A DNA stretch of 63,486 bases, counting the filler, from Rhabdomonas costata (Eukaryota): the NCBI GenBank assembly GCA_019059605.1. It is 57 parts of 57 records of this genome, joined end to end, with 100 filler letters (N's around TTAATTAATTAA, not from the genome) between each part and the next. Parts side by side here need not be neighbours in the genome. Positions count along the whole stretch, not along the records: positions 31,223 to 32,238 come from JAHMHO010033400.1; 56 more parts are not named here. One strand, written 5' to 3'. The translations under genes and the position numbers were made by a program. A model generated the notes under the pieces. That model ran no database searches and was not told the DNA's origin. It saw only the letters and a list, made by a program, of their open reading frames with translations. Shown here in pieces: positions 1 to 63,486 of the stretch. Positions within the stretch are counted from its first letter, which is position 1; each line of letters starts with the position of its first letter.

Positions 1-59
1 TGGTTGGGGTTGTGGGGGAAGCACTGAGGGAAGCACAAGCACCGCGGCTAAGGGGCCGC

Positions 60-545
60 GGGCGAGCAGGAGCTCCTCCAGGAGGGTGGTGTTGCGGAGA
101 TCCCCGTGCACCAGCTCTACGTGAAGGGACTGCAGCCGGGTTGGACAAACCTGGAAGTCCGAAACAGCACTGGGCGAGGAATGAGAAGTTATGTGAATTT
201 GTTGAGTTGAGTGAGTGCAGAGAGTTGGTGCCAGTGTGCAGGAAAAATCACACAGCATACCCTATCCCAGTTGTCCAGGGCGAAGACCTTTGCGCCCAGA
301 GCGACCAACTCCTTTGCGACGCCATAGCCCACCATACCGCCCGCGTGGATCACCAGTACCTTCACTGTTTCATTGAGGGCCAGTGCGAGTGTGCGGCTGG
401 GCAAGGGCTCGGCGACGGGCGACCCCAAGAGCCATTGCACTAGCCCTCCGGCCTCCAAAAAGTTTCTCCCAAGAAGAACGTTCAACCCAAGTGTCGTGAC
501 AAGAACCACAGCCGCGACCCGCAGAGTGTAGGAAAACACCTTCAT
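60..545 (-). CDS. NAD-dependent epimerase/dehydratase with N-terminal membrane anchor (nucleotide-sugar epimerase-like); exons 545-261 and 150-~60, 3' incomplete
   Basis: Rossmann-like KVLVIHAGGMVGYGVAKELVALGAKVFALDNW, donor AGG|gtatgc at 260, acceptor ttccag|GTT at 150, in-phase continuation VELVHGDLRNTTLLEELL. Confidence 0.65.
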
Positions 546-1016
546 TGCGCAGTAAATTGGATTATCCACTCTTGGGATCTCAGGAAGGAACCGTCCATAA
601 CCGTCTCTTTCGGTCAGCCATTGAGGGCCAACAACATGCGCATGACAAGCACAAAAATATCCCAGAAAGAAGGGGAAAAGGAGAACGAAAGAAAAACTCA
701 AAATCAGCAGCAAATTTCTGGATATTCTTTGACCACTTCAGCGACTTCTCGCTTTTTGTGCCGGGCTGCAGCCCTCCATCCCGCCTTGCTTTCGAGGGAA
801 GCTCCAGTCTCAGTCCAGTTCTCAGTCCTCAGATTCAGAGTCCAGTTCAGGTTCAGAGTCCCCAGAACTTTTTCCCCTCCTTCCACCTTCTCCAACCCAG
901 CCGCAACGGAGGTTCCTTTATCCCCTCGTGAGGTGCGGTATGCGGGGCTTTCTTCCGTTCCGTGGGAAGAGAATGCGAACAACGAGTTTCCAGGTGAAGC
1001 TTGTACCCAACACCAC

Positions 1017-1116
1017 NNNNNNNNNNNNNNNNNNNNNNNNNNNNNNNNNNNNNNNNNNNNTTAATTAATTAANNNNNNNNNNNNNNNNNNNNNNNNNNNN
1101 NNNNNNNNNNNNNNNN
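1017..1116. other. Artificial contig-joining spacer (N44-TTAATTAATTAA-N44); first of 56, the last being 62371-62470
   Basis: Identical 100-nt linker with stops in all six frames recurs about every 1115 nt. The contigs are of near-identical length, consistent with size-sorted concatenation. Confidence 0.99.
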
Positions 1117-2232
1117 GTCGAGTCCAGGAGTACTTCATGCTAGCACCGGAGTGAGCCGGAATGCTTGTGTTTGCTCAAGCTTGCACAAGCGTAGAATGAG
1201 GTGTACTTGGTCTTGGTCTTGGAATAGGCTTGGAATAGGCTCCCTCTGCTTGCCCCCAAAAAGAGAAATACTTGCTAGGTTGCAATTTTGTTGTTGTTTT
1301 CTGTTCTCAGCTCTGGCGCTGCTCAAGCGGACGGCCGCTGGGAGCGGAGCAAGCTATGGATCTGATGCCCCCACACCAAGCCTTCTTCCAGAGTTCGCGA
1401 CGACCAGCCTTGCGGCAGAATCGGTGGAGTCGGCGGCGAGGAAGGTTTTCTATCGGTGCGTGACGCTGCAGTTCCAGGAGAACTACGTGATGGACCTGCT
1501 TCTGGACTGTGACTTCGACTTCGAGATGTGGAGCTTCGCTCTCGCGGTCATGCCCGTCCCCAGACCGGGCGAACTGCCAGAGGTTCCTGTTCCTAACCGC
1601 CACCTCCCATTTTTCCTTGAATTCGGTATGCTTTCATTGTTGTGACGTGAAGGGTTTGCGTCCTGTCCGGCGCGATGTTGCGTTGCTCGCCCACTTGGTT
1701 GTGCTTTCCCTGCGCAAACTAGGTGTGAGCATCTGGAAACCTTTGCTATCAGCTTGATTCCAATGTGTTCCGCTGACATCATTCAGTTTAGCGGACCGGA
1801 CCATCTTCGACGGGTTACCGTTGCTTCCCAAAAGCGCGGTGATGGTGATGGGAGGCTCGCGCTCTGCGCTGCATCCCCTCTTTTTTGTTTTACTCGGCAA
1901 GGGAGCTCTCCTCTTTAGCACAGCACTGTTTACAACAAAAGGTGAACCGGTGGGAAACGCCACCACCAATGACGGGTTTGCTGATTTGCTGCAACAAAAC
2001 GTCTATTCTATTGAACCCTGCTGGTGCATGGGAAGGGCTTGGACTGTAAATCAACATCCGCCACAGGCGTCTCGTCAACCTGCTTAGGTCGCGGAGCCAG
2101 TGCTTCACCCCCACACCCAAACACACCCACACNNNNNNNNNNNNNNNNNNNNNNNNNNNNNNNNNNNNNNNNNNNNTTAATTAATTAANNNNNNNNNNNN
2201 NNNNNNNNNNNNNNNNNNNNNNNNNNNNNNNN

Positions 2233-2885
2233 GGTGTTGTGGCCGGGGTCCCTACCAGGGCCGCAGGAACCTCTCGCTTGAGCCGCTTTAGGATCAGGCT
2301 GGGGCCAAACACACGAATCAGAGCAGGCCCCAAAATGGGAAGTTGCACGACCTGGGTGTGCATGGGTCGGGTCGGTGACAATCCCGCAGGGGAGCACAGC
2401 ACCAGTTTCCTTACCAGCTGAGGAAAGGTCGAGGCGAACATCACCGCAATGGACCCACCCATGGAGACCCCACATAGGTGCACTGGAGTGGGGACCTGCA
2501 GCGCAACTAGAAGCTCTGCGAGTTGTGAGACAAAGAGGTGGGGATCCTCGGGCACCCCCGGGGAGTCGGAAAACCCGCGGCCGTACAGGTCGTACAGCAG
2601 AACGCGGTAGTCATTGGCGGCCAGGCCCTCGGCGACAGGAAGCCAGCCCTCCAGGGGAACTGAGAACCCGTGCACCAGCACTACCACAGGGGCCGTAGAG
2701 GCCTCGGGACCCAGAAACAGGTACCGCACATGACCATGGGATACTCGGACGAACTTACCCGGGGTGGTTCCAGGGGCAGGGGGCTTGCGGGAAAGATGAC
2801 CCCGAGGAAACCCGAGGAGGTACGCCGTGGTGGCAAGCACACAGCCAGCAACTGCAGCCACAGGTACTAGAAGGGAAACGCTCAT
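2233..2885 (-). CDS. Alpha/beta-fold hydrolase with N-terminal hydrophobic anchor, 3' truncated by contig end
   Basis: VVLVHGF oxyanion motif, YDLYGRGFS, nucleophile elbow GVSMGG (GxSxG), ATG at 2885. Confidence 0.9.
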
Positions 2886-4464
2886 CTCTGCGCTCAGAAG
2901 AACGAAAACCGACACACAGGAGCAATTGCTGCGGAAAAGGAAGCTGAGCGAAGCGCTGCGGAGGATGCCTTCAACCGCCAACCACTGCTGTACCAATTTC
3001 AATGACTGAGTGAGAGAGGGAGAGAGAGAAGGAGGGACCAAAAAGTGAAAATGTAAACCCGAAGAAATTCTCATAAGTTAGCCCACTTTGAAACCTAAGA
3101 ATCAGTGTGAAAAAAGGCAACCATGATTAGTTCCGGGATTTCCTTTCGCTGCGGTTGCGTTGCCGAGTAATTTCCTATGGCTCCAAACAAGAGAGAAAGG
3201 GACGGAAAAACCACAAAGCCGCAACTTGCCTGCTCACCCCCCCACACCNNNNNNNNNNNNNNNNNNNNNNNNNNNNNNNNNNNNNNNNNNNNTTAATTAA
3301 TTAANNNNNNNNNNNNNNNNNNNNNNNNNNNNNNNNNNNNNNNNNNNNCCTTCCTCGACATCAGCGACCTCTCCGCACACCCTCACCGCCACACTCCTGC
3401 CCTTGCCGGCCAGTCCCATGATGACGGGTAGCCCCCTGTCGTGGGGGTCCCGGGAGACACACAGCCCGAGCCCCGCTACTGGGAGCTCGGCGGAGAGTCC
3501 CAGCCGGGCTTCATCCCGGGGTGGGGGAGGCGGGCCCTCCTCGCCGAAGAGGCTGAGGGCGTGGGCCCGGGCAGTGTTTGAAGGGGTCGTGCCCCTGCTT
3601 GCGGCGTACTACGACCGTGTGAGCCTCAGTGAGGGAGAGGTCTGCTTGGACCCCTCCCCCCTCCACTGTCTCTGTGTGTTCGGAAAGGGTTTAACCACTG
3701 CCCATATAGCGGCTTTTGTCGTCTGAGATTGGCCTATGGCTTTTTTTTTTAAATTAAAAGGGACCTTCTTAGAGGCAAACTTCTCTCTGCCTGTGTGCAT
3801 CCTCATCTGGAAGTCATGGCCGTGCGCGGTATTGTGTGGGCAGAGATATTTGGGGTCGGGGTATGCCTCAAAAGGTTGAGCAGCGACTGACGGGGGAACG
3901 ATGGGGCGGCCAGGAATCCCCGGCGAGGAGCTCCTCCCCTCTTGCCGAACACCAGCTCGCGCTGCTCGACGACATTGCTCGGGTTTGCATGGGAGGGGGG
4001 AGGCGCATGCGTCTGTACTGGTCGACACCCATTTGAACCCATTGTTGGTGTTCCCTTCTTGGAAACCTTTGTTTCGTCGATCTTGGATGTGTTCCACGCA
4101 CAGTGCTAAATGCGCGGGGGAGCCAGCATGCAAATATACCGGTTCTTGCGGGAAACAGAACCAAGGTTTGCTGCGATGCTCTTTTGCTATGGAGCTTGTG
4201 TGGAGTGTGCTGGCGGTAAAAGGAGTGTCTTGCTGCCCCGCAGGCTGCCGCCCGGGTCGTGGACTCGCCCAGCCTGCTTCAGCACATCACCCGCGCCCAC
4301 CTTGGTCACCTGCAGCAGCTCCTGCGGAAAGTCGGAGAGGTTCCCCCCCCTCCCCACCACACACNNNNNNNNNNNNNNNNNNNNNNNNNNNNNNNNNNNN
4401 NNNNNNNNTTAATTAATTAANNNNNNNNNNNNNNNNNNNNNNNNNNNNNNNNNNNNNNNNNNNN

Positions 4465-5446
4465 TGCGGAAGCGTTTTTGACATTTGACGTGGAAAAATG
4501 TGGTTTGGAGGTTGGAGAACTTGCGAATGAAGAATGGGGATTTCCAAGATTATCATCAGCAGTTTGTGACGGGTTTAGGACTTTTGAAGGGTACGAGATT
4601 TGAAGGTGACGCGCAGCTGCAGTACTTGTTTGTGAGGGGATTGGAGTGGGACATCCAGGCGAAGGTGATGGCGGATGATCCGCAATATTTGGAAGAAGCA
4701 ATTGAAAAATCCTGGGATTATTATTGCAAGCCGAGACCTCCGCCCCAAGTGATTGTAGCAGTGCCAGAAGAGTCGCTGAGAAAGCCCGTCGCTGCTGAGG
4801 AAAGAGGAATGGAGTTGGGTACAATGATGTATGGTTATACTCCATTCTCAGGAAGCACGGAGTTTTTGACATCAGGTAGCAGAGACCAGTCAGCTCCGAA
4901 GTTTTCGTACGGTTCAGTGAGCAGCTCAGTGATTAATTGAATTCCAAATCTCTTTCGGCAATGTCAACAACTAGACCACAGTTAGCGACGACTGCTCCCG
5001 CGCAATCAGTGATATTTACAAACCCTAGGGAGCCGAAGTTCAACGCAGCAAGAACCCCCTCGCTGAATTGCAGGCCTAGCTTTGGAAGAGTGGAAGGTAG
5101 CTTCAGATGAAGAGGATTTGCTGGAAGTGGTCGAGGGTACGTGTATGCGAGATCGCTTTCACCAGGAAGAGGCTGTAGACAGAGAATTCCGACCCCGCCA
5201 TCACAGAGGCCAATGTCGAGACCACAAGTGTCAGCGAGTTCTTTGGAGTCTGGTGAGAGATCTTCGTTTGCTCGATCAGGACTGGAGGACGCCAGACCTC
5301 AGCAGCCGTCGAGGTTTTGTTTTTACTGTGGTAACACTGCACATGTGTATCGCGACTGCGATCTGGCGAAGGCAGAGCTTTTCGGAGTGTCGTTGAGTCA
5401 GCATGGGAGCACTGTGTTTGGAAAAAGACCCGAGAGCCCAAAATAG
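4465..5446 (+). mobile_element. Degenerate retroelement gag-like sequence with CCHC zinc knuckle
   Basis: LQYLFVRGLEWDIQAKV...LEEAI capsid-like segment, GMELG motif, and CFYCGNTAHVYRDC (CX2CX4HX4C) at 5318-5359. Broken by a stop and frameshift. Homologous to 40151-41089. Confidence 0.7.
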
Positions 5447-5600
5447 AGGTGGCCGGATGCTGGGCCTCTCCCACCCCAACNNNNNNNNNNNNNNNNNNNN
5501 NNNNNNNNNNNNNNNNNNNNNNNNTTAATTAATTAANNNNNNNNNNNNNNNNNNNNNNNNNNNNNNNNNNNNNNNNNNNNTCGTTCTGTTCTACGCACAG

Positions 5601-5702
5601 GTTCTGCGGGACACAACTTGCATAGACCTTCGGCAAAAAGAGTGCGTCGACGCTGTCATTTCGAACGGGGACTCGATGCTTTCGCTGATTAATGACATTC
5701 TG
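5601..5702 (+). CDS. Exon of a sensor histidine kinase (HisKA domain, second helix)
   Basis: gcacag|VLRDTTCIDLRQKECVDAVISNGDSMLSLINDIL|gtttgc matches the hybrid-kinase pattern Q.E.V..I..SG..LL.LINDILD. Not in the ORF track. Confidence 0.75.
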
Positions 5703-8700
5703 GTTTGCTTGCGGTTTTTCCGCGTGCTTCCGGTTTTCGAAGTGCGTTGTCGATAGTGGCAAGACAAGTGGGAAGGCAAACCTATTCCATATTGCTGCAC
5801 GTTGATAACGCCGTGAGATGCAAATTGAGAAGTGTACGACGAGATGTTTTGGTGAGCGTTGCGAGGCAAGACAGCGACGATAATGTCGTAATGTCACAAT
5901 GTCCCAACTGTTACTGCACGTCTCAACCACCATGAAAGCAAGGTGAGCGCCACTCATTACCAGCCCACACTGTCCAGTGCCCGCAGGACACAAAGAGCAG
6001 CAGCAAGCTACAGCGCTGCACTCTACAACCAGGGCGAATGTTTCACTGGTGTGGCTTGTTGTTTTTGCCTTGTGCTGTGGTGCCGGACATCGCGCGGGGG
6101 TGTCTTGAGCATGTGGTTGTTCTGTCACCAAATGACGAAACTGCGTCCTTTGCTTGAGGAGCCACACCTCGTGACCCTGAGCATGGTCACAACAACCACG
6201 CACTTACTACGAATGTTATTTTGGGTAGAGTAGAACAACTAACTGCCGGGGCTGGTTCAGTGCAGAGGAGAAACCAGCAAACCGAACAGTCGCCATCGCA
6301 GACACGAACAATGCACAGAAACTCGCAATCCGCACAACGCAGAGACTTGAACGCTGCAGCAGAGTATTACCCTCGTACCCAAAGCCTAGCAGTACCGCGA
6401 CTCTCGAGCGACGCAGAAGTCAAGAGCCACAGCACTTCCGCCAGTCCCGGTAACACCACAGCGAGAACTCCAACAAGCTCACTCCTTCCATATTCAGAAT
6501 TTATTTGAAGTACTAAACCTCGGCAGTACCCGTGGATCAGAGGAGACTCCGTGTGGCTACAACACCAGCATTGGACGCAAGAGCAGCCACAAACACNNNN
6601 NNNNNNNNNNNNNNNNNNNNNNNNNNNNNNNNNNNNNNNNTTAATTAATTAANNNNNNNNNNNNNNNNNNNNNNNNNNNNNNNNNNNNNNNNNNNNTGTG
6701 GTTTGTTGTGTGAGCAAAGAATTGAATTGATTTGAACACTGAGCACCCCCACATTGAACTTTGAAGTCGGTGCAACCCTGACTCCACCCCCAAAACAACC
6801 CTCGGAAATTGACCACCCCCAAGGCAGGTAGTTGGGAAAGAAGCAGAGCGCACAAATATAATTTCCAATTCGCCGCCAATTTGATTGCCAGATGGTCAAG
6901 AGCTACACCGCGAACGCCACAGTCACCCAGCCGCTGGCCCTCACTTCGGCTGGAGTTTGCGCCGGTGTCGACACCACCTAATGGTAGGTCGTTTATGAAG
7001 AGAACAAAACCAAATATTTATGCACACCAAGACTGGGTTCGCCAATAAAATCAGTTAAAATAGCGTTTTGATGAAAAAACCCGAACCTTGTCGAATGTTG
7101 AGGACGTCCACAGTAGGAGATAATTTACTACGTCAGTTCCTTTCATCGGGGACGTCTTTTGCATTACTTAAATGTCTCACTACCATTCTGCTCCCCCGCA
7201 TCTTCACTGGCCACACTATGGCTTCATGTCTGGGATGGACTGGAGATCGTATGTGAGCAGTTTTCTTTTAATGCAGAAGGGTGTTGAGGGGGTGTTGAGG
7301 GCATTTTGCGACATCTGTGGCATTGTGGCAAATTGTCCCTTTGTTTCGAGTGGTAAAGTCTTGAGTTCGTTTTGGTAAATAGGTTTTTTACTGTTGCGGA
7401 ATTAATCACCTACAACCTTTGGTATCCGAACAGAGGCCTTGCAGAGGCCAAGGGTGTTAGACGTCGAACGGCGCCCCCCCCCCTCCCCATTTCTGCATGA
7501 GCCCTTTCTCACGTACTGGGCTTATAGATGTGAAGAAAGGAAAAGGCAATAATTTACAGCTGTGTTGTAATTGAAAGCAAAGCAAACTGTACTGGTACAG
7601 ACTTCAAAAAAAATGTGGGTGGGGGGGCGGGCTGCTGGGAAAGGCATCCTTTTTCGAATAGTTGTTCAGGAAAGGGAGCAGCACCCAAACGAAAGTTGAA
7701 AAGAACCGAACGNNNNNNNNNNNNNNNNNNNNNNNNNNNNNNNNNNNNNNNNNNNNTTAATTAATTAANNNNNNNNNNNNNNNNNNNNNNNNNNNNNNNN
7801 NNNNNNNNNNNNTTTTTTTGGGAGGACACATAAAGCACCAAATTGCTGTTTTATGTGTCCTCTCAAATCCAAACTGCATCGAATCCAACATCCACAAAAA
7901 ATCGCCTTCCCAGACGACTTGACCATAAAAGAGCAGGAGCCCTTCTCGGCCTGTCTCATCACCTTACAGGACAGGACAGCCGACGCACTCCTCGCTCGCC
8001 TAGCAATTATTCACGATGTGGGCCCCCCCCCCTACGTAATGAGAACTGAGGATCAGTGTGCCATGCCATTTGTCGAACGACGGCTGGCGTATGGTAGTGT
8101 TGGTGCTTTCTGGCGCTTGTGTCTTCCGGACGGGGGGGGGGGTCAGACTATTCCATCGCGATCTCGCTTCCCCTGGTCTCCGCCACGGACTACACCCTCA
8201 GCCCCGAAATGCAAGCCTACTTCGACCGCTTCAAGGCTGCATCGCTGTTCTTTGAGGATAGCATTGCAGCCGCCAATGGATACGTCGCTTCGCTCAAGAG
8301 CTAAGCTGGAGTGTCCGACAAAGAATTTCCATTTGCCCCTTCTTCAACTTTTCCGTCCTCTGCGGGCCTTCGCGACCGTCCTCCCGTTCCTTTCCTCTCA
8401 GCTGCTGCAGATTAACCATTCTGAAATTCTGAAGCCCCTCGGTGGCCAGAGCGCTGCTAGTCCAAAATGCCTTTCTCAGTTCCCAGTGTTTGTTTTCGTT
8501 CCCAGTGATTGTGTGTGTGCTGTCTCCGCCCTGTAGTGCTTGCATGTTTCGCTCTGATGCTGTGAGGAAACCTCGACATTGTGGGTTTCTGATGTGACGA
8601 CGAAGCATTCGGTTCTGTTTGGTGGGTTGGCAGTGAGAGGCGCAATAATGACGAGGAAGTGTGCTTCACCTCGAAAGAAAGAAAAGGGTTAAGCTGAAAC

Positions 8701-9657
8701 TCGACCCCCCTCCCCCCGTGAACCACCCCTGTGGTTCACGTTCATGAACCAGCTGGTTCACGTTCGTGAACCAATATCAGAGTCCAGCCTGCAACGAAGC
8801 CCAGGGGAAATTCCCCGCCCCCACACACNNNNNNNNNNNNNNNNNNNNNNNNNNNNNNNNNNNNNNNNNNNNTTAATTAATTAANNNNNNNNNNNNNNNN
8901 NNNNNNNNNNNNNNNNNNNNNNNNNNNNGTGTTGGGGGAAAGCCCCGACCCTCGGATCAAGGGGCAAAAGCCGTCAAGGCAGAGAAGTTATATACGTGGA
9001 AGAGTAAGGGATAGAAGGTCGACCCGGTGAGCAGAGTGGGTCAAAAGCCCTGGCGAGGCAGCGAGAGAAGGGCAACGGAGGAGGAGATTCCAATGGAAGT
9101 GGCAGAAGAGTAGTTCAGAAGGGAGGACAGTCAAAGAAAAGGGGAGCCGAGGGCCAAGGCCAGAGACAGAAGGGTTGCAAGAGTAAAGCGGCAGAGTTGC
9201 ATGGAAAAGACGTTTTTGCACAAGAGAGTTGCATCGAACAAAGAAGAATTCGGGAAAGCTCGAAGATTATGACAAGAATGTCGCGATGACGGAATTCAAT
9301 GAAAGTGAACGTCTTCAAAAGAAAAAATTCAACTGCATCAAAGGGTGTTGTTTTGCGAGTTCTCTGGACCAGTTTTTCGGTCAGAGTGGTCATTTTGTTG
9401 GATTAAGGTTTTGCTGCAGACGAAATGGGATGGGAAGAGGCTGATCAAAGGGTTTGGTCGTTGATTTCCTTTGTTCGTGCTTTTGTTGGTTGTGCGTTGT
9501 AATTAGGTTGCAATGGAGAAGGGCTGAGGCGAAAGAGCCGGCAAACCCAGGGAGGTAGAAGTGTGGGGATTGTAGCTGTTGCCGTTGTTGTGGTAAACGC
9601 TGCTGTGCTGGAACTGTTGCGGAGTAAATGCTGCGTGGGACCCAGCCTGTGTTAAGG

Positions 9658-9696
<39 letters not shown>

Positions 9697-12277
9697 AGGT
9701 TTAGCAAGAGTCGCAACCAGCAATTCTCCGTGAATAAGCATGGTCCGCGGCCGCGAGCCCGCAGAAATCAAGGCACCATGTTCCCCATTGCTAGGCTCGT
9801 ACCTCCTTGCCCTTATGTTGGTTTGCGGTTTGACCCCAAGGCGGTCAAAAACCTGAGCTAAGGAAAGAGATTTCCACGCCGCAACCCTTTGCACAACGCA
9901 CCCAGGCACACGAGTAAAAACAAAAAAACCAACCACACCCAACACNNNNNNNNNNNNNNNNNNNNNNNNNNNNNNNNNNNNNNNNNNNNTTAATTAATTA
10001 ANNNNNNNNNNNNNNNNNNNNNNNNNNNNNNNNNNNNNNNNNNNNGGGGGGGGTGGGCTGGAATCTGGGAATCTGGGAACCTGTTCCTCTCCATGTATGT
10101 GTGTATTATGGGTGATTGTCGCTCGGTGCAGTTTTGCGGTTGGTCTTTGCACCGCGCAGGGAAGGAAGGAAGTTAGCGGCTTACTGGGCTGCGGAGGCGT
10201 GGTAGGGAAGGGTGGTTGGTTGGGGTTAGGACTCGAGGTGCAGGCGGAGTGGGGTAGGGTCTTGATGAATCTCTTGGATCCTTATAGGCATCTTTTTTGT
10301 TTTTTCTTTCAGAATCGGAATCACCCATTCGAACGCCAGGCTTCATCGAACGCTCAGATAAAGGGCTGCCGTCACTCGCCGTATGTGCTTTCACATGTAG
10401 TCTGCCCCTCACTTCATGTCTGTGTGTGTGTAGCTGTTACCCTGTCCGTTGTTGTGGCATTTGCATTTTGCTGGACTCGTGTGGGCCGATTTTTTCCTTT
10501 GGCGGCGCGCGACTCCTGTAAGCTCGAGCTGACTGGCTCGCTGTGCGTTGGAAATGAAAATGTGGTCTCTTCAGTGGCACGGCTCCTTGTGTTTCTTTAT
10601 GGAAAGGGTAGGAGGGAATTCAGCCCCAAGAAGAAAACCTGGTGGGTCGCCACTGCGGGGTGCCTTCCCTTCCACGGCCTTTCGCATGACTTTCTCCGGA
10701 AGTGTGTTGGTGTATTTTAGGTGTCTGGTTATTTTCGCGACTCTCGGTATAATCCTGGGCGCCTTGTACCGGTATAACTCCAACTATGGGCTGGATGTTT
10801 ACAGGTATGGATCCCTTTGTGTCGAACTAAACGACTGGCAACACGACCTCCTGTGGATGCCTCGGAACCACATTTAATTCCGAATTTGCCCGCAGATTTC
10901 CCGTCCCGAGCCCCACCCCCGTTCTGACGGTGCCGCATCATCGGATTTTTGAACAGTGCCCTCATCTGGATATGTCAGCTACACACGCCCCGTCCCAGCA
11001 GTGCTGCACTGATCATTGTGCCTGTGTTACTATGCCTATATCTATCTTCTCACTGTGTGCCNNNNNNNNNNNNNNNNNNNNNNNNNNNNNNNNNNNNNNN
11101 NNNNNTTAATTAATTAANNNNNNNNNNNNNNNNNNNNNNNNNNNNNNNNNNNNNNNNNNNNTGTGTGAAAAGGGGGCGAAAAAAGTCCCAGGCCCCTTTA
11201 CCCACTTACAGCGAGCGTTGCCCAACGTCTGCCATGCCCAACGTCTGCCGCCGTAGGGTCTCCCCCGCCTCGGAGTACACGGTGCTACTGAAGCTAAGCA
11301 GCCCCTCCGGGGCGATTCTCAGCGCCACAGTGGTGCCTCAGCCCGTGGTGCACGCCTTTGCGGTGCCGTACACGTACCATGTCGGACCTGAGCTCACCAC
11401 CAGCCCGGTACTGCTCGTGCAGCGCGACCTGAAGGTCTTGGTCTACCCTTGGGCACAGGTTTTATGTGTTTGTGTGCTGCAGCCGCGCTACTGTCTGCGA
11501 AGAATGGGAGGATGTCTGATGATATTCCATGCAGAGAAGAGTAGTAGTTAGACATAGGCTCATGTTTCAGAGTGAGATTGGGCGCGGCGTCGCGCTTAGC
11601 CTTGGGATTGGTGGAGGTACTATGCCGTTCAACCCATGTAGTTGGTACAATGGGTGTCAGATGGGATTTTAGCTCACAGGCTGCCTGCGAGCCATTACAT
11701 AAAGGTCAATTCAGATGGGTCCAAGTAGTCCTGTTTTCCCCAGCTTTCAGTGGGGCACTGTCGTTCAACCGGCCCCCGAACTCAGTTTTTGCGCAACTGA
11801 AACCGAACTCCTGTGTTATCGATCAGATTGTCAACCAGTTGAGGCTGGTTTGCCCTTGTTTTATGGTGATTCAACTCCTTCGCAACCTGAAAGGATGGAG
11901 GGGATGTAGCCAGGTCATGGTACCCTGGAAAACCAAGTCCATACTATGGTCCAGCCTGTCAATGAGCCGCCCAATGGGGGGGGGGGTCCGCGCCCGCCGC
12001 CGTGCCGTGCGCTCCACAGACGCTGCAAACCTCCCAACATGTGTTACAAACCCCCTCCAAAGGCCGCGTTCTCCGCGGTGGCCTCGCGAGCCGCGAGGAT
12101 CCTATTCCGGCTCACCGATCCCGCCACGGGGTCCTGCCAGGGCTACCGCCTGGAGGCACTGCCCACGCCCCAACCCCNNNNNNNNNNNNNNNNNNNNNNN
12201 NNNNNNNNNNNNNNNNNNNNNTTAATTAATTAANNNNNNNNNNNNNNNNNNNNNNNNNNNNNNNNNNNNNNNNNNNN

Positions 12278-13291
12278 CCAGACCTCATCAAGTAAAAAAA
12301 CAAAGAAAAGACGGGGAACCGAAAGAACGACCAAAACCCCTAACTCACATCCAGCGAAAGTTGATGTCCGCAGTCCAGCCCAGCCGGATCAGCAATGATT
12401 CTAAGCAATGCCAGAGGAGGAACTCAGGTCCAGCTCACCACCCTCAGTCAAGAAAAGGAGGAAACACGGGACCGTCACGGGGCGGGGTTATGGAAGTAGA
12501 AAAAGGGGCAAAAGAGAAAGAGAGAGAGAGAGAGAAAGGAAGGAGGGGTTCAGTGGCGGGTCTATATATCCAGTACAAGGCGGACATAACTGCTGGTGGG
12601 AGCAAACAACGGAACAACAAGAAAAGGAAGGGAGCTGCGCAAGAAAAGAGTGAGCAGGGGAAAAGGCGATGGCATATCCTTTAATCCCATATACGAAAAA
12701 AGAAGCACGGCAAAGAACCTTTGGGCGAGCCCAAACGGGCCTCAGGGAACGCTATGGGCAAGAGTAAAGTATTGGATCAAGGTGGAAAGGTAAATGACTT
12801 TCAAGTGTTTCACATAATCAATCTGGACAATGCACCCCCGCGGTCCACTTCTCCCAATTCATAATTGTTATGAAAACCAATGGCAGTCATGATTATCACC
12901 AATGTGGGGGAGTTCTGGTGTTGGCTACTCAACCGTGAGTAGACTTATCCGGAAGGAAGAGATCGTAACCTGCACTCGAATGGTGGGTATCGGTCAGTGC
13001 CCCGTGGAGACTCTTGTATCGGTCGCAGCACGATTCACAAATAGCGACAAAGAGGTTAACATTTAATGCGAGAGCGACATAGAACCAGCCGAGGCCCATG
13101 GTTCGTGTGTGCGTGTGCACGCAGAAGTTCAGTGGTGTAAAAGTTGTGCAGGTAGTCCAGCGAACCAGACCTCATCAAGTAAAAAAACAAAGAAAAGACG
13201 GGGAACCGAAAGAACGACCAAAACCCCTAACTCACATCCAGCGAAAGTTGATGTCCGCAGTCCAGCCCAGCCGGATCAGCAATGATTCTAA
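12278..13291. repeat. Contig with exact 127-nt terminal direct repeat (12278-12404 = 13165-13291): 887-bp circular or tandem unit
   Basis: Start and end are identical over 127 nt, as expected for a k=127 de Bruijn loop. Confidence 0.9.
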
Positions 13292-16200
13292 NNNNNNNNN
13301 NNNNNNNNNNNNNNNNNNNNNNNNNNNNNNNNNNNTTAATTAATTAANNNNNNNNNNNNNNNNNNNNNNNNNNNNNNNNNNNNNNNNNNNNGGTGGGGTG
13401 TGCTCCGCTGTGAACGGGGTGCCTGCCCTAAGGTGTCGGAGGTACCCGTCAAAGAGCTCCTCCAGGGACTCCAGCGGGGAAGCCGCGTCCGGCGCAGTGC
13501 TGGCCGAGGAGCTGGTGCCGTGGGCGGTGTGGTCTCGGTGGCTGGCAGTGCGCTGCATCCCGGAGAGGCTGTACATCCACTCCTGAGCGGGAGCGATTGT
13601 GCAGTGAGGATTCACAATGGGCGCAGAGCAGAAATGGTTTCTTAGGGTTTGGGATTCAGTCGAATCAGTTAACAGGAAGTGAAAGCTGCGAGAATCTGGG
13701 GGATTGTAGCGGAACACTGGTGGGGCTTGGAAGGGGCAACTCTCGGAAAGGGTATTCCACGTAGCTTCAGCAAAGCAGAGATACACGTCCACGCCAGTCC
13801 ACGCAACAACACAGGATGTGGAAAAACCAGGAGAAAAGAAGGAAGAATGAAAAGGCTGCCAAGCACAGCACCATGTCAGAACAACCTAACCAACAGAAGA
13901 GAGGGCTAAGCTGTAGCAGGCCTGTTTTTTTTTTTGCATATATAGCAGGCCTCCCGAAACGCAGTGCCGCGCAGAACACTCTGGGTGCATTGCCTTTTTC
14001 TGGCCCATCATCTCAAATTTGATCCTGTTTCGTACATTAGCGTGCATTTTTCTCTCAATCAGCTTTAGGTATAGTAAAACTGTACGAATAACACAAAAAT
14101 TCATCGGAAAAGTTATTTCCATATTAAAAAACAAGTTTAAAAATCAACACCCATCGAACCTTTCAGTACGCATTTGCGAATTCCATGTTTGTTTTCTTGT
14201 ACCTCTGAGCCACGAAACTCCAATGCACCCAGCGCATAAGAAGCAGCCGGCATGCGTTTCCTTTCTTTTGAGCGCCTTTCCTCCATTTCAATATTGTGCC
14301 TTGTTATCACTTTATTATTCAATTGTTTATCTCGAAGGATAACCTCTCGCCCTCTTCACCCTTCGACTGCAACAAGGTGGCCCACACCCACCAACCACAC
14401 CCAACACNNNNNNNNNNNNNNNNNNNNNNNNNNNNNNNNNNNNNNNNNNNNTTAATTAATTAANNNNNNNNNNNNNNNNNNNNNNNNNNNNNNNNNNNNN
14501 NNNNNNNGGTCACGGGTGACCCTTATGCTTTGCCCTCCCACCTCCAATCTTCATTTCTCTTCCCGCTTCCAAGAAATCTTCGGTTTTTGCTTTCCCACAT
14601 GCGCGCACGCGCATCACTGCGCTTCCGCGCTCCCTCTTTTTTCCGTGACGAGTGGTCAAGGCGTTTTGGCTATTTCCCGGCGTGTAGGCATTCTGTGCCT
14701 TATCTCGGACGCTGTGGGATGAGTGGCTGTCGTGGGTCCCTTCTCCACGTCAATGAGGAGATGTGCTGTGCACGGTGCGAACGGGGCCGGGGATGGGGCA
14801 GCACCTGTTGTGTACACTCCACTGTCTCAGCGAGCCCTACTGCAGACCATCTGCTGGCTGCCCTGCGAGGGTTGCGTGTTCATGTGCGTGCAGGTTAGTT
14901 AGCAGTGCAGCACAATGGCCAAGTTTTACCCGCTCAGGGAGGGTGCTGCATGCAATCCCTCTGTTGTCAGGTGCACCAGACACAGGGGGTCTAGCCGTGC
15001 AGCTCTTTGGTTTGCTTGCGATGTGCTCCGCTCTCATTCTTCTTGCTACGTCCTCCGTAGTCGGTATACACTGCTTCGCAACTCCTCTTTCCAGTGCTTG
15101 GGTTTGTCCTGTCCTCCCATTTTGTTTGGTTCTGTTGTGTCTGTCCCATGCGCCCTTGTTGCCGGTCCATGCAACACAACCTGCTGCGATCGCTGGCACA
15201 TGCTGGGCACGTTTGTATTTTCGGTGCAATTGTGTTGGGGGGGAGTAACCACGATTCCCATGGCTACCACTATGGGGATTATCACGCCACACAACAATTC
15301 CTGAATCCTAAAAAATAACCTGTCCCATGTTCAGGGCTGCCTGTTTACGCACCACGCTCCAACGCATCGGAAACCAAAACGAAACCCAACCCAACTCAGC
15401 ACACACACCAGAAGAGTGGTCTCATTGCCCTCCCACACTGTGGGTGACCTGTATGTGTGTCCCGCAAGGACAGTTTTCATATCGTCTGTTAATCGCCAAA
15501 ACCCAACCACACACACCCAACACNNNNNNNNNNNNNNNNNNNNNNNNNNNNNNNNNNNNNNNNNNNNTTAATTAATTAANNNNNNNNNNNNNNNNNNNNN
15601 NNNNNNNNNNNNNNNNNNNNNNNGGGGTGGGTGCGCTCGCCAGGGCCCGCGGGCACCGGCGCGGCACCGCCGGGCATCGCACGCATCAGCTGGCCGGTCA
15701 TGGGGCAGATGTAGACAGCCATCGAAGTAGATGAGAAAGCCGGTAGTGAAGGGCTAAGAGCTGAACAAAGCTGCGGAAAATAAAGAGAGGCAAATACGGA
15801 AGTTTGAAAAAGGCTGCACGGGACGGGGAAGGATCTGAAGAGCGCTTTGCGATCGGAGAAACAATTCAGAAAGGGCTCTTTTATTCGCTTTCCAACCAAT
15901 TGTCCGCCTTGTTGGCAGACACAGATTTGTGTGAATGTATGAATTTGTGTATGTCCGGAGACATACAGCTGGGCTGCGAAAAAAATGCAAATTGGCGTGA
16001 CCGAAACTGTTGAGAAACGCGCTTTTTCCAGCCCTTGATTCACTATGTACGTTGGCAACAGGTGTTTTTATCATGAAATTATCCATTAATGCCTGCATTT
16101 CTGTTGGTTGATTCAGTGAAGAACGGAAGCAAAATAGTCAAAGTGAAATGATACTTAGTGGGGTGCCATTAGCTCTCCAGCCATCAGCTCTTTTTCATTC

Positions 16201-17283
16201 AGGCCTCCAACTTATTTCTCATCGTCATCTGCCACTTGTTTCTAACCTTCGCATTTCAGACCCCTTCTCAGATTTGCAACGGCATGCCCTGTTCCGATTT
16301 GAAAACTATTTCAAATTTTCTATTGCCATAATACTTCTATGCTACAATTAGTAATGGTACTTGATGGCATACGGGCTGAATAATGGCAGTGTACGGCGAA
16401 CCATGTAAGTAAAGGGGTAAATCTCATCTCCCGGAAAATAAAAATGGATCTTGGGCCGCGGAGCGCAGTGCAGCAGACAACCCAGAAAACTGTAGGGAAC
16501 TTGTGCATCGCCTCCTAACTCCCTGCAAAATATCTGCTGGAACCCCAGGGGACCAGTGCATCGCCTCCAAAACCCATCCAAAAAATTGTATTGGAAACCC
16601 AGGGTACACCTGCATATACCCAATTATACAACCCCCACCNNNNNNNNNNNNNNNNNNNNNNNNNNNNNNNNNNNNNNNNNNNNTTAATTAATTAANNNNN
16701 NNNNNNNNNNNNNNNNNNNNNNNNNNNNNNNNNNNNNNNTCAGTTTGCTTTGTTATTTCGGCGGAACCCCCCCCCCTTCTTGAGAGGGATTGATGTGGCA
16801 CGTATAATTGCACCCAGGTGGAAAAACGCCCGCGGATATGTGCATTGCCTCCTTCCCCCCCTGTAAAATCCCAAATTACAGTTTAAAGGGGCGGGTGGAG
16901 GCATAACATTCCTGAGCCGGAGTATTTGTGTGTGGGTGCGGGTGTGGGTGCAAAACCAGTTGCGCCCTAATACTTACTTTGGGACCTGATCGTAAATGTG
17001 TATGTGAGTCCATTTGTTTCGACGCAAGACGGCTTGCGCGCTGCAGAGCACCAAACAATGACGGACACCTGCAACTTGCACTTTTCCTGCCTCATGGAAT
17101 CACCGGTCCAATGTCCATCCCTCTCACCCGTGTCCAATGTCCAATGTCCATCCCTCTCACCCGTGCATGTGTGGTGACTTGCGTACTATCCGCCTCGAGA
17201 GAAAACTTTGGCGGACTCAGCGGCCTGAACGATGTGGAATGGCTTTTGGGACGTTGTGTACTGTGCCTGTGGTTTGGATGTAG

Positions 17284-17618
17284 TTGTGGGCCACCTCAAG
17301 ACGGCGTGCATCCTGGGTGCGGGCTACACGGTGTTCCAGCAGCCCCTCACCGCGGCCAACCTCGCGGGCACCCTGGCCGCTGCCTTGAGCATGGTGTACT
17401 ACTCCTACCTCAAGCTCACGCAGCCACCTCCGTCCGGGGCAGCCCCCGCATCGGGCTCCTCCCTTGCCTCGCCACCTCGAGCTATCCCTGGAAGCCCGCA
17501 TTCTTCCTCGGTCGGGGAGTTGTCTGGAATGCTCTCCAGCGCTTCCATCCCGGTCGGCGAAGGGACCCTGCCCGGAGTTGCGGTGGTGCGCCGGGCTCTA
17601 CCCGCAGGGAGGGACTAA
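17284..17618 (+). CDS. Last exon of a nucleotide-sugar / triose-phosphate (TPT/DMT family) transporter
   Basis: VVGHLKTACILGAGYTVFQQPLTAANLAGTLAAALSMVYYSYLKL is the typical final two TM helices, followed by a low-complexity tail and TAA. Confidence 0.8.
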
Positions 17619-17862
17619 AGCCCTTTGGGTGTGGTTTTCTTTCGCTCACTCACCCCACCTCACCCCACACGCTCTCTCTCTCTCTCTCTCTCTCTTTCGG
17701 TCTCAATTGTCCCAAAAGACATGATGTTACATTGTTTGTCTCTCTCCCAACAACCNNNNNNNNNNNNNNNNNNNNNNNNNNNNNNNNNNNNNNNNNNNNT
17801 TAATTAATTAANNNNNNNNNNNNNNNNNNNNNNNNNNNNNNNNNNNNNNNNNNNNCTTCCGC

Positions 17863-18199
17863 ACTTTCTCGAAGTGCTTGTGGATTGCCCTTCCTCAGCC
17901 CAATACCTTAATCCGCAATCGAACAATTGGGGTTAGTGTTGTGCACTGTAATGGACTTCGCCAAAAAGAAAGAGGCTTGATTCAAGCTTCTTTGGGGTGT
18001 GCACAATTTACGTAATCACAGACCACTTGAAGGTTTGCGTGCGTGTGAACACGTGTGGGCACGGCTTGAGCGGGAACGGGGGGGGGGCATTTTGTTGCCT
18101 GGGTTGCTTCTGAACTTTCTCGAAGTGCTTGTGGATTGCCCTTCCTCAGCCCAATACCTTAATCCGCAATCGAACAATTGGGGTTAGTGTTGTGCACTG
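17863..18199. repeat. ~85-nt direct repeat, period 251 nt
   Basis: actttctcgaagtgcttgtggattgccc...gttgtgcactg occurs at 17863 and 18114. Confidence 0.9.
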
Positions 18200-18317
18200 C
18201 GAGGACGTTTCTCAATCGTCCTTATTTCTCCGGTAGTCCCTTCTGCTACGCGAAGGATTGAACGCGGGTGTCCCATGTATGGTAGTGATGAAGGATAGGG
18301 GGTGCGGGTTTGCACAC

Positions 18318-18842
18318 CGTCTTTGTCCAGCAGAAGGTTCTCAGGCTGAAGAGCATAACAGAAACGAAGCGTGAGGCAGGTGATGGTGTGTGCTAGCGTG
18401 GCACGGGGTGTGCTCGTTAGCTTCTTCAAGGTCAAAATGTTCAACGTCAGTAATTTTTATATCCAAGGTGGAAAATGAGGTTGGCTTTGATTTGCAGAAT
18501 CAGAGCACACACAGCAAGAACGTGTGGGTTCCTGTTTCTTGACCCACACCCAATAAGTATCCCAATCTCCCGGCTGTGGCAGTCGTTTCTCTGAAAATCC
18601 TTCTTCTCCCTGTTGCGGCGGGTTACAGCACTGGCTAGCTTTCCCCTGAGCCACCAACAATTTTCTTGTGTGAGTCAGCGTTTTTGTGGAAACGACGCAA
18701 ACACTTCGCTACAGCATTTTGGCGAGGGAGGGGTTGCTTGTGTGTCTGCGCAGGTGAGAGAGTGCGTGTGGGAGGTCGGGACCTTGAGGTCGCGGTAGAT
18801 GATGCCGTGGGAGTGCAGGTACTGCAGCGCGGACACCACCTC
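18318..18842 (-). CDS. Ser/Thr protein kinase (AGC-like) catalytic-loop exons 18842-18783 and 18345-18318
   Basis: EVVSALQYLHSHGIIYRDLK|gt ... cag|PENLLLDKDG|gt; splicing restores YRDLKPENLLLD. Confidence 0.88.
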
Positions 18843-19223
18843 CCGCGACCTCAAGGTCCCGACCCCCCACCNNNNNNNNNNNNNNNNNNNNNNNNNNNNN
18901 NNNNNNNNNNNNNNNTTAATTAATTAANNNNNNNNNNNNNNNNNNNNNNNNNNNNNNNNNNNNNNNNNNNNTCGGCTCCTCGCTGTGTGCAAAGGTCGCG
19001 GGCTTTTTCACCTTCCCATACTCAGACTCTGGGTAGCATGATACTCGAGGACATAGAACCGATGAAGGCAATAAAACTGTGCAGTTTCTGGAAGATTCTG
19101 ACTCGCAACGTGTGTTCTTCCTCAGGGAAACATGGATGGCACTCAGGTGTTTGGCCAAGGTTTCTTAAAAGAAAAGTAAGTGTCCATGCGTTTGCTTTGG
19201 TGTGCTTCCCGTTCTGCACGAAG

Positions 19224-19348
19224 GTTCACCCGAACACTCCTGTGGTCGCTATTGTGGGGGACGGGGACTTCCTCATGAACGTGCAGGAGATGGAGACCGC
19301 CACTCGTCTCAAGTCGAACATCACTGTCATGGTGTGGGAAGACGGCGG
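19224..19348 (+). CDS. Exon of a thiamine-diphosphate enzyme, acetolactate-synthase-like C-terminal domain
   Basis: VHPNTPVVAIVGDGDFLMNVQEMETATRLKSNITVMVWEDGG contains the GDG TPP-binding motif; aag| and |gtatg boundaries. Confidence 0.85.
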
Positions 19349-20447
19349 GTATGCCGTGTTGCGTTGGTCCTGCTTCGTTCCTCGCTTTCTGATGTCGTGC
19401 CGCCCCACCTTTTGGTTTTTCTAATCTTTGGGATGTTACCCTCGATCACTTGCACTTGCACTGGCTCCAGTGGCTTCTCTGAGTCTGACTAACCAGTTTG
19501 GTTGATTGAGTATACGAATCAGCACAGATGGCTACACGATTGCATTCCTGATGCTGCGAAGCTATCTCTAATCTCTGGTGAAGTGATGGATAGGTTCCAT
19601 CCTACGTAGCTGATATAGATCGTCCAGGAACAAGCTTGTGGAGGAAGCCTTTGGGGCACCAGGCAGGAGCGGGGCCCATGAGGTGGCAAAGTAAGACTTA
19701 AAGCATGCTTTTTCTCCTTCTTCGCGGTTTCTCGCGCGGATCCAATTCCAACGTAGCCATAGCTCACCTAAATTGTACTTGGGCGTTGCTCATGCAGTGC
19801 TTCGTGTAAGCTTCTCGACGGGGGTTTTCCCCACATTCCTCCACATTCTCGCTTCTGCTGGCTCCTTCACGGACACAGCTTCTCAGCGAAAGAATTGCAC
19901 TGTTCAGCGGTGCTCCTGGCAAGACTTTTGCATGGGCTGCCAAAGGAATCCCACCGTTATGCACTTGTTTGAATCTTNNNNNNNNNNNNNNNNNNNNNNN
20001 NNNNNNNNNNNNNNNNNNNNNTTAATTAATTAANNNNNNNNNNNNNNNNNNNNNNNNNNNNNNNNNNNNNNNNNNNNTTGTTTGTTGTTTTTTCCGGCGG
20101 TCTTCTGTTGCATGCAGGGGCGGGATACTTAATTTGAGGAGGGGGAGGGGGAGGCTGTATAAGTAACTGGCACCTGGCGAAACTAAACCAAAGGAGTCCG
20201 TTTCCCCTACATATGAGAGTACATACTTCGCTTTGACGTGCATTGCCACGTAGGACCGAAATACACTTTCCCCAGCAACGTCCCGGCCTCAGCCTTCTTG
20301 TCTTTGCTCCCTTTCGCGACTTGCTGAGAACACTTGTACACCTTGTGGCGCACGCTCTTTGCGCGTATTTGCTTCCCCCAAGTTTCCAGGGGCCTTCCAG
20401 GCCCCCCCTGAGCCTTCTTACACGCCAGCGCACACGCGCAAAGGTGC

Positions 20448-20880
20448 CTGTGGCCACGGAGGTGTTCGGGGCGGTGGTGCCGTTGCACTGCGAGCCCACC
20501 ACCAGCTTGATCCCGTCCCCTGTACCGTTCAGGAGGTACCCCGAGAGGATAATTGTAAACTTCCACCCCATCACCACGGGATAGCTCACCGCCAGCCACT
20601 CCGCGCCCAGGACCCCCAGGCGGTTGGTCATCAGCACCCAACCGCCGCCCACGGCGCGGTAGCACACGCTGAAGTTGCCCCCGCGCAGGAACACCGCGGT
20701 GAAGGTCAGGCCACCCCCGGGGTAGGTCACCACGGTGGCAGTGGTGGAGCCCGGTGCGAAGGCCGTGCTGGAGCAGTTCCCTGAGGTAGTGTTGAGCACC
20801 ACCACAGAGTCCGCGGTGGGATTCAGGGAGCATCCGGTGAAGAGCAAGCTCGTGGGAACCCCAGCCGCGGTGCGAGAGCC
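20448..20880 (-). CDS. Exon of a beta-rich repetitive extracellular/surface protein
   Basis: GC3-rich exon after ttacag|, with many NxS/T sequons, GNFSVCY motif and internal repeat (LLFTGCSLNPTADSV / IILSGYLLNGTGDGI). Confidence 0.6.
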
Positions 20881-23800
20881 CTGTAACAGAGACATGAGAG
20901 ACGGAAAGTGGCCTAGCAAATTCGAGACGCTGTGTGGGGGCTTCGATTTGGGGATCTCGTCGAAACGAACCAGGAGGAGTGTCACTCCTTCAATCGCTCT
21001 GACCCGTTTGGTGGGCTGCAACTGAATCCTAGATCCATGGATGCCTTTGCGAAGCTTACTCAACTACTCACAGAACGCGCTTAACCACAACACNNNNNNN
21101 NNNNNNNNNNNNNNNNNNNNNNNNNNNNNNNNNNNNNTTAATTAATTAANNNNNNNNNNNNNNNNNNNNNNNNNNNNNNNNNNNNNNNNNNNNTGTTGGG
21201 GTTATGCTGAGCGGGGCGACCCAATCGTGCGCACTTCCTTTTGCTTCGAGGGTTCGAGTGCGTGTGCTTGTTTGTGAGTTATGTGGTTCGGCATTTCGGT
21301 TTTCACGTCTTCCTTGCCTGGAGATTTCGGATTCTCTTCCGCGATCGTCCTTTCCCATTGTGTCATGGCCGTTTTGTGTGTAGGTTGGTACACAACAAGT
21401 CTCAAGAGCGATGGCTGCCCGTTGGCTGCAATGGTAGAAATTTTTGCAAAAGAATTGCGAAATCTCTTTCCATCTCTCCGTTTTGCCAAATCGGTCGGTA
21501 GCGGGACGTATTCCTTGGGTCTCTCCTGTCAGATTTTTGCTTTTCCAAAAGTACCTCAATTAACCTTGGCAAACCTTAGACCTCAGATGAGCAGGTCTGC
21601 CGGTTTTGCCTTCACATGAACCGGTGCTTTGCGGCGATCAGGCGGAAGATCGGATGTTTCTTGTGGGGGAGGTTCATTGTGTTGCACAAAGAGTCCCTTT
21701 TTTTCTTGTTTCTTTTATTATTTCCTTTGCCCTTGCAATGACTGATGGAGTCAGCCCCAACGTGTTGCAGACTGTCGAGTGCAACAAAGGTGTGTTAGTC
21801 ACCTTCCACACAATCTCAGAAAACGAGCAGCTGTTCCGCGAAGATTGGTATTCACCACCAGAGTTTTGTAGGGTGCGCTGCTGCTGCTGTTTTGTGGTCT
21901 TCCCGAAGACAAATTGCTTCGAGCCCTGTGGTTGCATCGTTTTTGCTGTTAGACCAGAGCTGCAAGCCTTCCTCATGACAACAAAACCTCAATTCTGACC
22001 TGGCTGAAAAAGCACAGGCAGCTACAGTTGTGTTTTTAGATAACCCTTCCCTGTGCATTCCCGGCGCATACGCGCTCCCTCCGGATTGATTGCGCACACG
22101 TGAGTGTCTTTTACTCAACACTCTACTACCAACATAGAACTATGCAAAGGTTTCGTCCATGACCTTCCACTTTAGTCATTAGCGCTACCACCACACCCAA
22201 CACANNNNNNNNNNNNNNNNNNNNNNNNNNNNNNNNNNNNNNNNNNNNTTAATTAATTAANNNNNNNNNNNNNNNNNNNNNNNNNNNNNNNNNNNNNNNN
22301 NNNNTGTGGTTGTTGAGGAGTATGTCTATGGTGGGGGCGAGGTCCTGCGCTGCTCTCACCCCTGATTCCTTCCGTCTTTATGTTGTGCATTTTGGATGCC
22401 GACATGCGCATTTCTGTTGATCCAAGGTGGAATAGCGCACTGTATCACGTGACTGTTCCGGTCTATGTCATTATATCGTCACCCACCCCCCGCCCATTCC
22501 AGCATTGCATTTTGGGTGGGGTGCAGGTGCAGGGAAGGAGAATGGGAAGGTGGTAATGGCGGAAACGGGGGAGAGAGAGTGAGTTTAGTGGGAGCTGCAG
22601 TGACTACTGAAGTTTGGGAGCGATGCGTGATAATCCCTCTTCTGCAGCGAGGGAGGAGCTCATGGAAGGTGCAGTAGTAATAATATCCGCAGCACAGAGA
22701 TTCGTCCTTGATTTGCTTGCGTCCACACAAACCCGCATAAATGGCCAGGCTTGCATCCGGAGACTCCGGGCTGCTGCCAGATTCTCCGGTGGGCACGAGG
22801 CGGTTCTGCGATCTCCAGGCCCTACAGCCGCTGAGGCCGTTCACCACCCGGCTGGCGACGCGGAGGGACCTTCGTAAGGTGTGGCGGTGTGTGCATGGTA
22901 CACGGGCCGTGCGGTTTGAGCAACAAAGGGGGAGCAACATCACGAGAACGCTAGCTCCCCTCTGCTTGCTCGGCCGAGATGATCGTATCACAGCAAATTC
23001 CTGGTGCAACTCCTAAATCCCTAACCATTGTATAGCCTGCAAGCTTGAGCCTCATCCGTACTCGCTTTTCCCCATCTGAATTCAGGTTGGCTGTTTGTTG
23101 GCATCCGCATTTCTGTTATTGTCGGCTGGTTAATATCGCCTTGAGTACGCTTAACCCGAACCCAGAAGCAAAGAACTGTTACTCCTAAGATAACAGGAAA
23201 GCAAACAGCCCAATCGAAGTTGCAGCTCCCGCTCCCCTTGCCAGCCCAGCCACGTAAGGCCAGCTTGCTTCTCCCCTCATCCGTCCTCTCCGGGCCCCTA
23301 CCGTCAGAGTTCCTCAACACNNNNNNNNNNNNNNNNNNNNNNNNNNNNNNNNNNNNNNNNNNNNTTAATTAATTAANNNNNNNNNNNNNNNNNNNNNNNN
23401 NNNNNNNNNNNNNNNNNNNNTGTGGGGTGTCTCCAAGTCAGAAGTCTTGATTATGTATCTCTTGGTTGATCCCTGAGCTTCCTTGTCCAGATTTTTGCGT
23501 GTCCGCCCGTTTTCGGGAAAGCACTTCCATATATCGCTTCTGTATTTTTTTCTCTCAACATCTGCTCGCCAACCAGAGATCCTGGTGAAGGCGCTGTCCA
23601 CGTCACACCGCCTGCGAGGTGATGATGTGTTGAACAACAAGCGGCCTTGATACAGCTTAGCACGAAAAGGGAGCTTAGCGTGCATTCACTGGCTTGGAGC
23701 ACAAAGAAAAAATCAACTTAATACACCAAACGTAACACAACGTTGCAAAAATAAAGGTCCTCGAAATTCCCAGCCACATGAGGTGTAATTACGCCAGGTT

Positions 23801-24788
23801 AGTTTTCTGCATGACAGGCACCTCGAGAAGGTGGCGGGGCAGCCTTCAGCAGGAAGGGCACGTGACGGCTGCACCACCACCCGAAGAACGAGCGGTCGTA
23901 CCCAGGAGAGATCTCGTCCCAGAATCCCGGGCTGCCCGCCGGGGGCACCGCGGGCCGGGGCGAGGATGTGGTGAAGGACGATATACCGCCACGTGAGCAC
24001 TGCCGCTGCATCATCCCGCGGCACAGCAGGCGAAAGCCACCGCTGGGCATTGGTGTCTGCCTCTCGCCTCACCTTCCGCAAAGGTTGGCTTTGCGTCTAT
24101 AATCTGATCGGCTTCAAATTAAAGAAATCACAGTCTGAGCGTAAAAAATAGAAAGGCGAGAGAGAGAGAAGCGGGAAAAGTGGTGGTCACGAAGCAAATT
24201 CGGATGGGGACACCAAGTTACCCACCATTTAGGAATGTTCGACTTGGGGCAGCTGCAGCGTGGGAAGACTGGAGCAATGTAGGCCTCATATTTGCTCACA
24301 TCTGGAGCTCTCCCTTCTTTCAGTATTTCACAGAAAGACAGCAGGGGTGAGAGAATGGGACCAGCCCAGGTACAGGATGCATGCTCTTTCGTTTGGCAAT
24401 AACCCTCAACTCCCCAGCCATCATGAACCACCCCACNNNNNNNNNNNNNNNNNNNNNNNNNNNNNNNNNNNNNNNNNNNNTTAATTAATTAANNNNNNNN
24501 NNNNNNNNNNNNNNNNNNNNNNNNNNNNNNNNNNNNGTTGGTTGGAGCAGTCACGTTGTTTGTTGTTTCTACGTGGGTTCTCCTGACCTCTGAAGTGCGG
24601 CCCTGCGTGCCTTAACTCTAAAATACAAAACTGATGTCCTCAATGGTACAGAGCCTATGCTGCGCAGACCAGAGCAAGCTGGGTTTTTATGGGCACGTCA
24701 CCGAACGTAGACTCACATTATCACATCATATCGACATGCAACGCGACTTGAGAAAACGAGATGTGCGCCGTGGGGTGGGTGGCTTCAG

Positions 24789-24872
24789 AGACTTGAAGCC
24801 CGAAAACATCCTGCTGGACGAGCATGGCACCATCAAGTTGGCGGACTTTGGGCTGGCAGCAATCATGATCCG
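24789..24872 (+). CDS. Ser/Thr protein kinase exon (subdomains VIb-VII)
   Basis: ttcag|RDLKPENILLDEHGTIKLADFGLAAIMI|gtgtag. Confidence 0.9.
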
Positions 24873-26900
24873 GTGTAGACATCGGGAGCTCGAGGGGTGG
24901 GGGGCAGTTACACCCGACTTTCGTCTGGTGGTCCAGATCCACCTTTTCTTTACTTCTCTTCTTACTCGTTTTCCCCCTCTCCTCCGTTTCGCGCACAAAC
25001 ATATACAACTTTATACAACCTTAACATACATTGTCCCAGCATGCCTTTGCTGAGCAGAGCTTGCACGCTGCTGTGGGCTCGGAGAAGTCCCTCATTCTCC
25101 CTTTGTAAATTTTGCGTGTCCTCGTCAGAAGAGTCTCACACCATCGGCTGACACTCTCCCAGAGCGTTCTCAAGCAGGAGAGTAAAGAAATTGCCGAAGG
25201 AGAGAGAAGAAGACCGCGGGAAAGCAATCTCTCATGGCCAACACCGAGTCGATGCATATATGCCTTTGGATCAGGTTCCTAGGGTGCCAAGGGTGTTCTG
25301 CTGACCGGGCGGGGATGGATGCACCCCTCAATGGTTATGAGTCTGAAACTGGCATTGCAGGAACATTACAGGAGAGGTTGTCTCACGTCCGAAAAAGAAC
25401 ACTGCTTTGCGCCGCGGGAGCGGATAGAGACCGTCCTCGACGGGTTCCCCCTCCCTTCTCAAAAGCAGACTGGTGGGAGGCTCGCGCTCTACGGGCTACT
25501 TCCCCACCCTCTGCACCCGCTCTCCTTGCTGTAATTTAATGGGCGTGCTCGGNNNNNNNNNNNNNNNNNNNNNNNNNNNNNNNNNNNNNNNNNNNNTTAA
25601 TTAATTAANNNNNNNNNNNNNNNNNNNNNNNNNNNNNNNNNNNNNNNNNNNNGGGGGGGTTGCTAAGTGTGGCGGTGCACGTGTCCCATGGGATTCCACA
25701 GAGATTACACGTTTGGTGGCGGTGCACATTGGTATCCAACACATTTTGAAGGGGTTTTGGTGGCGGAGCCTTTCCTTGCCCTGTGGTCCCTGCCGTTGCC
25801 TGGATCTGCTTGTCAACCATTCCTGTTTTTGTTTGCCTGTACTTTTTTTTTCTTGTCTTGGGCCTAATGTCCAAGGTGTTTACCTGCTGGAAGGTAAAAA
25901 TTCACTCCCCTATATATATCATATATCATATATATCATATATATATCATATCCCATCACTTTTACAACCGGAGGAAGGGGGGGGGGATGAATTTTCAGTA
26001 CTCGACGAAACCGAAATGGACATCGACAAATACGTGGTTTTGAAACGGAGTTTTGGTGCACAGTCGTCTTTCTTAAGGGCCAAGTGGATTTCATATCTCT
26101 AAAGTGCAGTAACACGAGCTCTACAACTTTTCAGGATGAGTAAGGTCAGCTTCCTGACGTGAAAGCAACGAAAAATCACAACTTTCAACATCCAACAGGT
26201 GTTTTTGGGCTGGTGTGCCTCATACGGTAGGTGTAGACGTATAGATCCACCACCATAGCGCTAATAGTTCAAAATCTATGAATAGATTTATTATTAGTGA
26301 TTAAATTGTAATATAATAAACCGGGGGGGGGGGAATATGGAGGGCAGGAGAGATTATAATCATTTGAAGGGATATGGACGTCCGTGTTTTAGCACCTTGA
26401 ATATACCCCCAGCGCAGCGGAGCTAGACCTGGGGCAACTTTCACCTAAACCCCTGCTTCTAAACATCCCTCCTTCGGGGAACCTGGCAAAATTCACCAGA
26501 CCACCTGCTCAAAATACCTGGTTGTGCTGCGTCATTGCGAGGAGAGAAGGGGTTGTGTGTTTGAGTGCAGTCACGCTGCTTGTAGCCGTTTCTTGGAGGG
26601 AAGCTGGCGACCTGACCGCTTGCTTTCAAAAGAACGCCCCCCCCCCCGTTTTTAAACNNNNNNNNNNNNNNNNNNNNNNNNNNNNNNNNNNNNNNNNNNN
26701 NTTAATTAATTAANNNNNNNNNNNNNNNNNNNNNNNNNNNNNNNNNNNNNNNNNNNNTGTAGGCTCTGGTTATTGGAGGATTTAAGCCGATGAGGCCCAT
26801 GTCCTCGGCGCGGTGTGCGGATTCCTTTACTCGAGCACTCGCGTGAGCACTAGTTACCGCTCAGTAATTTTGTGCGTTCTCCACTGCACTCCACGAACAG

Positions 26901-27437
26901 GTGGTGGAGCACTACCTGGAGCATCTGTGGCAGTGGGGAGACCGCCAGCACGCCTTCCTGATGATGACGGAGTTTGCACAGAACCTGATAAAGAGCGCCT
27001 CTGTGAATGACCTGCCCCTCCGAGTACGTGCGTGTTTTTTCAACTCGTTTTTTATCAAGACCGGCCACCTTTCGGGGTGTCCAGGGACAACAGGCACCCA
27101 GGGATGACCGAGCGTAGAAGGATGAGTGTTCTCTCAGTTGGGGTGTATCGGTGGCCCCAAAAAACACCATTACATTGTTGTGTAAGGGTCCCAAGAGCGG
27201 GTCGGAGGTGAGGGTGAGCAACGCAAGAAAAAGCTTTCGTTCCTCTTAGTTTTGCTCTATGGCTGTTCTTAGGCGAGGTGCCACCTGAAGCTCGGGGAGT
27301 GGCAGCAGGTGCTGCAGCAGTCCCGCTTCGCCGACGACAGCCTCCGCCACCAGGTCCTGCTGAACATGAAGCGGGCCACAGAGCTGGACCCGAAGAACTC
27401 CAAGTGCTGGCATGCCTGGGCGCTGGCCAACCAGAGG
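26901..27437 (+). CDS. TOR: TOR-family PIKK, FAT-domain exons 26901-27023 and 27273-27437
   Basis: ARCHLKLGEWQ...VLLNMKRATELDPKNSKCWHAWALAN resembles TOR ARCFLKLGEWQ...ATEHD..WYKAWHAWA.MN; in-phase GT-AG intron. Confidence 0.8.
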
Positions 27438-28676
27438 GTGCGTTGGAGTGTCTCTCCCTCCTACTCGCTTCGTGCTCTCTTCCCTTATGCGGTGCCGGTA
27501 ACCACTTGATTCAGTTCGGTATGACATTTTCCATGTGCAATGGAAGGTTGGGGGGGGGGGTAACTATTTTTACTATGGGAGCATATTTTAAAAAAGTAGT
27601 TTAAGCCCGTTTCCCGGCTCCGGCCGTGGCGCGAACTGGCCTTCGCCCCTAAACTAATGCTGTCCTACTCGTCCGACCATATCCGAGCAATTGGCAAGCC
27701 TTAGCCAGCAGTAGTTTTCAGCTGCTAAGCAAAACAATCATCCAGGGGGCACTGGCAAAGCTCACAAAAAACCNNNNNNNNNNNNNNNNNNNNNNNNNNN
27801 NNNNNNNNNNNNNNNNNTTAATTAATTAANNNNNNNNNNNNNNNNNNNNNNNNNNNNNNNNNNNNNNNNNNNNTTTTTTGGGGACGTTATCCTTTGACCC
27901 TCTCTGGTCGAATTCCAGGGAATGCGCATCGCTAATTTTGTGCGGAAGTGTGCATTTCCCTCTTAACTCCCGTGATCCCAAACTGTTGAAGCCCCACTCT
28001 ACAGAAGGAGCCATCGAACATGCTTCAAGTGGTCACCTGCATATGCAAGTTGGTTTTGCATATGTGTGCGCACCGCGCAGGTCGTCGCTCTTAAGAACAG
28101 GCACTACGAACTCTTTGTCTGGATTGCGAAGAACACCCCTCAGCCAGAGTAGCAACATTGATCGTGGACCGATAGGGGGTGGGGCTCCTCCAACCAACCC
28201 CGGGCTGCTGATGGCGCGTTGCTCGTGTTGACCGCATGAACTGTGCAGGGTTTTTTCGTTGCGTAGGAGGCTTCTCGGACTCCGCTGTTGCTCTAAAAAT
28301 TGCATGGCTGTATTTTTGTGCATGTTTACAGTTTTGTCTTTGTTGGTGCTTGCACATTGTCCTGCTGTGGGTGAATGGTTGGGCATCTGTTTTTTTTTCG
28401 GTGAGGTTACTTGTTGAGCCTGGAAAAGGATGTGTGCCCCCCGCCCGAGGATCCGAAAACAAAAACTGATGGAGTATTATTAACTGGGGAAAGAATTTGG
28501 GAAGCTTTTGGAAAGAATTTTACTCAGTTCCATCTGAAAAATCATGGAAGTGGATCCAACAAATCCGGGATGGGAACTCTGAGGCTTGGATTCGGGGAAC
28601 AAGAATTGTGCTGTTCTTCCCTGTTGTCGAAGATGTGCAGCCGTGGGCATTTTTGTACTTTATTTTTCTCACCACA

Positions 28677-28780
28677 ATGGATTTAGAAACAGACCCTCAG
28701 CGGCTGCAGCACCGAAGGAAGCAAGTTGCGTTCGGTTTAGCCACAGCAGGCTACTGCAACTACGCTGCGTGGATCCAGAA
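28677..28780 (+). CDS. First exon of a histone stem-loop-binding-protein (SLBP) RNA-binding-domain-like protein
   Basis: MDLETDPQRLQHRRKQVAFGLATAGYCNY resembles SLBP ETD..RL..RQKQI.YGKNT.GY..Y; probable donor |gtatc. Confidence 0.65.
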
Positions 28781-28989
28781 GTATCACCTGTTACGTCTTT
28801 GTCCAACTTTGGAAGTCTTTCTTAGTTGATGCCTTGTTTCCTTTTGTGGTGAAAGGCACGGCCCTTCAGGAGTGGAAATCACCCCAACCNNNNNNNNNNN
28901 NNNNNNNNNNNNNNNNNNNNNNNNNNNNNNNNNTTAATTAATTAANNNNNNNNNNNNNNNNNNNNNNNNNNNNNNNNNNNNNNNNNNNN

Positions 28990-29066
28990 GGTTGTTGGTG
29001 TTGGTGTTGGTGTTGGTGTTGGTGTTGGTGTTGGTGTTGGTGTTGGTGTTGGTGTTGGTGTTGGTG
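28990..29066. repeat. (GTTGGT)n hexamer microsatellite at contig start
   Basis: About 12 tandem copies; G/T-only composition. Confidence 0.9.
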
Positions 29067-29389
29067 AGCTTATCTTGTGTGTTTAGGAGCGAAGAGAGAA
29101 GCCGCGGCGTTCGAAGGAAAAGTGTGGTTGGGGCATCCAGCGGGAGCCCGTGGTTGAGCGTGTGTGTACATCTTGGGTCATGGGATGTCATGTGTCTGTA
29201 TGTATGCTGTATCTATGTTGAGCGTGGGATGGGTTGGATGTGTGTCGATGTTGGTCGCTGTTGGTTCTGGGGCTGGGTTTGGGTATGTTCCGTGTGGCCC
29301 TGTTCCATAGGTTTTGATTCGTAACGTTTTGGATAGATATGCGCGGGTCGCAGACGTTTTGGCAATGACTTCCGCTGTCTTCTCCGCAG

Positions 29390-29496
29390 GGCGTGAATTG
29401 GGTGCTTGTAGTGGGCACCAACGCCGCGGAGTGGAACGCTATGGTGAACAGCGGTCTCCCCTTGACCGTGGGGATGGTTGTGGTCGTCATCGTCGG
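29390..29496 (+). CDS. Exon of a membrane sensor-type protein (end of a Cache-like domain plus TM helix)
   Basis: cgcag|GVNWVLVVGTNAAEWNAMVNSGLPLTVGMVVVVIV|gtacg; the G..W.LVV strand followed by a TM helix is typical of dCache sensors. Confidence 0.4.
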
Positions 29497-31222
29497 GTAC
29501 GATGGCCGCCCATCCCGTCCACAATCCCTGTGTCGCCTTCACTGCTTCTGGCTGCAAATCGCATGGCGCAGCTCAAAGTCCCCTCCCAACTCCATGATGA
29601 TTACTTCCTTTTTTTCTTCCCTTTCACGGAGCAGTCACTGCTGGGTTTTTTAGCAATCCCTGCAAGCATGGTTTCTGATAAGACATTGCATTCACAATGA
29701 GGATGGGGGCGGGGTAATTGGGTGACGATCGCGTATCATCCGAAAGGATACACAGCACAGCAGCTCTGAGGGTACGCATCATATTGTCCTGCTTCACTTT
29801 AAAACTGCGAACTGCTATATTTTGCCCAAAGGTGACCTTTTCGGACTTCTTAGCGAAAAAACAGAGAGAAAATGAAAACTTTTATACAGATGGGATATCT
29901 TTTCCCCACTTTGCTTCTGTGGGTAATTGTCTCGCATGCTTCCTGATTGGATGCCCAAAATTCTCACTTTGATGAGAAAGGGACCAGATTGCCCCCCCCC
30001 CCCCACNNNNNNNNNNNNNNNNNNNNNNNNNNNNNNNNNNNNNNNNNNNNTTAATTAATTAANNNNNNNNNNNNNNNNNNNNNNNNNNNNNNNNNNNNNN
30101 NNNNNNGTTTTTTGGGTTAAAACCGATCATTCCTTCGCTTGCTTAGCATTTTTGCGTCTTTCTTGATTTCTGTGTCTGGTGTTGTCCACTCGAGTTGCCC
30201 TGGTTGGTTTTTCTCCATCGCTGCCTGCGCCTTGGCGCGCAAATAGCCGCTTGCCACTTTTTGCCCGTGCCACGCGCCCCCTTTTTATGCCATTCGCTTT
30301 GCCTCAGGCCGCTTACTTTTGTCCCCGTGCCCCACGACTGGTTTAACCAACTGCTTACTACCCAGGCTTACGTTTTTTTTTGCCCCTATGAAATTGCTTT
30401 ATGTTGCCTCCAATTATTTGCCTCCATTTGCAAGGTCGGCAACCCCGGCCGCTCCGCACCTTCACACCTACAATAATTCAATCGCTTTTGCACGGCAATC
30501 TTCTGTGAACTTCAGAGGCAAAACCTATTGAAATGAAAATTTGCACAAAATTCAGTACAAAGGCTCACCACATCCTCGAATTCATAAAAAATAAATTGGA
30601 AAATGTTCGCCATGTTAGGAACACCTAAGCAATAGTTTCTCACCCAATGAAACGTTGTCAGGAACGACACTTCAGAAGGGAGGGACCAGAAGATCACGAT
30701 GCCAGAGCGCTGGAACGGACGCCGAGAATGCAAATAAGTGATGAAATAAGGTTTAAAACGGTGTTAAAACTGGAGACGAGAAAGATGGTCTGGAATAATC
30801 GTCGTCAGGATTCAAGGAGAAGGGTACCAGGACCCATTGAAACCGTATGTGCGTAGACAGGCAGACGCAAATTATTTGAAGGAGAAATCGAGCGCGGTTT
30901 GGATTGGGTGAAGTGTGTGAAAGACGGCGTAGTTATCGGTGAAGACGCAAAAAAATGTTAGGCTGTGAAGTGCGGCCTGGCGCAGGCTGTGAAAAACTGC
31001 GCAAAGTTCAGCGTTTTGTTGCGAGGTGACCCATGTTGTGGTGGAGGTGGATGTTGCGAAGTAACGTGCCGGAAGGACGAAACAAGGAAACCGAATTCAC
31101 GGCTAGTGTAATCAACCAAAAANNNNNNNNNNNNNNNNNNNNNNNNNNNNNNNNNNNNNNNNNNNNTTAATTAATTAANNNNNNNNNNNNNNNNNNNNNN
31201 NNNNNNNNNNNNNNNNNNNNNN

Positions 31223-32075
31223 CATAAGTTGGTTAAGTTGGTTGGGCTGCTGTAGGGTTATGCGGGTAATGTGGTTGCTTGTTAGGGGTTGTCGTTGCTG
31301 ATTCGTTTGGAGTTGGTCTGTACGGGTTCTGGTTTTGTGCGTGGTGTCAAGGAGTGTTGAATATAGAGCGGTTGGATCTCGGCTCATGGTATCGTCATGC
31401 TCTTCTTGTTTGTGATGCCGGTTGCTATTGGTGGGTAGGGTAACTAGTTGCTTTCTTTGTTGTCCTTTGTTTTATTTGAAGATGCCTCGTATGAATGGTT
31501 TGTCGTTGGTGTTGCTGGTTGTGGCTGTGGTTACTGCGTTGTTTGTGGAGTGCGGTGTTGTTTGTGCGTCCTTTGTGCTCTAAATGAACTCTCTAGCCTC
31601 CTGGTTTCTCGTGATGGTGATGTGTTGTGTGTGGCTGCGGATTTGTCTGTGGTGTGCGTACATTGCCTTCGGGTTTGAGTGCCACAAACTAGCTGGCTAC
31701 GGTTCGGCGTGGTCGTCATCGTGGGTTGAGAAGTATTCCTGTGTATATTTGGTCCCTTATGGTCACTGTGTTCTTGTTGGTGGGTTCTCTTCCAGTGCTG
31801 GGTGTGCTTTCGTTGGGTGCTGTGTTCGGATTTGTTTGTTGCGTTGTGAGGTATGCCGGGTTTCTTGTTTGATGTGTCGATCTGTGATGGTGCCGCGGTT
31901 CTTCAGGCGTTCCTTCTACATGTGGTGCTTGTTTGGTGTTTGGTGTTTGGTCCTATGCACAGTCCTATGTGTTCCTAAGTTCTCGGATGTGAAGTTGCCG
32001 TTTGTGTCCATGGGGTTGTTGGGTTCGGTGTTGTTGTTGCCGTCTGCCTTCCTGGTCTTGCGTCTCCTCCCTGGT
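31223..32075 (+). pseudogene. cox1: Mitochondrial-type cytochrome c oxidase subunit 1, euglenid-like; degenerate and internally deleted copy using TAG at Tyr and TGA at Trp positions
   Basis: Cox1 motifs appear in the correct order across frames: HK..GLL*G, SLLIRLEL, VRGVKE, I*SGWISAHGIVMLFLFVMPVAIGG*GN*LL, MPRMNGLS, (TGA)TL*PP, SRDGD...DLSVVCVHCL, N*LAT, VYIWSLMVTVFLLVGSLPVLGV, VLSLGAVFG, FGPMH, VPKFSD...GLLGS. No introns; strongly T/G-rich and A-poor, unlike the nuclear exons. Confidence 0.95.
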
Positions 32076-32349
32076 GCTGCGTTGAATGTCTCGGGTCCTG
32101 TTGTGTCCGCAGCTGTGTCTCTGCGTTTGATTGCTGCTCCTTGCTATCCAGCTTTGCACTCCCAAGAATGTCTCCAGGTATTGCGCTCGTAGGTCCCTCG
32201 CGCGTGCATTATTGTGGTTGTTGTTAGTGTTAGTGTTANNNNNNNNNNNNNNNNNNNNNNNNNNNNNNNNNNNNNNNNNNNNTTAATTAATTAANNNNNN
32301 NNNNNNNNNNNNNNNNNNNNNNNNNNNNNNNNNNNNNNGGGTGTGGGGC

Positions 32350-33149
32350 AGTAGCACCAAAATGGGAAGCAGCAGGGTGGCAATCGCGAGGACTAGGCAG
32401 GCAGCCATTGCCCGGGGAAAGCACCGCGCAGGCTCGCTGACCTCCTCCGCAATGTGCCCTGCGGCATCGAAGCCGCTGAGGTTCCACGTCATCAGCGGTA
32501 CCAGCTGCACCCACTGCACCTGCCGCGGAAACACACCAGAGCAGGCTTTGCACTTTCCGCCAGGGAGATGCATGGGTTTTGGTCTTCCAAGGATGAATTG
32601 CCTAATGCGTGAAGATGGGTCAAGTCACCTGGTAGAGATTCACATAATCAAAGACTTTTTCTGCCGACTAAAGAAGCAGTTCATAATTTTTTATATCGCC
32701 CGCCCCCCACGATGCATTCGGCACAAGCCACCGAATGATGCCCACCGGATCAGCTTCACATGCACACAATCTCACGCATCTCGATGTGTGCATTCATGAA
32801 TTCGTGCATTGTGTGGAAATGTAAGTTTTGTTACCAATGAGTGATAAAGCATTACTTTTTTTTCGCATCACAATCTCCAGTGTTCTCTCCAGTCGTGCAC
32901 TTTGCACTTCACCCTCTCAGCTCACTAACAGCAACAGGGACCTTTCCAGTGCAGTCCAGCCAGCGGATGGGGGAGACCCGAGGGAGGCATGCGACGACAA
33001 GCGCGCCGAAGGGAAGCAGGCAGACGACCATGAAGGCAATGCTTGCGCTGCCCACCACATCCACGCCCACAATGTTCAGCACCATACAGCACAGCACCAC
33101 GACGGCCTTCACAGCACCGGCAGCGCCCCACGGTAGCTCCCCAATAATC
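32350..33149 (-). CDS. APC-family amino-acid/polyamine permease, exons 33149-32942 and 32519-~32350
   Basis: LNIVGVDVVGSASIAFMVVCLLPF and WNLSGFDAAGHIAEEVSEPARCFPRAM are signature segments; in-phase GT-AG intron. Confidence 0.9.
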
Positions 33150-33763
33150 CTGCATGTCCAAGTGGTGAAAGGAATAAAATGAGGGCCTCATTCCTCAATC
33201 CTCATTCCCAAATAGTTACACTCAGTGCACCTGCGAGACAAACCGAAGACAGCTGCGCATTATAGTGGGGACCATAGTGGGAACCGCAATTCGCACAGTC
33301 GTATAGACAAATTCGTCATCTAGGGCAAAAAGGCCAAAACACCCACCCACCACNNNNNNNNNNNNNNNNNNNNNNNNNNNNNNNNNNNNNNNNNNNNTTA
33401 ATTAATTAANNNNNNNNNNNNNNNNNNNNNNNNNNNNNNNNNNNNNNNNNNNNGTGTGGTGGGGGCGACATCCTATGCATGTTTGCTGTGGCATCCTTTG
33501 CATCTTTTTCTCTGCAGCCCCATGTGTTAGGCGAGATGATATAACGACTTCTCCGTCACCTTCCCCATGCGGAAAGACCGCAATAACAGCAATGAGTGCG
33601 GTAAGAGGTCAGACTTGACAAAGACCTCCAAGCTGTGAGCTGGTCTTGGTTGACGAAGTGGATTTTTTTTTCAGTTTGGTGTCACACCTATTTCCTTTGG
33701 GGGGGCGTTAAACCGTTTTACGGCGTTATACGCCTGCCTGCTTGTGTCTCTCTCTCTGCCAAG

Positions 33764-33987
33764 GTACGCCAACGGCGACGAGTACAGTGGCGACTGGCAA
33801 GACGGCTACTGGCACGGACTGGGGACGCTCCGGTCGGTGAAGGGAGAGGTGGGTGACCTTCACGGAGGCTTCACTTACACGGGAACCTTTGTGCGTGGCC
33901 TTCGCCACGACATTGCAGCGCATTGCGTGTTTGAGGACGGGACGGAGTACAAGGGGGAGTTTTGCAACGGCGCCATCTCCGGCATAG
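33764..33987 (+). CDS. MORN-repeat protein exon
   Basis: YANGDEYSGDWQDGYWHGLG, YTGTFVRGLRH and FEDGTEYKGEFCNGAISGIG, with AG/GT boundaries. Confidence 0.9.
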
Positions 33988-34187
33988 GTGTGCACTTTCG
34001 ATGTTTTTGAGTGTCGCTTGTGCGCATGTTTGGGAAGTCATGTGTTCATCGTGTTCTAAACGAATGCCTTTGTTGATGATCTGCCCAAGCGCACATATAA
34101 TCTAACCCCAGGTGGTATGTGAGTACACACTCCCACTCCGTGGGTGGGTAACGTCCCGTAGCGTCCTGTGCGATTTGTTTTGCTCAT

Positions 34188-34469
34188 CTGCTGCTCATTC
34201 ACTGGATGAAAAGGGAGCAGAGCTTGCTTTCCGCATTTTCGTGCAACCGCCGTCTTGCGCCCTTTCAGGCCCTTTCGAGCCTCCTGCTACACGCAATCCC
34301 TGCACCTGGTATACCGCACGTGTTGGGTATGAACTGTTCTCGGTATGACGTGCAATTGCGCTCCGTTACACTCGCTTACGTTTGACGAACGCCTGCTGCT
34401 CATTCACTGGATGAAAAGGGAGCAGAGCTTGCTTTCCGCATTTTCGTGCAACCGCCGTCTTGCGCCCTT
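34188..34469. repeat. ~77-nt direct repeat, period 205 nt, running off the contig end
   Basis: ctgctgctcattcactggatgaaaagggagcagag...cgccctt occurs at 34188 and 34393. Confidence 0.9.
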
Positions 34470-36811
34470 NNNNNNNNNNNNNNNNNNNNNNNNNNNNNNN
34501 NNNNNNNNNNNNNTTAATTAATTAANNNNNNNNNNNNNNNNNNNNNNNNNNNNNNNNNNNNNNNNNNNNGGTTTGGTGTACCCCTCGTACACTTCTCGTA
34601 AATTGCCGGAAGGCGCTGCGTGCTTTTTTATTAGGCTTTTTGAAATCTCGGGTCACCTCCATTGTTTTTGCAGCGACTTTGGTTCAAGCCGAACGAGCCA
34701 GGCGTGAAGGCAGTTTTCGAGAACCTTGTATCTCCTTCAGTTTGTCGGCAGGAATGCTGAACATTTTGTTGGCCAGGGGATCCACACATACTGGTTCGCG
34801 GTGGGACAAGGTAAAGAACTCCGTAAACGAGAGCACGCAGCCTGGACAAGGCGAAAAATACAGTGCGGGGGTGGCATTTAAAAACTCCGCTGCAGCGAAG
34901 CTTGGTCAAGGAACCTGCAAATATATCATCACAACGGCCTACAAAAGAAGACAAATACCAGCCATAAGAGCATCCACACAAAGTTCTACAGCGACTTCCT
35001 TGGCGGCAGCACGCGCCTTGGCCTCGGCATCGACTTTGACTGATTCTGCGCTGACGAGCAGGTCAACGGGACTTGGAGCACTAAACAAACCGCCGAAAAA
35101 CAAAAATACGAAGAACAGATCCCACAAGCAAACAAAGTGAACCAGCATGAAGAGCAAACCCGCTTTTCGGTGATTTCTTCTCCGAAGAGGATGCGGATGC
35201 GCCCAGCCGCTTTTCATTTGACGACATTTCTCGGAACAGAAAGTAAAAAGTGTGTGGCCTTGTAAAAATGAATAAAACCCATCGGCTCTGTTGTAACCTT
35301 TTAGCGTCTTGGCGATGTGCTTCAAAGCACTCATACAGCGAAACTTCGTACGAATCAAAACGGGGCAACACAAATACACTCAGACATTAGGGACAGGACC
35401 GATCCTATATACCCCATTTCGGAAGCAAAAGGTGCTGAGGGTCCTATCGACGGTGCATTGCAAATGCCATCAGTATCAACCAGTCGATCAAGTTCAGTTG
35501 GTCAGTTGCAGATGCAATGCCTCTAAGGAGCGCACACTGTAGCAAACGCTAGCGCCCCGCCCCCCACCACCCAAACACACCAACANNNNNNNNNNNNNNN
35601 NNNNNNNNNNNNNNNNNNNNNNNNNNNNNTTAATTAATTAANNNNNNNNNNNNNNNNNNNNNNNNNNNNNNNNNNNNNNNNNNNNGTGCAGTAACATTTG
35701 TTTCCACGAAGAAAACATGTATATTTACTATTTCCAGGCATTTTTCAAAATACTCTGCAGAGTGTTTTTAGTTGAGAGAGTGGCGTGTCTGCGGTTGGTC
35801 TGGAAAGTAGCGTCAGAGTCGTTCAAACCACAACCGAGAGGTGGGTTGGCGTGGAGGCAGAGGGAGAGAGGGAGAGGGTGGGATGCGCCCCAACCCCGCA
35901 AAGATGCCCATTTGCCGAAAGTATTCCGCCTGCTTGAGAGTGCGCGCTGCTGAGCTGCAGCTCTACAGCGACAGCCACCCTTTGCCAGCATTGACGCTGA
36001 GGCAGGAAATCTCCTGGAAATCCCCCACAAAATTTCCTAAATCGAGGGCATAATGAAAAGAACCTGCACTTACAACGTTTAATTGAAAGCTTGAAAAAAT
36101 GCACGATGCAAGTAGGATAGTCACCGGTCCCTGTTTGATCTTTTTCAGGACAAACAAATTTTGGGTCTCCAGTTTCCATGCAGCTGCCATTGGACAATGT
36201 TAGTGTATGACGTTCTCCTTGGGATCGATTCGTTACCCCCCCCCCCGCTGGGTAGCAGATGCTACGGGACTCAACCGTCGATAGTAAACGGTCCGTCGGA
36301 GTTTCGGCGACAGCAAACGCTATCTCCGGTGCTTTTGCTGAAAGTTCCAAGTTATTGAAGGTATATCCCTTTCACACACCCTGACCCTCCTTGCACTTGT
36401 CAACATTGGACACAGTTACGTTCCAAGTTTCATAAAATGGAACCCTGGAAACTTTTTGCTTGCTTCACCTTTGTCAGTTTTGAAAATAGTCCACTGTTTT
36501 CCTGAAACAGGCGCAATTGAGGTACTTGTTTTGCCTCAGTTGCCTTCTGTTCAGGTTTCAATCTGCGTGTTTTTTTTGCCCTGTAATGGCAACTGCATCC
36601 GCAGCAACCGCGCAAAAGCCAGCCGGGGATTTGGTTCCTGCCACCGTTGCTTCTGCAAATTGGTATCGCTGTGTCTTTTCCAAGGAAAGATGCGTTCCAG
36701 TTNNNNNNNNNNNNNNNNNNNNNNNNNNNNNNNNNNNNNNNNNNNNTTAATTAATTAANNNNNNNNNNNNNNNNNNNNNNNNNNNNNNNNNNNNNNNNNN
36801 NNAAGAGGTAG

Positions 36812-36960
36812 GAGGCCGCGGAGAAGGAGCGCAAATTGAAGCGGAAGCTGGAGAAGGAGCGGGTGAAGCGGGAGGCCGCGGAAGAGAAGGAGCTGACCAC
36901 GCTGCAGTTCCTGCTGGCTCACCTGGTGGAGCTGGCGGCGCTCAGCGCGCAGTTTTCGCC
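36812..36960 (+). CDS. Exon of an unknown coiled-coil protein
   Basis: tag|EAAEKERKLKRKLEKERVKREAAEEKELTTLQFLLAHLVELAALSAQFS|gtaagg, with strong GC3 bias. Confidence 0.5.
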
Positions 36961-39900
36961 GTAAGGCTGTGGGGGGTTTCGGACACACTCCTGCCCAAGC
37001 ATGTGTGCGTGAAGCGCATGAGTGTTGTTGTTCACCCGAAAGGGTATGGTTTTGGTTAAAGGATGCAGAGGAAAGCTGAGAGATGGGCGTCTCCGACATC
37101 ACGAGGTGAAGTACAGCAATACCCTTTGTGAAGCGAATGGAACCCTCCATCCCTCGGACAACGCTTTGCTTGCTGAACTTGCGACATGCGTGCGTAACTA
37201 TGACTGCCAGTTGCTTAGGCGTGCATTCTTGCAAAGGGCAGGGTAGTTGATCCCCCTCTTCGCAAAAAGCGAAGGTGCTTGCCCCCCTTCGAACCCTTTG
37301 CTGCGCAAGTGCTGCAGACTATGGAAGAGCACGTGAGTGTGTCTGTGCATGCGCGAGCGCGGGCATGATTATGTGCACTTGTCTTTGATCTTGGGCTACT
37401 CAATGGTGTCAGACCGGCTGCGATTGCATCTGCTGTGTGGACACAAATTTCATTTTTTGCTCTTTCGGCTTAGTATTAGTAGCATTCTCGTCTTACAAAA
37501 AGGCCTGCATCAATCTCGCCAGTTGCTGTCCAACTAGGAAGAATACAAAGCCGATTGGGTTTTACAGCACAGGCGCGCGCGCACAGACCCAAACCTTTTA
37601 AGCGGACTGGCTCCTGAATTGGCCCGCACCACACTTGCAGGATGTGATCAAGCGCTTCAGAGAAGGAATACAAAAACGAGCAGGGGTAACAATGGAGCAA
37701 GACAATCTGCAAATGCATCAGAATAAATCCGCAGAAACACGCCTGGCTTCCACGCTTGTAATCGCGACCCATGCAGTAGTGCACTCAATTCGGTTTCCCA
37801 ATTAGTGCAAACGCAAAANNNNNNNNNNNNNNNNNNNNNNNNNNNNNNNNNNNNNNNNNNNNTTAATTAATTAANNNNNNNNNNNNNNNNNNNNNNNNNN
37901 NNNNNNNNNNNNNNNNNNACGGATTTACGAGGTGACGGTGTCATCATGCTGAATGCACAACTCAGATCCGTGACGTACATCGGCCACATACCAACGCTAC
38001 GCACCATGCAATTCTCCAATTCCGCCGCCCACCACGGCGCACGTTCTCCACCTATATTATATTCTTATATACATCTTCCAGCAAACTTCCCACTACTTTG
38101 ATTTCAGAACTTTCCGCATTGCAAAATTATGCGGAATACCGGTAACGGAGTATGGTTTAACGCCCCATTCCCAGGACCCACCACCGCGGTGCATGTTCGT
38201 GAACTTTCGCAGAAGTAAAAATACCAACACAAACAGGAAGACACCGCAACAGGACAGGAGTGGGTCCACTTACTATACGTCCTTTCCTGCATAAAAGGAG
38301 CATTCTTTGAGATTTTGGGTGAAACGAGCCAACGGGCATCAAAATCGGCACAGCCCACCACACGGATCTCGTTCAGGCGTGATACTGGAACCCCCAACAA
38401 GGTCCTTTTGACAACAAGGAACAGGACTAACCTGTCCTGTGAAACGGCCAGCAGGTGACAGGGTTGTTGGCAAAACTTTTCCAGCGCATGGTTGACCAGA
38501 GATTCAGTAGCAAAACTTGAGATGACGGAGGTCCGACGCACACACGGGGCGTTCTTGGCTGGCTCCTTTCCATTCACGCACACTTCTGACACTGCTACAA
38601 CAACAACCCAGGTGATCGCGTACAAGAGAGCCAGTGACTCCGAACGGTGTCTGGGGTGTGGTAGAGAAGCACGAGGCGGGGCGAGTGTGCAGTTCATATT
38701 AGCAAGCGCCCTCGAAAGGCAGGCACATCTTCTCCATTCATTAGCACTTTCCTGCCTTTTCAGACTAATGCCACGACACCGTGTGGTTTGAAACCAGTGC
38801 AAACCTTGTGAAACAACTACTCGTTCCCACTGATACCGCTGGGAACTGTCACAAGTCACCTCCCCATCCCCTCCCCAACCGCAACACGTGCAGAGCAGCA
38901 CCCCCATTACCACTGATACTGGTTGTCATGCCCANNNNNNNNNNNNNNNNNNNNNNNNNNNNNNNNNNNNNNNNNNNNTTAATTAATTAANNNNNNNNNN
39001 NNNNNNNNNNNNNNNNNNNNNNNNNNNNNNNNNNCATTAAGACCGTCAGTTTGTCTGTTAGCTCCGTTTTGTCCTCGCTCGGGGTCAGCATTTGCCCCTG
39101 TTATGTTTTTTGTTCGGATATTTCCTTTCCCTTTCTTTAATCTGTCGTCATCGCGCTTTTGAACTTCGCCCCCTGTTGTTGCGGGTGTTCGTTTCTGCGT
39201 CATGCCATTGCCTTCTGTTTTTTTGCTGCCTTTTCTCTTTCTTGACGTGAGGCTGAAAGTTTCATGCCTGGTTGCCTTATTTGCCTTTTCTCTTTTCCGG
39301 CGAACACACTGCGTCTCTGTGTACAGGGCACCTTTCCGTCCTTACAAGTCCTCTTCCAGCCATGTCTTCCAAAGTCATGGAACGTCTTTGGTACCCTTTT
39401 CAGTGCTAAGCATTGGCAACGTTGCAAACATAGCTAGTGTCGCCATGTCACCTTCGGAGGTTGCCCCAGAAGTGAACCGGCTGACGTTTGATGTTTTGGA
39501 CGTCCCCCCTCCCCGGTGCCAACTGGTGCTCACGTTCTATTTTTGCTTTTCTCTGGTTTATTTTCTGTTTATATCAGTCTGTTGTCCCGCTGCTTTGAGC
39601 CTTTTTGCTGCTTTCCGCTGTCCCGACTACCGCAACAAGCTCCGCCGTTCACCCACCCCCCCAATTCTCATTCCCCTCATTCTCGCTGGTCAGTTTTGGT
39701 CCAATGGAAGTTGGGGGTGAAGGTAACAGTTACCAGTGGTAACAGTAAACTGCTTCGAAACCATTGTTAAATTAACTTGAGCATGCCAGTACCCTGAAAA
39801 TGACTTTATTTTTGTTATACCAGTGCCCCGTAAATGATTGTTTTTGCTTTGCAGCTGAAAACTTCCGCTAGGTAAGATCTCGCCAATGGCTGGTATATGG

Positions 39901-40150
39901 GCGGACGAGTAGGACGGCATTGGTTTAGGGGCAAAGGCCAGTCCTCGACGCGGCCAGAGTGGAGCCGGCACCGCGGGCTTTTTACGGCTTTTTAACGAAA
40001 AAAAAAACGAAAAATTTTGCTCCCACAGAAATCAAAAAAGAAAAACACAANNNNNNNNNNNNNNNNNNNNNNNNNNNNNNNNNNNNNNNNNNNNTTAATT
40101 AATTAANNNNNNNNNNNNNNNNNNNNNNNNNNNNNNNNNNNNNNNNNNNN

Positions 40151-41089
40151 GGGTTTTGTGAAGATTGGATAAGCTGAGAGTTGATGGAAACTTTCAGTTT
40201 TTCGTGTCTCAGTTCACACTTGGAGCCAAGTTACTGAGAGTTTGTCCTTTTGTTCATGACTTGCACTTGAGGTACCTTTTCATTCAAGGGTTGGAGGCAG
40301 ACATGCAGGCATAGCTGATGACAAAAAGCTTTTGAGTTTTCAGGAAAACGTTGACGCAGCCTGGGAGTTTCACAGGAAACCCATAGCCCCACCCAAGGTC
40401 ATTGTTGTAGCTCCACCAGCAGAGAAAGCGACAGCGAACCCGACCAGAATGGAGCTGGATTCCATGAGATACGGCAACTTGCCGTTTGGAGGGGAGCGGT
40501 ACTTTGACCAGCCACCAGCTCAAATTCAATCACATGGTTCAGAGAGTGAGGTGGTGGTAAGTGCAAGCTCGAGGGGATCGACGGGTGTTGGGACGCCATG
40601 ACGTCAGGAACTTTGCTGGGGGCGATGGCTTCGCCTCCCAGAGGGGTGCTGTTTGTGGAACGTGGAGAGGCGCAAGCCAACGCAGTTGGGACACCGTCAC
40701 CTAGACCCCCATCCCCAACGACCAGAGTGTACCCCAGTGGAGGAAGCTTTTTGAGTTGAGAAAGAGGAGGATTCACCAGAACCGTTTCATCCGTTAGAGA
40801 CACACCAAGAGTAGGGGGTAGACCGGTGGTGTGACAGAGGTCTATCTCGCCTAGATCACCGGAGACAACAAATAACCTTAGGTTGGAAGGGAGAAGCCCG
40901 TTTGCGCAATCACACTTGGACGACGCGGGGGCGCTGAGGTGTTTTTACTGCGGGTCACCAGGCCATTTCATGAAGGATTGCCCGGAAATCAGTTCGAGAG
41001 CGGGGAAGTCCGCACCAACAACATTGTCAGGGAGCACACAGTTTCGGTACGGGGTAATTGTCCCTGTCAAGAAGAAAAACCCAAACTGA
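40151..41089 (+). mobile_element. Degenerate retroelement gag-like sequence with CCHC zinc knuckle
   Basis: LRYLFIQGLEADMQA*LM, AWEFHRKPIAPPKVIVV, RMELDSMRYG, and CFYCGSPGHFMKDC at 40940-40981; contains stops and frameshifts. Confidence 0.75.
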
Positions 41090-41266
41090 AGAGGGTTGGA
41101 GTCGCCACCATTCCAACCCTCTTCAGTTTGGGTTTTTCTTCTTGACAGGGACAATTACCCCCCACCNNNNNNNNNNNNNNNNNNNNNNNNNNNNNNNNNN
41201 NNNNNNNNNNTTAATTAATTAANNNNNNNNNNNNNNNNNNNNNNNNNNNNNNNNNNNNNNNNNNNN

Positions 41267-42282
41267 AGCAAGATGTAGGCGAAAAAGACACCCTAGCTGA
41301 TCAACCGTGGCTCCGCCCAGGGCTTTATGTGGTATCCGGGCTTAAGGAATCGTACCCCTCGTTCCGGCAGGCCTTGTATCCAGTGCTCAGACCCGTTGAG
41401 TTACCCGTCTTTTCCCTGCAAGTATTTTGCTCGTGTTTACCACACAAATGGGACAAACTTATTTCGGGCGGAGGTCAGGGCCGCGGCGGCCGGAGCGGGT
41501 GGCAGTGCCATGGGGTGGGCGTTGCTCCGTTTCGCCTTGCTAAGAGTTTAGCAGTGTAATGTAAATTTAGGTAACCAGTGACCACTACTTTTAACTGACT
41601 TTAACTACTTTCCTGGACTTTGTGTGTGAATCGGAAATTTGACTTTTGACTGGATGCATCCTTTTCAACATAAAATGTTCGTAGAAAAAGACTTTGCATG
41701 GTGGCCAGTTGTTTGGTTGTTTACTCTCGGGCGAGAGAGAGAGAGACGATGGTCTGATTTGCAATTTTACAGCAACATTTTAGCAAAAAGGAGTTAGGTA
41801 TACACTGTACTGAACTGTTTTACGCCCCTTGTGGACAAGTAATATTTAGGAAGTGGCTGTGGACCACAGAAACCACTTTTCTTCAAGAGGAACCTGCAGC
41901 CGAACTCGCAAAATCATCTCTCCCCCCCCCCCATTGGAGCTTTCAATTTGATTTTGCCCCAGACGTCGAACACTGGCCGTTCCCTGAAAGCACTCCTATT
42001 GTCACCGGGCCTATACTGAACCAGAAGCAGCCCCGTCATGTGTGGCACACAAGCGCAGAGCAAATCAGAGCAGGATGAGGCAACATTGCCCCGAAGCCCA
42101 GGGAGGGAGAGGAGGGGAAGAGAAAGCTGCGGAACTCAGCAGAGAATTTCCATTGAGCAAGATGTAGGCGAAAAAGACACCCTAGCTGATCAACCGTGGC
42201 TCCGCCCAGGGCTTTATGTGGTATCCGGGCTTAAGGAATCGTACCCCTCGTTCCGGCAGGCCTTGTATCCAGTGCTCAGACC
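41267..42282. repeat. Contig with exact 127-nt terminal direct repeat (41267-41393 = 42156-42282): 889-bp circular or tandem unit
   Basis: Start and end are identical over 127 nt. Confidence 0.9.
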
Positions 42283-44615
42283 NNNNNNNNNNNNNNNNNN
42301 NNNNNNNNNNNNNNNNNNNNNNNNNNTTAATTAATTAANNNNNNNNNNNNNNNNNNNNNNNNNNNNNNNNNNNNNNNNNNNNGGTTGTGTTTTTATCCTG
42401 CAGTTGTGTGCAACTTCGATATTTCTCCGAGTCAGACCTTGCATTGCACCCGATCTAGCACTTGGCCAGTAGCTTGCGTACTAAACTTCAACTTCCATCT
42501 CAGCTCACGTTATCGGCCCTCTGAAATCTCTATGAAAAATCTTGAAAGAAGTCTCTGAAAACACATTGGTGACCTGCACTGTTGCACCAGATGTCGCCAG
42601 ATTGACGAAAGAGCGGATTAATGAGAGTGCTCTGTTTCAAGAACATCGTACTGTGTTCACCTCCCTATATACTGACACTCAACTCAAAAAAAAACAGTCG
42701 GAATAGAAGCAATAGCACCACCAGGGAAACGTGATGTTTCGCACATACTCTGTCCCTTCGGAGCGCACCTCTTGCATTACCCTAGTTTTGTGTTTTCCGG
42801 AATCCACCACCCCAACAATGCAGAGACACTCTGCCACGGCACTGTGCTGTGCCCTGACCAGGGTCACTGGTGAAGATATCTGACTGACGAGTTCAAGAAA
42901 AGGCTTGCGAAGGCTTTTTTCACCGGAAAGCCTAAATTAGAGTGCAGTATTTTCGGTTGGTGAGAATATTTCTGTTTGGTGTGCCAGCCAGCAGATGCTT
43001 TTTTCTCATCGTAAAGCATTGCAGTGCTTTGAGTTCACCAGGCCCGAAAAAGGTAGAAGCGTTGTCAGTTTTTCGAGCAAACAGGGGGCTCAAAGCCCCC
43101 AAAAAGACCCCCCCGAAAAAAGACCCCGTCTCTACACCAAGGCATATCTGTGCATCTGCTGATCTGTTACGGCTCCAGGGCTCCGAGCTGAACACGCAAA
43201 GGTGATGGAGTGGACAAAGGGCTGACAGCTGAGGAATTTATGTTTTTGAGCGCAGAGCACGTGGGTTGGGGTCTGTCTTGTATCTCCCTCTAATGTCCTG
43301 TGTCTCTTCATGAATTCCACGTGTGCGTGTGCGGGGTACACACTGGCACTGGAATGGGACGATGATGCTGGAGGGTGCCTTTCTTGTTTTTCAGGAACNN
43401 NNNNNNNNNNNNNNNNNNNNNNNNNNNNNNNNNNNNNNNNNNTTAATTAATTAANNNNNNNNNNNNNNNNNNNNNNNNNNNNNNNNNNNNNNNNNNNNTG
43501 TTGTTGGTCTTCCCTCTCCGAGATGCAAAGAGAGGTTTCCTTATATTTTGGCGGCCCTTTCAGCTGCACACGGGGTTTTGGCTCCGGATACGACGATAGT
43601 GATAATGATGTTTGTGGTTTCTGGTTTCTGGCGAAACTTATGCTTATTCTTGTGCGAGATGAGCCCCCCGAAAAGTTCTTTCTGCTGCAGGAGACTTTGT
43701 GCTTTGTTCTTTGCGGCGGCGTGGCTTTTTGCCGACATCATCAACAGTTATCATTCCCGAAAAGATCTTTGGTTGCTTTTTAGCTGTTCGTACCTCGTTC
43801 TGTTGCTTTTTCGATGTTGCCCGATGCACTTCGGCAATTTGGTCTCAGTGCTGTTGAATTTTCCTCCTTTCTTCACTACGTGCGCAAAGCAAGGGAGGAA
43901 GTGTTCGGCCTCTTGTTTTCATGAAGTCGCTTTGAATTGGGATTTGATTCACTTCCGAAACTTATCCATCGCTGGTTCTGTGCGCTGCTGCACGTGCATG
44001 TCCCTATAGTCCCGTGAAGGCGGCTCCGGTGCCACATCACTTGTCGGGACGGGGGCTCAGTTCGTCGTGGATTGGGTTTGGTCCGCCATTGAATTGCATC
44101 TTCCCGTGGAAGCCCATATCAAACTGTTGTTTCCTCGTTGCCAGCAGCGGCTATCTCTCCAACAGCCGAGCCTGGCCAGCCGTTGGTGCCAGCCTGTAAA
44201 CGGAGAACGATCTTCCGAGCAGCCCGTCATCCGTCGCTCGCGTGGTCAATAAGAAAAATCGTTGCTGGCACACCGGCGTGCAGGTGGGCGGACGGTGCGC
44301 GAGCCTACAGTTCTGTCTCTTATCAGTATGCAGGCCTGCAAAGGGCCAAAAAGTGCACCCCAGCCCCTTGAAAATTTGTAGAATTGTCGAAAATGCATTT
44401 AAAAGGTCCAAAATGGGACCTTGAGGGGCCATATCTCGGCGTAGAAAAGGACTCCGAGGCCAGGAAGCGGCCAACCAACTCATCTCAGGAGTACTACCAT
44501 ACCACCAAATATGAGNNNNNNNNNNNNNNNNNNNNNNNNNNNNNNNNNNNNNNNNNNNNTTAATTAATTAANNNNNNNNNNNNNNNNNNNNNNNNNNNNN
44601 NNNNNNNNNNNNNNN

Positions 44616-45051
44616 GTGGTTTTGGGCCGGAAGAGGAAGTGAAGTTAGAACCTACGATATTCATAGCAATGTGCTACAATTTGTTGGTGACTCCTTGTAT
44701 CAGTTTGTTTGCGTCGGCAGAGCACCATAAGCTGCCGCGGTATTTTACAGTTGACGAGAGGGATGGAGAGGCGATGGGCTGCAATGCGTTTGCACACAGA
44801 TGGAGCCCAGATGTGTGTCTGTACTCCAACCCTCCCTGGAGCTCATTCCCCTCATTCCCCATGTTTTGGCAAAGGTATGTCGAGAAAGATCTCGGCTGCT
44901 TTTGGTGACACCAGAGTGGGTTGAATCCCCCTGGTATCATTTGCTGAAAGAGCTGACAATTAGATTCAAGAGGTGGAGTGGGAGATTGTATTTAGGATTC
45001 ACAGGAAATCTTCGACCAAGGACGCGGTGGGCCACGGTGTTTCCTACGTGA
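44616..45051 (+). pseudogene. Retroelement-type DNA N6-adenine methyltransferase domain (DIRS-MT/Dam-like), frameshifted
   Basis: PCISLFASAEHHKLPRYF (motif I-like), NAFAHRW, LYSNPPW (motif IV), then after a frameshift LIPHVLAKV...LLLVTPEWVESPWYHLL. Confidence 0.8.
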
Positions 45052-48000
45052 TTGGAAAAGAGATTGATGGAGTGTAGAGTGTAGTCATTGGGTTATCCAC
45101 AAGTGGGTAAGTGGAGTAGAGTGTGTTATCAGATGGGCAGGAGACGAGCTTTTGATGCTTTGTCCTGTGTGTTTGTGCCTTTGTTTCCCTTTCAGGAGCT
45201 AGGAACAACTCGCCTAAGAAAGAAGAGGAGGGGGAGACGTTCATCCCCTCGAGCTACTTCCACTGCGAGACCCCGGTACTGCGCCCGTGGTGTGCCAAAA
45301 CCACAGCTGAGAGAGAGCCAACCCTCCTGAGGAGCGGTGAGAGAGAGTGCGTGGGTGTGGTGGTGAGGGGTGAGGCTCCACAGCGTTGGTGGTTTGAGAG
45401 GGGAGAAGTGTCGAGAGCTCTGACAAAGCTACTGAGTTCTTTCGAGTTTCTCTTTGAGAGGCTTGACTGAGCGCTGAAGTACTTCCCAGTGTTGCTCAGT
45501 CCAGAGTTGAGAATGTCGCAACCATCTGCAAGTAGAGTAACAGTGGTTAGGGTATGCCAGCTGTAGAGTTCCAGAGTTGCATGTTTTCATCACAAATCAG
45601 AGCTATGATGGTGTGTGATGAAAACAAACAANNNNNNNNNNNNNNNNNNNNNNNNNNNNNNNNNNNNNNNNNNNNTTAATTAATTAANNNNNNNNNNNNN
45701 NNNNNNNNNNNNNNNNNNNNNNNNNNNNNNNGTGTGGGGGTTGGAAACTCATTCTCGCACGCCAGTATCCCCCACCCTGCCTGCATGAAGGAGTTTCCAA
45801 CCCGCAACCGCAAGGCGTACAAGAAGCTTTACCAAGCCCTGGAGTCACCCTCCTCAATCCGCTCCCTGTACGTGCCCTCCCGCTAGCTTTCTTCTCTCTC
45901 GCCCTTCGCCCTTTCTCCTTCTTGTTCCACAATGTTCCTCTCCTTCACTTGGGGAGTTGGGGTGTTTGTGGTCGGAACATAGGACTCAAAACGTCCAGGT
46001 GCTGATGATAGCCAAAAGATTGCGGTTACGCGGAGACGTGCATCGCTCCCCAACCCTGCCTTTGTTTCTTCACTGCAGAGGCCTAGGACAGCAGAAGCGT
46101 CAGCATGAGCAACAACAATTACCCCAAGAAAAAAGGAGTCAGTGCGGTAGGTAGGGGTTGTGCCAGATGCTCTTCAAATGTTAAACTCCTAGGAGCGGGG
46201 ATGGGGGACCGGGTTGCGCGTTGCACACACGTGTCACAACTTATAAAATTGTGTTATAAACCAGGCGTTTTCGGACTTGGATGCCTAAGCGGGTGGTGAA
46301 AACTGTGTTCCACTTCATATCGCTTGTGCTTGTTTTTCAAGCTGAATTTTTCACCTTCTACTACCTGTCCGGGCCAACGTCTCTTCCCAGCAGCATATGC
46401 TGCTAACAGCGCAGAAATACTACCAGGAATGTCACGGAGCGGTGGAACAATGTCCAAAACGTTCTTGGAACAAAAACAACGAAAGTCAGCACAGGCAGAA
46501 GAAGAGAACAAAAACAGACGAACGGTAGGAGCGCGCGTCATGGCGCGGGCCAGAGAAAAACGCACAACACCACAAGGTAGGAACGGGGTGAGCCACTTCC
46601 ACACCGGAAAGGCGACGCGCAGAAACAAACAAAGCAAATACCAACTGTTGTGACCACTTTACATTCTTGTTCTTGGTTGGTATGAAACAACTGAGTGATG
46701 GAGGCTAAGCCGAAGCAGGGCTGCGTCTTTTGTAAACACAACACACCNNNNNNNNNNNNNNNNNNNNNNNNNNNNNNNNNNNNNNNNNNNNTTAATTAAT
46801 TAANNNNNNNNNNNNNNNNNNNNNNNNNNNNNNNNNNNNNNNNNNNNGTTTTTTGGGGCTTTGTAGACCTTTTTAAACTGCTGCGCTCGTCATTGAGAAT
46901 GCCCAAGGCGGAATAAATGACTGTCAGTAAATTGCCCATCTCTCCATTTCATCGATTGTTCTAAAATCTTGACCGCGCTTTGCGACACGACGTGTTCGCC
47001 ATAAGCATTCGTTGAACTGGGAACCGAACCCGATCGCTGGTAGGCCAACTCGCGGGTAGAGCAACCAAGACCGCGACGCAGACAGTTCGAGTCCACTTGT
47101 TCGGCTTGGGGATAAGACCGAGGCCCGGGGACCGCATCCAGGAACAGAGTGTCCAAACGGATTCGCAAGAGCCATCTTCGTGGGCTTTTGCGCCTGTCAA
47201 CTTGGGCTTCAGAAACCGTGGTGCGCACTTGGCCTTTTTCGTGGACTGCGCACCTTTTCACAGACCGTCTTACCATCGCCTGGGGCTTTTAGTCTTTGGT
47301 ACGGGTATCAAATGATGGGTTTTTCTTCGTCTTCATTTTTCTTCTCCTTTTCATAGTTGGACTTTCTGAATTTTTCATCTCATAGCCCCATGGTCGTATC
47401 AACTTGCCGGTAGTACGGGCTATTACACCAAAAATGTTAACAAAAAACAAGACATAACGCTACTTTATGGACGCCTTTTTCATCGCGCGGATTCCATAAG
47501 ACATCGAAGGTGATTTTGTGGTTTTTCGGTGAAACTTCCACCGTTTGCGGCTCCACGTACGGTCTCTGTCCGTATTATCCTTTCAGCAATTCTTCTTTGG
47601 CATCGTCCTGCCATCCTGCTTCTGACACATTCGCACTTACTTCCTCCAAATCTCGCTCTGGAAAACGATGGTACTGCTGCTGTTCTACCGCTACAACCTC
47701 TTCACATTCTGGAAGCTCTTCATCATCAAACTCTTCATCTTTCGCTTCCAGATAGTATTCCTCTTGTCTGGCTGGAATCTCTAAACTCTCCGGAACTAAT
47801 TCACCTTCATTCTCGTCAGGACTCCACACCAGGTCAAGCCCTCGTACTTCCCCACCCCCCCCCNNNNNNNNNNNNNNNNNNNNNNNNNNNNNNNNNNNNN
47901 NNNNNNNTTAATTAATTAANNNNNNNNNNNNNNNNNNNNNNNNNNNNNNNNNNNNNNNNNNNNGTGGTGTGGTTTTGTATCACGGCATTACGGCATCCAT

Positions 48001-49079
48001 TTTGATGGCCTTTTCCAAACATGAGAGCTCGCATCGGGTGAATGTGTGCGGTTTGAAACATTGCAAATCCTCCTCCTTCGTCTTCTTCAGATTGCAGATC
48101 CTGTCTTCGCTAAGCGTTTTTTTTTACCCCGTTTTGGGTAGAGGGATTCCCTCCCCTCTCTTCCTTTGACCTAACCCCCAAGTCTTTCTCTCACCGTGTT
48201 CCCGAGTGAAGATGTCGATCAGAAAATTCGACTCTGCCACCACTACATTCTCTCCGGAAGGTGCTTTCCCGCCCCCTATTAGTGCGGTCTGGCGTATCCG
48301 TGCGTTGCGCTTTTTGTTTGGTGCTCAAAAGCGTGTGCGGAATGAGTTTGTATTCACGCGGGAACGTGGGCTGCGCGCAGCACAGCATTGCAAAATAACG
48401 CGCAAAACCGAACAAGTTGGCATAAGGCCACGGCAAGGGCACTGCTCTTCTCGTTGCTTGGAACGTTATTCGGTGTCTTTTTCGAATCCTTTTCAAGACA
48501 TTGGAGGAATTTGGAGGAGTAGAGGATTCTTAGAACGTCGCTAGAAATACCGAATTCACGTTATGCTATGATGATTGATTTTATAGTAATAATCGGTAAC
48601 GCAGGAAAGATTTTCCATTGGCAAATGCCAGGGTCACGAAGCACCATTACCAGTACCGACCATTTGGCTGTGGGATTCGCAACTCAAGTCACAACCACGA
48701 TCCAAATGAGGCAGCCTGCACCCAGCACCAGGGATCTTGCACCGCCGTGTTGCGCTCTGTCGCCCAAAACCTTCCTGGACAATAAACTTCTTGATGCTCG
48801 GGTGCTTACCTTTTTACGCACACCGCTCGAACCCAACCAGAGGACCCCAATTCAACCCAAATGTAACTTCTTGGTTTTTCTTTGGTAACGTGGCAAAGTT
48901 TACCTCTTCCCCCTCATTCCAAAGTAACCTGAAATGGGCGAGAATTTGCCTCCTGCACTCTGCACCCCCACCCCACACCNNNNNNNNNNNNNNNNNNNNN
49001 NNNNNNNNNNNNNNNNNNNNNNNTTAATTAATTAANNNNNNNNNNNNNNNNNNNNNNNNNNNNNNNNNNNNNNNNNNNN

Positions 49080-50079
49080 GTGGTGTTGTTAGTGGAGTGC
49101 GAAGGTCGTGGCTTAGCGTTGAGTTCATCGAGCGAATGTCACAGAAGTCACTGACCGTCGGATCCGCGTCCAGATGTCTTCGACTTTCTTTTCCCGATCC
49201 TTCCGTGGACTCTGTTTCATCCGTCCCACTCACAACGGGTGGCTGGGGCAACATCCATCGAATTACACATTCACTGTCGGTCGGAGACCTTGGTGGGATT
49301 CGTCTGACGTTCTTTTGGGTGAAAAATTGCGCTGCAAACTGTCGAGATCGCGAGCATCCAGAACCTCGCCGTCGCCGCCTCCTGAGGCTGCTGCGGGCAC
49401 TTGACACTGGCTGGCTGGTGAACTCATCAAGTTGTTCAACCTGCGAGGAGTCTTCTGAAACTGCTTTGTAGCCCATCTTAACTGTGTCAGTCACAATGGC
49501 GGGAGGCAGCGGTGCGCTTGGAATGCAACCTTCATTGCAAATACTTTTTTCAGCCCTTTTCGCTTCTGGGGTAACGGTTTCAGTAGACCAACAGGGCTCT
49601 CGATGTGAAGGCTGTCCTTCCTCCCCAGCTTGGGAGCCTTTTTGGTGGACATGGTGCAACGGGAGGGTGCGGGCAACAGTAGCAGATTGACTGCGTCTCA
49701 GTACCCGAGGATTATTCTCATATTTCGTGGTGCCCATTTCGGGGATTCGAGGCAACGAAAAAGGCAGCGCTCTTCTCGGGGACAAGGAAAAGTCCCGCGT
49801 CCGCATAGACCCCTCAAATTCAAATTCAGACCCTGCCATAGGGGGCATGTGTACAACGGAACTCATGACAAAAGGCCTGGTGGCAGGGGTCTGTGGCAGA
49901 TCCATGGAGGCAGCCACGCACCGGACTTTTCCGACCGAAAATGCCACTGCTGATAGTACAGAGGTGATCGCAATAATGATGAAAACGAGAGATGCAAAGG
50001 TGTCATCCATGCAGGTAACCGGAACCAAAACGGTTAAGACAATGGGAATGGCCAACGCTGCAGCAGGCAGGTCAAGAGC
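49080..50079 (-). CDS. Large exon: two TM helices followed by a long disordered tail (membrane receptor-like, unassigned)
   Basis: About 330 open codons after ccag|; hydrophobic LAIPIVLTVLV and FASLVFIIIAITSVLSAVAFSVGK, then S/P/R-rich sequence. Confidence 0.55.
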
Positions 50080-50195
50080 CTGGCACCAAAAAAACNNNNN
50101 NNNNNNNNNNNNNNNNNNNNNNNNNNNNNNNNNNNNNNNTTAATTAATTAANNNNNNNNNNNNNNNNNNNNNNNNNNNNNNNNNNNNNNNNNNNN

Positions 50196-51211
50196 GCAGG
50201 CAAATTTCCCCGTTTTCGGACCTTGTGGTCGTTCACCTCAAGGTGCACAACAGGACCACTGTCCTCACAACCTCAATTCTTGACACCGGGCACAAACTGG
50301 TGGCCATCCTGATGCACAGGACTGTCTCCGAGGAGCCTGATGAAACAGGATGGCTGGCTGTGCAAAAAGGCAGGGCCATTTCAGGTTCCCCAACATGGTA
50401 CGCCTGCTTCCAGAATTTTGTGGGTGACATTCAGCCTTCCCTTCCAGATTTTGTGTTGGAGCCTATGGGGGAAATCGTGTTCTTTTACTCCAAAAAGTCG
50501 CATCGTGTTGTGGAAACGGACAGCATCCAGCACCGACATCATGACGATGACGGCGACGAATCAGCAGCCGAGCAAGAGTCTTCTTCAGGCGCGCAACCAT
50601 CAAGCATCGAGGAATGTGTGATTGATCCACAGGATGTGCAGGATGCTGATTATTTCCTTCAGGTCTCCGATATTCCTGACGACGACGAAATTTTGCCGGA
50701 CCCCGTGGTGCCATTTGAGCCAGATATCGTCGATTCCTGCAACGACGCTCCTCAAGAAGGCCTCCACGTTTTGCTTGCTTCGCTTTCAGAAGCAGCCGTC
50801 CAATCAGTTTCGGGACGAAAGAGGACATTCATTCACAGAATCACTAGCAAGTTGCCCGATTGCCCGAACGTGGGACAGTACCCTGAGGCTTTTCTTTTTG
50901 CGCCGCACTTTCCTATAAAAAGGAAAGACCATTACCCAGGTTGCATGCCATGGTTCCTGCATTCCAAGGGGAAGAGACCGAAAAAGTGTCCGTTTGTATC
51001 ACTGCAGCAGTACGTGAAACAGACTCTCATGGATCCCGAGAGCACAAGAGCGACGGATCCGTCTTGGGCAGCTTACGCATTCAACTTGCTCCTTAATGAA
51101 CTGGTGGACCAAGGTCACAGCCCCAAGTTTCTCCGAAGAGGCATGCAAACTATTGTGCAGGGCACAAGGGGTGGCAAGCGTTTTGCTCAAACGTACGCAG
51201 ACACCATCCTG
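50196..51211 (+). mobile_element. Intronless ORF fragment resembling the region upstream of the Helitron Rep (HUH) core
   Basis: Frame is open for over 330 codons. An acidic tract is followed by EAFLFAPHFP...VSLQQYVKQTLMDPESTRATDPSWAAYAFNLL, similar to the Helitron pattern E..AFP.LFP...ISL..Y.K.LL..D.RFA.DP.F..YAFN.L. Confidence 0.45.
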
Positions 51212-51681
51212 NNNNNNNNNNNNNNNNNNNNNNNNNNNNNNNNNNNNNNNNNNNNTTAATTAATTAANNNNNNNNNNNNNNNNNNNNNNNNNNNNNNNNN
51301 NNNNNNNNNNNAGCCATTCCTACCAAAAAGTCCGTGCGCCTTCAACCAGTGCGGTGTTCTCTGGACTCCGGGTGCCTAAACAATCACGCCTGCCGATGGC
51401 AGGGCAGGGGCCAAGCACTCTTTTCCGTTGCAACCCACCTCTCAGTCACAAAGCAGCCATCCGAATACATCGATGGACCACGGGCAAGTCCACAGGACGT
51501 CCACAGGGGTCGACAGGCTCTCTTCCCCTTTGTTCCATATTTTCTTCTTCTTCTGGGACGCCAAGGGCGTCAGCTGTGCGAGTTGAGTGCCGTCAACACC
51601 ACCCCAAAAACGTGTTTGCGGGAACAGCTAGAGAGACAGATGAGTTGTGGGTACTCCAAGAATCATGCCGTGGATCAATCA

Positions 51682-52137
51682 TCAGGCCATCTGTTGAAAC
51701 TGAGCCTCCACCTGTGAGGGCACATTACAAGACTGAAATCCATATTATATAAACCACTGTCACCCTCGAGCACATAATGGCACTCCCCGATCCGCTTACA
51801 TCAGCCCAGCGCACCCGATGCATTGCAACCGCTCCACCGCACCACTCCCACACACATGGGCTTCAGTGCCGTGCAGGACGCTGCAGCGTTAAAACCAAAG
51901 ATCCACACGCGGTGCATCACCCCCACCCCATTCCCAAAGAAGCACCAAAAGTGAGGAGGGAGGGAGAGGCCTATGGAAGAACGTCTAGCAGAAGGTATGA
52001 GTACGATGCCAAACCTTGGGATCGTCAAAGTGGGGAACAAAGTGAATCTCCCGGATTTCAGAGTAGCCCTCGGAGGGCTTCGGTGCCTGGAAGTTCTTCT
52101 TGTGGGTCACGTAGGCCACATTGGGGACATGCCGCTC
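51682..52137 (-). CDS. PNKP: C-terminal exons (52137-52015, 51711-51682) of a polynucleotide kinase/3'-phosphatase-like protein
   Basis: ttag|ERHVPNVAYVTHKKNFQAPKPSEGYSEIREIHFVPHFDDPK|gtttgg ... cacag|VEAQFQQMA-TGA matches the PNKP tail F..P...EGF..I..I.F. Not in the ORF track. Confidence 0.7.
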
Positions 52138-52427
52138 CTAAGCACACATGCGTGTGCGCCCGCGCAGTGGAGTGGAAGCAGGGCGGAGAACGAGAAAAAA
52201 CAATTCAATTTTTTGTGTCCCAGAGTCTTCAGAGCCAGAAGCACAATAAAAGTCGTCGTCAGGGAAGGAAAAAGCCTGCACGGAACCAAACTGCAAGCGG
52301 GTTGTCAAGCTTTTGTCCAAACCCACANNNNNNNNNNNNNNNNNNNNNNNNNNNNNNNNNNNNNNNNNNNNTTAATTAATTAANNNNNNNNNNNNNNNNN
52401 NNNNNNNNNNNNNNNNNNNNNNNNNNN

Positions 52428-53361
52428 GTCCCCCGCTGAACCTCACTACACAACTGCTGGTGGACATCTACGCGGAGCGGGTGACGAGGTGGAGTGATCC
52501 CCGCATCGCGGTGCTGAACCCCGGGCTGGCTGGGCTGCTTCCCAACGCCTCGATCACGCGGTTTGTTCGGAATGACTCCAGCGGCACGACGTCTGTGTTT
52601 TCAAGCGCCCTAAAGGTGTTTTTGAATTGCAGCAATCAGTTTTGCTTTCTTCTTTCCTTTTTCTTTTTTGCGTCCATGCATCTTGCCTTTCGGCTTCTTT
52701 GTGCAGCTACAGCATTTTGGTGAGAATACAGCACAGAAAGGGTGTAACTTCTGGATTTTTCAGCAGCAAGGAAGAAACGGGAAACGGACGGAAGGGTACC
52801 AGAAGTCGAATCAGAGCATCGGCAGCGGAGATTCTGTGCTTCCACAGAAATCTTCACCGAAGTTTAATTGTTATGAGGATTTCCCAACCTACCTCACAGG
52901 CTTTCGACTCCAGTTGGACGGGCGTCGGCACGCATATCGATTGGCCCAGCAGCAATGGCATGCTTCAGGCCGTCTCGGGGAGCTCAGGAGTGGCGGTGTC
53001 CGTGCTGTGGACGCCGTGCAGCCTGGGCTACGTGGGGTATGACACGGCGCTGGGGTACAGCCTTCCCTCGGCGCGGTTTGTGGGCACACTGGGGCAGGTT
53101 CAAGCGTTGAATGCGAACACCACGGTGGAGGCAGCGCTGTCGTTTGCGCTGTCGTCGGACTTCTCGGCGAGCATTGTGAACGCCCCGTTTCCGGCGTACC
53201 CCATCGCTGGGTACGAGTACTTCATCTTCCGCAAATCCACTATGACATGTGAAAAGGCGTACTGGCTGCAGCGCTTCATTGCTTTCACTTTCATAACAGC
53301 TTCGCAGGCCGTGGCACTGAGCCTGGGCTTCGCACCGATCCAGAGCACCATTCAGGATCAG
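52428..53361 (+). CDS. PstS-like phosphate-binding-protein domain, exons 52428-52615 and 52900-53361
   Basis: DIY...VTRWSDPRIAVLNP, RNDSSGTTSVFS, SLGYV and AYPIAGYEYF are PstS motifs; in-phase GT-AG intron. Confidence 0.88.
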
Positions 53362-53742
53362 GTTTCTTGAACCCCTATTCCGCAGTGCTCCATCGTTTTG
53401 CAAACATACTTTTTTTAGACAGTTCTTACTGCTTCACCAAAACNNNNNNNNNNNNNNNNNNNNNNNNNNNNNNNNNNNNNNNNNNNNTTAATTAATTAAN
53501 NNNNNNNNNNNNNNNNNNNNNNNNNNNNNNNNNNNNNNNNNNNTTGTTGTTGTTCAACCCAACTCAGTTCAACAATTCTTTCACCATTCTCTTACCTTCA
53601 TCAAAATGTTCACTGCCTTAGATTTGTTGAACTGAGTTGGGTTGAACAATTACTGCAAATCCGCACAATTGAGTCACGTCAATTCAGAAACGCCCACTGT
53701 TGGTGCTTTTTTAATTAAGGGGCGCTCTCTTTCATTTCCCAG

Positions 53743-54482
53743 GTGGGAAGTCGATCTACGGTGAGAAGTTTGCGGTATGTGGCTTCGAATTTGCAAGTGG
53801 TGACCGGAACGTTGGTTTGGCTCTCAACGCCTGCGTGGGATGTTCTGCACGCTTCTGTGTTTTTTTTAGGATGAAAACTTCACCTTGAAGCACACCGGCC
53901 CCGGAGTGCTGTCCATGGCGAATGCCGGCCCTGGCACGGTTTTGTGTTGCTTTGAGGGTCATTTTTCACTTCAGAGACTGCGAGGGATTCTATGACCACT
54001 GTGACCACTCAACTCAGTACCACTCTTTGTAGGAGTGGAGGAAAGGCCCATTCGGATAATTTGACATTTGCATGCGGTGAAGTTAGGGTCATGCGAACCA
54101 GCCAGTTTTGAGCATCCCCGACTTCCGCTTCCTACGACCTACCTCCGGACACACATGCGGTTCCCCAATCCTCCGAACCAAACCGTCACTCCGTTATTAC
54201 ATTTCAGCCACAGATAGACAACAAACACATCCAGCCTAACATGAAAGTGGGCACTGCGTTGCTCACCTACATTTGGCACTTTATTCTTTACATGCATTGT
54301 TTCACTCCGTGTGCCTGCTCCGAAGAGCGAAATCAAGGGGGGCCCAAAATTCTGGTAAAATAAGCTTGACCAGACCGCGATTTCTTCCCCTTTTCCGGGA
54401 GTTTTTTTTTTTCGCATCACAGAACGGCTCCCAGTTCTTCCTGTGCACGGCGAAGACGGAGTGGCTTGACGGGAAGCATGTG
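53743..54482 (+). CDS. Cyclophilin (peptidyl-prolyl isomerase, CypA-like), exons 53743-53774, 53870-53938, 54423-54482
   Basis: Spliced sequence [54 protein letters not shown]; all boundaries GT-AG. Confidence 0.97.
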
Positions 54483-55176
54483 GTACGCTTGGAAAATATC
54501 AACATTCTACGTTTTTATTTAAAGTGATGAACGTAGAATGTTGATATTTCCCAAACCCCNNNNNNNNNNNNNNNNNNNNNNNNNNNNNNNNNNNNNNNNN
54601 NNNTTAATTAATTAANNNNNNNNNNNNNNNNNNNNNNNNNNNNNNNNNNNNNNNNNNNNGTGTTGGTGGTTCTGCACACCTGTTGGTTTTTTGGCGCGTT
54701 CACGGTCCAGCATGAACAGCAGCACCGTGAACGCGCCAAAAAACCAACAGGTGTGCAGAACCAGCAGCACAAGGACACGCCACAGCACACGGCGCCAAGG
54801 CGTCCTCTGTGTGTGTGTGTGTGTGTGTGTGTGTTGGGGGTACCAATGAGTGATTATGGGGGTTATGATGGACAGCATACCCCCCCCCCCTCCTGCTGAT
54901 TGCAATCCATCATCAATTTCCAAAAGTGGCCGTCATTAGCCAAAATTCAATAAGGTTGGAAATTACTGGGTTTGAGTGATTGTTCTGCAAGTGGGCTTTA
55001 CCTCCTGGGTTCCGAGGACGAATTCTTAGATCGTAGATAGTCTCCAGATATCGCCATATATTAGTGAAAGTGCTGAAGTGATAATGCTAAAAACTTTCTT
55101 GTGCAGGGATTGCCATTACCTTTTTGTCAAGATTTCTTGCTTTTTTTTTTTCCATTCTCTCAGCGCAGATTGAAGA

Positions 55177-55455
55177 ATGGCACACATCCATGCCAGCACT
55201 TTTTTGTATATTGACGCCATCTTCCTCATGGCATTGCTTTTTTCAGCACGGGCTTTTGACATGAGCCTGGAACGTCGCCTCGTTTTACGAGAGGAAGTGC
55301 GCGAAATGTTCTCTCATGGGTTTGAACAATACATGGCACACGCCTTTCCTCAAGACGAGCTGAGACCTCTATCTTGTCAGGGCTGGGACCCCTTCGGAGG
55401 ACTCGCAGTGACACTGTTGGACAGCTTGGATACTTTGGTGATTCTCGGGAACATG
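55177..55455 (+). CDS. First exon of a GH47 alpha-1,2-mannosidase, EDEM-like
   Basis: Signal-like N-terminus, then LREEVREMFSHGFEQYMAHAFPQDELRPLSCQG...TLLDSLDTLVILGN|gt. Confidence 0.92.
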
Positions 55456-56113
55456 GTTTTTTTCTTACTGTTTTTCATGTTCCCTTTGTTTTTACATCTG
55501 CCACTTTGCTAGTCTTTGTAGTTTTTGTGACTCCCAAGTCATTCAGCTTTGCCCTCAATATTGTGTTGCTCCATTAGACTTGGAACCCACTGAATCCTTG
55601 GACTCTGCGAATGTGCACTACTAGCACCTGGGATCTTGGGCCGCTCCAAACATTCTACCCATTCCACCCACAAACAANNNNNNNNNNNNNNNNNNNNNNN
55701 NNNNNNNNNNNNNNNNNNNNNTTAATTAATTAANNNNNNNNNNNNNNNNNNNNNNNNNNNNNNNNNNNNNNNNNNNNCCGAGCTTCTGGTGATGACGCTG
55801 CCCTGCGGCGGGCCCTTACAGCGCCACAACGCCAGCCTGCTGCTGTCCTATGTGATCTGCGGGCGGGCAATGTACGGGCGGAGGGAGACCCCCATCCTGA
55901 ACCCAAGTCCTCTCTCTTCAAGTTACAGTGACTGCTGTGCTTATCTTGGCTTTGAATTTGCCCTGTACCCGACTCCCGCTATGTCTCAAGACAAAGCCGC
56001 GATGATCTTGGGCCGACTTAGCTGCCAAACGCTCCTCTCTTCAACAAATCTTTTTACGCACACACACATCCACACACGCACACACACTCTCTCTCTGTTG
56101 TTGGTGTGGAAAG

Positions 56114-56455
56114 GCCCCCTCGCCCACGGTGACGGAGTTCCAGTGGTGTGGGCAGCCCCCTGAGATCTTCCCTTGGGCCCCAGAGCACACCCTGCTGGTG
56201 CTCCTGGGCGCGCTTTGGAGCCGGGCCCTGCCCTTTGTGGAGGTGTTGGTGTGGCTGGGGTGCTGCACCCCGCCGCGGTACATGAATCAGTGCCTCAGTG
56301 AGCCCCCGCTTAGGGGGCTGCCGGTGTGCGTGTTCCCCAGCGGGGCGGTGGTGCCCGCGGAGGGGTACTGGCCGGTGCCCCGGTTTGCCCGCCTACACGG
56401 GCACCCCACTCAGATCTCTTCGGTCCGGTTCTACTGCCGGGTTCCCGAAAACGAG
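56114..56455 (+). CDS. Probable exon of an unknown protein
   Basis: GC3-rich open frame (APSPTVTEFQWCGQPPEIFPWAPEH...RVPENE); no family recognised and boundaries approximate. Confidence 0.35.
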
Positions 56456-57382
56456 GCGTGCTTAGGTGGGCGTGGGTCTGTGTATTTGTGTGTGTATGTG
56501 TCTGGAGAGTAAATGATGATTGATTCCCAAAACCCCGCGAATACCACCGGTCGTAGGTCCCGATGGGGGTGTCAACTCTGCAACTCTGCGTGGCAGGGGA
56601 GAGTAACGTGAGGCGGGGCGCAGAGTGGACAGAAAGGGGGAGGGGCCCCATCGATTTCCAACCAATATATTTTTGTATTTTTGTAGGAACCGATGCTTCG
56701 GTAGCAGTGGGGTTGGGTGTGAACTGCGCAGAATCTAACGGACCTGCTTGCGGCCTGTCAGCACTGGGTAATCCCGACGATGGCACCAACAAANNNNNNN
56801 NNNNNNNNNNNNNNNNNNNNNNNNNNNNNNNNNNNNNTTAATTAATTAANNNNNNNNNNNNNNNNNNNNNNNNNNNNNNNNNNNNNNNNNNNNTGCTGGT
56901 GGGGGGCTTCCTATGGACTGGTTGCTGCTGCTGCACATGTTCTGCTCGGTGTGCTTGCTGGTGTGGTTGGAGAGGAGGGAAGCCTGATCTAAGGGCTTCG
57001 AGGTAGGAGTGAGGAGGCTGGCAGGGAATCTGCCGTCCATGCCACAAGTACCCATGCAAACAACATGCAGGTACATGCATGGGGTGGCTCCACGGGTTCA
57101 TGATCGCGCCGTCATAAAAGGAGCCGGAGCTATTTGTAGTCTGCCAGCAGTGCAGGCAGCTGAAGCCCGCACTTCATCTCGGTAAAGTTTGAGGAGTGAC
57201 TGAGGTGACCCAATTCTACGGCGAGGCTCGGGGGGCCTGAGCTTGTCGGGCTCTGGGCTTGGGCCTCTGCTTGGGCCGTCTGGAATATTCACTTGCCGGC
57301 AGTGTCCCTCGACCACGTCCTCCTCCTCTTCCTCCTCGTAATCATCGTGCGGAAAGCGGTGATGCACTCCAATCGGCTTGGG

Positions 57383-57409
57383 AGGTCCCGGGTTCTTGTG
57401 GACGTCCCC
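57383..57409 (-). other. 2A/StopGo-like motif GDVHKNPGP in a degenerate intronless ORF
   Basis: DVSVDGDVHKNPGP versus the consensus D(V/I)ExNPG/P, with an E-to-H substitution. Confidence 0.6.
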
Positions 57410-59436
57410 GTCCACGGAGACATCCATCTCCGACTGCGCAGCTTGCGGAGCATCAGCCTGCGATGCTGAACTGGGATGCTGGCTTAGCTGCACCGCTTTG
57501 CTTGGTTGAGAGCTGGAGCTGCGCTCATGCTGGACTCTCCACTGCTTCTGCTACGCCTTGAAGGTCCGCTTGCTCACCACGTACACCATGCCATTTTACT
57601 TGGGTGTTCAGTTCGTTCATATCTCCTTCCTTTTTGCTCGCCGTGTGGGCTCGGCGATAATCTTCGTACTCGAGTTTGATCTTGTCCACCCACAGAGCCA
57701 TTGGTGTACATGCCCGAGCCCCATCAGTTGGAAGCACCCCCGCCAGTCCTGCAGCTTCCAGCTCCCCCCTGCACAGCTCTGGTGGTGTGCGACGACCGCA
57801 ACGCGCTCGTGGAGCTGAAGCGGAAGCGCCCGACGACAGACGCCGCGCCCGTGCAAGACCAGAAGGAGCACAACGGCGATGAGTGGCCATTGGCGAAGGC
57901 GAGACTCGGNNNNNNNNNNNNNNNNNNNNNNNNNNNNNNNNNNNNNNNNNNNNTTAATTAATTAANNNNNNNNNNNNNNNNNNNNNNNNNNNNNNNNNNN
58001 NNNNNNNNNTTTTCCCATGTTCATGTGTGAGTATGTGTCCGTGTTGCCGCAACAATCGCGCATTTGGTGCCGCAGTGCTGTGCTTTCCCAAGACGTTACG
58101 CTCGGGCTGGGGAAGGAGAGGTTTGTCGTCTTCTAGTCCATCACTATTGCCTATCTCAATAACTAGGTAGGTTCTGCATCCGTCGTAGTTTCCAAGAAGG
58201 GGTTTTAAACGTGAAGACGGGAATTGCTGATGGGATTAAATCTTCGACTCCTAAGCCCCCGGCAATCTGAAAAGACACACCATTGTGCATTCGAAGCATA
58301 TGAGAAATTGGGAAGGATATTACCCCCCACACACAAACGTAAGGTAAGTTACACCCGGAAACTCAGAAAATGGAATGTGACGGTTTTGTGTCTGGGGAGA
58401 TGCTATGTGATGAATCCGGATAATTTTCTTGGGGTGGACCGAAAAAGCAGTCAGGTATGGACTGCTTTGAAGGGGAGTAGTGCGCCGAAGGCGCGATTTT
58501 TTCGGGTAATTCCGTGTTGATTGTTGAAGCGAATTGTGAATTGTGTAGCCGCCTGCTTGTTGAGAAGGAAAGGGAAAAGATAGGGTTTAAACCCAGCGCA
58601 TGTGGTGGGGTGCAGTTGTGAGTTTACGATGTAGCGTGCTGCACAAACTATTTTTCCCGTCTGCGCAACTGCGCAAATAAAGCTGCCTTTTCCAATTCCC
58701 TGGCTCGTCCTTTTACCACTGTTGTACGTGGTGGACATTGTACATTTTTGTGCTGCCTTCACCTGCTTTTCTGCATTACCCTTTTCAGGGCCGTTGCAGC
58801 ATGCTCAGCTCACTGCCGCGGCTCAGCTGGCGCTCCGTGCGTCCTCAGTGATTCCCCCGCCCTACGGCACCTCCACGGAGCGCCGGCAGCTGTGGAGGCG
58901 GGCGCAGGCCCCGTCGAAGTTCCTGACGCCGCTGCGGGCCTCCAAAACCGCCGGGTGGGCCGAGTCCGGGCTCTCCTCCTGGTCCGATTGTCAGCTCCCG
59001 TTCCCTCACACCCCCCCCCCCCCCCNNNNNNNNNNNNNNNNNNNNNNNNNNNNNNNNNNNNNNNNNNNNTTAATTAATTAANNNNNNNNNNNNNNNNNNN
59101 NNNNNNNNNNNNNNNNNNNNNNNNNGTTGTGCGTGTGTGCCTTTTTTGCCACACCCCTAACTGAGTGTGGTCAGTTTTTCGGTTGCTTTGTGCAAATTGC
59201 GTGTTGAGGTGGTTGTGTTTTTTGCCATCATAAAGGCAGTCTTGGTCAAGTGTGTAGCCGGTGGGGTCCAGAAATAGAAATGGCAAATGCTCGTGCAGGT
59301 TTCTGTGGGGCGAACTGCGCGGTGCCGTCGGTGCTCATTGCTGTGCTGCTCGGTCTGCTTTCCAGGCACCAGTGGCGACTGCGTGACTGCTAAGTTCTTC
59401 CGAGTCGCGGCGCGCGCTCCTACGGCAGGGATGTAC

Positions 59437-59930
59437 CTGCGCTCCCTAGCAGCTGGTCTAGCAGGGTGAGGGTCTGCCGGAAGAGATCTCCGCACAGCTC
59501 CTCCAGGCGAGCCCGAGTGACCGTGGTGAAGAAGTCGGAGCCCTCGAACAGTGAGTCCACCTCCACTGTGGTCTGTGGCCGCCCAAAAGGAACACCTCCA
59601 AGGACATATGCACCGATTCAAGTGACTGACTAAAAGGCAACCTAACCACGGGATGGTACACTGGTGTGCAACAGCTCGAGAAAAAGCTCTGATCAGCTCC
59701 CATCTTGTGCTCCTTCTTACCTTATGCCAAGTGACAAGTGGCGCCGGACCACTCTTCCTACTCTCTACTCCAGACACCTGAGCGGAAGTGGAGAGGGTCT
59801 TCTTGGCCCGCTCCGCGGCCACACGGAGCTTGAACAGCGCCCTTTGGCTGCCGCGGAGGTCCTGCTTCGTTTTTCGGTGGAACTCCATAGTGAGGTGGCG
59901 GACCAGCCTTTGGTCGAACTGCTCCCCGCT
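59437..59930 (-). CDS. Hsp70-family ATPase-domain exons 59930-59778 and 59572-59437 (divergent paralogue)
   Basis: [14 protein letters not shown]...[57 protein letters not shown] intron. Confidence 0.95.
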
Positions 59931-61820
59931 CTGATCCCATACCACCCACCCACACGCTAACCCACAAGCGAACAAAACGACAATAGCGCACCCGTCGCTA
60001 TGGAAAACGTTCTCAGATCAGATGAATCCATGAATGCACAGGCACATATTACCTCATTCTCGTGCTCGATCACACACTCACACAGCTCTTGAAGTCGATG
60101 GCAAAACAAACCTAACTACCACTCCACACCCAAGTACCCTNNNNNNNNNNNNNNNNNNNNNNNNNNNNNNNNNNNNNNNNNNNNTTAATTAATTAANNNN
60201 NNNNNNNNNNNNNNNNNNNNNNNNNNNNNNNNNNNNNNNNGTTGTGGTGTAGGGATGCCCGCAAGGGGTGGTATAGGGGTGGTGGGTGATGTTACTCGCT
60301 ACTACGGGGTGACCTCGTGCCTGTACCACCTGAAGACCAAGAGGGGGAAGGCCCCGCAGGGTACACGCCTCCCTGACTTCAGATGGAAGGACCGAACGTT
60401 GGCACCATATGGGTGGTGGAGTGAGGGACGTGTTGCATGACCTACTACGGGGTGCATGCCTCGGTGCCCTCCACATGCCCCCTACGTACATTGAAAGAAG
60501 AGCTCCTGCTGCCTCTTGCGCTGCTCCGTCAAAACCAGCTGTGCTGCTGCTGCTGATGCTCGACGGTGGCCTGGTTTTGGCTCTCAAAGAGCCAGAGCCG
60601 GAGACATTAGTTGCTGGAAGAGGCGGTACTGCTGAGGATCGGCAAAGTCTGACCTTTTTTTTAGACAATATAAAAATAACTCACGAACAAAGGGCATGCC
60701 CACACAAACGGGGTGCAGAGGTTCACAGCAGTGGGTTATAGGTTATAGCAGGGCACTATGGGCACACAGTGGGTTATAAATTATACTGCCAGCAGGGCAT
60801 CGCCCCTGCCTGGGGAGAGTAAATAGCAACAAAAAGTGATAAAGAAAGGGGCACTATGTATTATCCAAGACCGCTTTTTTCCATTTATGTCATCTCTCTT
60901 TCTGTCCAACTGATGGATCCTGACCCCCTGTTTGCTTTAATGCAAGTGGCCGGTAGACCTACGTAGACGCCCTTCGAATTTAATAAATATATTATTATCA
61001 TGATACGTAGCGGGGAGCGACTGAACCACAACATCTAGGGAGTGAGCGTAGCGAACGACCAGCAAATACACAAGGGGCCCCACGAACGCTAGTGAGTGGG
61101 CAGTGCCTGTAAGAGGCGTTTAAGACACCCCTTGGTCGTATCTTGCATTCTTGATGGAGGCTGGAGGTCACGTAGCACGGGTGCGTAAGCGACCATGCGA
61201 TAAGGGTATCTGGTGGTAGTAGTGGGAGGTATTTGCACCGCAGGTTGGTATGCCCNNNNNNNNNNNNNNNNNNNNNNNNNNNNNNNNNNNNNNNNNNNNT
61301 TAATTAATTAANNNNNNNNNNNNNNNNNNNNNNNNNNNNNNNNNNNNNNNNNNNNGGTGGTTTTGGGCGGTTCATGACAAGATAAACAAGGATACACCCT
61401 GTCAACCGTACATTTTCGATCCTATCATTTGAACAATTCTGAACGGTTGTGCGTTGTGAGAGATCTTTGTTTCGAGCTGCGAGAACGGGGCTTTGGAGCT
61501 CCGAGCGACAGGGAAAGGGAGCAGACTCAGCTCCGCAACCGGGTTGAAGCCACATTGCTTTGTATCGGCTGCTCGTCATTGGCTCCTAAAGTTAAGTTGC
61601 AATCATCTTTGTTCCACGAAGCATTGGGCGGTTCTGGGCGTTCTGCCCATGACAGTCGCCGTGGTTTTCTTTGGCAAAAAAACAATGATTTGGTTTGGAT
61701 ATTAGCGGCTTGTTGCGGTTGTTTTCTTGAGCAGAGGTTTGAGCAGATTTGAAACCGATGAGATGCACGCGAACTCTTTCGCTTTTCTTTGACACTCACT
61801 CCATTTAACGTGCTTCTCAG

Positions 61821-62231
61821 GTACCAGCGGACCACCAAGAATGTGGCTGACTTGACTCCTGCGGAACGGCTCATCAACGTGCATGCCCTGGGTTTGTCCC
61901 TTCTTTTGAAAAGAAAGGGAGGTTTCGTCTCAAATGCATTTTTTTTGAGACAACATGAATATGCTTACTACTGTTTGCCGCTTCCCTGTAAACGTGCAAT
62001 ATTTTCAAAATCGTGAACCTTTTGTTGTTCTCCACCCTTCCCCTTTCCACACCTCTGGAGACTAGTTCCGCTTTGTAAACACGCACCGTTTTCTCCCTCG
62101 AGATTAGACCCCTGTCGTGCTTTTGGCAGGGAATGCGCTGCTGGTGATGACTGCGGTGCCGTGGATGCTGTGCCTGGTTGTGTGGAGCCTCGCGCAATGC
62201 ACGTACGCGACAGACTTGTGGCAGTCTAAAG
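61821..62231 (+). CDS. C-terminal exons (61821-61891, 62130-62231) of an MFS transporter
   Basis: Spliced ERLINVHALG/NALLVMTAVPWMLCLVVWSLAQCTYATD resembles the last TM helix N..ALG.AL.....PW..C...YS.L..TY..D. Confidence 0.6.
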
Positions 62232-63486
62232 GTGCAGGTGAGGCTGCTGAGGGACCGGCGGGGGTGGCCGGCTCGGAGGTAGCGATGATTCCTACCGCGG
62301 CAGCCACGAGTCTGTCGCGTACGTGCATTGCGCGAGGCTCCACACAACCAGGCACAGCATCCACCCCACANNNNNNNNNNNNNNNNNNNNNNNNNNNNNN
62401 NNNNNNNNNNNNNNTTAATTAATTAANNNNNNNNNNNNNNNNNNNNNNNNNNNNNNNNNNNNNNNNNNNNATTTTATCAGGTGAAGCAATTAACTGTCAA
62501 GTCGATCCCTGTGTCGTCCTCCCTGTGGGCTCGAAAAGGTGCCGACTATTGCTCTGAAACCGGTGGCGGTTTACAGCAAACGGCGAAATTTCAGCTGAAG
62601 CTGGAGCATTTTTCTATCCGCCCTGCTGTCGTCCGCTGTCTCGCGCTTTTAGGTCGGGCAGGCGCATGTGTTTTGCATTAGCCTTGATCCTTCCGGTATT
62701 CTCCGGTTTGGGTCGTTAGCTTCCCTGCCCAGACCTGATCGGATTTGTGGCGGTGTCTTATTATTATTGAACATTTTCACTAAATTATGGCTAATAATAG
62801 TTTTTATTAAGCGCGCGTGCCGTATTACACATGAACACGCTAGACAGTCAAAACAAAACATAAAAGAAGCTTGTTGGAGTCCGGTCTTACAAGTAACAGG
62901 AACTTACAAGTAAAATATTGGAAAACTCTCAAAAGAACTAAAAGCTTTGAAGCGGATTAATTCTAAAGCCTGATGTTTGGTTTGGAAAACACGACCAGAA
63001 ATTTTCAGACACATTTCAGCGGTAGACTTGCCCTTTTAATAAATCGAAAGCAATTCAGGGGAAAACACGCAATACTGTACAAAACAGGGGCTCCAATAAA
63101 GGACGAGTGGATGAAAAAGCAAAATGTAACGCAAGGGGACTCGAACCAAGGTGCGGATTGAGGCTGCTGTCTATGTTTTGCGTCTTCTTTGTGGAAGAAG
63201 GCGTGGGACGTGGAGTTCAAAAGTCTCTGGCGTTCGTAAAAAAGACGTCGTCGTTACGCTAGTTGAACGGTGCGGCAAACGTTTTTGGTCTATAAAAAGC
63301 ACACACAATAAAAAGAGAATGAAAATGTATCAACAAATAGAAGGAATGGACGCACTTTCTTCATACAGTGATACACGAATAAGATGTAACGACAGACAAA
63401 CACACGTGAAATAGAAAGACAATGTAGTAGTGTCAAGGTGGTGATGTTGAGAACTGGAAAGCTTGCTGGAGCCGTCGGAGTTAAGT

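What the first reader, a model, noticed from the sequence alone, without database searches (positions are those of the whole stretch)
31223..31806. Candidate non-standard mitochondrial genetic code in a euglenid: UAG=Tyr (with UGA=Trp)
Seen: in the Cox1-homologous frames, TAG occurs at 31253 (GLL*G), 31283 (C*GLSLLIRLEL), 31364 (I*SGW), 31436 and 31445 (GG*GN*LL), 31594 (TGA ACT CTC TAG CCT CCT = W-T-L-*-P-P) and 31690 (N*LAT). Knowledge: GWTxYPP has an essentially invariant Tyr, and GxLY and LYN are strongly conserved. In Euglena gracilis Cox1 as I recall it (GILYG, LGYII, TIYNNW, GFYGNYL, GWTLYPP, VNYIT; needs verifying), all seven positions are Tyr. Ordinary TAT is used at only two aligned Tyr sites (31259, 31744). 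Inference: random decay should not turn seven Tyr codons specifically into TAG, and A-to-I editing would give Trp, which does not fit YPP. Reassignment to Tyr is therefore the simplest reading, leaving UAA as the probable sole stop. UAG=Tyr is known in calcareous-sponge (Clathrina) mitochondria, but I know of no euglenozoan case. Studied euglenozoan mitochondria import their tRNAs, so this predicts a nucleus-encoded tRNA-Tyr(CUA), or an anticodon edited or modified after import, plus a release factor that no longer reads UAG.
Basis: partly seen in the sequence, partly recalled or inferred. Interest (0 to 1): 0.93.

Follow-up and report, generated by a model that had tools for sequence, protein, structure and literature searches.

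The report
Broken cox1 copy showing TAG=tyrosine code
This 1-kb contig is a decayed copy of a euglenid mitochondrial cox1 gene that still spells tyrosine with TAG, a genetic-code change that is real but was already published for a euglenid in 2021.

Summary
All seven TAGs sit where stated, each in a Cox1-homologous frame. All seven align to Tyr in the closest TAG-free relative, P0001.

Five environmental contigs (L001-L005) carry intact, single-frame cox1 genes of the same clade, with 5-24 in-frame TAGs at Tyr columns. Against the nearest one, L002, six TAGs are shared. TAG and TAT interchange in both directions at three sites. Two in-frame TGAs match TGG/Trp.

So UAG=Tyr with UGA=Trp is well supported, but it is not new. 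Soukal et al. 2021 (PMC8219788) report exactly this for the mitochondrion of the euglenid Rhabdomonas costata.

The copy in the window is not a working gene:
- It needs at least four frame changes.
- It lacks about 507 nt encoding the catalytic core.
- It has lost 14 of 79 invariant residues.

It is best read as one of the gene remnants typical of euglenid mitochondrial DNA. "UAA as sole stop" finds no support in the relatives.

One environmental relative, L004, appears in addition to read AGA as Ser and TGA as Cys. My searches found this in no paper.

The parts
31223..32238 (+). Stand-alone 1016-bp contig, G+T-rich over its whole length (72 % G+T), flanked by artificial linkers at 31123-31222 and 32239-32338
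31226..31468 (+). cox1 remnant, piece 1 (about residues 4-82 of full-length relatives). Carries a 9-nt tandem duplication at 31226-31243 and a 6-nt in-frame deletion near 31290
   Evidence: 65 of 76 residues identical to L002
31479..31547 (+). cox1 remnant, piece 2 (MPRMNGLS...), in another frame. The conserved GSSEMV motif just upstream is destroyed
31549..31602 (+). cox1 remnant, piece 3 (FVRPLCSKWTLYPP), in the third frame, after a 4-nt insertion at about 31544
31604..31663 (+). cox1 remnant, piece 4 (VSRDGD...VCVH), after a 2-nt deletion at about 31602
31663..31806 (+). cox1 remnant, piece 5 (LPSGLSATNYLATV...GSLPVLGV), after a 10-nt deletion at about 31664
31804..31807 (+). Junction of an internal deletion of about 507 nt (cox1 nt about 600 to 1107 in L002 numbering, residues about 201-369). 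This region includes the invariant HPEVY, WAHHM and most of the HFH motif region
   Evidence: invariant residues listed
31804..32135 (+). C-terminal cox1 remnant (about residues 378-482 of P0001), 66 % nt identity to L002, spread over three frames with further small indels
31253..31255 (+). In-frame TAG at a Tyr column (GLLYG); TAG in L002
31283..31285 (+). In-frame TAG at a Tyr column; TAG in L002, Y in P0001 and P0003, L or T in more distant references
31364..31366 (+). In-frame TAG at a Tyr column (W-I-Y-S-G-W); TAG in L002
31436..31438 (+). In-frame TAG at a Tyr column (GGYGN); TAT in L002
31445..31447 (+). In-frame TAG at a Tyr column (GNYLL); TAG in L002
31594..31596 (+). In-frame TAG at the invariant Tyr of WTLYPP; TAG in L002
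31690..31692 (+). In-frame TAG at a Tyr column (TNYLAT); TAG in L002
31259..31261 (+). TAT (Tyr) where L002 has TAG
31744..31746 (+). TAT (Tyr) where L002 has TAG
31358..31360 (+). In-frame TGA where L002 has TGG (Trp)
31585..31587 (+). In-frame TGA at the invariant Trp of GWTLYPP; TGG in L002
31847..31849 (+). TGA in the C-terminal remnant (ALWG) where L002 has TGG
   Evidence: (alignment)

Best explanation
The contig is a non-functional remnant of the mitochondrial cox1 gene of a heterotrophic-type euglenid. It is closest to the uncultured lineage represented by the environmental contigs L002 and L003.

In that lineage the mitochondrial ribosome reads UAG as tyrosine and UGA as tryptophan. 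When the remnant was copied from a working cox1 it inherited TAG at its Tyr sites. Afterwards it picked up small indels that shift the frame at least four times in the N-terminal part. It also lost about 507 nt encoding the catalytic core, and it accumulated replacements at otherwise invariant residues.

Such pseudogenes and gene fragments are a known feature of the recombination-prone, fragmented mitochondrial DNA of Euglena gracilis.

Shown here: the homology, the broken state, and the TAG/Tyr and TGA/Trp correspondence, including intact relatives.

Inferred: that the remnant lies in mitochondrial rather than nuclear DNA, that an intact cox1 exists elsewhere in the same organism, and how UAG is decoded (which tRNA and which release factor).
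For: Code:
- 7 of 7 in-frame TAGs align to Tyr of P0001, where 12 of 180 aligned codons are Tyr columns.
- Against L002, 6 sites are TAG/TAG, 1 is TAG (contig)/TAT and 2 are TAT (contig)/TAG. That is synonymous-type interchange.
- Intact single-frame cox1 genes in environmental relatives hold many in-frame TAGs. L001 has 17 TAG against 4 TAT/TAC. L002 (identical to L003) has 21 against 2. L004 has 24 against 2. L005 has 5 against 9.
- In these genes the TAG columns show Y in 189 of 295 non-gap reference cells and F in 43.
- At columns where at least 75 % of 8 references agree, TAG meets Y in 10 of 10, 12 of 12, 13 of 13 and 2 of 2 cases.
- TGA in the contig meets TGG of L002 at 31358 and 31585 and at 31847. 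The contig has no TGA at a Cys codon of L002.
- Published: PMC8219788 reports the same code for R. costata and no sign of editing (passages).

Broken state:
- blastn to L002 gives 75 % identity over cox1 nt 13-599, then jumps to nt about 1107.
- Frameshifting indels of +2/-4, +4, -2 and -10 nt are present. They are not T-only.
- 14 of 79 invariant columns are changed or missing, against 2 in L002 and 4 in L001 over the same span.
- The contig's end branch is 0.26, against 0 to 0.09 for its neighbours.
- The differences to L002 still follow codon positions: 0.177/0.083/0.375, against 0.19/0.055/0.42 for L001 versus L002. Most of the divergence therefore arose while the gene was functional, and decay is later and modest.

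Mitochondrial setting:
- The base make-up matches the intact relatives L002 and L003 (A .12, C .14, G .37, T .37) and none of the other 56 contigs.
- E. gracilis mtDNA carries 'pseudogenes and short gene fragments' beside full-length copies (PMC4700960, passages).
Against: - The indels and the large deletion could therefore be artefacts of amplification or assembly. The deletion joins two similar V-L-x-(L)-G stretches, a place where template switching is easy.
- The code inference rests on a single gene, cox1. No second mitochondrial gene was found in the window or on L001-L005.
- No RNA or peptide evidence was obtainable here. Supplementary Fig. S3 and Table S7 of PMC8219788, which could bear on this very kind of contig, are closed.
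- Full-length relatives without any in-frame stop and with Y at these sites (P0001, P0011, P0016) nest inside the TAG-using clade. I could not see their DNA, so I cannot say whether they use TAT/TAC or derive from RNA.
- The contig's G+C content (50 %) is also close to that of the neighbouring, presumably nuclear, contigs. A nuclear copy is therefore not excluded.
Confidence: 0.75

Rival explanations
1. The contig is the organism's functional cox1, and the frameshifts and the 507-nt gap are errors of amplification, sequencing or assembly.
For: The in-frame pieces are 155 of 180 residues identical to L002. The differences follow codon positions. The deletion lies between two similar short motifs. 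The window consists of very short contigs.
Against: Beyond the indels, point replacements hit invariant residues: N51S, P80S, G122K, T131S, S154P and G158S. The GSSEM motif is rewritten. The C-terminal part is only 66 % identical, with about ten further indels. The end branch is long.
Confidence: 0.1
2. The contig is a nuclear copy of mitochondrial DNA that decayed in the nucleus, keeping TAG codons from its mitochondrial source.
For: The gene is broken. The contig's G+C content (50 %) is like that of the neighbouring contigs.
Against: The extreme G+T skew runs over the whole contig and equals that of the intact relatives. No flanking sequence of ordinary make-up is visible. Euglenid mtDNA itself is known to hold such remnants.
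Confidence: 0.1
3. RNA editing, rather than a changed code, repairs the message. UAG would be turned into UAU or UAC, or U insertion/deletion would restore the frames, as in kinetoplastid cryptogenes.
For: Euglenozoan relatives edit mitochondrial RNA. The strand is G+T-rich. One 2-nt gap is a missing TT. Stop-free relatives with Y nest among TAG users.
Against: The indels include G and C (a 10-nt GTGTTGGGTC-type gap and a TGTG insertion), so U-only editing cannot repair them. Intact relatives need no frame repair. No G-to-U/C editing is known to me (recalled). PMC8219788 and PMC4700960 report no editing in R. costata and E. gracilis.
Confidence: 0.03
4. The TAGs are chance products of pseudogene decay and say nothing about the code.
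For: The copy is decayed. The number of TAG trinucleotides (7 in 584 nt) is about what base composition predicts. That estimate is my arithmetic from the frequencies.
Against: All 7 are in the coding frame at Tyr columns. Six are shared with an intact gene, and the seventh meets TAT.
Confidence: 0.01

Closest known systems
Mitochondrial code of Rhabdomonas costata (Soukal et al. 2021, PMC8219788; passages read)
   Same: A euglenid in which UAG at Tyr positions and UGA=Trp were inferred from cox1, cox2, cob and nad4. The mitochondrial genome is fragmentary and was recovered as short contigs. No editing was seen.
   Different: The paper describes complete genes obtained after manual extension. 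The window holds a broken, internally deleted copy. I did not establish whether the window is that species. The contig is nearer to the environmental L002/L003 (155 of 180 residues) than to P0001/P0011 (140 of 180).
Clathrina clathrus (calcareous sponge) mitochondrial code, as cited in PMC8219788
   Same: UAG=Tyr together with UGA=Trp.
   Different: It is an animal, it also has CGN=Gly, and it encodes its own (edited) tRNAs. This is known to me only from the citation and from recall.
Labyrinthulea mitochondrial codes (Zihala et al. 2020, as cited in PMC8219788)
   Same: UAG=Tyr in some members.
   Different: They are stramenopiles and an independent origin. I saw the citation only.
Pseudogenes and gene fragments of Euglena gracilis mitochondrial DNA (PMC4700960; passages read)
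   Same: Short linear mtDNA pieces carrying non-functional fragments of protein genes beside full-length copies. The cause is attributed to ongoing recombination.
   Different: E. gracilis uses the ordinary TGA=Trp code without TAG=Tyr. That its mtDNA is A+T-rich rather than G+T-rich is my recollection.
Kinetoplastid cryptogenes (U-insertion/deletion editing)
   Same: A euglenozoan, G+T-rich, frameshifted mitochondrial gene.
   Different: The indels here are not U-only, and intact relatives exist in a single frame. It is not a member.

Membership tests
Cytochrome c oxidase subunit 1 (Pfam PF00115) | Significant sequence similarity to the family | tested here: met
   tblastn with P0001 gives 129 bits, E 1e-40. 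The PDB chain 8iuf_C1 matches at E 1e-19. Single pieces score 26.1 and 21.5 bits, below Pfam's whole-protein cut-off of 34.8.
Cytochrome c oxidase subunit 1 (functional gene) | One continuous reading frame | tested here: not met
   At least four frame changes in 31226-31806, and more in 31804-32135.
Cytochrome c oxidase subunit 1 (functional gene) | Presence of the core carrying the invariant HPEVY and WAHHM motifs (metal and haem ligands, by recall) | tested here: not met
   Residues about 201-369 are deleted. The invariant residues in that span are listed.
UAG=Tyr / UGA=Trp mitochondrial code (as published for R. costata) | In-frame TAG at conserved Tyr columns | tested here: met
   7 of 7 against P0001. 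In intact relatives, 10 of 10, 12 of 12, 13 of 13 and 2 of 2 at conserved columns.
UAG=Tyr / UGA=Trp mitochondrial code | TAG interchanges with TAT/TAC between relatives | tested here: met
   Three interchanges between the contig and L002.
UAG=Tyr / UGA=Trp mitochondrial code | In-frame TGA at Trp columns | tested here: met
   31358 and 31585 meet TGG/W, and so does 31847. There are only three sites, and they lie in a decayed copy.
UAG=Tyr / UGA=Trp mitochondrial code | The same signal in other mitochondrial genes of the same genome | not testable with these tools
   No other mitochondrial gene is in the window and no genome is held. The paper reports the signal for cox2, cob and nad4 of R. 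costata.
UAG=Tyr / UGA=Trp mitochondrial code | UAG persists in mRNA; Tyr in the protein; a cognate tRNA and a release factor blind to UAG | not testable with these tools
No tRNA genes were found.
Kinetoplastid-type U-indel cryptogene | The frame is restored by inserting or deleting U only | tested here: not met
   The gaps relative to L002 contain G and C.
Nuclear copy of mitochondrial DNA | Flanked by nuclear sequence | tested here: inconclusive
   The contig ends 100 nt past the cox1 homology. The skew is uniform and no nuclear flank is seen.

The most novel reading that the evidence does not exclude
The contig belongs to an unstudied clade of heterotrophic euglenids whose mitochondrial code is still changing. 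UAG=Tyr is shared across the clade, and UGA is Trp in the window's lineage.

In the uncultured relative L004, UGA appears to be Cys and AGA appears to be Ser, while AGG stays Arg and UGG stays Trp. The TGN and AGN boxes would then have the 3+1 shape of the Ile/Met box. AAA, CAA and GAA are not used at all.

L005 has TAA at two Tyr columns. The nearest relatives show no standard stop codon after cox1.

My two literature searches turned up no report of UGA=Cys in any mitochondrion, nor of this set of changes in Euglenozoa.
Probability: 0.5. Interest if true: 0.8.

Novelty: already known. Interest (0 to 1): 0.33.

Why it matters
For the window itself, very little. It confirms, from a decayed gene copy, a code change that is already in print.

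Its value is as a pointer. The same search shows that UAG=Tyr is spread through a whole clade of uncultured euglenids in environmental data. Usage ranges from 5 to 24 TAG codons per cox1.

At least one member seems to have gone further, with AGA=Ser and UGA=Cys. Euglenozoan mitochondria are thought to import all their tRNAs. Each such change therefore has to be made by altering imported tRNAs or release factors. That makes this clade a natural series for studying how codes change without organellar tRNA genes.

Tried and rejected
- Whole-genome access: none is held.
RNA persistence of UAG and the reality of the indels therefore stay untested.
- Earlier notes of this scan: nothing by place, by words or by sequence.
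- Other mitochondrial genes in the window: tblastn with a Cox1-Cob read-through protein (P0016) and a Cob (P0014) hit only this contig. blastn of L001-L005 against the window hit only this contig. tblastx gave only noise of 34 bits or less elsewhere.
- Other genes on L001-L005: none found with the same queries.
- tRNA genes: 0 in the window and 0 in L001-L005.
- Genome-contig scan: the 80 kept loci carry bacterial record titles (48 % identity or less). No euglenid-type sequence turned up.
- U-indel editing as the cause of the frameshifts: rejected, because the gaps contain G and C.
- Repeats in the contig: two weak direct pairs and no inverted repeats. Nothing explanatory.
- Literature: one paper holds Rhabdomonas + UAG + tyrosine + mitochondri. 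PMC8130358 mentions only TGA=Trp for euglenozoans. Searches for UGA/Cys reassignment in mitochondria and a look into PMC12574857 gave no such report.
- Organism identity of the other contigs: one Pfam scan of 10 of the 47 long open frames gave only an alpha/beta-hydrolase piece and an Hsp70 piece. I did not pursue it.

Full report
WHAT THE WINDOW IS

The window is a chain of 57 contigs of about 1016 bp. They are joined by artificial linkers of 44 N, TTAATTAATTAA and 44 N. The finding lies in one contig, 31223-32238.

That contig has a base make-up unlike the other 56. It is A 10, C 17, G 32, T 40 %, so 72 % G+T. No whole genome is held for the window. I leave its source unnamed.

Translation in the three forward frames shows Cox1-like stretches in all three. 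Two of the pieces match Pfam COX1 (E 4.9e-6 and 1.3e-4).

The best solved-structure match is chain 8iuf_C1 at E 1e-19. The next best is at 1.5e-9. A paper on the Euglena gracilis respiratory chain holds that entry code (search listing only).

TAG occurs at exactly the seven stated positions. These are all the TAG trinucleotides in 31223-31806.

The 8iuf alignments show Y opposite the TAGs of GLLYG, IYSGW, GGYGNYLL and TNYLAT. At 31283 there is a gap next to the site.

Against the closest TAG-free relative, P0001 (495 aa), 7 of 7 TAGs meet Tyr. Only 12 of the 180 aligned codons are Tyr columns. By my arithmetic that is about 6e-9 by chance. More distant references give 6 of 7, 5 of 7, 6 of 7 and 4 of 6.

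INTACT RELATIVES SHOW THE SAME CODE

A scan of metagenome contigs with an alignment of nine euglenid-type Cox1 proteins (A1) kept 80 loci. Five of them, L001-L005, are 68-79 % identical to P0001. The other 75 are at most 47 % identical.

Each of the five carries cox1 in a single frame, with in-frame TAG:

| locus | TAG | TAT+TAC |
|---|---|---|
| L001 | 17 | 4 |
| L002 (identical to L003) | 21 | 2 |
| L004 | 24 | 2 |
| L005 | 5 | 9 |

Opposite these TAGs, five reference proteins show Y in 189 of 295 non-gap cells and F in 43. At columns where at least 75 % of eight references agree, TAG meets Y in 10 of 10, 12 of 12, 13 of 13 and 2 of 2 cases.

L002 and L003 have the same unusual base make-up as the window contig (A .12, C .14, G .37, T .37). 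In a maximum-likelihood tree they are its sister group, with support 99/97.

Codon by codon against L002, over the N-terminal part:
- Six of the contig's TAGs meet TAG.
- The TAG at 31436 meets TAT.
- The contig's TAT at 31259 and at 31744 meet TAG.
- One TAG of L002 meets AAT.

Interchange in both directions is what synonymous codons do. The contig's in-frame TGAs at 31358 and 31585 meet TGG. A third TGA, at 31847, also meets TGG. No TGA meets a Cys codon of L002.

THIS IS ALREADY IN PRINT

Soukal et al. 2021 (PMC8219788; I read the passages returned) report the following for Rhabdomonas costata. Translating its cox1, cox2, cob and nad4 with table 4 left many UAG codons at positions that are Tyr in other euglenozoans. 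They saw no indication of RNA editing. They conclude UGA=Trp plus UAG=Tyr, and they cite Clathrina and labyrinthulids as precedents.

A search for Rhabdomonas + UAG + tyrosine + mitochondri found only that paper. They may list contigs of the kind seen here.

THE COPY IN THE WINDOW IS BROKEN

blastn to L002 gives 75 % identity over cox1 nt 13-599. It then jumps to nt about 1107 at 66 % identity. About 507 nt are therefore missing, covering residues about 201-369. That span holds the invariant HPEVY and WAHHM motifs.

Within the N-terminal part there are several changes:
- a 9-nt tandem duplication;
- a 6-nt in-frame deletion;
- frameshifting indels of +2/-4, +4, -2 and -10 nt.

The gaps include G and C. 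U-insertion/deletion editing cannot repair them. The C-terminal part has about ten more small indels.

Read piece by piece, the N-terminal part is still 155 of 180 residues identical to L002. However, 14 of 79 invariant columns are changed or missing. Over the same span the count is 2 in L002 and 4 in L001. The contig's end branch in the tree is 0.26, against 0 to 0.09 for its neighbours.

Differences to L002 fall at codon positions 1, 2 and 3 at rates of 0.177, 0.083 and 0.375. Between the two intact genes L001 and L002 the rates are 0.19, 0.055 and 0.42. Most of the divergence is therefore ordinary divergence between species, accumulated under selection. A moderate layer of later decay lies on top.

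E. gracilis mitochondrial DNA is described as short linear pieces carrying 'pseudogenes and short gene fragments' beside full-length copies (PMC4700960, passages). The contig fits that picture.

WHAT REMAINS OPEN

I could not lay reads. Misassembly therefore cannot be excluded, and neither can a nuclear location.

The window holds no other mitochondrial gene and no tRNA gene.

L002 and L003 have no in-frame TAA from the end of cox1 to the contig end. In L001 the first one comes 172 codons after the match. TAA is rarer than base composition predicts in L002 and L003: 3 seen against 17.9 expected, and 1 against 13.5.

One result sits awkwardly. Stop-free full-length proteins with Y at these sites (P0001, P0011 and the Cox1-Cob read-through P0016) nest inside the TAG-using clade. 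I could not see their DNA.

SEEN IN PASSING, IN RELATIVES RATHER THAN THE WINDOW

L004 is strongly A-ending: 270 of 468 third positions are A. Its codons behave as follows.

| codon | invariant columns | against P0001 |
|---|---|---|
| AGA | 14 of 14 Ser | S at 25 of 32 |
| AGG | 9 of 9 Arg | R at 14 of 15 |
| TGG | 4 of 4 Trp | not counted here |
| TGA | the 1 Cys column | C at 8 of 10 |

L004 also uses no AAA, CAA or GAA at all.

Other relatives give smaller hints:
- L005 has TGA at the same Cys column as L004. It also has two in-frame TAAs at Tyr columns where its relatives have TAG.
- The only TGA of L001 meets Cys in L002, L004 and P0001.
- Short open-frame fragments in the protein clusters stop just before a Tyr (P0010, P0012, P0013) or just before a Cys (P0015, P0025, P0027) of their full-length relatives.

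Two literature searches showed no report of UGA=Cys in mitochondria. This rests on one gene per lineage and needs more genes.

VERDICT

The code reading is supported but already published for a euglenid. The object itself is a decayed cox1 remnant.

Interest in the window is low. The clade it points to is worth a dedicated look.

Noticed in passing
L004:1-1404 (metagenome contig, cox1): The apparent code is TAG=Tyr plus AGA=Ser and TGA=Cys, with AGG=Arg and TGG=Trp kept. AGA sits at 14 of 14 invariant Ser columns and TGA meets Cys of P0001 at 8 of 10 sites. AAA, CAA and GAA are unused although 270 of 468 third positions are A. My searches found no paper reporting this.
   Followed up: partly
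L005:2-1177 (metagenome contig, cox1): There are two in-frame TAAs (nt 224 and 392) at Tyr columns where relatives have TAG, and one TGA at a Cys column shared with L004. The gene otherwise keeps 158 of 161 invariant residues. TAA may also be Tyr here.
   Followed up: partly
L001:860-2800; L002:1733-3339; L003:629-2228: No standard stop codon follows cox1. L002 and L003 have no in-frame TAA to the contig end, and the first TAA of L001 is 172 codons after the match end. TAA is depleted in L002 and L003. How translation ends is unknown.
   Followed up: partly
Proteins P0010, P0012, P0013, P0015, P0025, P0027 (cluster members): Short open-frame fragments of euglenid-type Cox1 from several public sources end just before a Tyr (3 cases) or a Cys (3 cases) of full-length relatives. 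This is as expected if TAG and TGA are sense codons that were called as stops.
   Followed up: partly
Protein P0016 (1127 aa): A single open frame runs from Cox1 straight into cytochrome b and beyond without any stop. It comes from a relative that nests in the TAG-using clade. I could not see its DNA.
   Followed up: no
window:2181-3077 (-) and window:59157-60017 (-): Among 10 of the 47 long open frames scanned, one holds an alpha/beta-hydrolase fold piece (E 1.8e-17) and one an Hsp70 piece (E 2.4e-10). Both are presumably fragments of nuclear genes.
   Followed up: no
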